Below, piece by piece: positions 1 to 64,000 of a stretch of 64,000 bases of DNA (within the stretch, counting starts at the first letter, position 1; every line of letters begins with the position of its first letter). The notes beneath the pieces were generated by a model. The model did not search any database. It saw only the letters and a list, made by a program, of their open reading frames with translations, and had not been told where the DNA came from. Source of the stretch: Verrucomicrobiota bacterium (lineage in GTDB: Bacteria > Verrucomicrobiota > Verrucomicrobiia > Limisphaerales > UBA11358); contig DAIRTX010000008.1 of assembly GCA_036803685.1 (NCBI GenBank), forward strand, positions 2,198-66,197, in the 5' to 3' direction. Made by a program: the position numbers and the translations under genes.

Positions 1-187
1 GGGCTTTTTCCGGATCGCTGATTGAAATCGCCTCCGGCCGGTGTTTGCGCGCCTGTTTGAGCAACAGTTCGGCATTGTTTCCGGCGGCCAGGCCGAGCAG
101 CCGAATGCGATCCGGCAAATCTTCGGCCACCTTGATGGTGCTGGTGCCGATGGAGCCGGTCGAACCGAGTAAAACAACGTTCTTCAT
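1..187 (-). CDS. dxr: 1-deoxy-D-xylulose-5-phosphate reductoisomerase, N-terminal 62 codons only (gene runs off the left edge)
   Basis: Reverse-strand reading from ATG (rc of 185-187) gives [62 protein letters not shown], which is the Dxr NADPH-binding N-terminus (GSTGSIG). It lies downstream of cdsA as in the common cdsA-dxr arrangement. It is absent from the ORF track because there is no stop codon in the window. Confidence 0.8.
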
Positions 188-194
188 CGGAGGA

Positions 195-265
195 ATGGAG
201 AAATGGAGTATTGGAGTAATGGAGCACTGGAATTCAATACTCCAACACTCCAACACTCCAACATC
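195..265. repeat. REP-like imperfect palindrome (GGAGTATTGGAGTAATGGAG ... CTCCAACACTCCAACACTCC)
   Basis: The inverted arms are visible in the cdsA-dxr intergenic region. A related GGAGTATTGG...CCATTACTCC motif recurs at about 49940-50010. Confidence 0.55.
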
Positions 266-305
266 CCGGTTTCGGGGCGCCTCAGAATTTCGCTGCGTTC
301 ATTTC

Positions 306-1220
306 TCATGGATGCGTGAGAATATGCCGCAAATACAGATACATGATCGGCGCATTGAACAGCAAACTGTCCAGCAAGTCGAGAATGCCGCCAATGCCGG
401 GAAACAGCCGCCCGGAATCCTTCACCCCGGCTTCGCGTTTGAACAGCGATTCAATCAAATCACCGATGACCGCCGTCAGACTCAGCAAAACGCCGAGCAC
501 AACGGCGTGCAGCGGGTTCATGCCCGCCATTTTATCGCCAAAAAAATGCACAAAGACGAGGCTCGCCACGGTCGAAAGGAAAATTGCGCCGCCAAAGCCC
601 TCCCACGTTTTGCCGGGGCTGATGCGTGGAATCATTTTATGTCTGCCGATGAGCGAGCCGACGGCATACGCGCCGGTGTCGCTGAATTTCGTCACGAGGA
701 CGAAGTAAAGGACGTAAAACCTGCCGTCCACCCCGGGGAAAAAATTGATTTTCTGGATGAAGTTCAACAGCCACGGCACATACATCAGGCCAAACAAGGT
801 CGTGGAGATCGCCAGAATGCCCGCCGTGTTGCTGCGCGAAACAAATTGCCGCACGCACAAACCGAGCACGAACAAGATGAGGAAACCCGTTTCAAAATCG
901 TTCGCGCGCGACGGCGAATCGTAAATGCCGAGATGTCCGGTCAAATGCAAAAACGTGCCCACCATGAGCAACACACCACCGAGCAGACCGCACCATTTGA
1001 AGCAGACAAGATTGCGCCTTTCAACGAGTCCGTAAAATTCCGCCAGTCCGGCCGTCGCGAGAAATATCATGATGAGAATGAAAACGCCGTCGGAAATCAG
1101 CCGGTTGCTGGAGAACAAAGCCGCGAGAATCACCGTCCAGAGAATCACCGTGGTGATCAACCGGCGGAGAAACACTCGTGCCTTCGAGGGCGTTTGGGCC
1201 ACAACAGCCGTGTCGGACAT
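306..1220 (-). CDS. cdsA: phosphatidate cytidylyltransferase
   Basis: A 304-aa polytopic membrane ORF with the CdsA C-terminal signature SDTGAYAVGSLIGRHKM...ISPGKTWEG...GDLIESLFKREAGVKDSG..FPGIGGILD. Confidence 0.9.
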   Translation of the reverse strand: MSDTAVVAQTPSKARVFLRRLITTVILWTVILAALFSSNRLISDGVFILIMIFLATAGLAEFYGLVERRNLVCFKWCGLLGGVLLMVGTFLHLTGHLGIYDSPSRANDFETGFLILFVLGLCVRQFVSRSNTAGILAISTTLFGLMYVPWLLNFIQKINFFPGVDGRFYVLYFVLVTKFSDTGAYAVGSLIGRHKMIPRISPGKTWEGFGGAIFLSTVASLVFVHFFGDKMAGMNPLHAVVLGVLLSLTAVIGDLIESLFKREAGVKDSGRLFPGIGGILDLLDSLLFNAPIMYLYLRHILTHP

Positions 1221-1613
1221 GCGCCCGGAAAATAGCAGGGGCGACAGGAATTGCCAACACCGACTTCAGTCGCGTGTTCGTGTTCCGCCGGACGGAACGG
1301 AGTTCTCAATTGGCCGGCTGGATTCATCCGGGCGCATCTTGCGGGCGTGTTGCCCAAAAGGAACGGAGCGCGGGTGTCTGGCCGCAGCCGCCCGGATTGC
1401 CGGCCTTGGGAGCGCCGACGTCTCGTCGGCGGGTTGGAATTGTCTGTCGCAACGCAGCGAGCCGGCGGGACGTCAGTCGTCGCGTGGCTTTGACCCGACA
1501 AGCCAGCGCTCCCAAGAGGTGGAAGAATGGTGGCGGTGTCGAAGTGCGCCCGGCTTACTTAACGGTTGCGCGCGGCGATCATTTTGGCGAAGCTATTTGC
1601 GGCTGACGTGGTT

Positions 1614-1689
1614 GGGGTCGTAGCTCAGTTGGTAGAGCGTCTCGTTCGCAATGAGAAGGTCGCAGGTTCGATTCCTGTCGGCTCCACCA
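1614..1689 (+). tRNA. tRNA-Ala (anticodon CGC), CCA encoded
   Basis: A hand-folded cloverleaf: acceptor GGGGTCG/CGGCTCC with the G3:U70 alanine identity pair, D-arm GCTCAGTTGGTAGAGC, anticodon loop TTCGCAA, T-arm GCAGGTTCGATTCCTGT, and 3' ACCA. Confidence 0.95.
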
Positions 1690-1830
1690 TCCTACGCTCG
1701 GAACCGATGCTTGGAGGTTCCGAGCGTAGGATGGTGTCCTCCGTAGCCCCCGTCCTTCATAGCTTTAGCGACGGAGGATGGCGAAGGAGGACTTTTCGCC
1801 ATAAGTTCCGAGCTACGGATGGCAGGCCAG
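1686..1830. repeat. Composite REP/BIME-like element starting at the ACCA end of tRNA-Ala
   Basis: A 19-bp stem, ACCATCCTACGCTCGGAAC (1686-1704) against GTTCCGAGCGTAGGATGGT (1717-1735), followed by smaller hairpins. A 51-nt module at 1780-1830 is found as a perfect reverse complement at 4108-4158. Confidence 0.8.
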
Positions 1831-1971
1831 TTGATTTGGCAGCGCAGCGGAGAGCGAAGACTGCCGCGCCGTATCGGAGCGAAGGCGGGTTATAAACTGT
1901 CGAATGGATTCAAACTTTGAAGCAAGGATGACGGAAGAACACATGATTCGTCTGAATAAATTCATTAAGCC

Positions 1972-2763
1972 ATGAAAATGCTGTTGAAAGACAAATGGGT
2001 TTTAATCACCGGCGCGTCGAGTGGATTTGGCGCGGCGGCGGCACGGGCGTTCGGCGTGGAAGGCGCAAAACTTTTGCTCGGCGCGCGCCGCGTTGACCGT
2101 TTGGAAAAAGTCGCCGCCGAGGCGCGCCAAGCCGGCGCACTGGAGGCGCATTTTCACGAATTGGACGTGACCAAAACGCCGAGCGTCGAAACGTTCGTCG
2201 CCTGGGCGTGGGGGAAAATGGACGGACAAAAGGATTTGCACATTTTGATCAACAACGCCGGCGGCGCACACGGTCTGGACACCGTCGCCGGGGGCAGGGA
2301 CGCGGATTGGGAGGCTATGATTCAAACGAACGTCCTCGGTATCTTGCGCGTGACGCGCGCGGCGCTGCCGCTCATGCCGCACGACGCAGGCGCGAGCATC
2401 ATCAACATCGGCTCGGTTGCCGGCCACACGGCTTACGAAGGCGGCGCAGTGTATTGCGCGGCAAAAGCGGGTGAGTTGCAAATCACCCGCGCGTTGCGAA
2501 TGGAATTAAACGGCACCGGCATTCGCGTTGGCACGGTTGATCCCGGCCTGGCCGAAACGGAATTTTCGCTCGTGCGTTTCAAGGGCAACGCCAAACGCGC
2601 GGAAAATGTTTACGAGGGTATGAATCCCCTGACGGCGGAAGACATCGCGGAAATTTTGGTCTGGGTCGCCAGCCGCCCGCCGCACGTGAACATTGACGAA
2701 CTGCTCGTCAAGCCGGTTGACCAGGCGGCGATGCACAAAATTTACCGGCGCAAGGCAGGGTAA
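1972..2763 (+). CDS. SDR family NAD(P)-dependent oxidoreductase (YdfG-like)
   Basis: 263 aa, with the TGASSGFG Rossmann motif, NNAG, and the catalytic YCAAK. Confidence 0.85.
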   Translation: MKMLLKDKWVLITGASSGFGAAAARAFGVEGAKLLLGARRVDRLEKVAAEARQAGALEAHFHELDVTKTPSVETFVAWAWGKMDGQKDLHILINNAGGAHGLDTVAGGRDADWEAMIQTNVLGILRVTRAALPLMPHDAGASIINIGSVAGHTAYEGGAVYCAAKAGELQITRALRMELNGTGIRVGTVDPGLAETEFSLVRFKGNAKRAENVYEGMNPLTAEDIAEILVWVASRPPHVNIDELLVKPVDQAAMHKIYRRKAG

Positions 2764-2766
2764 TTT

Positions 2767-3933
2767 TCAAATTCCGCGATTCGCGCGCCAGAGCAGCACT
2801 GCGCCGACGGCTTGAAAGATAAGATTCGGCAGCCAGAGAATTAAATGCGGCACCAGCTCAGGCCGCGCCGACAATTGTCCGGCGGCGATGATGAAGCTGT
2901 AATAAACCAGCACGAGCAAAAGCGCGATGGCGACGCCAATGTTCGTCTCGCGCCGGTGCATGCGGATGCCGAGAGGAATCCCGACGAGCGTGAAGCCAAA
3001 ACACGCAAACGAAAACGAGATCTCCCGGTTCATCTCCACGCGAATCGGCTCGGTCAAATCGTTTCGCTGTCTGGCAAATTCACGGGCTTGTGCGCGCAAT
3101 TCATCGGATGTCAGGGTGGCCTCTGGCGGCAGGCCGATTCGCCGCTCCAAATCGCGCAGTTCGTCCCGCAATTGCCAGAACGTCATGTCACTGATTTTGG
3201 TTTTGCCCAGCCGGTTCGTCGCCGTGTTCAGGTCGAAATTCAATGTCAATTCCGGGGATGCGGTGATTCCCACACGTGGTCCGGTTAACGTCACGCTGCG
3301 AGCGTCGAACAAGTGCAAAATCAGTTGTTTGTTCGTCACGTCGGTTTCGAACCGGCCACGCGGCGCGCGCAAAGTTGTTCCCACGTTGGTCTCATTTTCG
3401 AGCTTGAAGATCATCACGCCTTGCAAATTGCCGCCTCGATTTTTTTCCGTGTAAAAAATGTAACCCGGAAAATCGCGAATGAACCGGCCTTCCGGCAATT
3501 GGGCGTTCACCAGTTCAGCCCGGACCTGGAAAAGCAAATTCTTGTAAGCCACCCGGGAACGCGGGCCGAGGTCCGTGTTGATCCAGGCGCTGAGACCGCA
3601 GCAGAAAAGACTTAACAACAAAATGGGCGTGATGAGCGAAAGCAGGCTGACGCCGCTTGCACGCGCGGCGGTGAGCTCCTGATCCGCGCTGAAACGGCCG
3701 AACACCAGCAGCGTCGCCGTCAGCAAACCCATGGGCAGCGCAAAGACCCATACAAAAGGAATCAACAGGCTGATGGCCTGGAAGATAATGCCGGGACGCG
3801 CCTGGCCGTTGATGAGCAGGTCCAAAATCCCCTTGATGACATTGCCGAGCAACAGCACAAAGGTGAACACTGTCACCGTCAGCACCAACGAGGCGAGCAC
3901 CTGGCCGGTCAGATATTTGTGCAGCGTTTTCAC
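2767..3933 (-). CDS. LptF/LptG family LPS export permease
   Basis: 388 aa. The N-terminus MKTLHKYLTGQVLASLVLTV..., six predicted TM segments and a large periplasmic loop match the YjgP/YjgQ architecture. Confidence 0.75.
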   Translation of the reverse strand: MKTLHKYLTGQVLASLVLTVTVFTFVLLLGNVIKGILDLLINGQARPGIIFQAISLLIPFVWVFALPMGLLTATLLVFGRFSADQELTAARASGVSLLSLITPILLLSLFCCGLSAWINTDLGPRSRVAYKNLLFQVRAELVNAQLPEGRFIRDFPGYIFYTEKNRGGNLQGVMIFKLENETNVGTTLRAPRGRFETDVTNKQLILHLFDARSVTLTGPRVGITASPELTLNFDLNTATNRLGKTKISDMTFWQLRDELRDLERRIGLPPEATLTSDELRAQAREFARQRNDLTEPIRVEMNREISFSFACFGFTLVGIPLGIRMHRRETNIGVAIALLLVLVYYSFIIAAGQLSARPELVPHLILWLPNLIFQAVGAVLLWRANRGI

Positions 3934-4046
3934 ATTATTTTATGCAGATGCTGGCACAATCCTAAAGCCAGAACGCAAAATCCGAAATGCCAAAATGAAG
4001 TGGCTGGCCGAGGCCCACCTACGCACTATGCTTCTGCTTCGGAAGG

Positions 4047-4403
4047 CTGGCCTGCCATCCGTAGCTCGGAACCTCCGGGCGTCGGTTCCAAGCAATATTT
4101 GTCCGGACTGGCCTGCCATCCGTAGCTCGGAACTTATGGCGAAAAGTCCTCCTTCGCCAAGGGGCGTGTTGCTCAAATTTGTAGGGCAGGCTTTCGAGCC
4201 TGCCGGTTGCGAAGTTTTCCAACTTCGCGGACCAAAGCTGACAGTTTGACGGGGAATCCGGGGACTGGAAAGTCCCCAGAACCGGCAGACAGGAATGTCT
4301 GCCCCACATCCGAAGCGGAAATTGATTTGGGCAACACGCCCCAAGGCTACGGAGGACACCATCCTACGCTCCGAGCCTCCAAGAGTCGGTTCCGAGCGTA
4401 GGA
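4047..4403. repeat. Expanded REP/BIME-like hairpin cluster downstream of tRNA-Phe
   Basis: It carries the same tRNA-anchored hairpin and the same 51-nt distal module as at tRNA-Ala. It also has perfect hairpins GGCAGGCT-TTCG-AGCCTGCC (4184-4203), GCGAAGTT-TTCC-AACTTCGC (4209-4228), GGGGACT-GGAA-AGTCCCC and GGCAGACA-GGAA-TGTCTGCC. Confidence 0.8.
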
Positions 4404-4479
<76 letters not shown>

Positions 4480-4635
4480 GACCACAGTCGCGCATTAAAC
4501 CTCGCGTTTGACCCGTTGGCAAGGTGAAACGCGAAGGCGACACGGTCGTGTATCTGTGCGTCGCCGATACAGTTTGTTTTTGGGACATAAAAAAGAACGT
4601 AAAACCGTCAAAAACTTCCCGATTATCAGGCATTT

Positions 4636-5166
4636 TTGAGTTGGTACGCACGATGCTTGGAATCGGACGTGCAGAGAACCGAAGATTCCGACTTGTTGCT
4701 GCTCCTGTCTGGGTCAGAGTATGTCCTCCGTTTTCTCGTTCTCCTTCTGGCTCTGGCTGCGACTTCGGTGTTTGGGCAGGAATCGGTGCTGACTTTGGCG
4801 ATGGTCAGTTACGATCAATCACCGGCACGGACGCCCGCAGTGGCCCGCCATGATTCGGCAACCAGTTCCTTTCGTTACGCTTCCGCTCCCCGTCTCCAGT
4901 CCCGGGTAGCGGTGTTGAAACCCGACAATCAAAACGCCATCGATTTTTCATCCGATTTCCGTCTCGAAAAACAGAGCGGTTCCAATCAGTGCGATTTGTT
5001 TCATTTGGTTCACAAAAAAATGTACGCGAACAGGCGGACGGGCAGTTGGGTGCTTGTCGCAGCCGGATACGGACAAGTTTGTCAGTTTGAATCCGGCATC
5101 AGGAAAAACACAGCGGAATTGCAGCGGCCAGGTTGTGCCTACCTCAAGGCCAGTTTCAGCTTTTGA
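4636..5166 (+). CDS. hypothetical secreted protein (start codon uncertain)
   Basis: The ORF has an internal signal-peptide-like stretch LRFLVLLLALAATSVFGQ and a C-terminal ...YLKASFSF ending in Phe, which is OMP-like. No recognisable domain is present, and the true start may be a TTG near 4708. Confidence 0.3.
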   Translation: MSWYARCLESDVQRTEDSDLLLLLSGSEYVLRFLVLLLALAATSVFGQESVLTLAMVSYDQSPARTPAVARHDSATSSFRYASAPRLQSRVAVLKPDNQNAIDFSSDFRLEKQSGSNQCDLFHLVHKKMYANRRTGSWVLVAAGYGQVCQFESGIRKNTAELQRPGCAYLKASFSF

Positions 5167-5271
5167 TTCTCCGAAATAGTTCCTCCCCAAGCGAGCCGCC
5201 GGTTTCAGCGGGCGCCCGGACTTTGTTTTTCATCGCGCCGGCGGCTCATCCGTGTTAATCAGTTTCCATCC

Positions 5272-6252
5272 GTGGTCAAAATTCTCAACGACAGCGCGCG
5301 CGAATTTCTTAACGCCACCGCCTGGAGCAACGCAGCCTGTGAACCCCTCACCGGCGATGCCTCCGCCCGAAAATATTTCCGCCTGCAAAAGGACAAACAA
5401 AGCGCGGTTTTGATGGATGCCTCATCGGTTCTGGAGAGCGTGGCACCTTTCATCCAGATCAGCCAGCATCTCCATCAGCTCGGTTTCAGTGTGCCGGCCA
5501 TTCTGGCCCGGTCTGACGGGAAAGGCCTGCTGTTGCTGGAAGATTTTGGCGATGCAACCTTTACCCGCCTGCTGGATAACCCATGCGAGCCGGAAAAGCT
5601 TTATACGCTGGCTACCGATGTCTTGATTGCCCTGCACCAGCATCCCCAGGCAACTCCCAAAGATTTGCGGGTGTATCACCCGGAAAAAATGCTGGAAGAT
5701 ATCGGGCTGTTTTTGGAATGGCGCACCCCCATGATTTCAGAAGCAGGCAAGGCGGAATTCAAAACCGTCTGGCGGGAGGTGTTGCCCTTGGCGCATCAGG
5801 TCCCGGCGTCGCTCTTGTTGCGCGATTATCATGTGGCCAATCTGATGTTGCTTCCGAACCGCCAGGGCGTCCGGCAGGCCGGACTCCTTGATTTTCAGGA
5901 TGCGTATCAAGGCCCGATCACGTATGACCTGGTGTCACTGCTGGAAGATGCCCGGCGCGATGTTCCGGAGGAGTTGGGAGAAAAAATGCTGGCCCGGTAT
6001 CTGGCCCGGTCCCCTGCCCTCGACCGGAAGGCTTTTGAAACTTCCCTGGCCATCCTGGCGGCGTTGCGTCACACCCGCGTGCTGGCCATTTTTGAACGGT
6101 TAAGCCAGCACGAGGGAAAGCATGACTATAAGAAACTTTATTCGCCGCGTGTGGAACGCCTGTTGCAAAGGGCCTTGCGCCATCCCATGCTGGCCGGCGT
6201 GAAACGATGGATGGAACGCCATACAGATTTGCAAAAAATAATTTGTAATTAA
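5272..6252 (+). CDS. amgK: aminoglycoside-phosphotransferase-fold kinase, likely N-acetylmuramate/N-acetylglucosamine kinase
   Basis: 326 aa with LTGDASARKYFRL near the N-terminus and the kinase motifs LRDYHVANLM and LLDFQDA. It sits immediately upstream of a MurU-like nucleotidyltransferase, the known AmgK-MurU pairing. Confidence 0.65.
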   Translation: MVKILNDSAREFLNATAWSNAACEPLTGDASARKYFRLQKDKQSAVLMDASSVLESVAPFIQISQHLHQLGFSVPAILARSDGKGLLLLEDFGDATFTRLLDNPCEPEKLYTLATDVLIALHQHPQATPKDLRVYHPEKMLEDIGLFLEWRTPMISEAGKAEFKTVWREVLPLAHQVPASLLLRDYHVANLMLLPNRQGVRQAGLLDFQDAYQGPITYDLVSLLEDARRDVPEELGEKMLARYLARSPALDRKAFETSLAILAALRHTRVLAIFERLSQHEGKHDYKKLYSPRVERLLQRALRHPMLAGVKRWMERHTDLQKIICN

Positions 6253-6257
6253 AACAG

Positions 6258-6345
6258 GTGCCCCTCGCCCCATCCCTCTCCCCGATCGGGCGGGGAGAGG
6301 GTGTCCGACATGTCGCGCCGAAGCGCAGTGGAGGCGGAAGGACGG
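6258..6345. repeat. REP-like hairpin element (CCCTCTCCCCG...CGGGGAGAGGG family)
   Basis: An 11-bp stem at 6274-6284 and 6291-6301. The same family occurs at 19529-19637 and 30447-30555. Confidence 0.7.
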
Positions 6346-6394
6346 GAGAGGGGTTCGTACTCACATTCTGGAAATTTATTCTGGCAACAACTTT

Positions 6395-7111
6395 ATGCAC
6401 GGTAAGATCAAAACAGCCATGGTCCTGGCCGCCGGTTATGGCACGCGGCTGAAGCCGTTGACGGACCGGATGCCCAAACCGCTGGTCCCCGTGGCAGGCA
6501 AACCGATGATTAAATATGCGCTCGACAAGCTGCGGGCGTACGGGATCAAAGAAGTCATCATCAACGTCTCGCACCTCAAGGACCAATTGACCGCTTATGT
6601 CTCCAATTGTCGCGGCCTGACCATCAAAATCTCCGAAGAAACTGAGCCACTGGAAACGGGCGGTGGTTTGAAGAAGGCGCTGCCGTTTTTGGGCAACGAA
6701 CCTGTTTTCACCATCAACAGCGACATCATCTGGCTGGATGAACAGGAAAGTGCGCTGGATCGTCTGACCCGTTATTGGGATGACACCAAAATGGATTTTC
6801 TGCTCCTCACGCAACCCAAAGCAAAAGCCATTGGGCATGACAAGGGCGAAGATCATCTTTTCATCAAACGCGACAATACCTTTGATTGGAACGAGCGGGA
6901 ATCGCCCTACATCATTGCGGGTATTGGCATCATGCATCCCCGCATCTTGATGAATGCACCCGACGGAAAATTCACCGTCAAAATCCTCTGGCACCAGGCC
7001 CTTGCTCAAAATCGTCTCTTCTGCCTGCCGCATCACGGCCAATGGTTCCAAACCGGCACCATCGCGGACATCAAAACCACCGAAAAAAATCTGAAGAGGC
7101 CTGGCGGCTGA
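6395..7111 (+). CDS. murU: nucleotidyltransferase, likely N-acetylmuramate alpha-1-phosphate uridylyltransferase
   Basis: 238 aa with the N-terminal AMVLAAGYGTRLKPLTDRMPKPLVPVAGKPMI sugar-nucleotidyltransferase motif. It is adjacent to the amgK-like kinase. Confidence 0.65.
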   Translation: MHGKIKTAMVLAAGYGTRLKPLTDRMPKPLVPVAGKPMIKYALDKLRAYGIKEVIINVSHLKDQLTAYVSNCRGLTIKISEETEPLETGGGLKKALPFLGNEPVFTINSDIIWLDEQESALDRLTRYWDDTKMDFLLLTQPKAKAIGHDKGEDHLFIKRDNTFDWNERESPYIIAGIGIMHPRILMNAPDGKFTVKILWHQALAQNRLFCLPHHGQWFQTGTIADIKTTEKNLKRPGG

Positions 7112-7119
7112 CTCCCGAA

Positions 7120-8171
7120 AGGGGTCGGTTCTTACAATTGACAATCCGCGCCAACTTGGCCAGTCTTTGATTGTCGTTTGCCAAACACTTATGCCAAGAC
7201 CACTGCGAGTTGAGTTTGCCGGAGCCATCTACCACCTGATGAGCCGGGGAGATCGACGTGAACCGATCTTCTTTGATGATGAGGATCGCAAGACTTTCCT
7301 CCGCACGCTGGGCGAGGCATGCGAAAAGACCGGCTGGCAGGTCCACGCCTATTGCCTGATGGAAAATCATTTCCACTTGGTGGCCGAAACGCCGCAGCCA
7401 AACCTGGTGGCCGGCATGAAATGGTTGCTCGGCACTTACACCGGAGGTTCAATCGCCGACATCAGTTCTTCGGGCATCTTTTCAGCGGACGCTACAAGTC
7501 GTTGGTCGTTGACGAGCGCACGCCGGGCTATCTGCGAACTGCTTGCGATTACGTGCATCTGAATCCGGTGCGGGCAGGGTTGGTCCAGGCGGACGCCCCG
7601 TTGTCAGCTTATCTGTGGAGCAGCTTTCCGCTCTATGTGTCCGTGAAACGCCTTCCGCCCTGGCTGCGCGTGGATCGCTTGCTGGGCGAGCACGGAATTC
7701 AGGAGGATTCTGCCAAGGGTCGCATAGAGTTCCAACGCCGGATGGAACAGCGCCGCAGCGAAGGTGAATCGCCGGAGATGCTGGCCTCCCTGCGCCGGGG
7801 ATGGCGTTTGGGCGCGGCGGATTTTCTCCAGCGCCTGACGGAGAAGCTCGGGCGTCGCGGCCAACCACACGAACTGGCTCGCGAACGGCGCGAGACGGAC
7901 ACGGAGCGCGCCGACCAGATCGTCCAGCAAGGCCTGCAAGAAGTGGGATGGTCTGAAGCGGACTTGGACCGTCACCCCAAGGGCCATCCTCACAAGGTCG
8001 CTGTTGCACACAAGCTCCGGCGCGAAACCCCGATGACACGCGACTGGATTGCCAAGCGATTGCGCATCGGCAGTGCCAGCTACGTGTCGCACCTGCTAGC
8101 GAGGCCGTGATCGAGGTTCGCTGACTCCTTCATGCGAGAGCGGCGATTGTCAATTGTAAGAACCGACCCCT
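7120..8171 (+). mobile_element. HUH/Y1 transposase (RAYT/IS200-like) unit bounded by perfect 27-bp inverted repeats
   Basis: AGGGGTCGGTTCTTACAATTGACAATC at 7120-7146 has its exact reverse complement at 8145-8171. The repeats flank a single frameshifted transposase-like gene. Confidence 0.7.
7191..8110 (+). pseudogene. IS200/RAYT-like HUH tyrosine transposase with DnaA-C-like HTH tail, interrupted by one frameshift near 7443-7445
   Basis: Frame 3 gives MPRPLRVEFAGAIYHLMSRGDRREPIF...HAYCLMENHFHLVAET (HUH motif)...LLGTYT. The protein then continues in frame 2 as RRFNRRHQFFGHLFSGRYKSLVV...CDYVHLNPVRAG (Tyr motif)...ETPMTRDWIAKRLRIGSASYVSHLL. Two nucleotides stand where one codon is expected between GTYT and RFNRRH. 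Confidence 0.75.
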
Positions 8172-8560
8172 AGACGTCGGCATTGGGTTACATGCGCCGT
8201 TGGCGTTATCATGCCGATTCGGAAATCGGCTCTCCAAGTGTAACTGTCGGGGTTGGCGGCAGTGCCGGGATGCGTCCTGTGGACTGTTCGTGCGCAGAAA
8301 CCATTTGATCCGGTAATAAGAGTAGGATAGTATCCGCTCGAAACCTAATAAGTGGGGTGAATCGTTGACACAAGGCATGGCATCGGGAAGTGCCGTAACG
8401 ACGCCACGCAGATGGCCTTGCGATTCCTGAAATCGGCTATGAAACCAAATTGCCAGTCCACACTGGCGGGGAGCCAGCCATGAGCGCGGCCAAGGCGTAT
8501 TCACTTGCCAAGACCGACTCACCGGCCACTCATAAGTTGCGATGCCCTTTGGGCGCGGCG

Positions 8561-8869
8561 ATGTTTTCCGACCAGGCATGGGAAGAAATTGCCCGCAGCT
8601 TGAAACTCTCCAGTCGCGAACTGCAAATCGTGCGCAAGGTGTTTGACGATTACACCGAATTCGCCATCGCCAACAATCTCAACGTCTCGCCCCACACCGT
8701 CCACACGCACTGCGAACGCCTGTATCACAAGCTGGCGGTAACCGACCGGGTGAAACTGGTCCTGCGTGTCATGGATGAATTTCTGGCGCTGACGGTCGCG
8801 TCGGAAACCGTCCTGCCTCCCATCTGTGCCAACCGGGTTGCCGGCCGTTGTCCCTTGCGCCGCAATTAA
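8561..8869 (+). CDS. LuxR/GerE-family HTH transcriptional regulator (start could be 8450 or 8480)
   Basis: The C-terminal region SSRELQIVRKVFDDYTEFAIANNLNVSPHTVHTHCERLYHKLAV is a LuxR-type HTH. The gene is directly upstream of a PEP-CTERM gene. Confidence 0.7.
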   Translation: MFSDQAWEEIARSLKLSSRELQIVRKVFDDYTEFAIANNLNVSPHTVHTHCERLYHKLAVTDRVKLVLRVMDEFLALTVASETVLPPICANRVAGRCPLRRN

Positions 8870-8984
8870 GCGTGGCTTTGGAAGTTCACCTCACCAGCCG
8901 ACGGCTGAACAGCCGACTTTCCAAGCAAATCGTCTAAGGCATAAATTGCCATTGAAATAGAAATTCAAAACAGAAAGGACAACC

Positions 8985-9608
8985 ATGAAAAATACATTAA
9001 GAATTGCAGTACTTGTTTCATTATTCGTGCCCTTGGCCGCACGCGCCCAAGTGCATTGGTTCGTTACTCTCGATGAGAACGGCAACGGCATCGCCTTTAA
9101 CTCGGTCGGCATTACGAATACTTTGAATGGCGTGCTTTTGGCGGACCCCTCCGGCGCGCTAGCTGGTAACGTGCTGGTATACACCCTGCCGTTCAACTTC
9201 CCAGCGGGATCAGTTGGAGATGATCTGCTGCTCGAACCGCCGAACTACGTCGGAGTCTCCGATGTCATTCGTTTCTGGGGGAATAATGCTGGGGGAAATC
9301 AGGTTATTTTCTATTCCGACCTTGACGCTGACCTAGGTGAACCTCCTTATCCGTTGGCCGACACGGGCCTTCCCGGCAGTTACCTCACAATTCCAACATA
9401 TATACCGCCTGCCCAATTGCAGGAGGTTAATATCGGAGGAGGAAATCAAGGCGCCATTCATTCTGCAATCAGCGGCGAACCTGGCATTGGTGCCGGATTG
9501 GGTAACTACACATTCATCAGCGATGTGCCGGAGCCGGGCACACTGGCCCTGGTGGGAGCGGGCCTCGCCGGATTGGCGTTTGGAGCCTATCGTCGCCGCA
9601 GCAAATAA
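8985..9608 (+). CDS. PEP-CTERM sorting-domain secreted protein
   Basis: An N-terminal signal peptide (MKNTLRIAVLVSLFVPLAARA) and the C-terminal VPEPGTLALVGAGLAGLAFGAYRRRSK. Confidence 0.85.
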   Translation: MKNTLRIAVLVSLFVPLAARAQVHWFVTLDENGNGIAFNSVGITNTLNGVLLADPSGALAGNVLVYTLPFNFPAGSVGDDLLLEPPNYVGVSDVIRFWGNNAGGNQVIFYSDLDADLGEPPYPLADTGLPGSYLTIPTYIPPAQLQEVNIGGGNQGAIHSAISGEPGIGAGLGNYTFISDVPEPGTLALVGAGLAGLAFGAYRRRSK

Positions 9609-9645
9609 TCTTTCGTTCCCAACTTGCTCGGTATTTACCGACGAC

Positions 9646-9680
9646 AAAGCCGAACCAGTTTTCTGGTTCGGCTTTTGATT
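9646..9680 (+). terminator. rho-independent terminator after the PEP-CTERM gene
   Basis: A 13-bp perfect stem, AAAGCCGAACCAG (9646-9658) with loop TTTT and CTGGTTCGGCTTT (9663-9675), runs into a T-rich tail. Confidence 0.8.
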
Positions 9681-9686
9681 TGAACT

Positions 9687-9758
9687 TCAAACAATCTGTG
9701 GCTGCATCTTTTCCGGATTCACGCCCAATTCCTTGATTTTGGAAAGGGCAGTTGGAAC
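9687..9758 (-). pseudogene. Ghost copy of the aceE 3' end (last ~24 codons plus stop)
   Basis: The reverse strand reads ...ALSKIKELGVNPEKMQPQIV*, against the real AceE C-terminus ...AKAIKDLGVDPEKVQPQIV*. Nucleotide identity is about 84% over the first 51 nt from the stop. Confidence 0.7.
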
Positions 9759-9924
9759 CGCCAACCATGCGAAAAACGCGAAAGATGAGTGGGGTGAGCA
9801 GAACGCACAATTCACCTGACAAGTGAATCCTCTTTGTTGCCAAACTCCTTTTCAGTTCGCGTATTTGGCATATTTCGCGGTTTGCCCTCACACCCGTGCA
9901 GGCGGGACGCGCTGCGCTACCTTA

Positions 9925-12600
9925 TCAAACGATCTGCGGCTGCACTTTTTCGGGATCCACGCCCAAGTCTTTGATGGCCTTGGCCACGACCTCCCGTTTC
10001 ACCAGACCTTTCTCCGCCAGCGCGTAAAGCGTGGCGATGACGGTGGATTCCGCGTCCACCTCAAAAAACCGGCGTAGCCGCGCCCGCGTATCGCTCCGGC
10101 CAAAGCCGTCCGTGCCCAGCGTCATCAATCCGCCCGGCACCCACGGCGCAATCTGGTCGGGCACCAACCGCATGTAATCCGACACCGCGACAAACGTCCC
10201 CTGCTCTTTCGCCAGCAACGTTTCGACGTATGATTTCTTCGGCGCGGCGGTCGGGTGCAGCATGTTCCAGCGTTTGCAGCGCAACGCGTCGGTGCGGAGC
10301 AGTTTGTAACTCGTCGCGCTCCACACGTCGGCGGAAACGCCGTAACGTTCAGCTAGAATTTCCTGCGCTTTGAGCGCCGAGTTGATGATCGGTCCGCTGC
10401 CAAAGATATGGGCTTTGTTTTTTTTGCCCTCCACGCCGGATCTGAATTTATACAGCCCTTTTAGAATGCCATCCTCGACGCCTGCCGACATCGGTGGCAT
10501 GGTGTAGTTTTCGTTGTAAAGCGAGAGGTAATAGAAAATCTCCTCGCCTTCGGCATACATTCGGCGCAGGCCGTCGGCGATGATGACGGCGATCTCGTAA
10601 GCGAACGCCGGATCGTAAGCCAGCAGCGTCGGCATGGTGCTCGCGTGCAACAAGCTGTGTCCGTCCTGATGCTGAAGACCTTCGCCATTGAGCGTGGTGC
10701 GACCGGACGTCGCGCCGAGCAAAAAGCCCTTCGCCCGGATATCGCCCGCCAGCCAGAACAAGTCACCGACGCGCTGTGGGCCAAACATCGAATAATAAAT
10801 GTAAAACGGAATCATCGGCACATCGTGTGTCGCGTAAGACGTGCCTGCCGCGATGAACGACGACATCGAACCGGCCTCGGTAATGCCTTCTTCGAGAATT
10901 TGTCCGTCTTTCTTTTCGTTGTAGTAAAGCAACGATTGGCTGTCTACGGGTTCGTAAAGCTGCCCCTTGGACGAGTAAATGCCGATGTCTTTGAACAGCG
11001 CGTCGAGGCCGAACGTGCGCGCCTCGTCGGGAATGATCGGCACGATATGTCTGCTCAGACCTTTGTGCCGCAGCAAAACGCTGATGAGCCGCACGAACGC
11101 CATCGTCGTCGAGGCTTCCGTGTTCGAGCCTTTGAAAAATTCGGCAAAATAATCGGGCTTCGGCACGTCGAGTTTCGACGCGGCGGGATTGACCTTGCGC
11201 GAGGGCAAAAAGCCGCCGAGCGTTTTGCGCCGCTCGAGCAGATACTTCGTCTCCGGGCTGTCCGCCGACGGACGATAAAACGGCGCCTCGGCGATGATGT
11301 CGTCGCTGATGGGGATGTTGAACCGCGCGCGGAACTCGCGAAGCTCCTTTTCGTTCAATTTCTTCTGCTGGTGCGTGATGTTGCGGCCTTCACCGGCCTC
11401 GCCGAGGCCGTAACCTTTCACCGTCTTTGCCAGAATCACCGTTGGCCGGCCCTTGTGCTCCAACGCGGCCTTGTAGGCGGCATGGACCTTGCGCGTGTCA
11501 TGGCCGCCGCGTAGCAGCTTGCGAATCTGGTCGTCGGTGAGGTGGTTCACCAGTTCGAGCAATTCGGGATATTTGCCGAAGAAATGCCGTCGCGTGTAGC
11601 TGCCCGGCTCGACGGAATACTTCTGGTAATCGCCGTCCACCGCCTCTTCCATGCGCTTGACGAGCAGGCCGGACTTGTCGCGCGCGAGCAAATCGTCCCA
11701 ATCACTGCCCCAAATGAGCTTGATGACGTTCCAGCCGGCGCCCAGGAACGCGGCTTCGAGTTCCTGGATGATTTTGCCGTTGCCGCGCACGGGGCCGTCC
11801 AGTCGCTGCAAATTGCAATTCACGACCCAGATTAGGTTGTCGAGGTTCTCGCGCGACGCGAGCGTGAGCGAACCGAGCGTTTCCGGTTCGTCCGATTCGC
11901 CGTCGCCAACAAAGCACCAAACTTTCGGTTCCTCCGTCCATTTCGCCAGGCCGCGCGCCTGGAGATAGCGATTAAACCGCGCCTGGTAAATAGACAGAAG
12001 CGGGCCAAGCCCCATTGAAACCGTCGGGAACTGCCAGAACTCCGGCATCAGGTACGGATGTGGATAGGACGACAACCCGCCGCCTTCAGCCAGCTCCTGA
12101 CGGAAATTCTGCAAATGCCGTTCGTCCAAACGGCCTTCGAGAAACGCACGCGCATACATGCCCGGCGCGGCGTGACCCTGGAAATAAACCAGGTCGCCGG
12201 GAAAATTCTCCGTGCGCCCGCGGAAAAAATGATTGAAGCCGACCTCGTAAAGCGTCGCTGCCGAGGCGTAGGTCGAAATGTGGCCGCCAACGTTGGTGGT
12301 GGAGTTGGCTTTGACGACCATCGCCATGGCGTTCCAGCGGACGTAGCTCTTGATCCGGCGCTCCATCTGCCAGTCACCGGGGAACGGCGGCTGTTGCTCC
12401 GGCGGAATCGTGTTGACGTAAGGCGTGTTGAAGCCGCGCGGCAATTCGGTTTGCGAAGCGCGCAGACGGTCGGTGAGTTTTTTCAGCAATTGTGCCGTCC
12501 GTTCCGGTCCCTGGTTTTCCAAGGTCAGATCGAAGACGGACTGCAGCGACTCCGCCCATTTGTCACCCGACCCGTGAATTTCTTTTTTCTCAATACTCAC
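9925..12600 (-). CDS. aceE: pyruvate dehydrogenase E1 component, homodimeric type
   Basis: 891 aa. The N-terminus ...GFNTPYVNTIPPEQQPPFPGDWQMERRIKSYVRWNAMAMVVKAN and the overall length are typical of AceE. Confidence 0.92.
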   Translation of the reverse strand: MSIEKKEIHGSGDKWAESLQSVFDLTLENQGPERTAQLLKKLTDRLRASQTELPRGFNTPYVNTIPPEQQPPFPGDWQMERRIKSYVRWNAMAMVVKANSTTNVGGHISTYASAATLYEVGFNHFFRGRTENFPGDLVYFQGHAAPGMYARAFLEGRLDERHLQNFRQELAEGGGLSSYPHPYLMPEFWQFPTVSMGLGPLLSIYQARFNRYLQARGLAKWTEEPKVWCFVGDGESDEPETLGSLTLASRENLDNLIWVVNCNLQRLDGPVRGNGKIIQELEAAFLGAGWNVIKLIWGSDWDDLLARDKSGLLVKRMEEAVDGDYQKYSVEPGSYTRRHFFGKYPELLELVNHLTDDQIRKLLRGGHDTRKVHAAYKAALEHKGRPTVILAKTVKGYGLGEAGEGRNITHQQKKLNEKELREFRARFNIPISDDIIAEAPFYRPSADSPETKYLLERRKTLGGFLPSRKVNPAASKLDVPKPDYFAEFFKGSNTEASTTMAFVRLISVLLRHKGLSRHIVPIIPDEARTFGLDALFKDIGIYSSKGQLYEPVDSQSLLYYNEKKDGQILEEGITEAGSMSSFIAAGTSYATHDVPMIPFYIYYSMFGPQRVGDLFWLAGDIRAKGFLLGATSGRTTLNGEGLQHQDGHSLLHASTMPTLLAYDPAFAYEIAVIIADGLRRMYAEGEEIFYYLSLYNENYTMPPMSAGVEDGILKGLYKFRSGVEGKKNKAHIFGSGPIINSALKAQEILAERYGVSADVWSATSYKLLRTDALRCKRWNMLHPTAAPKKSYVETLLAKEQGTFVAVSDYMRLVPDQIAPWVPGGLMTLGTDGFGRSDTRARLRRFFEVDAESTVIATLYALAEKGLVKREVVAKAIKDLGVDPEKVQPQIV

Positions 12601-12694
12601 TGTCTTCTCCGCTATTTTTCCGTTTCACAAAAAGCTCGGTAGGATTAAAACGGAACCCTACACTCAACGCCAGCGAAATCAGTGCAACTGCAAA

Positions 12695-13414
12695 ATGAAA
12701 TTACTCGATCTGACGCTTCCCTGGCCGGCCGAAAACCTGGCCTGCGACGAGGCGCTGCTCGACGCCGCGGAAACCGGTGCCGGCGACGAGGTGCTGCGTT
12801 TCTGGGAATCGCGCGAATCTTTTGTCGTTGTCGGCTACGCGAACAAAGTGGCGGCGGAAGTGAACGTTGCGGCATGCGAGACGCACGGCATCCCGGTTCT
12901 GCGACGCTGTTCCGGCGGGGGCACCGTGGTGCAAGGACCCGGCGGCCTCAACTACACGCTGGTTCTGCGAATTACCGCAGACGGCCCGCTCCACAGCATC
13001 GGCATCGCCAACCAGTTCATCATGCGCCAAAACCGCGCCGCGCTGGAATCGGTTGTGAATCGACCGGTGGCGGTGCGTGGTCATACGGATCTCACTGTCG
13101 GCGACCGCAAATTTTCCGGCAACTCCCAGCGCCGCAAAAAACACTTTCTCCTCTTTCACGGAACATTCCTGCTGAACTTCGATCTGTTACTCGTCAGCGA
13201 GCTATTGCCCATGCCATCAAAGCAACCCGATTACCGGGAGCACCGCGCGCACACCGAATTTCTGACCAACTTGAATGTCCCAGCGAATGAAGTGAAGGCC
13301 GCGTTGCGACAGACTTGGAAGGCGGAAGAACCATTAGATAATCCGCCTCTGGAAAAGATTACGGCCCTGGCGCGGGATAAATACGCCACGCGCGAATGGA
13401 ATTTTAAATTTTAG
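12695..13414 (+). CDS. lipoate-protein ligase / octanoyltransferase family protein (BPL/LPL catalytic domain)
   Basis: 239 aa with LRFWESRESFVVVGYAN...GIPVLRRCSGGGTVVQGPGGLNYTLVL and RKFSGNSQRR. It is divergent from aceE, its likely lipoylation-pathway partner. Confidence 0.75.
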   Translation: MKLLDLTLPWPAENLACDEALLDAAETGAGDEVLRFWESRESFVVVGYANKVAAEVNVAACETHGIPVLRRCSGGGTVVQGPGGLNYTLVLRITADGPLHSIGIANQFIMRQNRAALESVVNRPVAVRGHTDLTVGDRKFSGNSQRRKKHFLLFHGTFLLNFDLLLVSELLPMPSKQPDYREHRAHTEFLTNLNVPANEVKAALRQTWKAEEPLDNPPLEKITALARDKYATREWNFKF

Positions 13415-13417
13415 ATT

Positions 13418-13470
13418 GGTAGGGCTGCGCTGCCGCGCAGCCAGGCCGAGCGGCAGCTCGGCCCTACCGT
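13418..13470. repeat. GGTAGGGC...GCCCTACC palindromic REP between convergent genes (possible bidirectional terminator)
   Basis: The outer stem GGTAGGGC/GCCCTACC encloses two inner hairpins, CTGCGC-TGCC-GCGCAG and GGCCGAGC-GGCA-GCTCGGCC. Confidence 0.6.
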
Positions 13471-13475
13471 TAAAA

Positions 13476-14057
13476 TCATATCCGCTTCGCCAGTTCGGCC
13501 TGGCTCTTCGCAAAGACTTCCTTGTGCAACGAATTGCCGTGCGCGTCCATCGTGACGACGGTGGGGAAATCCTGCACTTCAAATTCCCAAATCGCCTCCG
13601 GAGCGCCGAATTCTTTCATCATGTAAACATTGCGCACCTTCTTGATGCAGTCGGCCAGCACCTGCGCCGCGCCACCGACCGCGTGCAGATACACGCAGCC
13701 GTGTTCCTTGCAAGCCGCCAGCGTCCGGTCGCCCATGCCGCCCTTGCCGATGACGCCGCGGAGGCCATATTCCTTGATGATTTGGGCCTGATACGGCTCT
13801 TCGCGGATGGAAGTGGTCGGGCCGGCGGCGGTGGCTTTCCAAGAACCGTCGTCCTGCTTCATCACGACCGGGCCGCAGTGGTAAAGAATCCCGTCGCGCA
13901 GATTCACGCCCGGCGGCAGCTTGCCGCCCTCGTGCAAATACTTGTGCATCGCGTCGCGCCCGGTGAACACGACGCCGGAAATCAAAACCTCGTCGCCGAC
14001 TTTCAGCGCCCGGATTTTTTCTTCGGTGAAGGGAAAACTCAATTTAATCATAGTCAT
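13476..14057 (-). CDS. Fe-S hydro-lyase beta subunit (class-I fumarate hydratase / tartrate dehydratase C-terminal-domain type)
   Basis: 193 aa: MTMIKLSFPFTEEKIRALKVGDEVLISGVVFTGRDAMHKYL...YHCGPVV...GVIGKGGMG...YLHAVGGAA. Confidence 0.88.
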   Translation of the reverse strand: MTMIKLSFPFTEEKIRALKVGDEVLISGVVFTGRDAMHKYLHEGGKLPPGVNLRDGILYHCGPVVMKQDDGSWKATAAGPTTSIREEPYQAQIIKEYGLRGVIGKGGMGDRTLAACKEHGCVYLHAVGGAAQVLADCIKKVRNVYMMKEFGAPEAIWEFEVQDFPTVVTMDAHGNSLHKEVFAKSQAELAKRI

Positions 14058-14069
14058 TCTTGAATTGCG

Positions 14070-14399
14070 TCAACGCTTCTTGCGCGGTGGTTCGTCCTTC
14101 AAAATCAAGGGCGCAGTTTTCCGTTCGCGATAGAGCTTCTCGCGCGTCCGACGCACCTCGGCGATGATCGGATCGTGAACCCGATACGGCTTGCCCCGGG
14201 GCCGCGGCGGTTCTGCGGCCTCGCGCGCTCGCAATCGCGCCTGCAACTCCTCCGGCGAATTCACCATCGGCCCGGCGTGAGGATGTTCCTCCAGCCATGC
14301 CTCCATCTGATCGAGGAAACGCCGCGTGTCACCGTTCGCCTCCGCCGCCAGACGTTCTTTGATGACTTCGAGTTCCTGAAGAATCGGATCGGCTTTCAT
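14070..14399 (-). CDS. small DPI(L/V)xE-motif protein, paralog 3 (internally duplicated motif); putative antitoxin-like
   Basis: 109 aa: MKADPILQELEVIKERL...HDPIIAEVRRTREKLY...LKDEPPRKKR. The last 23 nt are identical to those of the 14631 gene. Confidence 0.55.
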   Translation of the reverse strand: MKADPILQELEVIKERLAAEANGDTRRFLDQMEAWLEEHPHAGPMVNSPEELQARLRAREAAEPPRPRGKPYRVHDPIIAEVRRTREKLYRERKTAPLILKDEPPRKKR

Positions 14400-14405
14400 G
14401 GAAAA

Positions 14406-14618
14406 CTAGCCTTCTTGCTTTGGCTGGTCGCGGAGCATCAGTGCATTTTCCCGGCTTTCCGCCCATTCGTTTGCGTCCTTCACGAGAGGATGCGCCGGGT
14501 CCTCCATGCGCTCGCGCGTTCGCAAGTCGGCGAAAATGGCGTGGATGTCGTAGTTAAACTGGCGTGCCAGTTTATCCCGGATGCGTCGCACTTCTTCTAC
14601 AATCGGATCGTCATTCAT
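14406..14618 (-). CDS. small DPIVEEVRR-motif protein, paralog 2; putative antitoxin-like
   Basis: 70 aa: MNDDPIVEEVRRIRDKLARQFNYDIHAIFADLRTRE... This pattern is one I recognise from small ORFs next to PIN genes in Planctomycetota and Verrucomicrobiota, from memory and unverified. Confidence 0.55.
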   Translation of the reverse strand: MNDDPIVEEVRRIRDKLARQFNYDIHAIFADLRTRERMEDPAHPLVKDANEWAESRENALMLRDQPKQEG

Positions 14619-14630
14619 ATTGACCCTGCT

Positions 14631-14876
14631 TCAACGCTTCTTGCGCGGTGGTTTGTCGTTGAGAACCATTGCCGCCTGCGCAACGCGTTGGCGTTCTTTC
14701 TCGGCCACGAGTTGGCGCAGTTCTTCCGCCGAACGGATCACTTTTCGCCCCGCCTTTTCCTCGGCGTTGGTGATTTTGTCCAACTTCGCAAAATAAGCAG
14801 CCGGGTCGGCGGCCATTTCGCGCGACAACTGGTCTTTGACGCGCCAGAGTTCTTCAAGTATCGGGTCAGCTTTCAT
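14631..14876 (-). CDS. small DPILEEL-motif protein, paralog 1; putative antitoxin-like
   Basis: 81 aa from the internal ATG: MKADPILEELWRVKDQLSREMA...LNDKPPRKKR. It starts 4 nt after the PIN stop. The track ORF (to 14975) overlaps the PIN gene and is probably over-extended. Confidence 0.55.
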   Translation of the reverse strand: MKADPILEELWRVKDQLSREMAADPAAYFAKLDKITNAEEKAGRKVIRSAEELRQLVAEKERQRVAQAAMVLNDKPPRKKR

Positions 14877-14880
14877 CGTC

Positions 14881-15351
14881 TCATATTTCCATGAGTTCTT
14901 CCGGTGTGCAAACGCGCGGCAGGTGTAAGCCGCGTTCGGCAATAAATTTTTCCAGCCGATGCAAAACCAGCGCATTGACCAGATGCCGGAAATTCCACGT
15001 CAGCAGATAGTCTACCGCAGCACAGGTGGCGACCGCCAGATGATTCGCATCCGCACGGGCAACGGCGGGAAACAATCCGCGCTCCAGCAAATCTGCCGCG
15101 AGCTTGGCGCTTTCCGCTCCGCCCGAAATCAACGGCAATCCCTGCAACACAGCCATCCGCTTCGCCGCCATGCCGGCATCTCCCTCCATCGCCTCGGCGA
15201 TGACTTCCTGCGAAATCACACAGGCGAACTGCCCGCGCTGCTCCGCCCACCATTCCTTTGTGAGTTGCTGCCGCCAGGCCGTCACCGGATTACGGCTCGA
15301 CCGCGCCACCAGATAACTAACCATGCTCGTCTCAATGTAAACCGATTCCAT
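14881..15351 (-). CDS. PIN-domain protein, VapC-like type II toxin
   Basis: 156 aa: MESVYIETSMVSYLVARSSRNP...ADANHLAVATCAAVDYLLTWNFRHLVN...CTPEELMEI. This architecture matches a VapC-family group I recognise. Confidence 0.7.
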   Translation of the reverse strand: MESVYIETSMVSYLVARSSRNPVTAWRQQLTKEWWAEQRGQFACVISQEVIAEAMEGDAGMAAKRMAVLQGLPLISGGAESAKLAADLLERGLFPAVARADANHLAVATCAAVDYLLTWNFRHLVNALVLHRLEKFIAERGLHLPRVCTPEELMEI

Positions 15352-15354
15352 ATT

Positions 15355-15465
15355 TCAGTAAACTGCATCGCGCCCGGTGAACACGACACCGGAAATCAAC
15401 ACCTCGTCGCCGACTTTCAGCGCGCGGATTTTTTCTTCGGTGAAGGGAAAAGTTAATTTTTTCAT
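15355..15465 (-). pseudogene. Ghost copy 2 of the hydro-lyase beta gene 5' end (36 codons plus stop)
   Basis: It encodes MKKLTFPFTEEKIRALKVGDEVLISGVVFTGRDA-VY*. The roughly 80-nt core differs from the functional copy only at synonymous positions. The stop (15355-15357) lies 3 nt before the PIN ATG (15349-15351). Confidence 0.85.
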
Positions 15466-15503
15466 GGGATATCCGGCTTAAAAAGCATTCCGTTGGTTCA
15501 AAC

Positions 15504-16196
15504 TCATCCCTTGGTCCGGGGTTTGGTTGGAGAAAACAAAACGAACACCTTTACGTCGAAGGCCCGAAACAGGTCGCGAAACCGGGTTTCGATCATCTGT
15601 TTGGCGTCGCCCACCGCCAGGGTTGACTCGGCGCTTTTGCGGGCCTTCTCTTTGAGTTGAATCAATATCTGCTGGTGATCGCCGGTGGTCAGCCAGTTGA
15701 GATAACCGTCTTCCTCCAGATAGTAATTTGCCTCCGGGTTGATGGTTTCCAGCGACAGGATTTTGGGTTCGGGCAGGATGATGGTCACCACCTGGTTGGA
15801 CGGGTTGTAGGCGGCGAAAAATTTGGCGGCCAGATCGAACCCGATTTTTGCCACAAACGTCTGCTCCGCAATGATGCGTTTGGTGCTATGCAGATCGGTT
15901 TTTTTATAATCGATTATCTCGCAAATATTTCTTTGCAGCACCGCCAGTTCGGCGATGGGCGTGGCGTCACAGACGGTGGTCGAAGAAACCACATTGACCT
16001 GCGACTGGAAAATGGCCTTGAAGGCATCAATCCCGTGTTTGCCAAAATCAAACACCTGTTCAACGATTTTGCCGGGAGCTTCCACCGTCTTTACCGCCAC
16101 CCTTGTAACCGGCCGGACCACCGTCAGGTAAATGGCAAAGGCAACCGCCACAATCAACAAGGCGATGCCGATAAAAATCGTAAGCGTCTTATTCAT
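15504..16196 (-). CDS. DUF4230-like membrane-anchored protein
   Basis: 230 aa with a single N-terminal TM (LTIFIGIALLIVAVAFAIYLTVV). The body resembles DUF4230 (...IAELAVLQRNICEIIDYKK...VAKIGFDL...). Confidence 0.55.
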   Translation of the reverse strand: MNKTLTIFIGIALLIVAVAFAIYLTVVRPVTRVAVKTVEAPGKIVEQVFDFGKHGIDAFKAIFQSQVNVVSSTTVCDATPIAELAVLQRNICEIIDYKKTDLHSTKRIIAEQTFVAKIGFDLAAKFFAAYNPSNQVVTIILPEPKILSLETINPEANYYLEEDGYLNWLTTGDHQQILIQLKEKARKSAESTLAVGDAKQMIETRFRDLFRAFDVKVFVLFSPTKPRTKG

Positions 16197-16199
16197 GTC

Positions 16200-16322
16200 T
16201 CAATCTCCCAATTCACATCTCGCGTCACGCCCGGTGAACACGACGCCGGAAATCAAAACCTCGTCGCCGACTTTCAGCGCGCGGATTTTTTCTTCGGTGA
16301 AGGGGAAGGAAAGTTTAGTCAC
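16200..16322 (-). pseudogene. Ghost copy 3 of the hydro-lyase beta gene 5' end (GTG start, 40 codons plus stop)
   Basis: It encodes VTKLSFPFTEEKIRALKVGDEVLISGVVFTGRDA-RCELGD*. The stop (16200-16202) lies 3 nt before the DUF4230 ATG (16194-16196). Confidence 0.85.
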
Positions 16323-16344
16323 AAAATGGAATCCAGTTGGCTTA

Positions 16345-17244
16345 TCAGCGATTTCGTTTTTTGTGTTTGAGAAAAACAGCTCTCAATCGTGCCACATCCT
16401 TTTGCTTACCATTCATTTGGTGCAACATTCGGTGGCAGTTAGCGCAAACTGTTATCAAGTCCTTCGGTTTGTTTTCCACTTTGCCGCTCAACTGGCTGAG
16501 CGGCTTAAGGTGATGCGCTTCAGCAAACTCTTCGCCCAATTCGCCATAAACCTCCTCAAACTTCATTCCACAGACTTGGCAGCGAAAATCATCACGAGCT
16601 TTGCACAAGCGAGAAAGCGCGGAACTTCTCTCGCGTAAAATATGAGTTCTAACAATTTTACGATTCTCAATCCGTGGGAAATCTGAATAAACAGCTCCAG
16701 CCATTTTTGTGGAAGGCAAATTACTAAGAATTTCCTCAAAAAAGTTTACGGCCTTGCGCACAACGGAACGCACCGCTTTCGGTCTGTCTGCTTTTTGAGA
16801 ATCATAAACTCCAAAAAAGTAATGTCGCCCATAATATTCTTCGTAATACCTAGCTGCGTAATCGCGAAGATCAAAAGAATGCTTAAGTGACCAAAAACCA
16901 GATTTGACCTTCTCAAAATCATTGTTGAAGAGTTCCTTATTTGGCTTCAGGTAAGATGGAGCACCACCAATCAAGCGCTTGATTGGAGCACGCCGAGAAC
17001 AATAAAAACCGTAATAAAAACGACGGCTTTTACGCGATGGATAATGATCCAGCCAAATTTCAATGCGCGGCTGAGCACGCCCTAATCCAGCCACCGCACA
17101 AAACCAACCACCTACATAGTTTGTTCTTATCTTCAACCGACTCACAGGACTAATGGATGTTCCTTCGCACACGGCGCGCAGTTCATCTCTCAACGCTTCG
17201 GCGGCGATTCGCAATAGTTTCTTGTCGCGTCGGTTTGAGTTCAT
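16345..17244 (-). CDS. HNH endonuclease with an uncharacterised ~200-aa N-terminal domain
   Basis: 299 aa with the C-terminal CQVCGMKF...AEAHHLKPLS...VCANCHRMLH (CxxC...HH...CxxCH). The N-terminal domain has no motif I can name. Local GC is about 44% against about 60% in the flanks. Confidence 0.75.
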   Translation of the reverse strand: MNSNRRDKKLLRIAAEALRDELRAVCEGTSISPVSRLKIRTNYVGGWFCAVAGLGRAQPRIEIWLDHYPSRKSRRFYYGFYCSRRAPIKRLIGGAPSYLKPNKELFNNDFEKVKSGFWSLKHSFDLRDYAARYYEEYYGRHYFFGVYDSQKADRPKAVRSVVRKAVNFFEEILSNLPSTKMAGAVYSDFPRIENRKIVRTHILRERSSALSRLCKARDDFRCQVCGMKFEEVYGELGEEFAEAHHLKPLSQLSGKVENKPKDLITVCANCHRMLHQMNGKQKDVARLRAVFLKHKKRNR

Positions 17245-17287
17245 ACAAATTCAATTTCAAAAGCGTTAAACAAGACGCTTTTAGCGT

Positions 17288-18166
17288 TCAGTAAAGCCAC
17301 TTCTCAATTTTTCCCTCCGCATCCAGTATTACGCCCTGACGCCGATAGGCCCAGCACATGTAGCTGATGCTCACGAAATACGACGCGGGCAGACGGTTCG
17401 CCGCGCAAATCTTCACGCCCAGCAACGTCGTCTTGCCGCCAAATCCCATCGGGCCGATGCCGAGCTCGTTCGCCGTTTTCAAAATGTCCTGTTCCAGCGC
17501 GTCGAGCTTCGGATTCGGATTGCGGTCGGGAATCAGCCGCAGGAATTGGATCTTGCTCATCTCGTAGCTGGTCGCGCGGTCACCGCCGATGCACACGCCG
17601 AGAATGCCCGGCCCGCAGCCCTTCCCCTGCGCCTGCAACACCGCGTCGAGAATCGCCTTGCGGCAGCCGTCGAGGTCGCGGTTCGCGTTGAGCTTCTCGC
17701 TCGGCAACGAGTATTGCGCCCCGACGTTTTCGCAACCGCCGCCCTTGAGCACCAACCGCACGCTCACTTCCGGCGAGCGATGTTGATGAAAATGAAACGT
17801 GGGCGCACCAGGCCCGACGTTCGTGCCGTCGTTGACGCCCGTGAGCGAGTCCACGGAGTTTTGGCGCAGATAACCTTTTTTCGTCGCCAGCTTCACGGCT
17901 TCCTTGGCCGTTTCCTCGAACGTGATCTGGTCGAAGCCGACCGGGCAATCCACAAAAAACAGGATGCTGCCGGTGTCCTGGCAAATCGGCTGCGACTTGC
18001 GTTTGGCGAGCTGGATGTTCTGGTCAATGATCTTCAGCGCGCTCTCGGCAATGGTGCCTTTTTTCTCCTGCTCCAGCGAAGCGAGGATGGACTGGTTGAC
18101 GTCGTCGGGAATTTCCGCCGAGGTGCGCCGGATCAACTCCAGCAGGGAATTTTGTAATTCGCTCAT
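17288..18166 (-). CDS. Fe-S hydro-lyase alpha subunit (class-I fumarate hydratase / tartrate dehydratase N-terminal-domain type)
   Basis: 292 aa with ICQDTGSILFFV, LKGGGCENVG and GVCIGGDRATS. Confidence 0.88.
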   Translation of the reverse strand: MSELQNSLLELIRRTSAEIPDDVNQSILASLEQEKKGTIAESALKIIDQNIQLAKRKSQPICQDTGSILFFVDCPVGFDQITFEETAKEAVKLATKKGYLRQNSVDSLTGVNDGTNVGPGAPTFHFHQHRSPEVSVRLVLKGGGCENVGAQYSLPSEKLNANRDLDGCRKAILDAVLQAQGKGCGPGILGVCIGGDRATSYEMSKIQFLRLIPDRNPNPKLDALEQDILKTANELGIGPMGFGGKTTLLGVKICAANRLPASYFVSISYMCWAYRRQGVILDAEGKIEKWLY

Positions 18167-18286
18167 AAAGCTGCGGATAGCGTAAGACCTTCACACGTCA
18201 GCGTCAATTAAGTGATGTTCGGTGGGTGCGCCGCTGTCACGGCGCACGGCGGCGCGGCAGCACCGCCCTACCAAAGTTAGCGTCAA

Positions 18287-20767
18287 TTGCGCGCAGTTGC
18301 ATTTCGCGCCGCTGCCAGTTTTAATCTGCGCGTGCAACAATCCGTCAGCAAAACTTGGAACCCGATTGACCCATGGTTCACACCTTGGCGGTTTGCGTTG
18401 TTGCTGGCGCTGCTGATTTTAGCCACGTTCCCACAGGTTCTGCTCGGCCTGGAAACCTTCGTCATCCGCGATTACGGTTTTTTCGCATATCCCCTCGCCC
18501 ATTTTCAGCGCGAATGTTTCTGGCGCGGGGAACTGCCGTTGTGGGATCCCTACAACAATTGCGGCGTGCCGTTTCTCGCGCAATGGAACACGATGCCGCT
18601 CTACCCGCCGTCGCTGATTTACCTCCTGTTGCCGCTGCAATGGTCGTTGGGTTTTTTCTGTCTGTTACATTTGTGGTTCGCGGGCTTCGGCATGTTTTTC
18701 CTCGCGCGCCGCTGGACGGGCAACTCCTTCGCGGCGGCGTTCGCGGGCGTGGCCTTTGCGTTCAACGGCCTGACGCTCAACCTGCTCATGTGGCCGAGTC
18801 ACATCGCCACACTCAGTTGGATGCCGTGGGTCGTGCTCGCGGTCGAACTGGCGTGGCGCGAAGGTGGGCAAAAAATCATTCTGGCCGCGTTCATCGGCGC
18901 GCTGCAAATGCTCGCTGGCGGCCCGGAAATTATTTTTCTCACGTGGATTTTGTTGCTGGCACTGTGGGTCCAACAATTCATCGCTGGTGGCGGCGACGCC
19001 TCGTCGCCGGCATTTTCTGCGACGGGGGCGTCGCAGCCACGCATCGCAATGCTCCGGCGTTTTCCATTGGTCGTGGCATTGGTGATTGCCCTGGCGGCGG
19101 TGCAACTGCTGCCGTTCCTCGATCTCGCCGCCCATTCGCAGCGGAGCGCCGGATACGCGGATACGCGCTGGTCCATGCCCGGTTGGGGCTGGGCGAATTT
19201 TCTCGTGCCGATGGCTTTCGGCCGCACCTGGACCGAAGGAGTGTTCTTCCAATACGAACAGTCATGGACGTCATCTTATTATCTCGGCATCGGGACGTTG
19301 TGGCTGGCGCTGTTCGCTCTCTGGACGGTGCGGGAACGTCGTGTGTGGCTGCTCGGTGGCGCAACGATCCTCGCGCTGATTTTTGCCTTTGGCGAAAACA
19401 CCTTCGTCTATCCCGCCCTGCGAAAAATCATCCCGCAGTTGAGTTTCGTGACTTACCCGATCAAATACGTGACACTCGCGGCCTTTCTCGCACCATTGCT
19501 CGCGGCTTTTGCCCTGGCACGATTTTTCCCCCTCTCCTCCGCCAAAGGAGGAGAGGGCCGGGGTGAGGAGGCCGATTATTCTAAAACTCAAATCCCCTCA
19601 CCCCAACCCTCTCCCCGCTTGGGCGGGGCGAGGGAGAAGACTTTTTCCCCGCAGTATTTTCAAACTTCCAGACTTTTAGCAATTGGAGTGATTTTGTTCG
19701 CGCTCCTCGCGGTAATTCTTTTCTGGGCCTGGCGGTTTCCATTTCCGACCGACGACGTTCACACAACGTTGCTCAACGGACTGACGCGCGCGTTCTTTCT
19801 GCTGCTGACCGGCGCGTTGTTGCTCGTTTTGATGCGGGAAACCAAACCCGGACTGTGCCGGATCGCGCCGCTGATTTTGGTTGTTGTCGCGTGGCTCGAC
19901 GTGTTCACGCACGAGCCAACGCAAAATCCGACCGTGCCACCGTGGATTTACGATCCCGGATTGTCGCGCACGAAACTGGCGCTGCAACCGCAGCCCGCGC
20001 TAGGCGAATCGCGAGCCATGGTCACGCCCCTGGCGGCAAACGAATTCATCCACTTTGCGGCCAGTGATCCAAAAAATAATTTTCTGGCGAAGCGGCTGGG
20101 TTATTGCGGCAATTGCAATCTGCTGGACGGCGTGCCGAAGGTGGACGGCTTTTTCTCGCTCACGCCGCGCGAATGCGACGATGTGCAATCTCTGCTTTAC
20201 GGTGCGACCAACGCCAATTTCCCGCGACTGGAAGATTTCATGGGCGTCTCGCAAATCACCGCGCCGGACGAATTTTTCCACTGGCAACCGCGCCGGACAT
20301 TTCTGCCGCTCGTGACCGCCGGACAAAAACCCGTGTTTCTTGACGACACCGACACGTTGCGCGGCCTGACGCAACCGGATTTTGATGGCGGCAAAATGGT
20401 CTTTCTGCCGCCCGAAGCGAAATCGTTGGTGACAGTGACAAACCAAACGGCCGCCCGTGTGCTCAGTTCACAATTCAAAGCGCAGCGCGTGGACATTGAA
20501 GTCGAGGCCATCGAACCGTCGCTCGTCCTCGTGGCACAAACGTATTATCACAACTGGCGCGTTTATGTGGATGACCAGCCGACGCATTTGCTGCGGGCGA
20601 ATTATGCGTTTCAAGCGTTCCAAGTTCCGGCGGGACGGCATCACGTGCGGCTGGCTTATGAAGACCTGGCGTTTCAATTCGGCGCGGCGGTCTCGATTTG
20701 CATGGCGGTGAATTGCTTCATTTGCCTGCACTTGCTGAGAAAGCGTCAGTTCCGCCCGCAACCTTGA
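18287..20767 (+). CDS. YfhO-family polytopic membrane protein (putative glycosyltransferase); start uncertain
   Basis: 826 aa with [45 protein letters not shown]..., many TM segments and a C-terminal beta-rich domain. It contains an in-frame repeat insertion. Confidence 0.75.
19529..19637. repeat. Three-hairpin REP module inserted in frame in the YfhO-family gene
   Basis: The hairpins are CCCTCTCCTCC-GCCAAA-GGAGGAGAGGG, GGGGTGAGG...CCTCACCCC and CCCTCTCCCCGC-TTGG-GCGGGGCGAGGG. They are translated as ...[35 protein letters not shown]... Confidence 0.75.
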
Positions 20768-20781
20768 GCGAACTCTCATTA

Positions 20782-20908
20782 ATACCAATTCCCAGAGACA
20801 ATCGGTGCAATGGGTAGGGCGGCGCTGCGGCGCCGCCGGGTATGATGGCCGCGCAGCAACGCGGCCCTACCGTCGGGAAATGTGCCGATTATTATTGAGA
20901 AATGGTAT
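20782..20908. repeat. MITE-like palindromic element, copy A (127 bp)
   Basis: The termini are ATACCAATTCCC...GAGAAATGGTAT and the core is TAGGGCGGCGCTGC...GCGGCCCTAC. It is nearly identical to 40924-41051 and lies about 100 bp upstream of the pfkA start. Confidence 0.8.
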
Positions 20909-21011
20909 AACACCCTGCTTTACAAAACCGAGAGGCATTCAATTTGATTGGAAGCAAAAAGTTGTTCTCGACAAAGAACCGCTTTTTGCGGATTCAAATG
21001 TGGCGGAGACA

Positions 21012-22139
21012 ATGACCAAAACCAAACGCATCGGCATCTTGACGGCAGGCGGCGACAGCCCCGGCTTGAATGCCGCCATTCGTGGCGTCGGCAAAACCGC
21101 TCTCGGCTTTTACGGCATGGAGATCATCGGCTTTCGCGACGGCTTTCGCGGCCTGGTCACCGACCGGCGGCTGCGTCTTGATGGAAGCGTGCTGGCCGGA
21201 ATCCTCACCGTCGGCGGCACGATCCTCGGCACCAGCCGCGACAAACCGCATCGCATGAAGATTGACGGCCGGACGCGCGACATGACCGGGGTCATCGTCA
21301 ACAATTACAAGAAATACGGACTCACCGCGCTCGTATGCCTCGGCGGTGGCGGCACGCAAAAAAATGCGCTGCGTCTCACGGAAGCCGGGCTCAACGTCAT
21401 CTCAATTCCCAAAACCATTGACAACGACGTGGCGATGACGGATTCGTCCATCGGTTTCGCCACCGCGCTGGATATTGCCACGGAAGCCATTGACCGGCTG
21501 CACAGCACGGCGCACAGTCATCATCGAATTGTGGTCGCGGAAATCATGGGGCATCGCGCAGGCTGGCTGGCGCTGGGCGCGGGCATTGCCGGCGGCGCGG
21601 ACGTGATTTTGATTCCCGAAATTCCCTACCACGTTGATAAAATTGTTGAAGCCATTCGGCATCGCAGCCGGCACGGAACCAATTTCAGCATTGTTGCCGT
21701 GGCCGAGGGCGCGATGAGCGTGGAAGACGCGCGCGCCTTTGCCGCCGCCGAAAACCGCAAGGAGAAGGCGCGCAACCCGCGCGAACGGAACGAGGCCAAA
21801 CTCGAACTCGCCGCGATCGAAGCCAGGCACGACGGCAACACGCTCCGGCTCGCCAAACAGCTTGAGGAACTCACGCACCTCGAATCGCGCGTCACCATCC
21901 TCGGTTACGTGCAACGCGGTGGCACGCCGTCGCCGGCGGACCGGTTGCTCGCCACGCGGCTCGGCAGCGCGTGCGCGGATTTGATTCACGACAATGTTTT
22001 CGGTGTGATGGTGGCCTCGCGCGGCGATGGCACGGAACCCGTGCCGCTGGTAAAGGTCGCCGGAAAGCGCAAAACCGTTCCGCCCAATCATTCATGGGTT
22101 GAAACCGCCCGGCGCGTGGGGACGTGTCTGGGGGATTAA
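21012..22139 (+). CDS. pfkA: 6-phosphofructokinase
   Basis: Taken from the internal ATG: [26 protein letters not shown]...GGGGTQ...PKTIDNDV...MGHRAGW...LGYVQRGG. The track ORF start at 20805 reads through the MITE. Confidence 0.88.
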
Positions 22140-23395
22140 GCCGGCACGGACAGGCTTGCGCAACTGGACATGCGAACAGATGAACTGCTTGGGCCATCTG
22201 TTTTGATCACTGTCGCGCCGGCCGCCGGCCGCGAAACAAAAATCGTCGCTTCGATGCCAGTCTTTTTCTTGTAATCCGCCGCGAGTTTCTTCGAGATGGC
22301 GTCTATTGCGTCGGTCTTCACCAATGCGACAGCGCAACCGCCGAAACCTCCGCCGGTCATGCGGCAGCCGATCATTCCGCCTTTGAGGCCGATGGATTCC
22401 GCAATCTCGACGATGGTGTCCAATTCCTTGCAGCTTACTTCGTAGTCGTCGCGCAGCGAACGGTGGCTGGCATACATGAGCTGGCCGACGGTCGGCCAGT
22501 TTGAGGCGCGGACGCCCTCGGCGGCGTGGACGGTGCGCTCGATTTCACTGATGACATGGCGGGCGCGGCGGAAAACCACTTTGTCCATTTTGGTTTTCGC
22601 AAGTTCAAGCGCGTCAGGTGTGGCGTCGCGCAACGAAGGGACGCCAAGAATTTTCGCGGCGGCTTCGCATTGTTTGCGGCGCGCAGGGTATTCACTGCCG
22701 GTCAACTCATGTTTCACGTTGGTATTGATGATGAGCACGGCAACGGAAGGGTCGGTCATCGGCACCAGTTCCGATTTCCGTGAGCGACAGTCGAGCAGCA
22801 GCACCTGATTTTCCCGGCCCATGACGGAAATGAACTGGTCCATGATGCCGCACGGCATGCCGGCATAGTCGTGCTCGGCTTTCTGGCAGAGCAGCGCTTT
22901 TTCAACCGGATCGAGGTTTTTGCCGGTGATGATTTCGAGCAGCGTGGCCGTGGCGACCTCGAGGGCTGCGCTGCTGGAAAGGCCGCCGCCCAGCGGCACG
23001 GTCGAGTGAATCAGCGCGTCGAAGCCGCCGGGATTCAGTCCGCGAGCGAGGAACCCGGCGATGACGCCGACAGGATAATTCGCCCAGTTGCCTTTCGGAA
23101 ACGGTTTCAGCGGTTTGGTTAGATCCAGGGTTGCGGGCTTGTTGCAAAATGTGGAGTGAAACTGGATTTGATTCGGGTCCCCGACCGGGTAATCGGCGGC
23201 GATGACGGTGTAGCGTTCAATTGCCATCGGAAACACAAAGCCGTCGTTGTAATCGGTGTGCTCGCCGATGATATTGACGCGCCCGGGCGCGCCGGCAATC
23301 CAGCGCGGCTGGCGTCCATAAACTTTGACGAATTGCTGGGTGGTGTGCCCGGCGAGTTCTTTCAGTGTCATAGAGGATGAAACTTTGTCCGACAA
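22136..23395 (-). CDS. galK: galactokinase
   Basis: 419 aa with [39 protein letters not shown] and MTGGGFGGC. Its 3' end overlaps the pfkA stop by 4 nt (convergent genes). Confidence 0.9.
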
Positions 23396-23438
23396 TATAT
23401 CATTAAAACGTTGCCAACAAAAGGATAATTTTGGCTTG

Positions 23439-23654
23439 TCAGGCCGGCGGCGGTGTCTTCCGGCTCCGCGTCGTGCCGAGCAGCATCAACACGCCAAACA
23501 CGAGCAGGACGATGCCCCACCAAAGATTGACGTTGACGTTGAGGGAGCGGGCGTAAAGGGCGGCGTCGGAGTTGGTCGCCGCGCCGAAGCCGACGAGCAG
23601 CAGGCCGATGAGCGAGAACATGAGGCCGATTGGCAAGCGGATGTCGAGTCCCAT
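23439..23654 (-). CDS. small two-TM membrane protein downstream of the symporter
   Basis: 71 aa with two hydrophobic helices. It is tightly spaced after the SSS gene (18 nt). Confidence 0.45.
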   Translation of the reverse strand: MGLDIRLPIGLMFSLIGLLLVGFGAATNSDAALYARSLNVNVNLWWGIVLLVFGVLMLLGTTRSRKTPPPA

Positions 23655-23672
23655 AAATTTGTTCCTTTCGTT

Positions 23673-25613
23673 TTACCAGAATATAATATTGAGAATGACG
23701 CAGACGATCAGCAGGACAGTGCCGACGACTGCCGGGCGCAAAATCCACGGCTGGTTGTCATCCTTGATTTTTGGCGTGAGTGAATAGACGAGGCCTTTCA
23801 ATTCCGCGTCGGTCTTCGTCCGGCTCGTAGCGAGTGAAATCACCAGCGTGAGCGTGAAGCAGACCGTGAACGCGAACGCGGCGAGCCAGAAATTCTGCGC
23901 CATCTCGCTGGGGAAAACCTGGAGGACTTTGAGATAGCCGCCTTTGATGCCGGGCGCGTTGCCTTGCGCGATGGTCAGCGCGTGGAAAATGGCGGAACCG
24001 CCCATGCCGCCGAACAAACCAAGAAACGCGCCGGTGCCGGTTGAGCGTTTCCAGAACATGCCGAGCAGGAAGGTCGCGAACAGCGGGGCGTTCACAAAGC
24101 CGAACACGAGCTGGATGATGTCCATGCAGTTGTTGTACTCCGAGGCTAAATAGGCGGCGGCGATGCTCAACAAGATGCCGACCACGGTGATGACCTTGCC
24201 CGTCAGGAAATAGTGCCGGTCGCTTTTACCCGGCGCGAAGTAGGCTTGGTAAAGGTCATAGGTAAAGACGGTGTTGAACGCGGTCACGTTGCCAGCCATG
24301 CCGGACATGAATGACGCGAGCAGCGCGGTGAGCGCAAGTCCGAGCAGGCCGGGCGGACAGTATTTTTTTACAAGCGAAAGGATGACGCCGTCGTAGTCAT
24401 TTTCCGCGACACTGTTGTAAAGGCCCTGCTTGATTTTATCATCGGACAATTTACTTGCGGCGTTGGCAGCGACCAGGGAGCTGATTCTTACCGCGTCCAC
24501 TTTTTTGCCGAGCGCGTCGCCTACGGCCTTGACCGCCACGGCGGAATCGGCGGGATTCGCATTTTTCACCACGTCAACAGCCCTGGCATAAGTTTCCTGC
24601 GAAATAATCGGCGGCGGGATGCGGTAATTTTTGTCCGGTGTCGAGGTCAGCGCGACGGCGATCATGCCCGGCACGATGACGAGGAACGGGAAAAACATTT
24701 TCGGCACGGCGGCGACGAGCGGAGTGTTGCGGGCGGCGGTCATGTTCTTCGCCGCCATCGCGCGTTGAACGACGAGGAAATTGGTGCACCAATAACCAAA
24801 CGACAGCACAAAGCCGAGGCCGAAAATCATCGCGAACCAGTCCACGCCCATCGGGTTGTTGGCCGGACCGGCCAGAACCGGTTGCCAGGCACTGGTCCAG
24901 GCATTGGCGGCGTAAGTCGTGCCGGCTTCCTTAAGATACAGGGCGGCGGGATTGGTGGCGACCGTTTGCAACGACTGGTTCATCGAATGCCAGCCGCCCA
25001 CGTCTTTCAATCCGAGATAAACGACCGGCGCGAAACCGAGGACAATCATGAAGAATTGCAAAACTTCGGTGTAAATTGCCGAGGTCAATCCGCCTTTCAA
25101 AACGTAAATCAGCACGACGCCGGAGCAAACCCACAATGCGACGTTGTAGTTCCAGCCGAGCAGCTGGTTGAGCAATTTGGCCAGCGCGTTCATGGAAATG
25201 CCCGAGGCGAATATGGTCATCACGGCGAACGCGACGGAGTTCAACGCGCGGACGCGCTCGTCGAAACGCATTTTCAAATACTCCGGCACGGACCGCGCCC
25301 TGGAGCCGTAATAAAACGGCATCATGAACACGGCGAGGAACACCATCGCCGGAATCGCGCCAACCCAATAAAAATGCGCGGTGGCGATGCCGTATTTGGC
25401 GCCGCTGGCGGCCATGCCGACGAGTTCGAGCGCGCCGAGGTTGGCGGAGATGAAAGCGAGGCCGGTGACCCACGTCGGAATCGAACGCGCGGACGTGAGA
25501 AAGTCCGACGACGTTTTCATGTAACGCGCGAGTATCCAGCCGATGCCGAGAACAAAGGCGACGTAAGCGATTAGAATCGCGTAATCAACCCAGGCGAGAT
25601 TAATTGGTTGCAT
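23673..25613 (-). CDS. sodium:solute symporter (SSS/SGLT family), probable sugar (galactose) transporter
   Basis: 646 aa with about 14 TM segments. The N-terminus ...DYAILIAYVAFVLGIGWILARYMKTSSDFLTSARSIPTW is typical of SSS, and the gene is in an operon context with galK. Confidence 0.8.
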   Translation of the reverse strand: MQPINLAWVDYAILIAYVAFVLGIGWILARYMKTSSDFLTSARSIPTWVTGLAFISANLGALELVGMAASGAKYGIATAHFYWVGAIPAMVFLAVFMMPFYYGSRARSVPEYLKMRFDERVRALNSVAFAVMTIFASGISMNALAKLLNQLLGWNYNVALWVCSGVVLIYVLKGGLTSAIYTEVLQFFMIVLGFAPVVYLGLKDVGGWHSMNQSLQTVATNPAALYLKEAGTTYAANAWTSAWQPVLAGPANNPMGVDWFAMIFGLGFVLSFGYWCTNFLVVQRAMAAKNMTAARNTPLVAAVPKMFFPFLVIVPGMIAVALTSTPDKNYRIPPPIISQETYARAVDVVKNANPADSAVAVKAVGDALGKKVDAVRISSLVAANAASKLSDDKIKQGLYNSVAENDYDGVILSLVKKYCPPGLLGLALTALLASFMSGMAGNVTAFNTVFTYDLYQAYFAPGKSDRHYFLTGKVITVVGILLSIAAAYLASEYNNCMDIIQLVFGFVNAPLFATFLLGMFWKRSTGTGAFLGLFGGMGGSAIFHALTIAQGNAPGIKGGYLKVLQVFPSEMAQNFWLAAFAFTVCFTLTLVISLATSRTKTDAELKGLVYSLTPKIKDDNQPWILRPAVVGTVLLIVCVILNIIFW

Positions 25614-25719
25614 AAAGATTTCGGCGTGTTTTAACGATTTGCGTAAGTCGGGTCAATCCCATTGTTCCTATTGTTTTCAGTGGCAACTTGTGGTTTATTG
25701 TGGGCGCAAATTAAATTTT

Positions 25720-26118
25720 ATGCCCACAAAGATTGAAGATAAGACCGGGGAACTGTGCCAAACCATCATTGACCAGCCGGAAATGATTTCCATCCGCAAG
25801 CGCATTGACAATTTTTTGTCCGACTCCAAGACCCGCGGCCAATACGAAACGGTGATGAGCAAGGGCCAGGCGCTTCAGGAAAAGCAGGCCCAGTCGCAAC
25901 CGCTCGAAAGCGCGGAAATCGCCGATTTTGAAAGGCACCGCGACGCCCTGCTGAACAATCCCGTCGCGCGCGGATTTCTGGACGCGCAGGAGGAATTGCA
26001 TGAAATCCAGCATTCGATTCAAAAGCACATTTCCAAAACGCTCGAACTGGGCCGGGTCCCGACGGAAGGGGATTTCGACAATGGTTCGTGCGGCCACGGT
26101 TGCGGCTGCCATCATTGA
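25720..26118 (+). CDS. YlbF/YmcA-like protein with C-terminal Cys/His cluster
   Basis: 132 aa from the internal ATG: helical, with the tail GSCGHGCGCHH as in YlbF-family proteins. Confidence 0.5.
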   Translation: MPTKIEDKTGELCQTIIDQPEMISIRKRIDNFLSDSKTRGQYETVMSKGQALQEKQAQSQPLESAEIADFERHRDALLNNPVARGFLDAQEELHEIQHSIQKHISKTLELGRVPTEGDFDNGSCGHGCGCHH

Positions 26119-26281
26119 AACGGCTCCGTTCCGGGGTTGATCCGTCGGAGAAAACGGATTGTCCCGCCGGGCAGCTGGTTTTTTACGGGTAAGAGCCTCG
26201 GCGCCGTGGTTTGATAAAAGTGCACTTTTTTGCAGAAATTCTTGAAAAACTGCGCGCGAGGTTTATAGTTTACTGGAATCC

Positions 26282-27427
26282 ATGCCAAAAAAACAAAAGC
26301 GTGTGCTGCTTGCGTTGGGGTGGTACGACTACCGTCTTCATCAAGGCATTGAAAAATACGCCCAGGAACACGGCTGGCATTTGTATGCCGATCTGGCCAG
26401 GGAAAAAGTTATTCCCTGGGGCTGGGAAGGCGACGGCGTTCTCGCCTGGCTGGGAGCCGGTGATGATCTTGCCGAATTTGTCCAATCCACCAAAAAGCCC
26501 ACGGTGGATTTCAGCCTGCGCCGTCCGCAGTTGAAATTTCCCCGCGTGCTGGAAGACCACGCTCATGCGGCGCAACTTGTCGCCGACCATTTTATTTCCC
26601 GCGGGTTTGTTAATTTCATGTTTTACAGCGATGCCGACAACTGGTCGTACGAAGAACGCGGCGAGGGATTCATCAACGCGCTGAAAAAGGCCGGTTACGA
26701 ATGCACCTGGTCGCGCTGGCATCGATCCCCGGACTTTGCCGCCGATCGCGAAATATGGAAGCGGAAACGCAAGTGGCTGGTTGCTGAAATGAAACGCGCG
26801 CCAAAGCCGCTGGCGGTTTTTGCCGCCAATGACCAGCAGGCGCTCGACGTTCTGGAATCATGCGAAAGCATTGGTATCGCCATTCCCGAGCAGGTCGCGA
26901 TTGTTGGCGCGGAGAATTATCTTCTGGCACCGGACGCCATGCACATTCCCGTGTCGAGCGTGGACACCAATCTGGAAACTCTGGGTTATCGCGGGGCCGA
27001 ATTGCTGGATCAACTGATGAGCGGGAAACCGTCGCCGAAAGAACCCGTCCGAATTCCCGCCAAAGGCGTGGTGGCTCGCCGGAGCAGTGACTTTCTTGCG
27101 ATAAAACACAAAAACGTGGCCAAAAGCCTGCGCTACATGTGGGAACATAGCCACGAGCCCATCTGTGTCAAGGATTTGGTTGCCGTTGCCGCCATGTCAC
27201 GGCGCGGGATGCACAAGGCGTTTTTGGAGCACATCGGCCGCACCCCCGGACAGGAGCTTCAACGCGTCCGAATCGAACACGCTAAAAAGTTGCTCGCGGA
27301 ATCCAGCGGCAAAATTGAAACGCTTGCCAAAATGTGCGGTTATCAAAGCATCAACAGCTTTTGCATCGCCTTCAAGCGAACGACCGGCATGTCGGCCAAA
27401 CGTTATCGGGAAACCATTCGATATTAA
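26282..27427 (+). CDS. XylR-like regulator (periplasmic-binding-protein/LacI-type sensor domain fused to AraC HTH)
   Basis: 381 aa with the C-terminal AraC HTH (...VAAMSRRGMHKAFLEHIGRTPGQELQRVRIEHAKKLL...CGYQSINSFCIAFKRTTGMSAKRYR). Confidence 0.75.
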   Translation: MPKKQKRVLLALGWYDYRLHQGIEKYAQEHGWHLYADLAREKVIPWGWEGDGVLAWLGAGDDLAEFVQSTKKPTVDFSLRRPQLKFPRVLEDHAHAAQLVADHFISRGFVNFMFYSDADNWSYEERGEGFINALKKAGYECTWSRWHRSPDFAADREIWKRKRKWLVAEMKRAPKPLAVFAANDQQALDVLESCESIGIAIPEQVAIVGAENYLLAPDAMHIPVSSVDTNLETLGYRGAELLDQLMSGKPSPKEPVRIPAKGVVARRSSDFLAIKHKNVAKSLRYMWEHSHEPICVKDLVAVAAMSRRGMHKAFLEHIGRTPGQELQRVRIEHAKKLLAESSGKIETLAKMCGYQSINSFCIAFKRTTGMSAKRYRETIRY

Positions 27428-27481
27428 GACCGGCGGCAAATCCGCTTTGCGCCGAAACCCGCTTCTGGAATAATTCCGCGC

Positions 27482-28090
27482 GTGTCCGTACCTTTTCGCC
27501 CAAACGATCCACAACGATTCGAATCGGCACTGCGCCGTTTCGACGGGGAAAATTCTCGCGACCCTAACACCGAGGTCGCCGACGGCGTTTCCCGGCCGCG
27601 TGAATGGCTTTATGCCCAACGGCTCGTGAACTGGGTTTTGCGGCTTTGCCCCGACGCTTCCGAGGAACTTCGCCTCGCCGCGCGCTGCCAGCACATTTGC
27701 CGCTGGGAAATCCCGCGCCAATCCCATCCGATGACCCGCGCCGGATATTTGCAATGGCGGGCGACGCTCAAAAAGTTTCACGCCCAAAAAGCCGGCGACA
27801 TTTTGCGCGGAGCCGGTTACCCGGAAGACGTGATTCGCCGGGTGCAGGATTTGAACCTCAAGAAACATTTTCCCGACGACCCCGAAGCCCGTTTACTCGA
27901 AGACGCCCTTTGTCTTGTTTTCCTCGAATTCCAACTCGCCGACCTCGCGGCCAAGACTGCCGCGGACAAGACCATCAATGCCCTGCAAAAATCCTGGCAG
28001 AAAATGACCGACGCCGCGCGGGCCGAGGCGTTGAAATTAAATTACGGCGAACGTGAAAAAGCCTTGCTGGAGCGCGCACTCAACGGTTAA
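27482..28090 (+). CDS. DUF4202 domain protein
   Basis: 202 aa with ...LRLAARCQHICRWEIPRQSHPMTRAGYLQWRATLKKFHAQKAGDIL..., the pattern I associate with DUF4202. Confidence 0.6.
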   Translation: MSVPFRPNDPQRFESALRRFDGENSRDPNTEVADGVSRPREWLYAQRLVNWVLRLCPDASEELRLAARCQHICRWEIPRQSHPMTRAGYLQWRATLKKFHAQKAGDILRGAGYPEDVIRRVQDLNLKKHFPDDPEARLLEDALCLVFLEFQLADLAAKTAADKTINALQKSWQKMTDAARAEALKLNYGEREKALLERALNG

Positions 28091-28099
28091 TCAAAACCC

Positions 28100-30409
28100 A
28101 TGCCGCAACCGCCCAATGTGCCCCCAAATTTAATCCCGCTCTGCGTGGACCTGGACGGCACGCTCATCCGGACCGATTTGCTTTGGGAATCGCTGGCGCG
28201 GCTGTTGCGGCGAAATCCGTTCCAGCTCCTGCCCGTTTTGTTTTGGTGGATGCGGGGCCGGGCTTTCTTGAAACGGCAACTCGTCCGGCGCGTCACGATT
28301 GATCCTGCCGCCCTGCCCTACCACGAATCGTTCCTTGCCTTTTTGCGGGAACAAAAGGCCGCCGGCCGGAAATTGGTTCTCGTCACCGCCTCCGACCGCG
28401 ACATGGCCCTGCCCGTCGCCAATCATGTCGGGCTCTTTGACGAGGTGCTGGGCAGTGACGGTAAAACCAATCTGCGCGGCGCCAACAAGCTAAAGGTCCT
28501 CGTCGAAAAATTCGGCGAACGCGGTTTTGATTACGCCGGCAATTCGTCCGCCGATCTCGCCGTCTGGCGCGGCGCGCGCGAAGCCATCGTCGTCAATGCC
28601 AGCGCTGCCATTTTGAAACGGGCCGCCGAATGTGCCAGGCTTGGCCCCACGTTCACGCAGGATTATTCGCCGTTCGCCACTTTGAAAAGCTTTCTCAACG
28701 AACTCCTGGTTCGCAGCGGTTATCTTCTGGCCATCAGCGCCGGACTTTTATTGACCGCCGCGTTTCCGAAAATCGGCATTGCCGGTTGCGCCTGGGTTGC
28801 ACCCGCCATCCTCATCGCCGCCGCTCATGGCAAACGCGGCGGCGATGCCTTCCGCGTTGGTTACGTTGCCGGGTTGGCTCACTTCCTCTCGTCCTTTTAC
28901 TGGCTGCTGCTGATTCCGGTGACGGGCTTTCCGATTCTCGGCTGGTTTTTATTAAGCGCATTCATCGCGCTGTATCCGGCGGTCTGGGTCTGGCTGGTGA
29001 ATGGGTGGGGCGATCGCCCGTCGGGTCGAAGTCGAACGAAGACTGATCTTCGCGAGTCGGAACAAACCTCCTGGAGTGGCCGCGCGTTATGGTCGCTCAC
29101 GGGTGCGGCAATCTGGGTGGCTCTGGAAATGATCCGCGTCCGGTTCCTCGGCGGTTTTCCATGGAATCCTCTCGGCGCTTCGCAATATCAACTGATTCCG
29201 CTGATTCAAATCGCCTCGGTCACCGGCGTTTACGGCGTTTCGTTCCTGGTCGTGTGGGTTTCGTTGTCGCTGTTTTCCGCCGGGCGCATGATCTTCCGCC
29301 GCCCAACCCTGCGAATGGCGTGGCAGGGAGAAATCATTTTGCCGCTGGCCGCAGTCGTGGTGCTGTTCGCCTTTGGGTCCGCCAAAATCAACGGACAAAA
29401 CCCTTCCGGCGCGACGCTGCGAATAACACTCATCCAGCCCAGCATTCCGCAAACCTTGATTTGGAACTCCAGCGAAGACAACCGGCGGTTCCGTGAGTTG
29501 CTCGCGCTTTCCGAACAGGCACTCACGAACAAAACCGACCTGCTGATCTGGCCGGAATCCGCCGTACCCCGGCTTGACGAGATCAATTACATTGCCATCA
29601 CAAACCTGATCCGCACCCATCACCTCTGGCTGATCTTCAATGCCGAAGATTATGTCTGGCGTTCCGGCGCCGGGACCAACAATGACTACGATGCTTTCAA
29701 TGCCGCCTTCTTATTCAACCCGGACGGCCGATGCACGGCAATTTATCACAAACAAAAGCTGGTCATCTTTGGCGAATACATCCCGCTCGTGCGCTGGTTG
29801 CCGTTCATCAAATGGTTCACGCCCATCACCGGCAGCTTCGCGTCCGGCACCAATGCGATGCCGTTTGAGATGAACATTAACCCGGAGCGCCGGCCTCCGG
29901 CCCGGCACGAATCGAATGCTGATATTCCCGGTGCCGGGTCGGAGACCGGCGTTCCCAATAACCTGCACATCAAAACCGCCACGCTCATCTGTTATGAGGA
30001 CATATTCCCGGAACTCGCGCGTGAATACGTTCAAGACGACACCGATTTTCTGGTGAACTTGACCAACGACGGCTGGTTTGGCGAGGGCGCGGCGCAATGG
30101 CAACAAGCCGCCGCCGCAATTTTCCGCGCCGTGGAAAACGGCGTGCCGCTGGTGCGCTCCACCAACAACGGCCTGACGTGCTGGGCGGATTCGCACGGCC
30201 GGCTGCGTGAAATTTTCAGGGACAAAACCGGCAGCGTTTATGGCGTCGGCGCAATGACGATTGAACTCCCATTGTCGCAACCCGGCGAAAAGCGCGCACC
30301 GACTTTTTACAATCAGCACGGCGATTGGTTTGGGTGGTCATGCGTCGGGGTCGCGGGCATTTTGTTTGTCGTAAAAATTTCAGGGCAACGTCGCAGACAA
30401 CAACCTTGA
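28100..30409 (+). CDS. lnt: fusion protein: N-terminal HAD-IB-like phosphatase domain plus apolipoprotein N-acyltransferase
   Basis: 769 aa. Residues 1 to about 190 read LCVDLDGTLIRTDLLWE...LVLVTASDRDMA...GNSSADLAVW (HAD motifs I-IV). The rest is the Lnt TM core plus the CN-hydrolase domain (ITLIQPSIPQ...LLIWPESA...ICYEDIFPE...LVNLTNDGWFG). Confidence 0.8.
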   Translation: MPQPPNVPPNLIPLCVDLDGTLIRTDLLWESLARLLRRNPFQLLPVLFWWMRGRAFLKRQLVRRVTIDPAALPYHESFLAFLREQKAAGRKLVLVTASDRDMALPVANHVGLFDEVLGSDGKTNLRGANKLKVLVEKFGERGFDYAGNSSADLAVWRGAREAIVVNASAAILKRAAECARLGPTFTQDYSPFATLKSFLNELLVRSGYLLAISAGLLLTAAFPKIGIAGCAWVAPAILIAAAHGKRGGDAFRVGYVAGLAHFLSSFYWLLLIPVTGFPILGWFLLSAFIALYPAVWVWLVNGWGDRPSGRSRTKTDLRESEQTSWSGRALWSLTGAAIWVALEMIRVRFLGGFPWNPLGASQYQLIPLIQIASVTGVYGVSFLVVWVSLSLFSAGRMIFRRPTLRMAWQGEIILPLAAVVVLFAFGSAKINGQNPSGATLRITLIQPSIPQTLIWNSSEDNRRFRELLALSEQALTNKTDLLIWPESAVPRLDEINYIAITNLIRTHHLWLIFNAEDYVWRSGAGTNNDYDAFNAAFLFNPDGRCTAIYHKQKLVIFGEYIPLVRWLPFIKWFTPITGSFASGTNAMPFEMNINPERRPPARHESNADIPGAGSETGVPNNLHIKTATLICYEDIFPELAREYVQDDTDFLVNLTNDGWFGEGAAQWQQAAAAIFRAVENGVPLVRSTNNGLTCWADSHGRLREIFRDKTGSVYGVGAMTIELPLSQPGEKRAPTFYNQHGDWFGWSCVGVAGILFVVKISGQRRRQQP
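29887..29951. repeat. Imperfect palindromic repeat in frame inside lnt
   Basis: GCGCCGGCCTCCGGCCCGGCAC ... GTGCCGGGTCGGAGACCGGCG, translated as ...ERRPPARHESNADIPGAGSETGVP... It belongs to the same arm family as 34551-34612. Confidence 0.6.
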
Positions 30410-30446
30410 GCGGGTGCAACCGGCCACGCGCACCAAAATAGAAACA

Positions 30447-30555
30447 TCTCCCTCTCCCCGCGAAGCATGAGCGGGGAGAGGGTCGGGGTGAGGGGCTATT
30501 GAGAAAACGTGCCTCCTCTCCCCGCCCCTCTCCTCCCTCGGGGGAGGAGAGGGAG
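30447..30555. repeat. REP hairpins of the CCCTCTCCCCGC / CCTCTCCTCCC family
   Basis: CTCCCTCTCCCCGC-GAAGCATGA-GCGGGGAGAGGG and CCTCTCCTCCCTCGGGGGAGGAGAGG, located downstream of lnt. Confidence 0.7.
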
Positions 30556-30673
30556 TCGGCGTTTCCCGATCTTTGGTGCGGGTGTTCGGTTACGCCCACC
30601 TTGAGCTTCCGCGCCCTTTGCGGCTTGCCACCGCCTTGCGGCGGAATAAGCTTCTTCCCGAACGGAGTCTCTT

Positions 30674-30822
30674 ATACCAATTCCCAGAGACAATCAGCGC
30701 AATGGGTAGGGCGGCGCTGCCTGCTCGCGATCTATCGGAGCTGCGCCGCCGGGTGTGATGGCCGCGCAGCAGCACGGCCCTACCGTCTGGAATAGGTGCC
30801 GATTATTATCGGGAAATGGTAT
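30674..30822. repeat. MITE-like palindromic element, copy B (149 bp, with a ~22-bp extra internal segment)
   Basis: It has the same termini and core as copy A and ends 22 bp before the lpxD ATG. Confidence 0.8.
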
Positions 30823-30843
30823 TAACCATTAAACCAGCATTTT

Positions 30844-31875
30844 ATGCCATTCACCGCTGCTCAAATTGCGGAACAACTCCGGGGCGAAGTCCTCGGCGAC
30901 GGTTCAGTCCAACTCACCGGTTTCGCGCCCGCCGACTGTGCCCGGGCCGGCGACCTCACTTTCGCTGAAAAGGAAACCCACTTCGCCACTGCCGAACAAA
31001 GCCAGGCCGCCGCCATCCTCGTATCGGAAGCGTTCGCGCCGTCGAAGAAAGTCCTCATCCGCGTGCGAAACGCGCGCGTGGCCATGGCCAGGGTGCTGCC
31101 GCTCTTTTTCCCCCCGGACCAACAACCGTCCGGCATTCATCCGGGCGCGATGATTGATGCTTCGGCGCAAATTGATCCCACGGCGCACATCGGGCCGGAT
31201 TGCGTGCTGGGCGCGCGCGTGCGGCTCGGCGCGCGTTCCGTGCTCATGGGCGGCAACCATATCGGCCGGGACTGTCAGATTGGCGACGACGTGTGTCTGT
31301 TCCCAAACGTCGTTGTTTATGCGCGGACGCAAATCGGTCATCGTGTCAGCATCCACGCCGGCACGGTCATCGGCTCGGACGGCTACGGCTACGTGTACGA
31401 CGAGGGCCGCCACCGCAAAGTGCTGCAGGTCGGCAATGTGATCATCCACGACGACGTGGAGATCGGCGCCAACGCGGCCATTGACCGCGGCGCGCTTGGT
31501 TCCACTGTCATCGGCCAGGGCACCAAGATTGATAATCTTGTGCACGTCGCGCACAACGTCGTCATTGGCCGGCACTGTCTGGTCATGGGCCAGTCGGGTT
31601 TTGCCGGCAGCACGCGCCTTGGAGATTACTGCGTGATTGCTTCGCAGTCGGGGATTGCGGGACATTTGAAGCTCGGCAACCAGGCCACCGTCGGTGCGAA
31701 GTCCGGTGTGATGCGCGATATTCCCGACGGAGGGGCAGTGCTCGGCTATCCGGCCTCGCCGGACAAACAGGCCAAGCGGCAGATGATCGCGGTGCAGCAG
31801 TTGCCGGACATGATCCACCGCCTGCGCGAACTGGAGAAGCAGGTGGAACAACTCCGTGCCAAAGTCGGCATTTAA
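30844..31875 (+). CDS. lpxD: UDP-3-O-(3-hydroxyacyl)glucosamine N-acyltransferase
   Basis: 343 aa with the N-terminal [29 protein letters not shown]...AGDLTFAE, followed by left-handed beta-helix hexapeptide repeats. Confidence 0.88.
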
Positions 31876-31880
31876 AGAAG

Positions 31881-31980
31881 CAATGGTAGGGCGGCACTGT
31901 CTGCTCGCGATCTATCGGAGCTGCGTCGCCGGGTATGATGGCCGCGCGGCAACGCGGCCCTACCGGTTGGGAAATGATAT
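31881..31980. repeat. MITE-like element, copy C (core only, terminal arms missing)
   Basis: CAATGGTAGGGCGGCACTGTCTGCTCGCGATCTATCGGAGCTGCGTCGCCGGGTATGATGGCCGCGCGGCAACGCGGCCCTACC... shares the extra segment of copy B. Confidence 0.7.
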
Positions 31981-32023
31981 GACTTCCGTCCCGGGTGATT
32001 GGCAATCAGGAGATTGAACCGGC

Positions 32024-32060
32024 TGGTAAAAAAAGAAAGGCCGGACAACATGTCCGGCCT
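32024..32060 (-). terminator. rho-independent terminator for the 32231-33022 gene
   Basis: A 9-bp stem, AGGCCGGAC with loop AACAT and GTCCGGCCT (32038-32060). On the minus strand it is followed by TTTCTTTTTTTACC. Confidence 0.7.
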
Positions 32061-32230
32061 CTTCATACAGAATTGAGAACTAAGTACGACAACAACAATG
32101 GAATCATACCTCATGCCCCGTCCCCTGCCAGTCACCAGTTCTGGGGACAAATCCCGAGGGGTATATGTCTTTCACAAACCCATTAAGTTCCCAAGCAAAA
32201 CAGGGCCAATTACTTATGGAAAACGACGAT

Positions 32231-33022
32231 TTAATGGATTTTTTGAGGCACAAATACCGCAAATTCTCCCGGCTTCAAAATAACATCATCAGACAAATAT
32301 GCCGGTGGCAGACCAATTTTAGAAAAGGCCCATCCAACATATGCAAACACACGAATATCGTTTGGAAAACCACTGGAAGTTACAGGGCGGTCACTATTAG
32401 GTGGAAAAGAAATTGGCAGAAAAATTGGCATATCGTTTTTTCCATAACACTCGAAAGCCACGGCAAAAGCCGAAAATTTTGCAATGGAGTTTGTGTTTTC
32501 GATTACAAATCTGGGGCTGACTCTCACTATGCCTTCACCATTGGTTCCGAACCCAGCCACATCAAGCATGTTTCTAATCTGTCTGGCATATCTTTCCGTT
32601 TCGCCGTCTTCGAGACTCACAATGACCTTAATGTAAATTTTGTTGGTAAGACCTTTTGTTAATTCTATGAAATCTTTCACGTTCTCCGGCGTTATGGTTC
32701 TGTCTTGTATTTTAAGTTCAAGCACCAGGTTTTCCTTGTGTAATTGTTCAGTCTGTTTTTTTAGGCCCGCAATTTCTATTTGCGATTCGTATAAAGAAAT
32801 TGGGAGCGCGATCAATTCGAGTCCAAGCCCAAATAGCAATAGAGCTTCAAAAGAAACCTCCCAAAACTTTTTACAAGTTTCTAGCGGCGGGAAGTTCGTC
32901 GGGTTATATGGGAATTTTTTGAACCTCAAGACTAGCTCTCCCAAAACCCCAATTGTGACCATCGAAAGACCCAAAATATCCAACCAATTCCAAGCCGAAA
33001 ATGATGAAATGAATGACAACAT
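32231..33022 (-). CDS. hypothetical membrane/coiled-coil protein (orphan, low GC)
   Basis: 263 aa from the ATG at 33022 (MLSFISSFSAWNWLDILGLSMVTIGVLGELVL...). It has two TM helices, a coiled-coil stretch (QIEIAGLKKQTEQLHKENLVLELKIQ) and an unknown C-terminal domain. GC is about 41%. Confidence 0.5.
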   Translation of the reverse strand: MLSFISSFSAWNWLDILGLSMVTIGVLGELVLRFKKFPYNPTNFPPLETCKKFWEVSFEALLLFGLGLELIALPISLYESQIEIAGLKKQTEQLHKENLVLELKIQDRTITPENVKDFIELTKGLTNKIYIKVIVSLEDGETERYARQIRNMLDVAGFGTNGEGIVRVSPRFVIENTNSIAKFSAFAVAFECYGKNDMPIFLPISFPPNSDRPVTSSGFPNDIRVFAYVGWAFSKIGLPPAYLSDDVILKPGEFAVFVPQKIH

Positions 33023-33029
33023 AAATTCC

Positions 33030-34850
33030 CTAGCTAAGTAACGCTTCCGCATGTTTCCTCGCGGCATCGCTTTGGCCGCCAAGCATTCGGGCCAGTTCCG
33101 TAACACGGGATTTTCTGTCGAGCAACGTAATTTCCGAAATCGTGCGGCCATCTTTTATCTGCTTGGTCACGACGTAATGCGCATCGGCGGGCGCGGCGAC
33201 CTGCGGGAGATGCGTGATGCACAGCACCTGCCGCCGGGCGGCAATCTGCTTCATCTTTTCGCCCACGGCGTTGGCCGTCTCGCCGCCGATATTGGCGTCC
33301 ACCTCGTCGAAAATCAGCACTGGGATTTCGTCTTCCGCCGCGAGCACGGTTTTGAGCGCCAGCATCACGCGCGCCATTTCGCCGGATGAGGCGATGGCGC
33401 GGAGCCGCCTGGCGGGTTCGCCGAGGTTGGGGGCGAATTGGAATTCGATTTCGTCCAACCCGTGTTGCGGAAAGCGAGATGCAGGGTTTGGAGTTCCGCC
33501 TTCAGGCGGTTCGGATGACGCGGGCCGCCTGAAGGCGGAACTCCGAACAAAGTTTTCGTCGAGCGTTTTAATCGCCACGTCAAACCGACATTGCTTGAAA
33601 CCCAGATCGTCGAGCTGTTTGCCCACGGCTTTCGCGAGTTGCGGAATCACCTTGCGCCGTCTGGCGGAAAGGTCCCTGCCCTGGCGCAACAGTTCCGCGT
33701 CGAGCTTATCCAGTTCAGCATTCAGACGCATCAGTTCGCCGTCGCGCTGTTCCAGACTTTCGAGTTTGCGCTTCGCATCGCCGCCGAAACCGATGACCTC
33801 GGCGAGCGTCGCACCGTATTTGCGCTTGAGCGAGTGGAGGAGATTCAGCCGTTCTTCGAGCACCTGAAGTTGCGCGGGGTCAACGTCCACTTTTTCCGCG
33901 TAACGCGAAAGTTCCGACTGCAATTCGCGCAACGCGGACGCCGCCTGTCCGTGCAATTCAACCAGTGCGCCCGTGTCCGCGTCCACGCGCTGCAATTCCT
34001 GCAACGTGCGGCCCACCGCGCCGGCCTGCGTGAGCAATGAATTTTCGTTCTCGCCCAGCAGATCCAGCGCCGCCCGGCTTAATTGCAGCAGCTTTGCCGC
34101 GTTGCTCGCGCGTTGAAAATTTTCCTCCACGCTCCCGTCTTCGCCGGGCTGAAGCCGGGCGCCGGAAATTTCGTTCACTTGAAAACGCAGCAGGTCCAGT
34201 TGCTGCGCGTAGGTTTTCTCATCCACGATGAGCGCGGATTTTTCGCTTTCGAGCGCGTCGCGGCGTTGAACCAGTTCGCCGAACACCGCCCGCTCCTTTT
34301 CCAGATCGCCGAAAGCGTCGAGAATGGCGAGTTGCTTCGCCGGATGCAAAAGCGATTGGTGGTCGTGCGGGCCGTGCATGTCCACTAGCCATTCACCAAT
34401 CGCCGCCAGAACAGTCAGCGTGGTGGCCGAACCGTTGACGAACTGGCGGTTCGTGCCGTTGGCCGTGAACGTGCGTTTGAGGACGAGTTGATTTTCCTCG
34501 CACGGTTCAAGGCCGTTTTCCTCGAGAAATTTTCCCAGCGGCGACGGAGCGCCGGCCTCCGGCCCGGCTTTTTTCAATCCATCGCCGCGACGAGCCGGGC
34601 CGGAGGCCGGCGTTCCGCGTTTGTTGACGTGCAATTCCGCGACATCGAACACGGCTTCAACGGAACAACTGTCGCTGCCGCTACGGATGAGCGAACGGTC
34701 GGCGCGTTCGCCGAGGACGAGGTTGAGCGCGCCGATGATGATGGATTTGCCCGCGCCAGTCTCGCCGGTAATGACGTTGCAGCCGGGCTGGAGTTCGAGC
34801 GTCAAGTCCGGCACGAGCGCGAGGTTTTTGATGCGTAGCGCGGTCAACAT
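33030..34850 (-). CDS. recN: DNA repair protein RecN
   Basis: Taken from the internal ATG: MLTALRIKNLALVPDLTLELQPGCNVITGETGAGKSIIIGALNLVLGERA (Walker A)...SGGEMARVMLALK...LIFDEVDANIGG. It carries two in-frame palindromic insertions. Confidence 0.9.
   Translation of the reverse strand: MLTALRIKNLALVPDLTLELQPGCNVITGETGAGKSIIIGALNLVLGERADRSLIRSGSDSCSVEAVFDVAELHVNKRGTPASGPARRGDGLKKAGPEAGAPSPLGKFLEENGLEPCEENQLVLKRTFTANGTNRQFVNGSATTLTVLAAIGEWLVDMHGPHDHQSLLHPAKQLAILDAFGDLEKERAVFGELVQRRDALESEKSALIVDEKTYAQQLDLLRFQVNEISGARLQPGEDGSVEENFQRASNAAKLLQLSRAALDLLGENENSLLTQAGAVGRTLQELQRVDADTGALVELHGQAASALRELQSELSRYAEKVDVDPAQLQVLEERLNLLHSLKRKYGATLAEVIGFGGDAKRKLESLEQRDGELMRLNAELDKLDAELLRQGRDLSARRRKVIPQLAKAVGKQLDDLGFKQCRFDVAIKTLDENFVRSSAFRRPASSEPPEGGTPNPASRFPQHGLDEIEFQFAPNLGEPARRLRAIASSGEMARVMLALKTVLAAEDEIPVLIFDEVDANIGGETANAVGEKMKQIAARRQVLCITHLPQVAAPADAHYVVTKQIKDGRTISEITLLDRKSRVTELARMLGGQSDAARKHAEALLS
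33490..33544. repeat. Perfect 20-bp-arm palindrome in frame inside recN
   Basis: GGAGTTCCGCCTTCAGGCGG (33490-33509) and CCGCCTGAAGGCGGAACTCC (33525-33544), translated as ...SAFRRPASSEPPEGGTPN... Confidence 0.8.
34551..34612. repeat. Second palindrome (20-bp arms) in frame inside recN
   Basis: CGCCGGCCTCCGGCCCGGCT (34551-34570) and AGCCGGGCCGGAGGCCGGCG (34593-34612), translated as ...GTPASGPARRGDGLKKAGPEAGAP... Confidence 0.8.
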
Positions 34851-34911
34851 GGTTACATTCGTGCCGCCAATGTGAAGGCGACGCGCGCCTTCGGCAAAAG
34901 AAAATTTCGCC

Positions 34912-35694
34912 ATGTTGTTTTCATTCACGTTTCTCGGCAGCGGCACGTCACAGGGCGTGCCCGTCATCGGCAAGGAATATCCGCCGGAATTCCTGGCCAA
35001 TCCCAAAAACCATCGCACCCGTCCTTCCCTTTACATCGCCACGGACAAGGTCAAATTCGTCGTGGACACGACGCCGGAGTTTCGCATCCAGTGCCTGCGC
35101 GAAAACATCCGCTGGCTCGACGCGGTGGTTTTCACCCATTCGCATGCCGACCACATCATGGGTCTGGACGATTGCCGCCGATTTTGCGATTTGCGCAAAG
35201 GTGCCTTGCCGATTTACGCGAACGAGGAAACGATGGCGTCGCTTCGGCGTATTTTCATCTATGCGTTTGACGGGCGGGCGATTCCGAAAGGCTATTTCCA
35301 TCCCGAACCCCACGTCATTGACGGGCCGTTCACGCTGGGCGATTTGGAAATCATTCCCCTGCCCCTGCCGCACGGCTCGATGATGACGAACGGCTATCTC
35401 TTCGTGCAAAATGGTAAAAAACGGCTCGCGTATCTGAGCGACTGCAAGGAAATTCCCGCCGACGCACTGGAAAAAGTCCGGGGCGTCGAAGTCGCCGTGC
35501 TCGATGCGCTGCGTTACACGCCGCATCCAACCCACATGTGCCTCGACGAAGCGCTGACGGCGGCACGGCGCATCGGCGCGGGACGGACTTATTTCACGCA
35601 CCTCACGCACGACTTCGACCACGACCGGGCGCAGGCGGAATTGCCATCCGGAGTGATGTTCGCGTGGGACGGGCTAAGGATAACAGGCAATTAA
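34912..35694 (+). CDS. MBL-fold metallo-hydrolase (PhnP-like)
   Basis: 260 aa with [11 protein letters not shown] and [13 protein letters not shown] (the HxHxDH motif). Confidence 0.8.
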
Positions 35695-35717
35695 ACATTG
35701 AAAGGAACTTACCCGGT

Positions 35718-36887
35718 ATGAAAATTATTTGGACCATTTTAGTCGCGACATTGTTTCAGTGCGGCGGGCTTAACGCAGCGCTGGCTGCGGGCAACAATAC
35801 TTTCACACCTTCGAATCCACCGGAAATGAAGCCGCTGACCGGACACGATTCCCCGGCACACCGCGCGGCCCAGTGGTTCAAGCACGGCGTCAATCTGGGT
35901 GACTATCTTGAAGTGCCGCCGAACCAAAGCTGGGGTGTGACAATTTCAGCGGACGAATTTGCCCAGATGAAGCGCGAGGGTTTCGCTCATGTGCGCGTGC
36001 CAGTCGGCTGGCATCATTACGCCGGGGCCGCGCCGGATTTCACGCTGACGCCGGAGATTTTCGCCCGTGCCGATTTTGTCGTCACCAACGCGCTGAACAA
36101 TGGACTGGCCGTGATGATTAATATCCATCACTTTAACGAATTGGACAAGGACCCGGCGGGGCAGACGGAAAAATTTCTCACGTTGTGGCGTCAAATCGCG
36201 GCGCATTACAAAAATTTCACCAACCGGCTCGCGTTCGAACTCGATAATGAACCGCATGAAAATGCCAGGACCGTCCTGATGAATCCAATTTATGCCCGCG
36301 CCATTGCGGAGATTCGCCAGAGCAATCCAAACCGGACGATTTTCGTTGAGCCGGGAAACTGGGGCGGCATTGACGAGTTGAAAAATCTGGTGCTGCCGCC
36401 CGACGACAACGTGATTGTTTCCGTCCATTGCTACGACCCGTTTAACTTCACGCATCAAGGCGCGAGTTGGGCCGGACCGGACACGCAACAAACCGGCATC
36501 CAGTTTCCCGGCCCGCCCGCACAGCCGCTCAAGGCCGACCCGAAGCTGAATTTGAAACCCAGCGTTTTAGACTGGATTCAGGCATACAACACCCTGCCGA
36601 CGGACAAAAATCCGAGCAGCCCGCTGGCATTCGAGAACAAATTAAAATTCCTCCGCGCGTGGTCGGATTATTACGGATACCCGATTCACATCGGCGAATT
36701 TGGCTGCTACATCAAGGCTGACCCGGCGTCACGTGCCCGTTTCTACTCGACGTTCCGGCGTGCGGCGGAGCAGCAAAGGTTGGGTTGGGCGATCTGGGAC
36801 TGGAGCGCAAACTTTCGTTATTGGGATAAAAAAATCGGCAAACCCATGCCCGGAATGCACGAAGCACTCTTCGGCGAATCAAATTGA
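35718..36887 (+). CDS. glycoside hydrolase family 5 (cellulase-like), secreted
   Basis: Taken from the internal ATG: signal peptide MKIIWTILVATLFQCGGLNAALA, with the catalytic motifs FELDNEPH and HIGEFG. Confidence 0.8.
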   Translation: MKIIWTILVATLFQCGGLNAALAAGNNTFTPSNPPEMKPLTGHDSPAHRAAQWFKHGVNLGDYLEVPPNQSWGVTISADEFAQMKREGFAHVRVPVGWHHYAGAAPDFTLTPEIFARADFVVTNALNNGLAVMINIHHFNELDKDPAGQTEKFLTLWRQIAAHYKNFTNRLAFELDNEPHENARTVLMNPIYARAIAEIRQSNPNRTIFVEPGNWGGIDELKNLVLPPDDNVIVSVHCYDPFNFTHQGASWAGPDTQQTGIQFPGPPAQPLKADPKLNLKPSVLDWIQAYNTLPTDKNPSSPLAFENKLKFLRAWSDYYGYPIHIGEFGCYIKADPASRARFYSTFRRAAEQQRLGWAIWDWSANFRYWDKKIGKPMPGMHEALFGESN

Positions 36888-36921
36888 ACCGGCCACCGGG
36901 CGCGAGGTCAAATCCCCAACT

Positions 36922-38550
36922 ATGAATTATTTTGGAACGCGGCTGATTCTTTTATTGCTGGCCACCGCGCCGCTGTTCGTTCGGGCGGGTGGCGACGAGG
37001 TGGTCGTGGTTTACAACACCCGGATGCCGGGATCGAAGATGGTGGCCGAGCACTACGCCAAAATGCGGCGGGTGCCGGAGGCGCAAATTTACGGACTCGA
37101 CTTGCCCATAACCGAGGAGATGACCCGCGCCGAGTTTCGCGACGCGCTGCAATTCCCGCTGGTCAGCCGGCTGGTCGTGGACAAGCTCTGGCGGTTCGGT
37201 TCCGTGACCAACGCCGCCACCAACGGCCACCCGGCGCGGGTCGAACATCGCGTCGTTGAATCCAAGATTCGTTACGCGGTTCTCTGCTACGGTGTTCCGC
37301 TGAAAATTGCGTCCGATCCGAATTTGCGCGAACCGGCCAGGGAAAACGTCCGCCCGGAACTGTTGCGCAATGAAGCCGCGGTGGATTCCGAGCTGTCCTG
37401 GCTGCCGCTGGTGAAAATGGACATCCCGCTTTCCGGACCGCTGCCCAACTGGGTCTATGGGGTCACGAACCCGGCGCTGCTCCATCCCACCAACGGCGTT
37501 TTGCTGGTTGCGCGCCTCGACGGCCCCAGTCTCAACATCGCCCTCGGCCTCGTGGATAAGGCGCTGCAGGCAGAACGCGACGGCCTGTGGGGCCGCGGCT
37601 ATTTTGACGCGCGGGGACTGCCCCAAAGCGACACCAATTATATTTTGGGCGACGAATGGATCCTGGGTGCGGGAGAAATCTGCCGCCAACTGGGTTTTGA
37701 AACGACCGTGGACAAAAATCCCGCCACGTTCCCCGCCGATTTTCCGATGAGCCAGATCGCCATTTATTGCGGCTGGTATGACGGAAATGTTTCCGGCCCG
37801 TTTGCGTTGCCCAAGGTTGAATTCATGCCCGGTGCGTTCGCGTATCACTTGCACTCGTCCAGCGCGGCCACCTTGCGCAGCACCAATCAATACTGGGCCG
37901 GGCCACTGCTCGCCAAGGGCGCCACCTGCACCATGGGCTGCGTGTATGAGCCGTATCTCTCCTGCACTCCAAATGTCGCCGCCTTTCTCGCGCGATTGAT
38001 TGCCGGCGGATTCACGTTTGGCGAGGCCGCCTGGGCCGCGCAACCCGTTTTATCCTGGCAGATCACCGTCGTCGGCGACCCGCTTTACCGGCCCTTTGGC
38101 CGGGAACCGTCAGCGTTGCATGCAGAATTCGCGCGCACCCACAACCCGCTTATCGAATGGTCTTATCTGCGCATCGTGGATTTGGGTCTGGTTCACGGTG
38201 CGCCCGTTGTTCAACTCGCCGCTTTCCTCGAAACCATTCCCGTAACCACCAATAGCGCCGTGCTCACTGAAAAACTCGCCGGCCTTTTCGAAACGCAAGG
38301 CAAACCGTCCCCGGCCATTGAAACCTTCCAGCGCGTCCTGACACTCAACCCGTCGCCGGAACAGCGCATTCGCCTCCGGCTCACGCTCAGTGATAAACTC
38401 GTCGCCGCCGGACGCGAAAGCGACGCCATTGAAAATTACAAACAACTTCTCAAGGAATCACCCGATTACCCCGGCCAGCCATCCGTCGAGGCAAAACTGG
38501 CCGCGCTCGAACAAAAACTCGCCGGCACCAACGCTCCGGCCAAGCCGTAA
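36922..38550 (+). CDS. TIGR03790-like secreted protein with C-terminal TPR-like region
   Basis: Taken from the internal ATG: MNYFGTRLILLLLATAPLFVRAGGDEVVVVYNTRMPGSKMVAEHYAKMRRVPEAQIYGLDL... The pattern matches my memory of TIGR03790, which is unverified. Confidence 0.5.
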   Translation: MNYFGTRLILLLLATAPLFVRAGGDEVVVVYNTRMPGSKMVAEHYAKMRRVPEAQIYGLDLPITEEMTRAEFRDALQFPLVSRLVVDKLWRFGSVTNAATNGHPARVEHRVVESKIRYAVLCYGVPLKIASDPNLREPARENVRPELLRNEAAVDSELSWLPLVKMDIPLSGPLPNWVYGVTNPALLHPTNGVLLVARLDGPSLNIALGLVDKALQAERDGLWGRGYFDARGLPQSDTNYILGDEWILGAGEICRQLGFETTVDKNPATFPADFPMSQIAIYCGWYDGNVSGPFALPKVEFMPGAFAYHLHSSSAATLRSTNQYWAGPLLAKGATCTMGCVYEPYLSCTPNVAAFLARLIAGGFTFGEAAWAAQPVLSWQITVVGDPLYRPFGREPSALHAEFARTHNPLIEWSYLRIVDLGLVHGAPVVQLAAFLETIPVTTNSAVLTEKLAGLFETQGKPSPAIETFQRVLTLNPSPEQRIRLRLTLSDKLVAAGRESDAIENYKQLLKESPDYPGQPSVEAKLAALEQKLAGTNAPAKP

Positions 38551-38559
38551 CCTTTTCCC

Positions 38560-38665
38560 ATGACACAACTTCGAACATTCAACATTCAACATCGAACTCC
38601 GAATGAAGATCGGCGGCGTGTTATTCGACGTTCAGCGTTCGATGTTGGATGTTCGATGTTTCTCA
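38560..38665. repeat. REP-like inverted repeat (TTCGAACATTCAACATTCAACATCGAAC ... GTTCGATGTTGGATGTTCGATG)
   Basis: The arms are visible on both sides of 38610. A related GTTCGATGTTCGGCGTTTGATGTTGGATG occurs at about 51262-51300. Confidence 0.65.
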
Positions 38666-38690
38666 AAAAATTCCCTGCTACCTGAATTTT

Positions 38691-39500
38691 ATGGCCTTCT
38701 TCTATGACACCCATGCGCATCTTGATTACCCGGACTATGCAAAGGATTTGACGGAAGTCATTGCCCGCGCCCAGGCCGCCGGCATCACCAGGATCATTTC
38801 CATCGGCACCGATCTCGAAAGCAGCGCACGCGCAATCAAACTGGCCGAACATTTCGCGTGCGTTTTTGCCGCCGTCGGCTGGCATCCGTCAAACGCCCAC
38901 GAAGCACCGGACGATATTCGCGAACCGCTGCGCAAACTGGTGAAGCATCCGAAAGTCGTCGCCATCGGTGAAACGGGTCTGGACTATCACCATTTGCCGG
39001 GCGGAAAGACTGGCGGCACTGCCGACGACGACGCACGCTACAAGCAAAGACAGGCGCAGATTTTCCAACAGCAGCTCGAAGTCGCCATCGAAGCCGGACT
39101 GAACTGCGTGATTCACCAGCGCAACTCCTTTGACGATACGCTTGCACAACTCAAGCCGTTTGCCAGCAAGGTGCGCGGTGTGTTTCATTGCTTCGGCGAA
39201 TCGGTTGAGCGACTGCATCGCGTTCTGGAAATCGGCTCGCTCGTCAGCTTCACCGGCATCGTCACGTTCAAGAACGGACAGAACGTCCGCGACACCGTCG
39301 CCGCCACGCCGCCCGGCCAGTTCATGCTGGAAACCGATTGTCCGTATCTCGCGCCCGTGCCGTATCGTGGCAAACGTTGCGAACCGGCTTATGTGAAGGA
39401 AATTTCCGAAACCGTCGCCCAAGTGAAGGGCTGTTCGCTCGAAGAATTGAGCGCGGCGACGTGCAAAACGGCGGCGGAATTTTTCCCGAAGTTAAAATAG
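38691..39500 (+). CDS. TatD-family metal-dependent hydrolase
   Basis: Taken from the internal ATG: MAFFYDTHAHLDYPDY...AIGETGLDY...VIHQR...FHCF...LETDCPYL. Confidence 0.88.
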   Translation: MAFFYDTHAHLDYPDYAKDLTEVIARAQAAGITRIISIGTDLESSARAIKLAEHFACVFAAVGWHPSNAHEAPDDIREPLRKLVKHPKVVAIGETGLDYHHLPGGKTGGTADDDARYKQRQAQIFQQQLEVAIEAGLNCVIHQRNSFDDTLAQLKPFASKVRGVFHCFGESVERLHRVLEIGSLVSFTGIVTFKNGQNVRDTVAATPPGQFMLETDCPYLAPVPYRGKRCEPAYVKEISETVAQVKGCSLEELSAATCKTAAEFFPKLK

Positions 39501-39615
39501 GAACGCCCAACCACCCGGACATTGCATCGGCCCGCAACCAATGGCATTGCAATTGCGTATTACACGGTGATAAGAAGAGCGCAAATCAAATTGACGCATC
39601 AACCAGCAGGAACAT

Positions 39616-40020
39616 ATGAAATCATTAAACATCAGCACCCCATTGGCCCTTGTGGCTTTGGCTATTATCTCGACCTCCTGCACGACCCCGAAGCCGCTAC
39701 AAGCCTTTCACAACACCGACAATACGGCATTGGTTGTTGAATCTTTGTATAACCGGACTTGCCAGATGCTGCAACCAACCGCCTCTGGCAGGGAGGATTG
39801 CGACAAGCTTCTGGAAAAGGCCATGAAACTGTCCCAACACCAGACGGCCGTCGTGATCCTGGAGAATTACACCGAACCACGGATTGGCGCCCAATTCCGC
39901 GATCGCGGCCCTCTTTGGTTCGTTTGCCTGCGCAGTCTCGGATATCAACACATTGTCTTCCTTCAAGGCAGAGACGTCAGCAACCCTGAAGGTTTGACAA
40001 CCCTCGTCGAATACGATTGA
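39616..40020 (+). CDS. hypothetical lipoprotein
   Basis: 134 aa with a signal peptide and a lipobox-like AIISTSC. Confidence 0.5.
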   Translation: MKSLNISTPLALVALAIISTSCTTPKPLQAFHNTDNTALVVESLYNRTCQMLQPTASGREDCDKLLEKAMKLSQHQTAVVILENYTEPRIGAQFRDRGPLWFVCLRSLGYQHIVFLQGRDVSNPEGLTTLVEYD

Positions 40021-40116
40021 CGAAATCAAGGCGGGCTGGGGCTGGTTGGAAGACTGGACTCTCCTGCCGATCAAACCGCTGCCATTTTTATTCATTGCAC
40101 CAATGGCTTCAGCGTA

Positions 40117-40902
40117 TTGATAATTGCTGAAACGATGGCAGAAGAACTCCAACTGCGCATCCACGGCGAAGCTTCGCTGCCCACGCTGATTTATCTGCCC
40201 GGCTTGCACGGCGATTGGACGCTAATCGGCAGCTTTCGCAAGGTCATCGGCGGCAGGGCGCGCTTCGTCGAAATCACCTACCCGCGCACGCTCACGTGGT
40301 CGCTGGACGATTACGCGGCGGCCATCGAAACCGCGCTGGCGCACAATGGAATCACCCGCGGCTGGCTGCTCGGCGAATCGTATGGCTCGCAAGTTTTGTG
40401 GGCGATGGTCGCGCGCGGGAAGTTTCCGGCGCAGGGCGTGATTCTGGCGGGCGGTTTCGTGAAACATCCCATGCGCGGAGCGGTGCGGCTGGCGGAAAAA
40501 CTCACCGGCAGGATTTCCACGGCATTCTTCGTCTGGATCATCTTCGGTTATGCCAAAATCGCGCGTTTCCGGTATCGCCGTTCGCCGGAGACGCTGGCGA
40601 CCATTGACGAATTCGTTGTCCGCCGGACGGAACTGGACCGCCGCGCCGCACAGCATCGCCTGCATTTGATGGCCCAATACGATCCGCGCCCGGTTGCCAG
40701 CCAGACCCGGTTGCCGGTCTTTGGCTTGAGTGGAATTCTTGATCCCATCGTGCCCTGGCCGTTCGTCGGGCGCTGGCTCAGGAAAAATTGTCCGGCCTTG
40801 CGCGATTACAGAATCATTCACAGCGCCGACCACAACGTCCTCAGCACCGCTCCAGTGGAAGCAGCGCAGCAGGTTTTGGATTGGATGAACCAACAACCGT
40901 AG
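40117..40902 (+). CDS. alpha/beta hydrolase
   Basis: 261 aa with LIYLPGLHGDW, the nucleophile elbow LLGESYGS, and a late ...SADHNVL. Confidence 0.7.
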   Translation: MIIAETMAEELQLRIHGEASLPTLIYLPGLHGDWTLIGSFRKVIGGRARFVEITYPRTLTWSLDDYAAAIETALAHNGITRGWLLGESYGSQVLWAMVARGKFPAQGVILAGGFVKHPMRGAVRLAEKLTGRISTAFFVWIIFGYAKIARFRYRRSPETLATIDEFVVRRTELDRRAAQHRLHLMAQYDPRPVASQTRLPVFGLSGILDPIVPWPFVGRWLRKNCPALRDYRIIHSADHNVLSTAPVEAAQQVLDWMNQQP

Positions 40903-40923
40903 CAACCAAGGTAACGAGGCTCT

Positions 40924-41051
40924 GATACCAATTCCCAGAGGCAATCGGGGCAATGGGTAGGGCGGCGCTGCTGCGCCGCCGGGTATGATGGCCGCGCAGC
41001 AGCGCGGCCCTACCGTCTGGGAAATGTGCCGATTATTATCAGGAAATGGTA
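40924..41051. repeat. MITE-like palindromic element, copy D (128 bp)
   Basis: ATACCAATTCCCAGAGGCAATCGGGGCAATGGGTAGGGCGGCGCTGC...GCGGCCCTACCGTCTGGGAAATGTGCCGATTATTATCAGGAAATGGTAT. Confidence 0.8.
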
Positions 41052-41145
41052 TGATTTGTTTCGGACGGAGAAGAATGAGCCTCCTCACCCGTCTTCGTTA
41101 CGCTGCGTCGCGGCAAGCGTCGGCTGCTACAATAAATTCCAAATT

Positions 41146-41595
41146 CTACGGCTGCTTGAGTCGGAAAAACAAATTCCCCGTCGGCGGAGTGATGGTGATG
41201 CTGTTCGTGCCGTTGCTGGTCGTGGTGGTATAGCCGTTGGTCGTCCAACTTCCGCCGGCCAGATTGGAATTCTGCAACAACGTGTAACTGCCCGTGTCCG
41301 GCCAGGAGACGGTCACAGTTGAGAGTTGAGAGTTGAGAGTAATCGTGAGTAACGGCAAGCCGGGCGTTTGCATCACGGAAATGAGACTCCAGAAACCGCC
41401 GGTCAAAGAATAATTGCCGCCGGTCATCGGCCCGCCGGCATCGTGCTGGCCGATGGTGCCGCTGACGGTGTAGGTGCCGCCGGTGCTCGTGCCGCCGCCA
41501 CCGGCGATTTTATACCAGTCAATCGAGTAAGACTGGGCGTGCGCCGACGAGAACGCCAGAGCCAACACCATGAGGATCAATCCAACAATTCGCAT
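41146..41595 (-). CDS. small secreted protein with Gly/Thr-rich N-domain and C-terminal ...FFRLKQP module
   Basis: 149 aa with signal peptide MRIVGLILMVLALAFSSAHA. The C-terminal W...Y.LQ...L...W...FFRL motif also ends the PD40 protein at 46520. Confidence 0.6.
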   Translation of the reverse strand: MRIVGLILMVLALAFSSAHAQSYSIDWYKIAGGGGTSTGGTYTVSGTIGQHDAGGPMTGGNYSLTGGFWSLISVMQTPGLPLLTITLNSQLSTVTVSWPDTGSYTLLQNSNLAGGSWTTNGYTTTTSNGTNSITITPPTGNLFFRLKQP

Positions 41596-41811
41596 GACCT
41601 AGCCACCTTACGTCAAGATCGGCAGATGATTCAACCCTGAAAACATCAAAAATGGATCATGCTGGGAACCGATTGTCTGTATTTTGCGCCGTACCGCATC
41701 ACAACAAACGCTTTAACCCCACCTACGCGAAGGAATTTTGGGAGTTGTCGCGCAAGTCAGAGGCTGTCACTCGAATAATTGTCCTCTGAGATTACCAATG
41801 AAATAACTGAA

Positions 41812-42234
41812 TCATTTTGCGCCATCCATATTGCTAGGAACTGCATTACTGGGCGCTTGCATCAATTTCGAATACAATGCCCAGTCAATTTGCCGAAGAA
41901 CGTGATTGCCTTTTTCAATCCATGCCCTCGTTGGAAAAGTTGGGTATTTTTTTGCTAAAGAAGCAAACTTCTCTGTTCCCTGCTGTATGGCATTCGTGGC
42001 CAACATCATTTTACCATTCGCCCATTGTTCCCACCGTTCTCCTTTCAACTCATAATCCGTATTGAGCTGTTGAGCCTTAACCATATTTCCAATTTCAATA
42101 GCACACGCCATGGCCAATGCACGGCTTTTGTCTGCCGCACGATCAATAACGAGCACTGATTCAAAATTCGTTAGTGCAATCCGCGATTCTAACAACCCAA
42201 ACAACATTGGCACTTTGAAGCCCGGATTTTCCAA
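41812..42234 (-). CDS. hypothetical protein (orphan, low GC) downstream of the WYL regulator
   Basis: A 140-aa ORF in a stretch of about 42% GC. No domain is recognised. Confidence 0.4.
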   Translation of the reverse strand: MENPGFKVPMLFGLLESRIALTNFESVLVIDRAADKSRALAMACAIEIGNMVKAQQLNTDYELKGERWEQWANGKMMLATNAIQQGTEKFASLAKKYPTFPTRAWIEKGNHVLRQIDWALYSKLMQAPSNAVPSNMDGAK

Positions 42235-42278
42235 CTATTCGCTGAATACGCCGGTCACCCCGTATTGTCCAGAGTTTT

Positions 42279-43265
42279 TTACCCCGAAGAATCGAGAATC
42301 CGCTGGGCTGAATTGTGAATGGCCTCAACCAATTCGCGCGGCTTCAGAACTTTTGCATCCCCGCCCCAGCTCAGAACCCAGCGTTCGATTTCCATCAAGC
42401 TGGAAAGTTCCATCCTCAATTCCACTCCCCCGCCCTTCAAGTCGCGCAGTTGCTGCGATTCGTGCCATTTCTTTTCGCGGACGTAATCGGCGGCGCGCGC
42501 GTTGAAACGGATGACGACTTCATATTCGCCTTCGCCGGAATGGACGCCAAAACTGTCGCGCAAACGTTTTTCGAGCGAGAACTTTTGCGGGCGCTCGAAG
42601 GTTTTGCCGGTCAGCTTCACGGATTGCACGCGCGCGGGAACGAAGGTGCGGATGTCCTTGCGCGCGTGGTCGTAGGCGAACAGATACCATTCGCCGTTGA
42701 TGTTCGCCAAATGATACGGGTCAACGAGGCGCGGCTCGGTTTCCTTTCGCCCCGGCTTGCGATAAGCCAGTTCAATTTGTTGCCGATGCGCGGCCGCCCG
42801 GGCCAGCATGTCGAAAATTTCAAGATTCAAAATCGGCTCGGCGCGGGTGCGGAAGGAAATCGTCTGCCCGACGTCGGCGAGATTGAGCGAAATGGTGTCG
42901 GGCAGCGACTGCTCCATTTTCCGGATGGCGCTGAGAATCGGTTTCTCGAAGCTCGTGCCGCGATATTGCTGGAGCGCCTTTTCGGCGACGATGAGCGCGA
43001 AGAGTTCGCCCTCGGTAATCTGGATGTTCGGGAACGCGCTGACTTCCTCGGTGTAAAAATATCCGATGCGCGCGCTGTCATATTCAACCGGCAGGCCGAG
43101 CCGGTCGCGCATGAACTCGATGTCGCGATGAATCGTCTTGGTGGCGACTTCGATCTCGCGCGCGAGCGTGGAGGCGTTGGGGAATTTGCCGGACTGAAGC
43201 GCCTGATGGATGCGCAACATCCGTTCCAAAGGCGGACGTGACCGCAGCGACTCCACCGTCGTCAT
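42279..43265 (-). CDS. WYL-domain transcriptional regulator (HTH-WYL-WCX)
   Basis: Taken from the internal ATG: MTTVESLRSRPPLERMLRIHQALQSGKFPNASTLAREIEVATKTIHRDIEFMRDRLGLP (HTH)...RLVDPYHLANINGEWYLFAYDHARKDIRTFVPARV (WYL). Confidence 0.8.
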   Translation of the reverse strand: MTTVESLRSRPPLERMLRIHQALQSGKFPNASTLAREIEVATKTIHRDIEFMRDRLGLPVEYDSARIGYFYTEEVSAFPNIQITEGELFALIVAEKALQQYRGTSFEKPILSAIRKMEQSLPDTISLNLADVGQTISFRTRAEPILNLEIFDMLARAAAHRQQIELAYRKPGRKETEPRLVDPYHLANINGEWYLFAYDHARKDIRTFVPARVQSVKLTGKTFERPQKFSLEKRLRDSFGVHSGEGEYEVVIRFNARAADYVREKKWHESQQLRDLKGGGVELRMELSSLMEIERWVLSWGGDAKVLKPRELVEAIHNSAQRILDSSG

Positions 43266-43284
43266 TCCCGGTTGGGATTTGTTC

Positions 43285-44118
43285 TCATGCCGGGCATTCA
43301 TTTTTTTCAGGGCACGCCGGTGCATAGAGCAATGGATCCTGCCGGTAAAACTCCTGCAACTCGGCATATAACGCCGGATGCCGTTCTTTCAATTGCCCGG
43401 GCCTCTCGAAAAAACATTCCGTGGCCACGGCGAAAAACTCCGCTGGATTTTGAGCACCATACGTATCCAAGACCGTCTCCCGCCCGTCTTCAGCCGCGCG
43501 GCGAAGTTGTTGGAATTCTGCGCTCAGAACTTTGGCCCACGTTTGGTAACGGTGGCGCGTTTGCCACAAGTTTGACCCGCCGAGGAGCGGAGCGCCGTCA
43601 GCGATGCCGTCCTCCTGATCCAGTTGGTGCGCAAACTCGTGAATGACCAGATTCCGGTTCTTGTCCAGTTCCACCGCGCCGGCGATCGCCCCATCCCACG
43701 CCAGGACCACCGTCCCGTGCGGCCAGGATTCGCCGCCTCGCGCCTGGTCTCCTTCGATAATCGTCCCATCTTTTTCCTGATGCCACGTTCTGGCGATGTA
43801 GCTGGAGGGATAGACCAGGATGCTGCGCAGGCGGGGGTAGCAGTCCGTGTCCCGGTGCAGCAGCAACAGGCACGCCTGCGCCGCGATCAACACCTTCACT
43901 TCATCGGTGACCTCCTGCCCGTCACAGCCCTCAAACCGCTTCTCCGCCAGGAAAACGTGAATGTGGCCTTCCAATTCCTGGCGATCCGCCGGTGGGAGGC
44001 GGGAATACATGGAATAACGGCTCATAAGAATGTCGCGCCATTCTGAAGGGAACGGCTGGCTCCGAATGCTGTCACGGCGGCGTTTTTTAAGAAATCCGAA
44101 CATGCCAGTCCCGAACAC
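43285..44118 (-). CDS. mtfA: M90-family zinc peptidase MtfA
   Basis: 277 aa with LVIHEFAHQLD, NPAEFFAVATECFF and FYRQDPL, which parallel E. coli MtfA IHEVAHKLD / ECFAVLSEYFF / FYQQDPL. Confidence 0.75.
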   Translation of the reverse strand: MFGTGMFGFLKKRRRDSIRSQPFPSEWRDILMSRYSMYSRLPPADRQELEGHIHVFLAEKRFEGCDGQEVTDEVKVLIAAQACLLLLHRDTDCYPRLRSILVYPSSYIARTWHQEKDGTIIEGDQARGGESWPHGTVVLAWDGAIAGAVELDKNRNLVIHEFAHQLDQEDGIADGAPLLGGSNLWQTRHRYQTWAKVLSAEFQQLRRAAEDGRETVLDTYGAQNPAEFFAVATECFFERPGQLKERHPALYAELQEFYRQDPLLYAPACPEKNECPA

Positions 44119-44134
44119 CCGCCCGCGTTCCGGC

Positions 44135-45277
44135 TCAACTGCCCTTTTCGAGCCTCGCGAGCAACTCGTCGTTGGTCTTGTGTTTCTTGAGCGCGGCGGT
44201 GAGCGTTTCCATCGCTTCGATGGGATTCAAGTCCACCATCGTGCGGCGCAATTTGCGGATGGCTTCAAGATATTTGGCCGGGAAAAGTTTTTCCTCCTTG
44301 CGCGTGCCGCTCTTGGGAATGTCAATGGCCGGGAACAACCGCCGGTCGGACAGTTTGCGGTCGAGAATCAATTCCATGTTGCCCGTGCCTTTGAACTCCT
44401 GGAAAATGAGTTCGTCCATGCGCGACCCGGTGTCAATCAGCGCGGTGGCCAGAATCGTCAGCGAACCGCCTTCTTCAATTTTGCGCGCCGAGGCAAACAT
44501 CTTGCGCGGGATTTCCAGCGCCCGGGCGTCCACACCGCCGGTCATCGTTCGACCGCTGCCGCCGTGAACGCTGTTGTAGGCGCGGGCAATGCGCGTGAGC
44601 GAATCCATCAGCACGAAAACGTCCTTGCCGGATTCAACGATGCGACGGCAACGCTCGATCATAAAACGCGAAAGGCGCACATGCGTTTCCAAATCCATGT
44701 CGTTCGACGACGCGACGACTTCGGCTTTGACCGAACGTTGGAAGTCAGTGACCTCTTCCGGCCGCTCGTCAATGAGCAGCACCATCGTGTGGACTTCGGG
44801 GTGGTTCGTGGTGATGGCGTTGCAGATTTGCTTGAGGATGGTGGTCTTGCCGCTGCGCGGCGGGGAGACGATCAACCCGCGCGTGCCTTTGCCAATCGGC
44901 GTGACGAGGTCAATAATGCGCGTTTCAATCAGGTCGGGACTGGTTTCGAGGTTGAACTTTTCAATCGGGTCAATGGTGGTGAGGTTTTCAAAGCGGACGG
45001 CCTTGGTGTATTCCTCGAACGGCATGTCGTTGACTTTTTCGACGGTCTTGAGCTGCGGACTCGTGCCGCGATGTGGCGGCTGGGTCACCCCGGCGACATG
45101 GCTGCCCTCGCGCAAAAAGCTGCGGCGAATGGTGTCGGGCGTGACAAAGATGTCGGTCGGCTTCGGATGAAAATGGTTGGCCGCCGTGCGCAGGAAACCG
45201 AAGCCCTTTTCGGAAATTTCCAGGTAACCGGAACCGTAATTGGACGTTTTATCGTCGTTGTTTTCTGAACCGCTCAT
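44135..45277 (-). CDS. rho: transcription termination factor Rho
   Basis: 380 aa with GYLEISEKGFGFLR, the Walker A motif PPRSGKTT, and the ...LLIDERPEEV and ...GSLTILATALIDTGSRMDE motifs. Confidence 0.92.
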   Translation of the reverse strand: MSGSENNDDKTSNYGSGYLEISEKGFGFLRTAANHFHPKPTDIFVTPDTIRRSFLREGSHVAGVTQPPHRGTSPQLKTVEKVNDMPFEEYTKAVRFENLTTIDPIEKFNLETSPDLIETRIIDLVTPIGKGTRGLIVSPPRSGKTTILKQICNAITTNHPEVHTMVLLIDERPEEVTDFQRSVKAEVVASSNDMDLETHVRLSRFMIERCRRIVESGKDVFVLMDSLTRIARAYNSVHGGSGRTMTGGVDARALEIPRKMFASARKIEEGGSLTILATALIDTGSRMDELIFQEFKGTGNMELILDRKLSDRRLFPAIDIPKSGTRKEEKLFPAKYLEAIRKLRRTMVDLNPIEAMETLTAALKKHKTNDELLARLEKGS

Positions 45278-45687
45278 AATTTGTGTGCTCGAAGGCAGGA
45301 ATTAATCCCTAAACCAGTTTTGAATTGTTGAATCTTGGGAAGCAACCCCGCAAAGGCGGGGTCCTTAAAACCTTCGACACCCAATGATTACGGACAAAAC
45401 CCGCCGGATGCAACAATTATTTTAAAGAATTATTTTCACAGTAGTCCCACGGGATTGAAGGTTGTGGGTAAAAAAAGAGTTGGTTTGCGGGTTTGAACCC
45501 GGCCACAAGGCGGGGGATGAAAAACCAAACTCAACGCAAGCCAACGCCGGGAAAGTTCTCGCTTCTGCGGCAGCTCTGCGATCTTATTCCGGCATATCTG
45601 GTTCCCAAGCTGGCGCAGGACACCGGCGTCAACCATTCCTCCAGAAAAGCTGTTCTGGAAACCCATCATCGAGTGCGACATGTTGCG

Positions 45688-46515
45688 TTATTGGATCAAG
45701 GATGTTGCTCTTTGTTCAAGCCAGGCGTTATCTCCAGAATTTGGATCGCTAGCAAGGCCGTTAAATATTAACGGCGGATTCAAAACATATTTATCAGTCC
45801 ATCTCTTGATTTCCGAGTGCCCGTCGGCAAATGAAAGACCGCCGGCATTACCATGGCGCGTTGCCGGGACATCCTGCCACCGATTAACCATGGTCGGGTC
45901 GCTTACAAAAAAAGCATCGTTAATGGAATATTCGTTTTCGTCTATTAAAACATATGTCATGGACGGGCCGGGCCGGGTGATATCCGTGTCCTTATAAAAT
46001 TTCTTTCCAAAAGGGCTCCAAGGATTTATTGGAGCCAACCAACAATTCATCGAATAACTGCGAACTTTGGGATAAATGTTAAGACCAAACTTAAAGAAGG
46101 ACTGGTCCGCCGGGCATTTATAAACATTTAAAGAATTTACATAGGGATAAATGACGCCGGCTTGAATAAAATTGGTTGCATACAAGCTAAACGCATTCAT
46201 GCTTCCGGGACACCATTGAGCCCAAATGCCTCCAGGCAGAATTCTGGGGTCTGTTGGAATGATCGGCTGTGTGGCTTGACTCCCGTTTTGCGCCAGCTTG
46301 CCGTTGTTGTCTTCGGCATACATTTGCCAGCCCAGAGTCAACTGGCGCAGGTTTTCCAGGCACTGAAAGGCTTGTGAATTCGGTTTCGTATTGGCCAGTG
46401 CGGGCAGCAGCAGCACGCCTAAAATAGCGACTGTCACAATCACGACGAGCAGTTCAGTCAGCGTGAAGCCGTCATCGCGGGTGTTATTGAAAGCTATTGA
46501 ACGTGTCGTTCTCAT
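45688..46515 (-). CDS. prepilin-type N-terminal cleavage/methylation protein with DUF1559 (H-X9-DG) domain
   Basis: 275 aa with GFTLTELLVVIVTVAILGVLLLPAL and a C-terminal HGNAGGLSFADGH. Confidence 0.85.
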   Translation of the reverse strand: MRTTRSIAFNNTRDDGFTLTELLVVIVTVAILGVLLLPALANTKPNSQAFQCLENLRQLTLGWQMYAEDNNGKLAQNGSQATQPIIPTDPRILPGGIWAQWCPGSMNAFSLYATNFIQAGVIYPYVNSLNVYKCPADQSFFKFGLNIYPKVRSYSMNCWLAPINPWSPFGKKFYKDTDITRPGPSMTYVLIDENEYSINDAFFVSDPTMVNRWQDVPATRHGNAGGLSFADGHSEIKRWTDKYVLNPPLIFNGLASDPNSGDNAWLEQRATSLIQ

Positions 46516-46519
46516 AATA

Positions 46520-49500
46520 TCAAGGGCTTAAAACGATGCGGTAAAACCGCTGGCCGGACGACGGCAACGGGTCGCTGAGATAGCCGGTGGCACCGATGAA
46601 AGTCACATCACCGGGCAGATTCAGCCAGACCGGGTCGGTGAGATTGGTCTTGTATTGCACCTGATAAGCTTTTCCCGCCGCCAGAGGCCAGGTGAGGGTT
46701 GGATTGGAATTGAAAATGCCGGTGGAAACCAGTTGCACATAAAAGACGGAGGCGTAATTGGTCGCGCCGCCGCCATTGGAAGTCGTCATCGGCAAGGCGG
46801 CGAGGTCGAGCGCGAAGATGTCGCTGCCGTTGTTGAAATCATTGCCGGAAATATCCGACGCCCAGCTTTGGAAAAAGAGCGTCCGGCCGTCAGCACTAAA
46901 GACCGGCTTGAGCGAGCGGTCATCCGCCGTTGAATTGCCGGATGCGTTCACGCTCACGAGGATGATGGCGTTGTTTGAAGCGTCGTAAACGAACAGGTCC
47001 GCGGTATTATTGAAATCAAACGGAACCAGGTTCGTGGCGAAACTGCGGTAGGCGATGAAACGACCGTCTGGACTGATGCTTGGCGAGGCGGAGCTGGCAT
47101 TGGTTATGCCGGTTGAGTTGAAATTCTGCCTGACCAGCAAATTGGTTCCGGCCTGAAAATCGTAGAGATAGACGTTTTGATTCGCCGGGGTGTTGGTCGC
47201 CATGGCGTAAGTCAGAAAGCGCCCGTCGTTGCTGAATCGAAGACCCGCGCAGGATGATAGGAAAATTCCGCCGGAATTGATCGTCACAACGGTTTTCGTC
47301 ACCAAGTCCGCACCAGATAAACTTGATATGGAACTCGACAAATACGCGAGTTTTTGTCCGTTGGGGCTGATGGCAACAACCGAGGACGCGCTTGGGCCAA
47401 AGGTTGCGCTGTTGGTATAAGTCCGAGCGGTCAATTGTGAATTCCAGACGTATAATTGTGTCCCGGCAAGAACTCCTGCTGCCGTGCCGATGAAGGCGAC
47501 GGATCGGCCGTCAGGCGTCATGGACGCCGAATTCACGCCCGTTCCCGAAGTGGCGGAGGTCAGCGCATAATTGGTTCTCGTTTGCAAATCCCGAAAAAAT
47601 AAATTCTCAATGCTACTGCCAAATGAACCGGCGGCCAGATTGGACGCCTTGCTGTGGAACAAGACATAACGTCCGTCCGCACTGATGGTCGGTGAAAACG
47701 AATCACGGTTGCCGGGATGAACTCCGTCTGTGCTGACGCTCACCAGCGCGGTCGTGCCGGCCTGCAAATCGCGGACAAAAACATCCTGCGCCTGGTTGGT
47801 ATCGCCAGCCACGAGATTATCCGCCGAACTGGTAAAGACAACGTAACGGCCATCGCCGGAAATGGCCGGGTCGAATGAAATGTCATCACCGGAAGCGTTG
47901 CCGTTGGTGTTCACGCTCACCAAAATGTTCGTGCCGCCGACCAGGTCGCGCACAAACACATCGCGGCAACCGTTTGTGTCATTGGCCACCAGATTGTCCG
48001 CGTCACTGTAAAACGCGACGAACAGGCCATTGGAACTCGTGGAGAAGGACGTGAGGCCGCTGCTGCCATCGGGTGTCTGCGACAACAATGCAGCGTTGCT
48101 GGCGGAAACCAAAACGGTCGCGCCCGTCGCCACCGTGTGTATGAAGACGTCACGAATTTGGTGGCGGTTGTCGGGCAATAAATTGGCGCAATCAAACACA
48201 ACGACGCTGCCATCGGCGCTGATGGCGGGAACGGCGGTCGAATCCACGCCCACGCCCACACCGTTGGTATCGGCGTCGAGCAATTGTGTAACCCCGGCCT
48301 GCAGGTCACGGACATAAAAATGGTAATCACCAGCCAGCGTGTTGGTGACCAGATTGGAGGCGGAACTGATGAACGCGACGAACTGGCCATTGGATGAGAT
48401 CACCGGCGCGTCGCAAAGGCCGTTTGCCGGAGTGACATTGTCCAAGCTGATGCTCACCAGCGTGTTTGTGCCGGTTTGCGCATCCCAAAGATAGATGGAA
48501 TTGGTGGTGGCGATGGTGGAAGTGGTGAAGTTATTAACCACATACGCGACGAAACGGCCATCGGGTGACAGGGACAAATCGTGGATGAGTTCGTAGGACA
48601 ACCGCGGCACATAGGCATTGGTGTTGATGATGTCATTCAAACCAGTCTGCAAACTGTAACGCAAAATGATTCCATTTGCGGAGGAAGTGCCCGGAGAATT
48701 CGTGCAAGCTTCGAACGCAACAAACTGGCCATCGTCACTGATGCTGTAATTGCAACAAACGATATTCGTGCTGCCGGTCGCTGATTGAAAAATGGCCCGC
48801 GCGTTGGTGCTGGCCCAAATGGTATTCCCGGCAACCAAGTCGCGAACGTAAATTTCACCGGTGGTCATTACATCGGAGACAAGATTGGTGGCAGTGCTGT
48901 AAAACACAACGTAACGTCCGTCCGGCGTGATTTCCGGTGATTCCGAGCTGCCGGTGCTGGATCTGGTTAGCGGATTTGTAATGACGGTGGCGCCGACACT
49001 GGCCAACGTCGTCGTGCTCGCCTGTAAATCCCGAACGAAAACGTCAGGGATGTTGTTGGTGTCACCCGCGACCAGATTGGAAGCCATGCAGACAAAGGCA
49101 ACATAACGTCCGTCCGGCGTCATCACCGAGCCTCGCGAGGCTCCGCTGGCGTTGCCGCCGTTGGTGCTGACACTCACCAGCGTCGTGGTGCCGTTGATCA
49201 AATCGCGAACAAAAATATCGCTGGCATTATTCGTATCGTTGGCGACCAGATCGCTCGCGCTGCTTTCAAACAAGGCGAACTGTCCGTTCGTCGAAATTCC
49301 CGCAGGAAAGGAATCTCCATTGCCACCGCCGGTCCCGTTTTGGCTGACACTGACCAAGGTGGTTGTCTGGCTGATGCGATCCCGAAGAAACACATTGAAC
49401 CGGCAGGGAAGCACGGAATTATTGTTGTTCGTCAGTGTCAGGTTATTTGCCGTGCTGGCGAACAAAACATAGCGCCCGTCCTTGCTGATGATTGAAAGTC

Positions 49501-49684
49501 CTGAATCCCCGCTGCCACCGAGCTTGGGTGGAAAAGAAGATCCGCTTGCGGATACGAGTTGCACTGCGGCTGCCGAATCACAACTGAAGGCAATCAAGCC
49601 GTAAACGAGCATGCAAAACAAGCAATGTTTAGTTGCAGCACTCATTGAATATAGCATTAGATGGATAGGGCACCGCATTGTCAA
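46520..49684 (-). CDS. giant secreted PD40/TolB-like beta-propeller repeat protein (probable start at 49645)
   Basis: 1054 aa with about 14 diverged repeats of the form DGRYV.F.S.ASNLV.GDTN...DVFVRDL, and a C-terminal ...YQVQYKTNLTDPVWLNL...RFYRIVLSP module. Confidence 0.8.
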   Translation of the reverse strand: MTMRCPIHLMLYSMSAATKHCLFCMLVYGLIAFSCDSAAAVQLVSASGSSFPPKLGGSGDSGLSIISKDGRYVLFASTANNLTLTNNNNSVLPCRFNVFLRDRISQTTTLVSVSQNGTGGGNGDSFPAGISTNGQFALFESSASDLVANDTNNASDIFVRDLINGTTTLVSVSTNGGNASGASRGSVMTPDGRYVAFVCMASNLVAGDTNNIPDVFVRDLQASTTTLASVGATVITNPLTRSSTGSSESPEITPDGRYVVFYSTATNLVSDVMTTGEIYVRDLVAGNTIWASTNARAIFQSATGSTNIVCCNYSISDDGQFVAFEACTNSPGTSSANGIILRYSLQTGLNDIINTNAYVPRLSYELIHDLSLSPDGRFVAYVVNNFTTSTIATTNSIYLWDAQTGTNTLVSISLDNVTPANGLCDAPVISSNGQFVAFISSASNLVTNTLAGDYHFYVRDLQAGVTQLLDADTNGVGVGVDSTAVPAISADGSVVVFDCANLLPDNRHQIRDVFIHTVATGATVLVSASNAALLSQTPDGSSGLTSFSTSSNGLFVAFYSDADNLVANDTNGCRDVFVRDLVGGTNILVSVNTNGNASGDDISFDPAISGDGRYVVFTSSADNLVAGDTNQAQDVFVRDLQAGTTALVSVSTDGVHPGNRDSFSPTISADGRYVLFHSKASNLAAGSFGSSIENLFFRDLQTRTNYALTSATSGTGVNSASMTPDGRSVAFIGTAAGVLAGTQLYVWNSQLTARTYTNSATFGPSASSVVAISPNGQKLAYLSSSISSLSGADLVTKTVVTINSGGIFLSSCAGLRFSNDGRFLTYAMATNTPANQNVYLYDFQAGTNLLVRQNFNSTGITNASSASPSISPDGRFIAYRSFATNLVPFDFNNTADLFVYDASNNAIILVSVNASGNSTADDRSLKPVFSADGRTLFFQSWASDISGNDFNNGSDIFALDLAALPMTTSNGGGATNYASVFYVQLVSTGIFNSNPTLTWPLAAGKAYQVQYKTNLTDPVWLNLPGDVTFIGATGYLSDPLPSSGQRFYRIVLSP

Positions 49685-50009
49685 TTATTAACTTGCTGGA
49701 TTTTTGATTTGAGCCAGCAAACAACACCAACATAGCGAATGGGAGCGCAGCCGGGTTTTCATTTTGGTTTTTGTCAGAACAAGCACAACGGGATTGTTGA
49801 ATGAGGGGTATCAGTTCATAAACTCGAAAAAACTCGCCGATCCTTAAAGCCATTTTCCAAAACCCACGAGGATTTGCAGGGGAAACAACTTGGTTCGCTC
49901 AAGAGAGCAACCGATTGGGGACGCGTCTGAATTATTTTAAAGAAATTGGAGTATTGGCGTAATGATCAGACGGGTTTCAATTTTCCATTACTCCGTCACT
50001 CATCTTCCA

Positions 50010-50993
50010 TTATCCGCCCACTTCCGCCTTCGCTTCGGCGGCCAAGGGCGTGCTGAGGTAACGTTCGCCCGTGGACGGCGCGATGGTGACGATCAGCTTG
50101 CCCTTGTTTTCAGGACGTTTGGCAACTTGAATCGCCGCCCAGACGTTCGCGCCAGATGAAATGCCGCACAAAATTCCCTCTTCCTTGGCCAGCCGCCGCG
50201 CCATGGCAAATGCGTCGTCGTTGGCGACTAGAATGGATTCCTTGATCAGCGGATTGCCCTTCTCATCCTTCAAATGCAGGTTCTTGGGGATAAACCCGGC
50301 ACCCAATCCCTGAATTTTATGAGGACCGGGCTTCAACGGCTGGCCGGCAAGTGTTTGCGCAATAACCGGCGAATCCTTCGGATCCACCGCAATGGCTTCA
50401 AAGGACGGTTTGCGCGCTTTGATCACCTCCACACAACCGGTAATGGTGCCGCCTGTTCCTACACCCGCGACCAAAATGTCCACCTTGCCATCCGTGTCGG
50501 CCCAAATTTCCTCCGCCGTGGTTTTGCGATGAATTTCCACGTTGGCCGGATTTTCAAACTGCTGCGGAATCCAGGCGTTCGGCGTTTCTTTGGCGAGCTG
50601 TTCCGCGCGGGCAATCGCGCCCTTCATGCCTTCTGCACCGGGCGTCAAAACCAGTTTCGCGCCGAGCATCGCCAAAAGCGTGCGGCGTTCCAGCGACATC
50701 GTTTCGGGCATGGTCAAAATGATTTTGTAACCCTTGGCCGCCGCGACGAATGCGAGTGAAATGCCGGTGTTGCCGCTCGTCGGCTCGATAATGACGGTTT
50801 CTTTCTTGAGGATGCCGCGTTTCTCGGCGTCCTCAATCATCGCCATGCCGATGCGATCTTTGACGCTGCTGAGCGGGTTGAAAAACTCGCACTTGAGGAG
50901 AATCGTGGCGTGCAGTCCGGCGGTGACTTTGTTTAATCTGACCAGCGGGGTGTGCCCGACGGTTTCGACGATGTTGTTATAAATGCGTCCCAT
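50010..50993 (-). CDS. cysK: cysteine synthase A (O-acetylserine sulfhydrylase)
   Basis: Taken from the internal ATG: [23 protein letters not shown]...[11 protein letters not shown]...[10 protein letters not shown]...[10 protein letters not shown]. Confidence 0.9.
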
Positions 50994-51039
50994 AAATTTT
51001 GTAAATCGGTTTAATTGACATTGCGAATGCAAATTTCAT

Positions 51040-51300
51040 CCGAAAGCGAAACGGGAGCAAGTATTTTTTTGCTCTTCTCGTCCTCGCGTTCTCGTGGGCG
51101 CATCCGGCCATCACCACCAAGACACGAGGCCGCCCCGACTGTGGAACGCCGGATTCATCCGGCAGGCGGGCGAATTGCGTGTGGACTGCCGGATGAATCC
51201 GGCGTTCCGGTGACAGTGCCTCAAGATGCGCCCCGTCCTCGTCCTCGTCCTCGACTTGGGGATGGTTCCCGGTTCGATGTTCGGCGTTTGATGTTGGATG
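51040..51300. repeat. Cluster of three REP-type modules upstream of cysK
   Basis: The cluster contains a perfect 23-bp-arm palindrome, GGAACGCCGGATTCATCCGGCAG ... CTGCCGGATGAATCCGGCGTTCC. It also has CGTCCTCGTCCTCGTCCTCG (the same family as the rlmN insert) and a GTTCGATGTT...GATGTTGGATG module. Confidence 0.75.
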
Positions 51301-52200
51301 CCTGCTCGCGCGATAGCGGAGTTCAATGTTGCTTCCCAAGAAACAATAAGTCCCTGCCCGGCCTTTCGGTCGAGCAGGGACAAATGGGGGATGGGAGTGC
51401 GCCAAGCTCTCTTTCCCATGCCGACATTAGGCACGCCCCTTTCGGGGGCTGTCAGCTTCCCGACGCCATTCTCCACGGCAAGCGGAGTCTTCGGCCTCGT
51501 GGCAGGGCCGTCCAGTGCCTTGCGGCCGCTGGATTTCGAGTGAGGCTTTTCAGCCTGCTTGAACTGATGGTTGCGCCACCAGCTTGCAAACCAGATGAAG
51601 ACACATCTGTGATTTGATCTTCGCGTCTTCACCACTTAGCACCGGGTCAGCCACCGCTTTTGACGGTGCGTTCGCCCGATACCACGGGTCTCGCCTCTTC
51701 ACTCTCAGGTTGCCTTTTGCTCACAGCCCAGCGGTGTCGTTTTTAACATCGCCGACGCTTGGAAGGTTTTCACGCAGCCTGTCGAGCCGTCGTGTCCTTC
51801 CCGGTGCGAACGCTCATTTTGTCCCGCCTTTCGGCGTCTTTCTTTTGGCTGATCCCGTTTTTTGCGTGACCGCCAGAGTCGCCCGTCCGTGCTGATGCGC
51901 AGTAGCAACCGGATACCCTCTGGGTAACTGCGATTCGCCCAGGCTCGAAACCGGCCTGAACTACTTGACCCGGCTCGGAGCGGCTTCTCATCGCCCCTCG
52001 CCGCCAAGTCCCTCATTCGCATTTGACGGTGTGCGAACACCGCCAGAGGAACTGGTGAATTCTGCCTCCTCATCATACCTTTCGATCCAACTTCAGAGGA
52101 GCCGGGCCAACCAGCCTGACCCGACCTTTCCCCAGTCACCTGGGATTATCCTGAAACGGACAACTCAACCTTTCGATCTTTACCGTCCGCTTCGTTCTTT
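51300..52200 (-). ncRNA. candidate large structured non-coding RNA (unclassified; boundaries approximate)
   Basis: About 0.9 kb with no credible ORF on either strand, since all track ORFs here are Arg/Ser/Pro-rich wrong-frame products. On the minus strand several hairpins are capped by GAAA tetraloops: AGGCT-GAAA-AGCCT (51543-51556), CCCC-GAAA-GGGG (51436-51447), CGCC-GAAA-GGCG (51825-51836), and the long stem GTCCCTGC...GAAA...GCAGGGAC (51350-51381). Confidence 0.25.
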
Positions 52201-52420
52201 CAATGAACTGTGAACATCATAACTCAAATCCCCAAACCGGCAACGAATTGATATGCACAGTTTGTTCACCGAAAACGACCCGTGAACAACGTGCGAACAA
52301 CTCGAATCAGCCAATGGAATCAGACTGTTCGCTCAATTTGAACGAAGAATTATTCACCGATTTTTCACCGGAAATTCCGCGCGGTGAAGAAGTTTGTGTT
52401 TTGAAGAATTTAAAAATATG

Positions 52421-52455
52421 CGCAAAAACAAAAAAGGCCACCCGTTCGGATGGCC
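52421..52455 (-). terminator. rho-independent terminator after the small basic ORF
   Basis: The minus-strand hairpin GGCCATCC-GAAC-GGGTGGCC (one G.U pair, which is a C/A mismatch on the plus strand) is followed by TTTTTTGTTTTTG. Confidence 0.7.
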
Positions 52456-52480
52456 TTTTGATTTCCCGGAAGATTTGCGC

Positions 52481-52594
52481 TCAAGTCGCAGGTTTGGACT
52501 TCGCGGTTTTTTTTGTTTTCGCCGCCATCTTTTTGCGTTTGATGTAGCTTTTCCGGCGTTTTCGATTTTCAACTTTGTTGGATTGTCTGCCCAT
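52481..52594 (-). CDS. very small, highly basic protein (37 aa)
   Basis: MGRQSNKVENRKRRKSYIKRKKMAAKTKKTAKSKPAT is Lys/Arg-rich (ribosome- or nucleoid-associated type). It has its own terminator. The identity is unknown. Confidence 0.3.
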   Translation of the reverse strand: MGRQSNKVENRKRRKSYIKRKKMAAKTKKTAKSKPAT

Positions 52595-52640
52595 AAGTGT
52601 CTTTACTTTGTTCACGAGTTGAGGTTTTGTGAGGCCCACT

Positions 52641-53168
52641 ATGAAAGTTTTGGCGCGACGATTCAACATCTATTTGGCGCTGGCATTCCTGCTGGGACTG
52701 GCTTGCGGCTGCCAGACCGGCAAGAAACCGCTGACCGCAGCCCTGCGTGTGCACATCGAAACCAGTCCCGATCCCACCGGCACGAGCCAGAACATTTCCA
52801 TGCTTCGCTCCGACCCCGTGCTCATCACCATCAAACGGGAACCGATTTTGACCGAAGCCAACATCGTGCTTGCCAAAGTCATTGACAATCTGGGTGATTT
52901 TGCCCTGGAGATTAAATTTGACGAAAATGGCACGTGGCTGCTCGAACAATATTCCGCCGCCAATCCAGGAGGTCATTTCGTCATTTGGGGTCAATGGAGC
53001 GAAAAGCCGGTTGACAGCCGTTGGCTCGCCGCACCAATCATCACCCACCGTATCAGTAACGGCGTGCTGTCATTTAACGTTGATATTTCTTCCCGTGAGG
53101 AAGCTGATCAATTTGTACTCGGTCTCAACAACGCCGCGAAGAAAATCCGCAAGCATTTTCTAAAATGA
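52641..53168 (+). CDS. hypothetical lipoprotein
   Basis: MKVLARRFNIYLALAFLLGLACGC is a lipobox. The 175-aa gene is translationally coupled (ATGA overlap) to the M23 peptidase gene. Confidence 0.55.
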   Translation: MKVLARRFNIYLALAFLLGLACGCQTGKKPLTAALRVHIETSPDPTGTSQNISMLRSDPVLITIKREPILTEANIVLAKVIDNLGDFALEIKFDENGTWLLEQYSAANPGGHFVIWGQWSEKPVDSRWLAAPIITHRISNGVLSFNVDISSREEADQFVLGLNNAAKKIRKHFLK

Positions 53169-54196
53169 TTTTTCCCGCTGTTGACCACGCCATTTTTCCC
53201 GCCGTCGCGCTGTCCCTGGGATTTGGCGCCAGCCTTTTTGCGCAACAGCCGTTCCAATTTCCCACCGCCAATCACGCCTTGTATGAAATCGGAAACGAAT
53301 TGAAATTTTTTGTCCCGACTGCGTCCGACAAACCGTGGACGACCGGCAGTTTCGGTTGCGTGCGCACTGATGGCCGGCAAATGCACGAGGGACTCGACAT
53401 CCGCTGCCTTCAGCGCGACCGGCACGGCGAGCCGACCGATCCCGTCATGGCCGCCGCCGATGGCACGGTGGTTTATTTTAGCACGAAACCGTCGCTGTCG
53501 AATTTCGGCAATTACATCGTCGTGCGCCACGTCATTGAAGGTCTTGAAATTTATTCGCTCTACGCGCATCTGAAGGAAATTCGGCCCGGCTTGAAAATAG
53601 GCCGGCAAGTCAAAGCCGGCGAAGCCATCGCCACTATGGGCCGCTCGTCAAACACCGGCGAAACCATCACCAAGGACCGCGCCCATGTGCATTTTGAATT
53701 GAACCTGCTCGTCAACGACAATTTTGCCGGCTGGCATAAAAAAACTTTTCCCAACCAGCGCAACGACCACGGCGAATGGAACGGCCAGAACCTCGACGGC
53801 CTCGACCCGCGTGAAATCCTGCTCACCGAACACAACCCCGTCACAAAATTCAGTCTGTCGAATTTTATCCGCAGCCAGACCGAACTTTGCCGCGTGTTCG
53901 TCCGCTCGACCAACTTTCCGTATCTGAAACGCTACGCGGCGCTGGTTCTTCCAAATCCCAAGGCTGAAAAAGAAGGCGTGGCCGGTTACGAAATCACCCT
54001 GAATTACAATGGCGTGGCGTTCGCCCTGATGTCACGTGCCGCCTCGGAAATCCCAGGCAAGGCCCGGTTCCAACTGCTTTCCGTCAATGAAGCTGAAGCC
54101 AGGGCCAATCCCTGCCGCCACCTCGTTGTTCGGCGCGGCAGTCGCTGGCAATTGACCGACAGTGGCATCCGCGAATTGGAATTGCTGACGTATTGA
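53165..54196 (+). CDS. M23 (LytM) family metallopeptidase
   Basis: 343 aa with HEGLDIRC...DGTVVY...GNYIVVRH...YSLYAHL...AHVHFEL. Confidence 0.8.
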   Translation: MIFPAVDHAIFPAVALSLGFGASLFAQQPFQFPTANHALYEIGNELKFFVPTASDKPWTTGSFGCVRTDGRQMHEGLDIRCLQRDRHGEPTDPVMAAADGTVVYFSTKPSLSNFGNYIVVRHVIEGLEIYSLYAHLKEIRPGLKIGRQVKAGEAIATMGRSSNTGETITKDRAHVHFELNLLVNDNFAGWHKKTFPNQRNDHGEWNGQNLDGLDPREILLTEHNPVTKFSLSNFIRSQTELCRVFVRSTNFPYLKRYAALVLPNPKAEKEGVAGYEITLNYNGVAFALMSRAASEIPGKARFQLLSVNEAEARANPCRHLVVRRGSRWQLTDSGIRELELLTY

Positions 54197-54290
54197 ATTG
54201 CTAATTCCGCTGTCGTCCGTCATTCGCCATTACGCGCGTGTTGAAGGAACGATTGCGTCCTTGCGGAAGAGAATGCTCCGCCGGCACACG

Positions 54291-55226
54291 TCAAACTTCG
54301 GCCAGCGCGCGGTTCATCCGCTCAACCGCTTCGTCAATTTGTTGTGTGCTGGTGAAGCCGATGACCACGGCGTCAATTTCCTTGCAGGCCATCGCAAAGC
54401 GGATGGATTTTTCCCGGTCGGCCGGGTCGGTGAAACTGCCGTTGCCAATGATCTTCATGCCAATCACGCCCCTGCCCTTCTCGTGCATGGTTTTGATTTC
54501 CCGCATTACCGGTGTGATGTCGTTATGAAGCTCGCCGCTCCAGTCCGCCTTCATGCCGTCGGTGTGATTGCCCTGCGGGTTCACCCGCACCAGATGCACC
54601 TCGGTCCAATCGCTGGCGGTGGCGGCGCGCAACGCGGGCAGCGTGTGACAGGAAACGCCCTTGGCACGGATCCATTTCTTCTCCTTGGCCTCGTTGAAGG
54701 CATCCATGACACGCTTCCATTCGTCAGTCCAGGCGTCCCGCGTCATGCAATGAACCAGCAGGCTGTCAATGTAGTCCGTATTGAATGTCTTGCGGTGGCG
54801 GTCAATCGTGGCCAGCACGTCGTCCGGCTTGCCAGGGATTTTGGATTGAATGAAAAGTTTTTCGCGCGGCAGTCCCTTGATGGCGTCGCCAATCCAAGTG
54901 AACGTTGCGTAGGTCTGGGAGGTATCAAAATAAGTGATGCCCTGGTCGTAGGCATAATGGATGAGTTTGTTGAAGTCATCCTTGCCGAGCGCAGTCTGGA
55001 TCTGGCCGTTGTCGCTGCCGGTGCCAAAACCCAGCCGGCTGAGTTTGATGCCGGTCTTGCCCAGCGTCACCTGGTCCACCGCGGTGCGTTTGCCGGCGGG
55101 AGCGGCGGCGGCGCGGACGCTGGACAGCACCCACGGCGACAGCAACGCGGTGCCGGCCAGTACGGCGGAAGTCCGGATAAACTGGCGGCGATTAAGTTCG
55201 TGGCGTTTCATGTGTGAATTCTTCAT
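54291..55226 (-). CDS. aldo/keto reductase with twin-arginine signal
   Basis: The Tat-type signal is NRRQFIRTSAVLAGTALL and the body is AKR-like (GITYFDTSQTY...). The start may be the ATG at 55211. Confidence 0.75.
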   Translation of the reverse strand: MKNSHMKRHELNRRQFIRTSAVLAGTALLSPWVLSSVRAAAAPAGKRTAVDQVTLGKTGIKLSRLGFGTGSDNGQIQTALGKDDFNKLIHYAYDQGITYFDTSQTYATFTWIGDAIKGLPREKLFIQSKIPGKPDDVLATIDRHRKTFNTDYIDSLLVHCMTRDAWTDEWKRVMDAFNEAKEKKWIRAKGVSCHTLPALRAATASDWTEVHLVRVNPQGNHTDGMKADWSGELHNDITPVMREIKTMHEKGRGVIGMKIIGNGSFTDPADREKSIRFAMACKEIDAVVIGFTSTQQIDEAVERMNRALAEV

Positions 55227-55513
55227 GGATGAATCCTTTCCAAGGATGGCCGGCGATAAATTTTCACAGGCCGCGCGGTAAAACGCCGTTGGCTGGCCAT
55301 CTGACCGTTTCGTGACATCAGGCTTACTATTAACACCGACAAATTAAACTTCAACCAGGATTTAAATTCCATTCGACGGAGACCGCCCGGCAAAGCGCGT
55401 CATTTTCGTGTCAGCCCGCTGGATGGCACCATGGCCTTGGCCCGGCGGCCAGGAATTTGATCCTGACGTTGCCTGACGATGCGCTTGGTTTCCCGGCCCG
55501 CGCCAGCTAAGTT

Positions 55514-56668
55514 GTGGGGGTGTTGAAGGACATCAAGTCACTGACCCGCGACGAACTGGAAACCCGGTTCAAAGCCTGGGAACAGCCGGTTTATCGCGTC
55601 GGGCAATTGCTCGAATGGCTTTATGTCCATCGCGTCACGAATTGGGAGGCGATGACGAACCTGCCCAAGCCGCTGCGCGAAAAGCTCGGCAAGGACTTTT
55701 TGCTCCAGACCCTGGAACTCGTCCGCAAGCAGGGCGCGCGCGATACCACGCAGAAATTTCTCTGGCGGCTCCATGACCATTCGCTCATCGAAAGCGTTCT
55801 GATTCCCGCCAACCCCGCGCTTTACGGCGACGCCAGCGACCGCCATACGCTCTGCGTCTCCACCCAGGTCGGCTGTGCCTACGGCTGTAAATTTTGCGCG
55901 AGCGGCCTTGACGGCTGGAAACGCAACCTGACGCCGGACGAAATTATGGAGCAAGTCCTGGCTGTGGAAAGGTGGAATGCTTCGTCCTCCTCGTCCTCGT
56001 CGTCGTCCTCGAACCCAACTGAAGAACCGATTGCGAGAACGAGGACGACGACGAATGAAAGATTGATAGACAATGTGGTCATCATGGGCATGGGCGAACC
56101 GCTGGCGAATTACGACAACCTGCTCCAGGCGTTGCGCATTTTGAATGCGCCGTGGGGCGGTGGCATTGGCGCACGGAAAATCACGATTTCCACCAGCGGC
56201 CTTGCGCCGCAGATCCGCAAGCTCGCCGCCGAGCCGTTGCAATTTCGCCTCGCCATTTCGCTGCATGGAGCCACCGACGCGGTGCGCAACAAAATCATGC
56301 CGGTGAACCGCAAATATCCGCTCAAGGAACTCGTCGCGGCGTGTGAGGAGTATCAGGGGCAAAAAGGCCGGATGCTCACGTTCGAGTATATTTTGATCGC
56401 CGGTGTAAACGATTCGATTGAGCAAGCCAAACCGCTCGCTGCGCTCGCGCGCAGACTTTTCGCGAAGGTGAACCTGATTCCTTACAACAAAGTCGAGGGT
56501 CTGCCGTGGGAACGCCCGGACGAGGAAACCCAGGAAAAATTTCTCGCCGCGCTGGAAAAGCAAAAGGTTGTAGCCACTCTCCGGCGCGAAAAAGGCCATG
56601 ACATTGACGCCGCCTGCGGCCAGTTGCGGTTGAAAATCGAACGCGAATTAAAAACGGTTCCCACCTGA
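55514..56668 (+). CDS. rlmN: 23S rRNA/tRNA adenine-C2 methyltransferase (radical SAM)
   Basis: 384 aa with CVSTQVGCAYGCKFCASG, ...NVVIMGMGEPLANYDN and ...DIDAACGQL. It carries an in-frame palindromic insert. Confidence 0.9.
   Translation: MGVLKDIKSLTRDELETRFKAWEQPVYRVGQLLEWLYVHRVTNWEAMTNLPKPLREKLGKDFLLQTLELVRKQGARDTTQKFLWRLHDHSLIESVLIPANPALYGDASDRHTLCVSTQVGCAYGCKFCASGLDGWKRNLTPDEIMEQVLAVERWNASSSSSSSSSSNPTEEPIARTRTTTNERLIDNVVIMGMGEPLANYDNLLQALRILNAPWGGGIGARKITISTSGLAPQIRKLAAEPLQFRLAISLHGATDAVRNKIMPVNRKYPLKELVAACEEYQGQKGRMLTFEYILIAGVNDSIEQAKPLAALARRLFAKVNLIPYNKVEGLPWERPDEETQEKFLAALEKQKVVATLRREKGHDIDAACGQLRLKIERELKTVPT
55981..56055. repeat. Palindromic repeat in frame inside rlmN
   Basis: TTCGTCCTCCTCGTCCTCGTCGTCGTCCTCG ... 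CGAGAACGAGGACGACGACGAA, translated as NASSSSSSSSSNPTEEPIARTRTTTNE. It sits between the conserved EIMEQV and NVVIMGMGEP blocks. Confidence 0.75.
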
Positions 56669-56670
56669 TG

Positions 56671-58338
56671 TCAGGGTGCGACCGCACCGGTCAATCCGGT
56701 TTTGCGCCGGAAAATGATGATGCGTTCCGACAATGACGCCGGCGGGAGGTTTGAACCTTCACCCCAACTTGAAACCAGTTTCCCGTCGGGATCAAAACCA
56801 ACAAGGCCAATTCTTTCGTAATGTTCGCGGGCGTATTGTTCGAACCAGTCGGCGAGGTAATGCGGCGAGTCGGGTTCCGGCAGCCACGACAGTTGATACT
56901 GCACCTGCACGAGAAATTCCGGGCGGTTGGTTTCGATCTCCTGCGCCATTTCACGCTGCATTTCGAGCGCGTGCGGTTGCGACTCCATCAACGCGTAAGT
57001 GTAAATGTAGCCGGTCGCCGAACGGCGGCGTGCGTAGAAATAGATTTCCGGCTCCGATCCCATGACCGCCACCCGCGCATTGCCGGCGGAATCTTTCCGC
57101 AGCAGATTCCCCACGGCAACCGCCTCGACAAACGGATTTCGCGGGTAAAGATTCCGGCAAACCTGCGTGGCCGACCACTGGAAAAATGGCTGGGCTTGGT
57201 AAAAAATCATCCACCCCAGCACCAGGACGAAAGCGATCACCGGCAAACTTTTGAAAACGTCGGCAAACCAGGCAAAGCGCCATGACGATTGCAACGCGGC
57301 CACCGCCATGCCCACAAGCAGCGCAAAGGCCGGCAGCAGCAAAATAAAATACTGTCCTCGAAAATATAATCCCGCCGCCGTGCCCAGAAATGAAAACGAC
57401 CAAAACATCACGGTGAACAGCATCGGCTTTCGGAACACCCGCTGAAAGCACGCCGCCAGCAAACCGGCCAGCGTCAGCGCCCAAAAACCGATGGACAAAT
57501 CGCGCGTCTGCCGCAAATGGTCGGCCAGGCAACCACGGATTCCCATTTCTACCGGCATCGCACTTTCATAAATACGCGCATAAACCACCGTCCAGAACCA
57601 GAAACGGTCAAAGACACCGGCGACCGCGAACAACAGGCAAGTCAGGCTGAAGGGCAATACCAGGCCCGTTCCGAACGCCAGGATTTTGCCGCCAAATTGC
57701 TTCGACAAAAATTCACGGTTCCGTACCGCCACCCAGATCAAAAAAAACAAACCAAAAAAACTGAAACAGATTCCCTGCTGTTTCATCAAAAAGGCCAGGC
57801 CCAAAAGAAGTCCGCTCCAGAAAAAAACTTTTAAGCCGCCGGTCTCATTCGCCTTGAGCAGCAACAGGGTTCCCGGCACCGCAAACAGCACCACGAAATG
57901 ATTGGCGTGCGCCGCCAGCCCGGCCACCGCCGGACTCAGTGCCATGACCGCGTAACTCGCACACGCCGCCACGCCGGCCAGGTTTCCGAACAGTTTTCGT
58001 CCCAGCAGAAACACAAAAACAATTGTCAGGCTGTTCGCCAGCAGCAGTGTCAGGTGGATCCCGGAAATGGTTTGTCCGAACACCGCCATGCCCAGTGCGC
58101 AGGCAAAATACGTTCCGGGCAATTTCATGTTGTAGGCCAGTTCGTAAGGCGGGACGCCCTGCAAAATGAGTTGTCCCGCATAGGCGTATTCCCCTTCGTC
58201 TCGCTCCAGCGGCATGTCCAGCAGTCGAACGCGGATGAAACCCACAAACAAAATCACGGCCAGAACCACCAACCACGGCCAGAGACAAACCAACCGGCTT
58301 TGCGGGAAGGCGGAAACAGTCGCTGGTTGATTTTCCAT
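56671..58338 (-). CDS. GT39/ArnT-like membrane glycosyltransferase
   Basis: 555 aa with ...MPLERDEGEYAYAGQLILQGVPPYELAYNMKLPGTYF, about 12 TM segments and a soluble C-terminal domain. Confidence 0.7.
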   Translation of the reverse strand: MENQPATVSAFPQSRLVCLWPWLVVLAVILFVGFIRVRLLDMPLERDEGEYAYAGQLILQGVPPYELAYNMKLPGTYFACALGMAVFGQTISGIHLTLLLANSLTIVFVFLLGRKLFGNLAGVAACASYAVMALSPAVAGLAAHANHFVVLFAVPGTLLLLKANETGGLKVFFWSGLLLGLAFLMKQQGICFSFFGLFFLIWVAVRNREFLSKQFGGKILAFGTGLVLPFSLTCLLFAVAGVFDRFWFWTVVYARIYESAMPVEMGIRGCLADHLRQTRDLSIGFWALTLAGLLAACFQRVFRKPMLFTVMFWSFSFLGTAAGLYFRGQYFILLLPAFALLVGMAVAALQSSWRFAWFADVFKSLPVIAFVLVLGWMIFYQAQPFFQWSATQVCRNLYPRNPFVEAVAVGNLLRKDSAGNARVAVMGSEPEIYFYARRRSATGYIYTYALMESQPHALEMQREMAQEIETNRPEFLVQVQYQLSWLPEPDSPHYLADWFEQYAREHYERIGLVGFDPDGKLVSSWGEGSNLPPASLSERIIIFRRKTGLTGAVAP

Positions 58339-58452
58339 TTAATGGTGAGATAACACGGAGCGCTTTCCCGTAAAAGTATTTTGCCGAAAATTCCGTGTTT
58401 CATCCCGCCTTCATGCATTTCGGCGTGGCAAGCTGTGCCCATCTGTGGCTAA

Positions 58453-59082
58453 ATGAAGCGCGTGATTGCTTTGCTTGATTACGGCTCCGGCAATTTGCGC
58501 AGCGTCCACAAGGCGCTGCTCAAGGTCGGCGCCGACGTGCGCATCGCGCAGCGACCGGCCGAAATCGGCGATGCGCGGGCGATGGTGCTGCCCGGCGTCG
58601 GCGCGTTCGACGATTGCATCAACGCGCTGCGCAAACAGGAACTGCTCGGAGCCGCGCGCGAATTCATCAAAGCAGGACGCCCCTTCCTCGGCATCTGCGT
58701 CGGCTACCAGGCGTTGTTTGAGAAGAGCGAGGAATTTAACAGTTGCGCCGCCGGCCTCGGAATTTTCAAAGGCAAGGTCGTCCGCTTCTCCGAAAAGCAT
58801 GGACTGAAAATTCCGCAAATCGGGTGGAACCAGCTTGAGATTGCAAAGCCGGATTGCCCGTTGTTCCGCGGTGTGGCCAATGGCAGCTACGTCTATTTCG
58901 TCCACAGCTTTTATCCGCAGCCGGTGGATGCGGGCATCATCGCCACGCGCACGGATTACGGCGACAAATTCGCGTCATCGGTCTGGCGCGACAATGTTTT
59001 CGCCACGCAATTTCACCCGGAAAAAAGCCAGAAAGTTGGTTTGCAACTGCTGAAGAATTTTGTTGAACTGGTGCAGTGCTGA
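58453..59082 (+). CDS. hisH: imidazole glycerol phosphate synthase, glutamine amidotransferase subunit
   Basis: 209 aa with ...LLDYGSGNLRSV...LPGVGAF...GICVGYQ...VHSF...TQFHPEKS. Confidence 0.9.
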   Translation: MKRVIALLDYGSGNLRSVHKALLKVGADVRIAQRPAEIGDARAMVLPGVGAFDDCINALRKQELLGAAREFIKAGRPFLGICVGYQALFEKSEEFNSCAAGLGIFKGKVVRFSEKHGLKIPQIGWNQLEIAKPDCPLFRGVANGSYVYFVHSFYPQPVDAGIIATRTDYGDKFASSVWRDNVFATQFHPEKSQKVGLQLLKNFVELVQC

Positions 59083-59093
59083 CCCGCCGTTCC

Positions 59094-59687
59094 ATGAAAT
59101 TGAATAAAAATTTGGCTCTCCATCTTTCATTGGCGATGCTTTGCGTCGGTCTGGCCGGGTGCGTGTCTCATGGCACGGTTGCGCCATTGAGCAACGGTTA
59201 TGAGGAGGTGGCCAAGCCCAAGCGAGTTTCATTTCAGTATCGGGCGCCGGACGGCAAAATCACTCCGATCTGGACTGCATTGTCCGGGGTCAGCGAGGTC
59301 ATCAAAGGTGACGTGGCGATATTTGTGGGCGACAAGGCCTATGTGTCGCCGGACCCGGACGATCCCCGGGGCACCAAGCCGCGATTGTTTGCGGTGCGGT
59401 CACCCGCCCTGCCGCTGGACATTACCGATGAAGTTTTATCGCAGTGGTCAAATAAATCAGGAAAAGATTTCGCGAAGGCTTTGGACAGTTTCAGCATGGT
59501 GTCTCCGGAGGAAAAGAACGGCCAGTTGGAGCTGCACCTGGAGTTTTGGACGCAAGAAAGGGACTGGCCGGATAAGACCACGGTTCAATTGGACTGGAAC
59601 CAGGTATTCGACATCATGCGCGAGGTGAAAGAGAAAGGCACGATGCACACGGATTTGAGATGGCATACCCCCTTCATTGAAAAATGA
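59094..59687 (+). CDS. hypothetical lipoprotein
   Basis: MKLNKNLALHLSLAMLCVGLAGC is a lipobox. No domain is recognised. Confidence 0.5.
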   Translation: MKLNKNLALHLSLAMLCVGLAGCVSHGTVAPLSNGYEEVAKPKRVSFQYRAPDGKITPIWTALSGVSEVIKGDVAIFVGDKAYVSPDPDDPRGTKPRLFAVRSPALPLDITDEVLSQWSNKSGKDFAKALDSFSMVSPEEKNGQLELHLEFWTQERDWPDKTTVQLDWNQVFDIMREVKEKGTMHTDLRWHTPFIEK

Positions 59688-59810
59688 TTTTGGCCCGAAA
59701 ACGGCAGGGCCGTTGCCGCGCGGCCATCATACTCAGCGGCGCAGTTTCGGTGGGGCGAGCGTCCCCGCGAGCCAAAATTTGGGAGTGCGCCGACATGTCA
59801 CCGCACTACA

Positions 59811-59930
59811 AAGTTCCACCTCACCGAAGAAGTGGCCAACCTGGTGGTTTACCTTTGCCGTCCGCTGTCCCCGGCCACCAACGGCGCGGCCCATCGCGTG
59901 GACGGCGGCATGGTCCGGGCTTGCTTTTAA
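59811..59930 (+). pseudogene. 3'-terminal remnant of an SDR-family gene
   Basis: The frame ending at TAA 59928-59930 reads ...LTEEVANLVVYLCRPLSPATNGAAHRVDGGMVRACF*, a typical SDR C-terminus. Upstream it is replaced by repeat sequence (59700-59810). Confidence 0.6.
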
Positions 59931-60008
59931 GCGCGACGGCTCGAAGGTTTTGCGGAGTTGGCCGTTGGTGCGGTTGACTAAAACGCCTGAATCTGCGATA
60001 AACAAATT

Positions 60009-60209
60009 GTGAGCACGCGAGAATTGATCGAAAAGGAAATCGCTGATTTGCCCGAACCGTTGCAGCGGGAGGTCTTCAATTTCGCCCGCTTCCTGCGAAC
60101 CAAACGGGACGATTCATTCAACGACCTGCTCTTGAGCGAAACCGCGCTCGCCAAAGACTGGAGCACGCCCGAGGAGGACGCCGCATGGGCAAGCCTCCAA
60201 CCTGCATAA
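60009..60209 (+). CDS. DUF2281-like antitoxin-type small protein (GTG start), no toxin partner
   Basis: 66 aa: MSTRELIEKEIADLPEPLQREVFNFARFLRTKRDD... No credible downstream ORF exists before the SOD gene. Confidence 0.5.
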   Translation: MSTRELIEKEIADLPEPLQREVFNFARFLRTKRDDSFNDLLLSETALAKDWSTPEEDAAWASLQPA

Positions 60210-60342
60210 TTGTTGGTTTTGCCGGCGGGACGCCGGCGTTGCTTTTGGTGGGGCAAACGTATTGTTCGCACTTGCTTTTTCCCCGACGCTGGCGCAATTT
60301 GTTTTTCAAGATTAACGAAACGAAACGAAAGGATTAAAAATT

Positions 60343-60957
60343 ATGGCACATGAACTACCGCCCCTGCCCTATCCCAAAGAAGCTTTGGAACCGCACATTG
60401 ACGCGCTGACGATGGAAATCCATCACGATCGCCATCACAAGGCTTACGTGGACAATCTCAACAAGGCCATCGCCGGCAACGCCGCGCTGGAAGCCAAATC
60501 GCTCGAAGCGTTGATCGGCAACCTCGCGTCCGTGCCCGACAACATCCGCGGCCCGGTGCGCAACAACGGCGGCGGCCATTGGAACCACTCGTTCTTCTGG
60601 AAACTCATGGCGCCCAAAGCCGGCGGCGCTCCCACCGGCAAGCTGGCCGACGCCATCAAGGCCGCTTTCGGCTCATTCGCCGATTTTCAGGCGAAGTTTG
60701 AAGCGGCGGGCATCGGCCGTTTCGGCAGCGGCTGGGCCTGGCTCGTCTCGAACGGCGGCAAACTCGAAATTGTTTCCACGGCCAACCAGGACAATCCGCT
60801 CATGGGCAAGGCCATCGCCGGTTGCGAAGGCAAACCGATTCTCGGCGTGGACGTGTGGGAACATGCCTACTACCTCAAATATCAGAACAAGCGCGCCGAT
60901 TATCTGAAGGCGGTCTGGAACGTGGTGAACTGGGCGGAAGCCGCCAAAAATTTCTAA
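60343..60957 (+). CDS. Fe/Mn superoxide dismutase
   Basis: 204 aa with LPPLPY...[16 protein letters not shown]...[10 protein letters not shown]...DVWEHAYYL. Confidence 0.92.
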
Positions 60958-60981
60958 ACCGTAAAATTGATCTGAAACGCA

Positions 60982-61012
60982 AACACGCCGGTTCATGCCG
61001 GCGTGTTTTTTT
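60982..61012 (+). terminator. rho-independent terminator after the SOD gene
   Basis: A 10-bp stem, AACACGCCGG with loop TTCATG and CCGGCGTGTT, followed by TTTTTTG. Confidence 0.8.
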
Positions 61013-61099
61013 GTGGTAGGGCGGAGCTGCTGCTCCGCCGTTTATTTAACGTCTTTGAACTGATTTGGGCGGCGCGGCAGCGCCGCCCTATCATTTGCG

Positions 61100-61462
61100 T
61101 CAAATCCCGCGCCTGGTCACAATACGGTTGCCTTTGCCGAGGACAATAACGCGCGGTTTCCATTTCTTCGCCTTCCCCTGGTCGAAAGCCGCAAAGTTCA
61201 TGATGGTCAGCAAATCGCCCTTTTTGCCCAGGTGCGCAACAGCGCCGTTCATGATGATTTCGCCGGAACCGCGTTTGCCGCGGATGACGTAAGTCTCAAA
61301 CCGTTCTCCATTGGCCATGTTGCCGCACAGGATGCGTTCGTATTCCTGCAGGCCGACCTTTTCCATCAGGTCAATGGCGATGGTGAGGCTGCCCTCATAT
61401 TTCATGTTGCCGCCCGTGACCGTGGCGCGATGAATTTTCGATTTCAGCAAATGAACCTGCAT
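61100..61462 (-). CDS. panD: aspartate 1-decarboxylase
   Basis: 120 aa: MQVHLLKSKIHRATVTGGNMKYEGSLTIAIDLM (contains the self-processing GS site). Confidence 0.9.
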   Translation of the reverse strand: MQVHLLKSKIHRATVTGGNMKYEGSLTIAIDLMEKVGLQEYERILCGNMANGERFETYVIRGKRGSGEIIMNGAVAHLGKKGDLLTIMNFAAFDQGKAKKWKPRVIVLGKGNRIVTRRGI

Positions 61463-61490
61463 GAGCCATTGAGTATAGCGTACTGCGCCG

Positions 61491-62057
61491 TTACTTCAAC
61501 TTGAGAAAATTTTTAATAATCTGACGTCCATTCTCGGTAAGAATGCTTTCCGGATGAAATTGCACGCCCCAGATCGGCAGTTCCTTGTGCCGCACGCCCA
61601 TGATTTCGCCCTCGCCGGTCTCGGCAGTGACTTCGAGACAATCGGGCAGCGTGTCGCGCTTGATGACGAGCGAATGATAGCGCGTGGCGACAAAGGGATT
61701 GGCCATCCCCACAAAAAGGTCCTTGCCGTTGTGCTTAATCGGCGAGGTTTTGCCGTGCATCATGCGGTAATTCACCACCACCTCCGCGCCGAACACGTGC
61801 CCGATGCACTGGTGACCGAGGCAGACGCCGAACACGGGCATTTCCCGGCCGAACGTGCGAATGACTTCGTTCGACAACCCGGATTCGCGCGGCGAGCACG
61901 GTCCCGGCGACACGAGAATGCGCTCCGGCTTCAACTCGCGAATCGCGTCAAGCGTGATGTCGTCGTTCCGCCGCACCTGCACCTCGACGTTCATCTCGCC
62001 GAGATATTGCACGAGGTTATAGGTGAACGAATCGTAGTTATCTATGACCAGAACCAT
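61491..62057 (-). CDS. anthranilate/aminodeoxychorismate synthase glutamine amidotransferase component
   Basis: Taken from the internal ATG: [21 protein letters not shown]...SPGPC...GVCLGHQ...VQFHPES. Confidence 0.88.
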
Positions 62058-62058
62058 G

Positions 62059-63192
62059 TTAAGATTTGCGACTCCGATCTCTCGCGAGCACGCGCGGAGC
62101 GGTGTTGCCGATTTCATCCAGCACGCGGCCAATCAATTCTCCGGCCACTCGCTGCCCCCAAACGACGCGCCCAATTCTTTTTGCGAGCACGAATTTGATT
62201 TCGCCGCCGCTGACTTTTTTATCGAACCGCATCGCAGCGAAAAGTTTCTGACGTTGCGCCGGCTTCAACTTGATTTGAGTCGGCAGGCCGGCACGCTTGA
62301 ATAAATCCCGGATCCGCCCGGCATCGTCTCCTGACAAACCCATCAGTCCAGAGGAAAGTTTTGCGGTGGCAACCTGGCCGATGGAAATCGCCTCGCCGTG
62401 CAGAAATTTCCCGTAGCCGGAAATGTTTTCGATGGCGTGGCCAATGGTGTGGCCAAAATTCAGAATGGCGCGCAAGCCGTTTTCAGTTTCGTCCTGGCCG
62501 ACGACATCCGCCTTGATTTCGCAACAGCGCGCAACGACGGCAGCGAGGGTTTGGGGTTCGCGCCGCAACAGCTTCGGCAAATCGCGTTCCAGTTGCGCGA
62601 ACAGTCTGGCATCGTAAATAATGCCGTATTTGATGACTTCGGCGAAACCGGCGCGAAACTCGCGTTCGGGCAAAGTGCGCATAGTATCGAGATCGCACAG
62701 CACCAAACGCGGCTGATAAAACGCGCCCACGAGATTTTTACCGGCTTTCAAATTGACGCCGACCTTGCCGCCGACGGAGCTGTCCACCTGCGCCAGCAGC
62801 GTCGTCGGCACCTGTACAAACGCGATGCCGCGCAAATACGTCGCTGCGACGAACCCGGCCAGATCGCCGACCACGCCGCCGCCGAGCGCGACGATGAAGG
62901 ATTTGCGTTCGAGCCGGTGCGCCGCGAGCAGGTCGTAGCAGGTTTGAACGGTTTTCAAACTTTTGGCCGTTTCGCCCGCCGGAACAACAATCAGTGAAGG
63001 CGAAAAGCCTGTCGTGGCGAGGGAATTGAAAGCCGCTTTGGCAAACCGTCTGCCGACGTTGGTGTCGGTGATAATGGCGCAACGCGCGCCGAGTTTCAGG
63101 CGCGCACATTCGCGGCCGAGTTGGTCAATCAAACCCGGTGCAATTTTGATCGTGTAACTGCGATTTCCCAGTTGTACGGAAACGGTGCGCAC
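62059..63192 (-). CDS. aroB: 3-dehydroquinate synthase
   Basis: 377 aa with ...[40 protein letters not shown]...NFGHTIGHA. Confidence 0.9.
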
Positions 63193-63281
63193 GGACCAAG
63201 AATAAAGGCTGAACGCGCGGTGTCAAAGTTTTGCCGGTCATTTTCATCCCGTTGGGAACGGATTTGCCTTAACCTCGGCTT

Positions 63282-64000
63282 ATGATTCCTGCTGTTCCAT
63301 TTTTACGCGGACGTCTCAAGCCTCGAATGGCCATCCTGCTTTTGGTTGCCGTCGCGTTTTGCGGGTGCGCCACCAAACCGGCCACGGCATCCCGCCCGGC
63401 ACCGGCCAAACCCGGCTTCACCATTTTCCTGGTTGGTGATTCCACCATGGGGGACAAGCCGCTGATTCCGGCGAACCCCGAACGCGGCTGGGGACAGATG
63501 CTGCCGATGTATTTCAAGGATGGAGTGCGGATTGAAAATCACGCGGTTAACGGCCGAAGTTCAAAAAGTTTTCTCGACGAAGGGCGATGGGAACCGGTCC
63601 TGAACCAACTCAAACCCGGCGATTACGTCATCATTGAATTCGGCCACAACGACGAAAAGAAAAAAGACCCCAAGCGCTACACGGAACCGTTCGGTGGTTT
63701 CAAACAAAACCTCGAGTTGTTCATCCGCGAATCCCGCGAGCACGAGGCCACGCCCGTTCTGGCCACGCCCGTTGCCCGGAGAAAATTCGATGACAACGGC
63801 AGGCTGGTTGACACGCACGGCGATTACGTGAAAGCCGTGCGGGAGGTCGCGCAGGAACAGCGGACGTTATTGCTCGAAATGAACACCCGCAGCGCGGAAT
63901 TGCTCGCCAGCCTGGGCCCGGAGCTTTCCAAGAAACTTTTCGATTGGATTGGCGCGGGCGAATTTGAGCGCTACCCGAAGGGGTTGTCCGACGACACACA
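63282..64000 (+). CDS. SGNH/GDSL hydrolase (rhamnogalacturonan acetylesterase-like) lipoprotein, runs off the right edge
   Basis: Own translation from ATG 63282: MIPAVPFLRGRLKPRMAILLLVAVAFCGCAT...FTIFLVGDSTMGD...NHAVNGRSS...IIEFGHNDE... It is not in the ORF track because there is no stop in the window. Confidence 0.75.
   Translation, partial: MIPAVPFLRGRLKPRMAILLLVAVAFCGCATKPATASRPAPAKPGFTIFLVGDSTMGDKPLIPANPERGWGQMLPMYFKDGVRIENHAVNGRSSKSFLDEGRWEPVLNQLKPGDYVIIEFGHNDEKKKDPKRYTEPFGGFKQNLELFIRESREHEATPVLATPVARRKFDDNGRLVDTHGDYVKAVREVAQEQRTLLLEMNTRSAELLASLGPELSKKLFDWIGAGEFERYPKGLSDDT

Follow-up and report, generated by a model that had tools for sequence, protein, structure and literature searches.

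Genes and truncated gene starts at the locus

The window, a 64-kb stretch of DNA, carries on its minus strand genes for the alpha subunit (17288-18166; PF05681, E 6e-70; TIGR00722, E 1.6e-64) and the functional beta subunit (13476-14057; PF05683, E 2e-57; TIGR00723, E 8.8e-51) of what is, judging from these profile matches, a two-subunit class I Fe-S fumarate hydratase or tartrate dehydratase-type hydro-lyase. Six cargo ORFs, all on the same strand, separate alpha from beta, and two truncated copies of the beta-gene start, here called ghosts, lie among them. The alpha gene is the upstream anchor of the hotspot described below, and an identical alpha protein was found on nine contigs. REP-like repeats bracket the operon.

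Cassette 1 begins 43 nt past the alpha stop codon without a ghost in front of it and consists of a gene for a 299-aa HNH nuclease (16345-17244; PF01844, E 1.3e-8) with weak PADLOC matches to a type IV REase and to the ZorE HNH protein. Its G+C content dips to 0.42 to 0.46, in line with the low value reported in a first-pass annotation of this DNA. Ghost 3, a 40-aa ORF (16200-16322), follows with beta codons ~3 to 36 and a 7-codon tail (RCELGD*), and its stop codon lies 3 nt ahead of the ATG of cassette 2, a gene for a 230-aa DUF4230 membrane protein (15504-16196; PF14014, E 2.2e-12). Ghost 2, a 36-aa ORF (15355-15465) formed by the beta-gene start and VY*, likewise stops 3 nt ahead of the ATG of the first gene of cassette 3 (14881-15351), which encodes a 156-aa protein (MESVYIETS...) from a family present in many arrays. 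This protein is possibly a PIN-like toxin. The window copy had no Pfam, NCBIfam, or PADLOC match, a PDB profile search gave nothing, and a single-sequence AF2 model was poor; eight homologues occur in the species set, and one homologue matches PIN at an E value of 0.0049, below the Pfam cut-off. Cassette 3 also holds three small ORFs that are tandem paralogues: a (14631-14876; 81 aa as called in public assemblies; repeats D3 and D4) and the called ORFs b (14406-14618; 70 aa) and c (14070-14399; 109 aa, ending in PPRKKR*). The family of ORF a has 10 members in the species set and no Pfam match, the DNA of ORF b is 92% identical to the copy at locus L002, and ORF c ends 12 nt upstream of the beta ATG.

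A repeat search of the window returned one family of three direct 101-nt copies, with the functional reference copy at 13951-14051, within the first ~105 nt of beta, and the others in ghost 2 (15365-15465; 92% identity) and ghost 3 (16222-16322; 90% identity). The first-pass annotation had described the same three copies and the same two ghost ORFs, along with third-position differences and a break after GRDA. In our alignment, the copies match exactly between TTCCCCTTCACC and GACGC except at third codon positions (CGG/CGC, GTT/GTG, GGC/GGT, CGC/CGT, GAC/GAT, and GCG/GCA). Similarity tapers off around the start codon and ends sharply after GRDA. No other gene-start repeat of this kind was found in the 64-kb window, where the repeat is confined to the alpha-beta locus.

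That the ghosts are assembly artefacts or a generic dispersed repeat unrelated to the gene, two possibilities that the annotation had raised against itself, has a negligible probability. We found no support for either. At least eight samples from JGI, ENA, and NCBI, processed with different pipelines, independently yielded this array, long-read MAG contigs as long as 674 kb also contain ghosts, and in 250 loci the repeat was found solely beside alpha or beta.

The alpha-beta gap is a hotspot for foreign cassettes

Across Limisphaerales/Pedosphaera-type Verrucomicrobiota, the alpha-beta gap of the fumarate hydratase operon is a hotspot for foreign cassettes. Among 104 loci from this group, 37 are empty, with alpha and beta at most 35 nt apart, and these provide the uninterrupted junction that the annotation had proposed to look for; the remaining 67 are filled with 63 to 6,738 nt of variable cargo and contain zero to four ghosts. 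A protein search yielded 270 clusters of ghost ORFs, and the top 120 are all 33 to 68 aa long. The arrays are chains of units, each composed of cargo and the beta-gene start downstream of it. A complete gene extends from the final beta start alone, and the earlier starts are truncated ghosts. From one array to another, cargo and its downstream beta start, as far as the break, are conserved as a unit, and units between repeats measure 0.5 to 1.5 kb. In 18 of 21 arrays with ghosts, cargo separates alpha from the first ghost, so that n cassettes are accompanied by n-1 ghosts. The annotation had placed the HNH unit outside the ghost-bounded intervals; this arrangement is the rule and not the anomaly that it had been taken for.

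The identifiable cargo across arrays is mostly toxin-antitoxin pairs and anti-phage genes (MazF, DUF4258/DUF2283, VapC-like, AAA_21 with DUF4276, GmrSD_N, FRG, TIR, Zeta, Fic, and Abi_alpha), and the cassettes inside one array are unrelated to each other. Ghost stop codons usually precede the following start by 0 to 15 nt, and the interval is between -4 and +15 nt for 35 of the 50 ghosts measured; because packing is this tight, the cargo is probably coexpressed with the operon. Some cassettes have promoter-like sequences of their own (TTGCCA-17-TAGATT). In some species, large reverse-strand housekeeping genes occupy the gap. The host lineage spans a whole order of soil and freshwater Verrucomicrobia.

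Ancestry of the ghosts and the route of cassette acquisition

A ghost was nearest to the functional copy of its own host in only 3 of 38 cases, and a median of 15 foreign functional copies were closer to the ghost than that of the host. The nonsynonymous/synonymous ratio was 0.57 for ghosts and 0.28 for functional copies. Both comparisons support the view in the first-pass annotation that ghosts resemble working gene starts, and they point to other lineages as the source. In 13 of 36 cases, the ghost and not the functional start matches the nearest relatives of the host. Near-identical hosts carry other arrays, as the annotation had suggested might be found. Locus L002 encodes a beta protein identical to that of the window next to a different array (alpha, 91%; PIN-like gene, 67%; small ORFs, 92%; beta, 99.6%), and L144 is 98.5% identical over beta and ~3.5 kb of downstream flank (4.1 kb in total), with flanks at 97, 84, 94, and 98.5% and a wholly different array. 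The uneven identities in both comparisons speak for mosaic recombination around the locus.

These relationships bear on a purely intragenomic origin, in which tandem duplication of the segment from alpha 3' to beta 5' was followed by divergence of the copies or replacement of their contents, without horizontal import of units. Such duplication would be expected to yield the novel joint seen in L035-type ghosts, in which a beta start is fused to an alpha tail, and the three small ORFs of the window are indeed tandem paralogues. However, the resident functional copy is usually less similar to a ghost than are functional copies from other lineages, the cassettes of one array are mutually unrelated, and close relatives have entirely different arrays. 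We consider this origin improbable. The serial, additive acquisition of foreign cassettes, each unit with a beta-gene start, that the annotation had proposed is supported by the data.

The HNH cassette and its ghost form a block that is also found at L161 (98.5% identical) and L138 (93.9% identical). At L161, the block extends over the last 128 nt of alpha, HNH, and the ghost, corresponds to window positions 17415-16228 at 98.5% identity, and is located behind a foreign alpha gene (90% identical) and a new cassette, so that the native alpha end is now itself a ghost. L161 is a direct example of a gene end put to use as an arm, the native end having been displaced by an incoming cassette. Duplicated alpha 3' ends form a separate class of ghosts with its own boundary, and the same alpha-ghost junction was inherited in seven loci. 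The ghost at L035, like ghost ORFs P0003 and P0023, continues directly into the last codons of alpha (...IEKWLY*; p = 0.003), and the DUF4258 cassette has its junction at ACGAGGGCG/ATGAGGACG; both point to an illegitimate origin of junctions. The tail of ghost 3, CGCGAGATGTGAATTGGGAGATTGAGAC, is similar to the L035 ghost tail, which is the alpha 3' end (p = 0.056 for ghost 3 itself), and that of ghost 2, GTTTACTGAAAT, may represent the alpha end of the same genome, CTTTACTGAACG, with which it shares 10 of 12 bases.

Considering these observations together, we favor, with only modest confidence, additive homologous or illegitimate recombination in which gene-end copies are portable homology arms, a process that resembles the formation of Rhs/T6SS orphan arrays. 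Units would pass between related genomes via ordinary homologous recombination, and the arms would be highly conserved gene ends, namely the 5' end of beta, whether functional or ghost, and less often the 3' end of alpha. With a donor carrying a ghost, cargo, and a beta start with its gene in this order, the ghost would pair with the real beta start of the recipient and beta with beta. Such pairing would add a cassette and replace none, and the recipient's own gene start would remain as a ghost. The ghost-cargo junctions would stem from a small number of rare illegitimate events, and at least one of these may have joined a beta start to an alpha 3' tail and duplicated the alpha-beta junction. 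No dedicated integrase would be involved.

Several observations count against this recombination model. Breaks in 119 ghost peptides, with at least 12 tail families, fall within ~4 codons (between TG and R up to the end of GRDA), and independent illegitimate events should scatter more; a few ancestral junctions with decay at the edge could account for the clustering. Tails statistically similar to the alpha tail are limited to L035 and a few other ghosts, and the 11-mer shared by alpha and beta, GGGCGYGACGC, is exact in just 2 of 104 loci, with common substrings at chance level. Within the population that the window comes from, every contig carries the array unchanged, so no turnover was seen directly, and no recombination event with a crossover mapped inside a beta ghost was caught.

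A rival reading is site-specific accretion, the model of the first-pass annotation, in which integrase-less CIME-like or cassette-like mini-elements, each with a replacement beta 5' end, would be moved at a core near ACC GGG CGY GAC GC in beta by a recombinase (tyrosine, serine, or another type) whose gene lies at a different place in the genome. Its topology fits the direct repeats with a target gene end, the empty sites, and the serial arrays; many tail families break within ~12 nt; the conserved unit of cargo with its downstream beta start is consistent with it; and the 13 of 36 ghosts that match the nearest relatives of the host are expected after replacement of the 5' end. However, there is a second junction position after HKYLHE, and the alpha 3' ghosts have a boundary of their own. 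At L078 and L138, cassettes adjoin without a ghost between them. DUF4230 homologues lie directly after alpha at L073 and L097 and after a small ORF at L078 and L138, giving DUF4230 three different kinds of left neighbor. An array's first cassette is usually not preceded by a ghost, and in some species large reverse-strand genes occupy the gap.

Searches for the machinery of such a system also spoke against it. No recombinase was detected among the scanned cargo families of the species-level arrays, in the Pfam gene tables of two further arrays, or in the 8- to 10-kb flanks of arrays from three lineages; one encoded at another place in the genome may have escaped these searches. No viral contig carried the core, and the repeat had neither an attC-like fold nor conserved inverted repeats, with whole-repeat fold z-scores that were not significant. 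Integration at an att site by an integrase or integron-like system, as first proposed, was thus not borne out, and we regard site-specific accretion as rather unlikely.

The annotation had seen no recombinase in the window. This was upheld for the 30 other large ORFs but overlooked a frameshifted HUH Y1_Tnp gene at 7167-8110, ~6 kb from beta. An HUH enzyme (Y1, IS200/RAYT-like) could in principle mediate hairpin-guided single-strand recombination, with cuts where a hairpin in the beta start, GCGTCGTG-N9-CGCGACGC, has its 3' foot and at a similar hairpin in the alpha 3' end. In the functional copy, an 8- to 10-bp hairpin is predicted whose 3' foot falls at the break, some alpha genes contain GCGTCA-GGGCG-TGACGC, and REP-like repeats are present on both sides of the operon. 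We nevertheless consider this mechanism very improbable: Y1_Tnp is frameshifted and absent from array neighborhoods in other species, ghost 2 and many functional alleles do not preserve the predicted hairpin, the break is in part retained in alleles unable to form it, and the fold scores noted above lend it no significance.

Relation to known arrays and hotspots

Variable defense cargo at a fixed position between conserved genes is typical of core-gene-flanked defense and horizontal transfer hotspots, and in tycheposon-type islands, arrays of partial tRNA genes mark successive insertions. The locus shares with these the fixed-position defense cargo and the partial target-gene copies that mark successive insertions. 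In contrast, it is located within an operon, in the gap between the genes for two subunits of a single enzyme, its partial copies are protein-coding 5' ends, and no element-encoded recombinase was seen. As in integrons, the arrays are compact, mostly co-oriented, gene-sized, and rich in toxin-antitoxin modules, with insertion downstream of a fixed point and possible cotranscription. They differ in lacking intI and attC hairpins, in having coding gene starts as repeats, in the promoter-like sequences of some cassettes, and in the reverse-strand genes found in the gap of some species.

ICE, IME, and CIME undergo accretion in tandem through site-specific recombination at a target gene's end (PMC5704250), and there too the terminal copy alone belongs to an intact gene. 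Unlike in these elements, no integrase-bearing member was present in any array whose genes were examined, the units are very small (0.5 to 1.5 kb between repeats), the repeat is ~100 nt of coding sequence without att-like architecture, and the first unit has no repeat on the alpha side. SXT, described in PMC2654960 as a ~100-kb conjugative element, likewise targets the 5' end of a conserved protein-coding gene; it encodes a tyrosine recombinase of its own, Int, and uses attP and attB sequences that are almost the same, whereas nothing comparable was found here.

The orphan-module arrays of Rhs, CDI, and T6SS effector-immunity systems ("C-terminal displacement") have been proposed to form by displacement, through homologous recombination together with homology-facilitated illegitimate recombination (PMC5361080). 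Like them, the arrays described here accumulate serial modules at one locus anchored on a conserved gene segment, keep displaced pieces as orphan strings that each include a conserved-gene fragment, have modules closest to those of other strains, and apparently involve no dedicated recombinase. In contrast to those systems, the arrays are anchored on a housekeeping metabolic gene at its 5' end, with mirrored polarity; the cargo consists of toxin-antitoxin or defense genes unrelated to the anchor gene and not of toxin tips; and the displaced fragment is a nonfunctional gene start and not an immunity gene with selective value.

Beta-start repeats and cargo within the fumarate hydratase operon

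The minus strand of the window encodes the alpha subunit (17288-18166; PF05681, E 6e-70; TIGR00722) and the beta subunit (13476-14057; PF05683, E 2e-57; TIGR00723) of a two-subunit class I Fe-S fumarate hydratase/tartrate dehydratase, with TIGR00722 and TIGR00723 both exceeding their model cut-offs. We observed a gap of 3.2 kb between the two genes that holds six ORFs, all in the same orientation: those for an HNH nuclease (16345-17244; PF01844), a DUF4230 protein (15504-16196) and a 156-aa protein whose family is at best PIN-like (14881-15351), followed by three paralogous small ORFs (14631-14876, 14406-14618 and 14070-14399). A repeat search of the window detected a 101-nt direct repeat in three copies, one at the start of beta (13951-14051) and two in truncated extra copies of that start, ghost 2 (15365-15465; 92%) and ghost 3 (16222-16322; 90%). 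Similarity among the aligned copies tapers around the start codon and stops sharply past the GRDA codons, a point we call the break, and differences within the conserved core of the repeat all fall at third positions, as the first-pass annotation had reported. Ghosts 2 and 3 are uninterrupted ORFs of 36 and 40 aa, each with its stop 3 nt ahead of the next cargo ATG. The drop in G+C noted for the HNH unit was also borne out (0.42-0.46). These findings confirm the initial observation of beta-start repeats and cargo at this locus.

The same array was independently assembled in at least eight public samples and is therefore not an assembly artefact. Within the window, the repeat was found at the alpha-beta locus alone, which argues against a generic dispersed repeat. 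On these grounds, either an artefact or a generic repeat is an extremely improbable explanation.

A PDB profile search with the 156-aa PIN-like protein gave no match, Pfam gave one sub-threshold match, and the single-sequence AF2 model (pLDDT 42) was unusable. The small ORFs at 14070-14876 belong to a family of 70-118 aa proteins that begin MKADPILEEL and mostly have the C terminus PPRKKR or a close variant, with homologues in loci L002, L070, L078, L089, L123, L138 and L243. This family has no Pfam or NCBIfam match and occurs in one to three tandem copies after the PIN-like gene; its members may be antitoxins encoded in reversed order.

A hotspot that is empty in some loci and filled in others

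Searching proteins with ghost 3 as the query gave 270 clusters; among these, the best 120 were all 33-68 aa long, and many were annotated as 'fumarate hydratase subunit beta'. Their first ~33 residues are common and are followed by at least 12 diverging tail families. Hundreds of 33-68 aa database entries under this annotation are ghosts and not genes. Scanning a degenerate DNA pattern of the core against one genome per species and metagenome contigs yielded ~240 stretches, nearly all labelled Verrucomicrobiota (subdivision 3, Limisphaerales or Pedosphaera). Eight 'binchicken' TPA MAG contigs (L018, L025, L028, L051, L061, L069, L072 and L081) bear the title 'uncultured Bifidobacteriaceae' or 'Bifidobacterium sp.' despite their verrucomicrobial locus, and the L012 and L067 records are titled Limnocylindrales and Acidiferrales, respectively; all of these records have probably been mislabelled or mis-binned.

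We counted occupancy in 104 loci holding both an alpha end and a beta start. The site was empty in 37, where 1-35 nt containing a GGAG ribosome-binding site separate the alpha stop from the beta ATG. The other 67 were filled with inserts of 63-6,738 nt and contained no ghost (43 loci), one (13), two (9), three (1) or four (1). The first-pass annotation had proposed serial integration at the beta 5' end and had suggested looking in relatives for an uninterrupted alpha-beta junction or for different cargo at the same place. Both exist, none of the refuting conditions that it named is borne out, and cargo differs even between very close relatives. Locus L002, whose beta protein is identical to that of the window, has the order alpha, DUF2971, ghost, PIN-like allele (67% identity), two small ORFs and beta, while L144 matches the window at 98.5% identity across 4.1 kb beginning at the beta start but carries a wholly different array.

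Cargo representatives included MazF/PemK with an antitoxin, DUF4258 with DUF2283, VapC-like PIN with RHH, and RelE/ParE-like pairs. They also included Doc/Fic, Zeta toxin, AAA_21 with DUF4276, GmrSD_N (DUF262), FRG, two TIR proteins, a STAND-like ATPase, DUF2806/Abi_alpha, Nmad3 and a bAvd-like protein. The identities of these representatives mark the hotspot as a depot of toxin-antitoxin (TA) and defence genes. The gap of three species instead contains one large reverse-strand, putative housekeeping gene in place of TA or defence cassettes, encoding proteins of 1192 aa (L162), 932 aa (L147) and 550 aa (L055), the last resembling a membrane transporter. The alpha-beta junction accepts other kinds of insertion or rearrangement as well.

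Units measure 0.5-1.5 kb between repeats, and those common to several arrays extend from a cargo gene across the next beta start to the break. Of 21 non-redundant arrays with ghosts, 18 have cargo between the alpha stop and their first ghost, so that n cassettes carry n-1 ghosts. The position of the HNH unit outside the ghost-bounded intervals, which the first-pass annotation had found puzzling, is thus the usual arrangement. The arrays are compact: in 35 of 50 cases, the distance from a ghost stop to the start that follows is -4 to +15 nt, and terminator-like sites are fewer than expected (4 versus 8.9 +/- 2.8 in shuffled sequence). This compactness suggests that cargo may be coexpressed with the operon.

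Foreign units, ghost junctions and array growth

Over 81 nt, the functional beta copy of the same host was the best match of a ghost in only 3 of 38 cases, and a median of 15 of 205 foreign functional copies were closer to the ghost than the resident one. The units are foreign, and the ghosts are not recent copies of the resident gene start. Because ghosts are seldom closest to the resident copy, we rejected gene conversion with that copy as the process keeping them intact, and we regard tandem duplication within the genome alone as an improbable origin for the repeats. Nonsynonymous and synonymous codon differences from the consensus stood in a ratio of 0.57 for ghosts versus 0.28 for functional copies, in a sample whose detection favours conserved copies; ghosts are thus under relaxed constraint, yet far from decay. 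The ghost resembled the nearest relatives of the host more closely in 13 of 36 cases and the functional start did so in 23; therefore, the imported copy may be either one.

The arrays and their flanks are mosaics produced by recombination. Identity between the window and L002 is 91% in alpha, 67% in the PIN-like gene, 92% in the small ORFs and 99.6% in beta, and successive segments of the L144 comparison are 97%, 84% and 94% identical before the array and 98.5% identical after it. The clearest single case of such exchange is L161, in which a block of the last 128 nt of alpha, the HNH gene and a ghost is 98.5% identical to window positions 17415-16228. This block sits downstream of a complete alpha (90% identity) and a cassette of a PIN'-like gene and a small ORF. 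The layout implies that a window-type alpha end, recognizable by the diagnostic GTAATACTG, was displaced and made a ghost by incoming DNA with its own alpha. L161 thus looks like the expected product of recombination with a duplicated gene end as one homology arm.

Considering these findings together, we favour, with moderate confidence, homologous and illegitimate recombination in which gene-end copies serve as homology arms. A few ghost-cargo joints would have been made by rare illegitimate events. Thereafter, a ghost of ~100 nt and the beta gene could act as the two flanking homology arms, allowing a donor segment of ghost, cargo and beta start with beta to join a recipient array through ordinary homologous recombination. 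The beta start of the recipient itself would stay behind as a new ghost, and ghosts of the alpha 3' end would be the mirror case. We also asked whether phylogenetic affinity changes sharply at the break within functional beta genes, a line we dropped because there were too few close pairs; in the one clear case (L208/L214), the tract ends near nt 192, away from the break, and other comparisons were dominated by the variable first codons. Candidate crossovers inside ghosts (blocks of at least 96.5% identity) were likewise set aside, as the handful of events were all trivially due to ghost structure.

The L035 ghost runs from GACGC into the 3' tail of alpha, TGGATGTGAATGGAATATTGAGAAGTGGCTTTACTGA (shuffle p = 0.003; joint GACGC/TGGATG), and the ghost ORF peptides P0003 and P0023 end in AGCEWNIEKWLY before the stop, which is also the alpha tail. 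At least one junction family is thus a beta start joined straight onto an alpha 3' tail, the novel joint expected from duplication of an alpha-beta junction. The tail of ghost 3 is similar to that of L035 and the tail of ghost 2 to the alpha end of the window genome itself; both matches are short and not individually significant, and they may reflect likeness to alpha 3' tails. We rejected the broader proposal that every ghost tail is a decayed alpha tail: shuffling supported L035 and a few others alone, and the remaining tails were linked by a chain of likeness drawn by eye from L035 through ghost 3 to the 'AATCGGGAGTTGAAA' tails, on which we do not rely. Other ghost tails are the promoter-like region of the cassette itself, such as TTGCCA-17-TAGATT ahead of MazE-like antitoxins. 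An exact 11-mer common to alpha and beta was also discarded as a recurrent joint, being exact in 2 of 104 loci with longest common substrings at chance level. In L118 and L195, the ghost tail contains a 12-nt tandem duplication, GTGACGCCGCAG twice, exactly at the break (~1085-1110 of the L118 array), which hints at a slippage-prone junction sequence.

The main rival to homology-driven exchange is a trans-acting site-specific recombinase with a core near ACC GGG CGY GAC GC and CIME-like accretion (PMC5704250), which we consider a real but lesser possibility. Its strongest support is the position of the break, which falls within four codons in 94 of 119 ghost peptides across many tail families. 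We tentatively attribute this clustering to a few ancestral joints with decay at the edge of homology; variation at the edge is concentrated in the last codons, R-D-A. A single recombinase site fits poorly with a second junction class, in which DUF4258 cassettes join the beta start later, past HKYLHE, at 8/10 microhomology, or with the alpha 3' ghosts of seven loci, which start at codon ~251, share the same joint and each lie behind a cassette of a PIN'-like gene and a small ORF. It is rather unlikely that the beta start is a true site for either a chromosomal trans-acting enzyme or a programmed RecA-dependent capture pathway.

No array or flank that we examined encoded a recombinase. We detected no Phage_integrase or other recombinase among the ORFs of the window array, in another 30 of its large ORFs, in the Pfam tables of genes within 8-10 kb of arrays in three lineages (L003, L255 and L261) or in the cargo families scanned, a scan that covered representatives from species-level arrays only; inspection of the ORFs of the longest arrays revealed none that we recognized. 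The core had zero matches in viral contigs, and a phage donor was accordingly set aside. Folding all three repeat copies as single-stranded DNA on both strands gave z-scores of -1.24 to +1.44, which are not significant; the repeat is therefore not attC-like. Cassettes also abut without ghosts in L078 (VapBC, small ORF, DUF4230) and L138, and the left neighbour of DUF4230 varies among the alpha stop, a ghost and a small ORF. With no recombinase in the arrays and flanks examined, no viral core and no attC fold, and with ghost-less abutments, a non-unique junction and alpha 3' duplicates, the locus does not bear out the att/integrase or integron-like mechanism put forward initially.

The claim of the first-pass annotation that the window has no visible recombinase held for the array and the 30 other large ORFs, but the window does contain an HUH Y1_Tnp gene (IS200-like) on the plus strand at 7167-8110 (PF01797, E 2e-11) that is split by a frameshift into two frames of 131 and 263 aa. 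The same frameshift is repeated in the independent assemblies L003, L004 and L128. This gene and the location of the break at the foot of a local hairpin would suit HUH/hairpin recombination. However, the gene is frameshifted, was found in contigs of the window species only and is not near the arrays of other species, and the hairpin is not conserved and has no significant fold z-score, making HUH/hairpin recombination very improbable. IS200/IS605- or RAYT-type HUH elements need an intact Y1 protein and conserved subterminal hairpins at their ends; here, the Y1_Tnp gene is frameshifted and the hairpin at the break varies.

Comparison with known systems

Integrons have intI adjoining the array and attC palindromes between cassettes, whereas the fumarase arrays have no intI-type recombinase in the ORFs and flanks examined and their beta-start repeats have no such fold. 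Integron cassettes are co-oriented and mostly promoterless; here, the TA and defence cargo that could be identified all shares one orientation, but promoter-like sequences are present in MazEF-like and VapBC-like cassettes, and the gap genes of L162, L147 and L055 lie on the reverse strand. The direct-repeat layout and the empty sites in relatives are shared with tandem accretion of ICEs, IMEs and CIMEs. In those systems, some elements carry the cognate integrase, of which we saw none in the arrays and flanks examined, and crossover occurs at a single invariant point; here, 94 of 119 breaks lie within four codons, a second junction class lies past HKYLHE, and the alpha 3' ghosts have a boundary of their own at codon ~251. 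SXT integrates into prfC at its 5' end (PMC2791158), and a site-specific recombinase acting at the beta 5' end would mirror that insertion.

Orphan arrays in Rhs, CDI and T6SS loci are proposed to arise by displacement through homology-facilitated illegitimate and homologous recombination (PMC5361080). As in those loci, each displaced unit comes with a repeated fragment of the anchor gene, and the closest counterparts of the units belong to other strains. Orphan-array modules comprise toxin tips and immunity genes that belong to the anchor itself, whereas here the anchor is metabolic and the cargo unrelated. Illegitimate recombination is expected to leave microhomology at novel joints; the L035 joint is at GACGC/TGGATG and that of DUF4258 cassettes at 8/10 microhomology, while the alpha/beta 11-mer is at chance level. 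The fumarase hotspot would be a case of the same displacement logic at a housekeeping gene's 5' end, and the locus is best filed with displacement or orphan arrays, gene-end accretion and core-gene-flanked defence hotspots.

We found no paper in the literature describing an alpha-beta fumarase hotspot. Specialists would find unusual its place inside the operon of a two-subunit enzyme, a recurrent boundary formed by a coding gene start, the very small units and the spread over a bacterial order. The hotspot is conserved across that order within a central-metabolism operon, and defence and TA genes are stored there and exchanged between species. If duplicated gene ends do act as homology arms, they would turn homologous recombination from 'replace' to 'add', giving integron-like arrays without an integrase and a simple, general route of defence-island growth that has perhaps been overlooked elsewhere. 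Short ORFs duplicating the first 30-40 codons of an adjoining core gene would be a searchable signature. A dedicated enzyme, if one exists, would make this a cassette system of a new class, analogous to integrons but with a protein-coding gene start as its 'attC', and a capture system would link TA and defence cassettes to the signals by which an essential metabolic operon is transcribed and translated.

The last ~40 codons of beta are duplicated ~2 kb downstream of the intact gene in L070 (1142-1261) and L234 (4564-4683), as detected by tblastn with beta residues 154-193; gene-end ghosts may therefore also arise on the far side of the operon. The window also contains at least six copies of a REP-like dispersed repeat of ~45-100 nt (GGTAGGGC...GCGGCCCTACC) at 13416-13470, 18228-18274, 20782-20909, 30674-30822, 31920-32002 and 40925-41052. 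Two inverted copies bracket the alpha-to-beta operon exactly, one after the beta stop and one before the alpha start, and the Y1_Tnp gene may be a decayed RAYT partner of these repeats. Distant from the array, a minus-strand gene at 42279-43367 adjoins an M90 peptidase gene and encodes a WYL, WCX and HTH regulator, a type often linked to defence systems.
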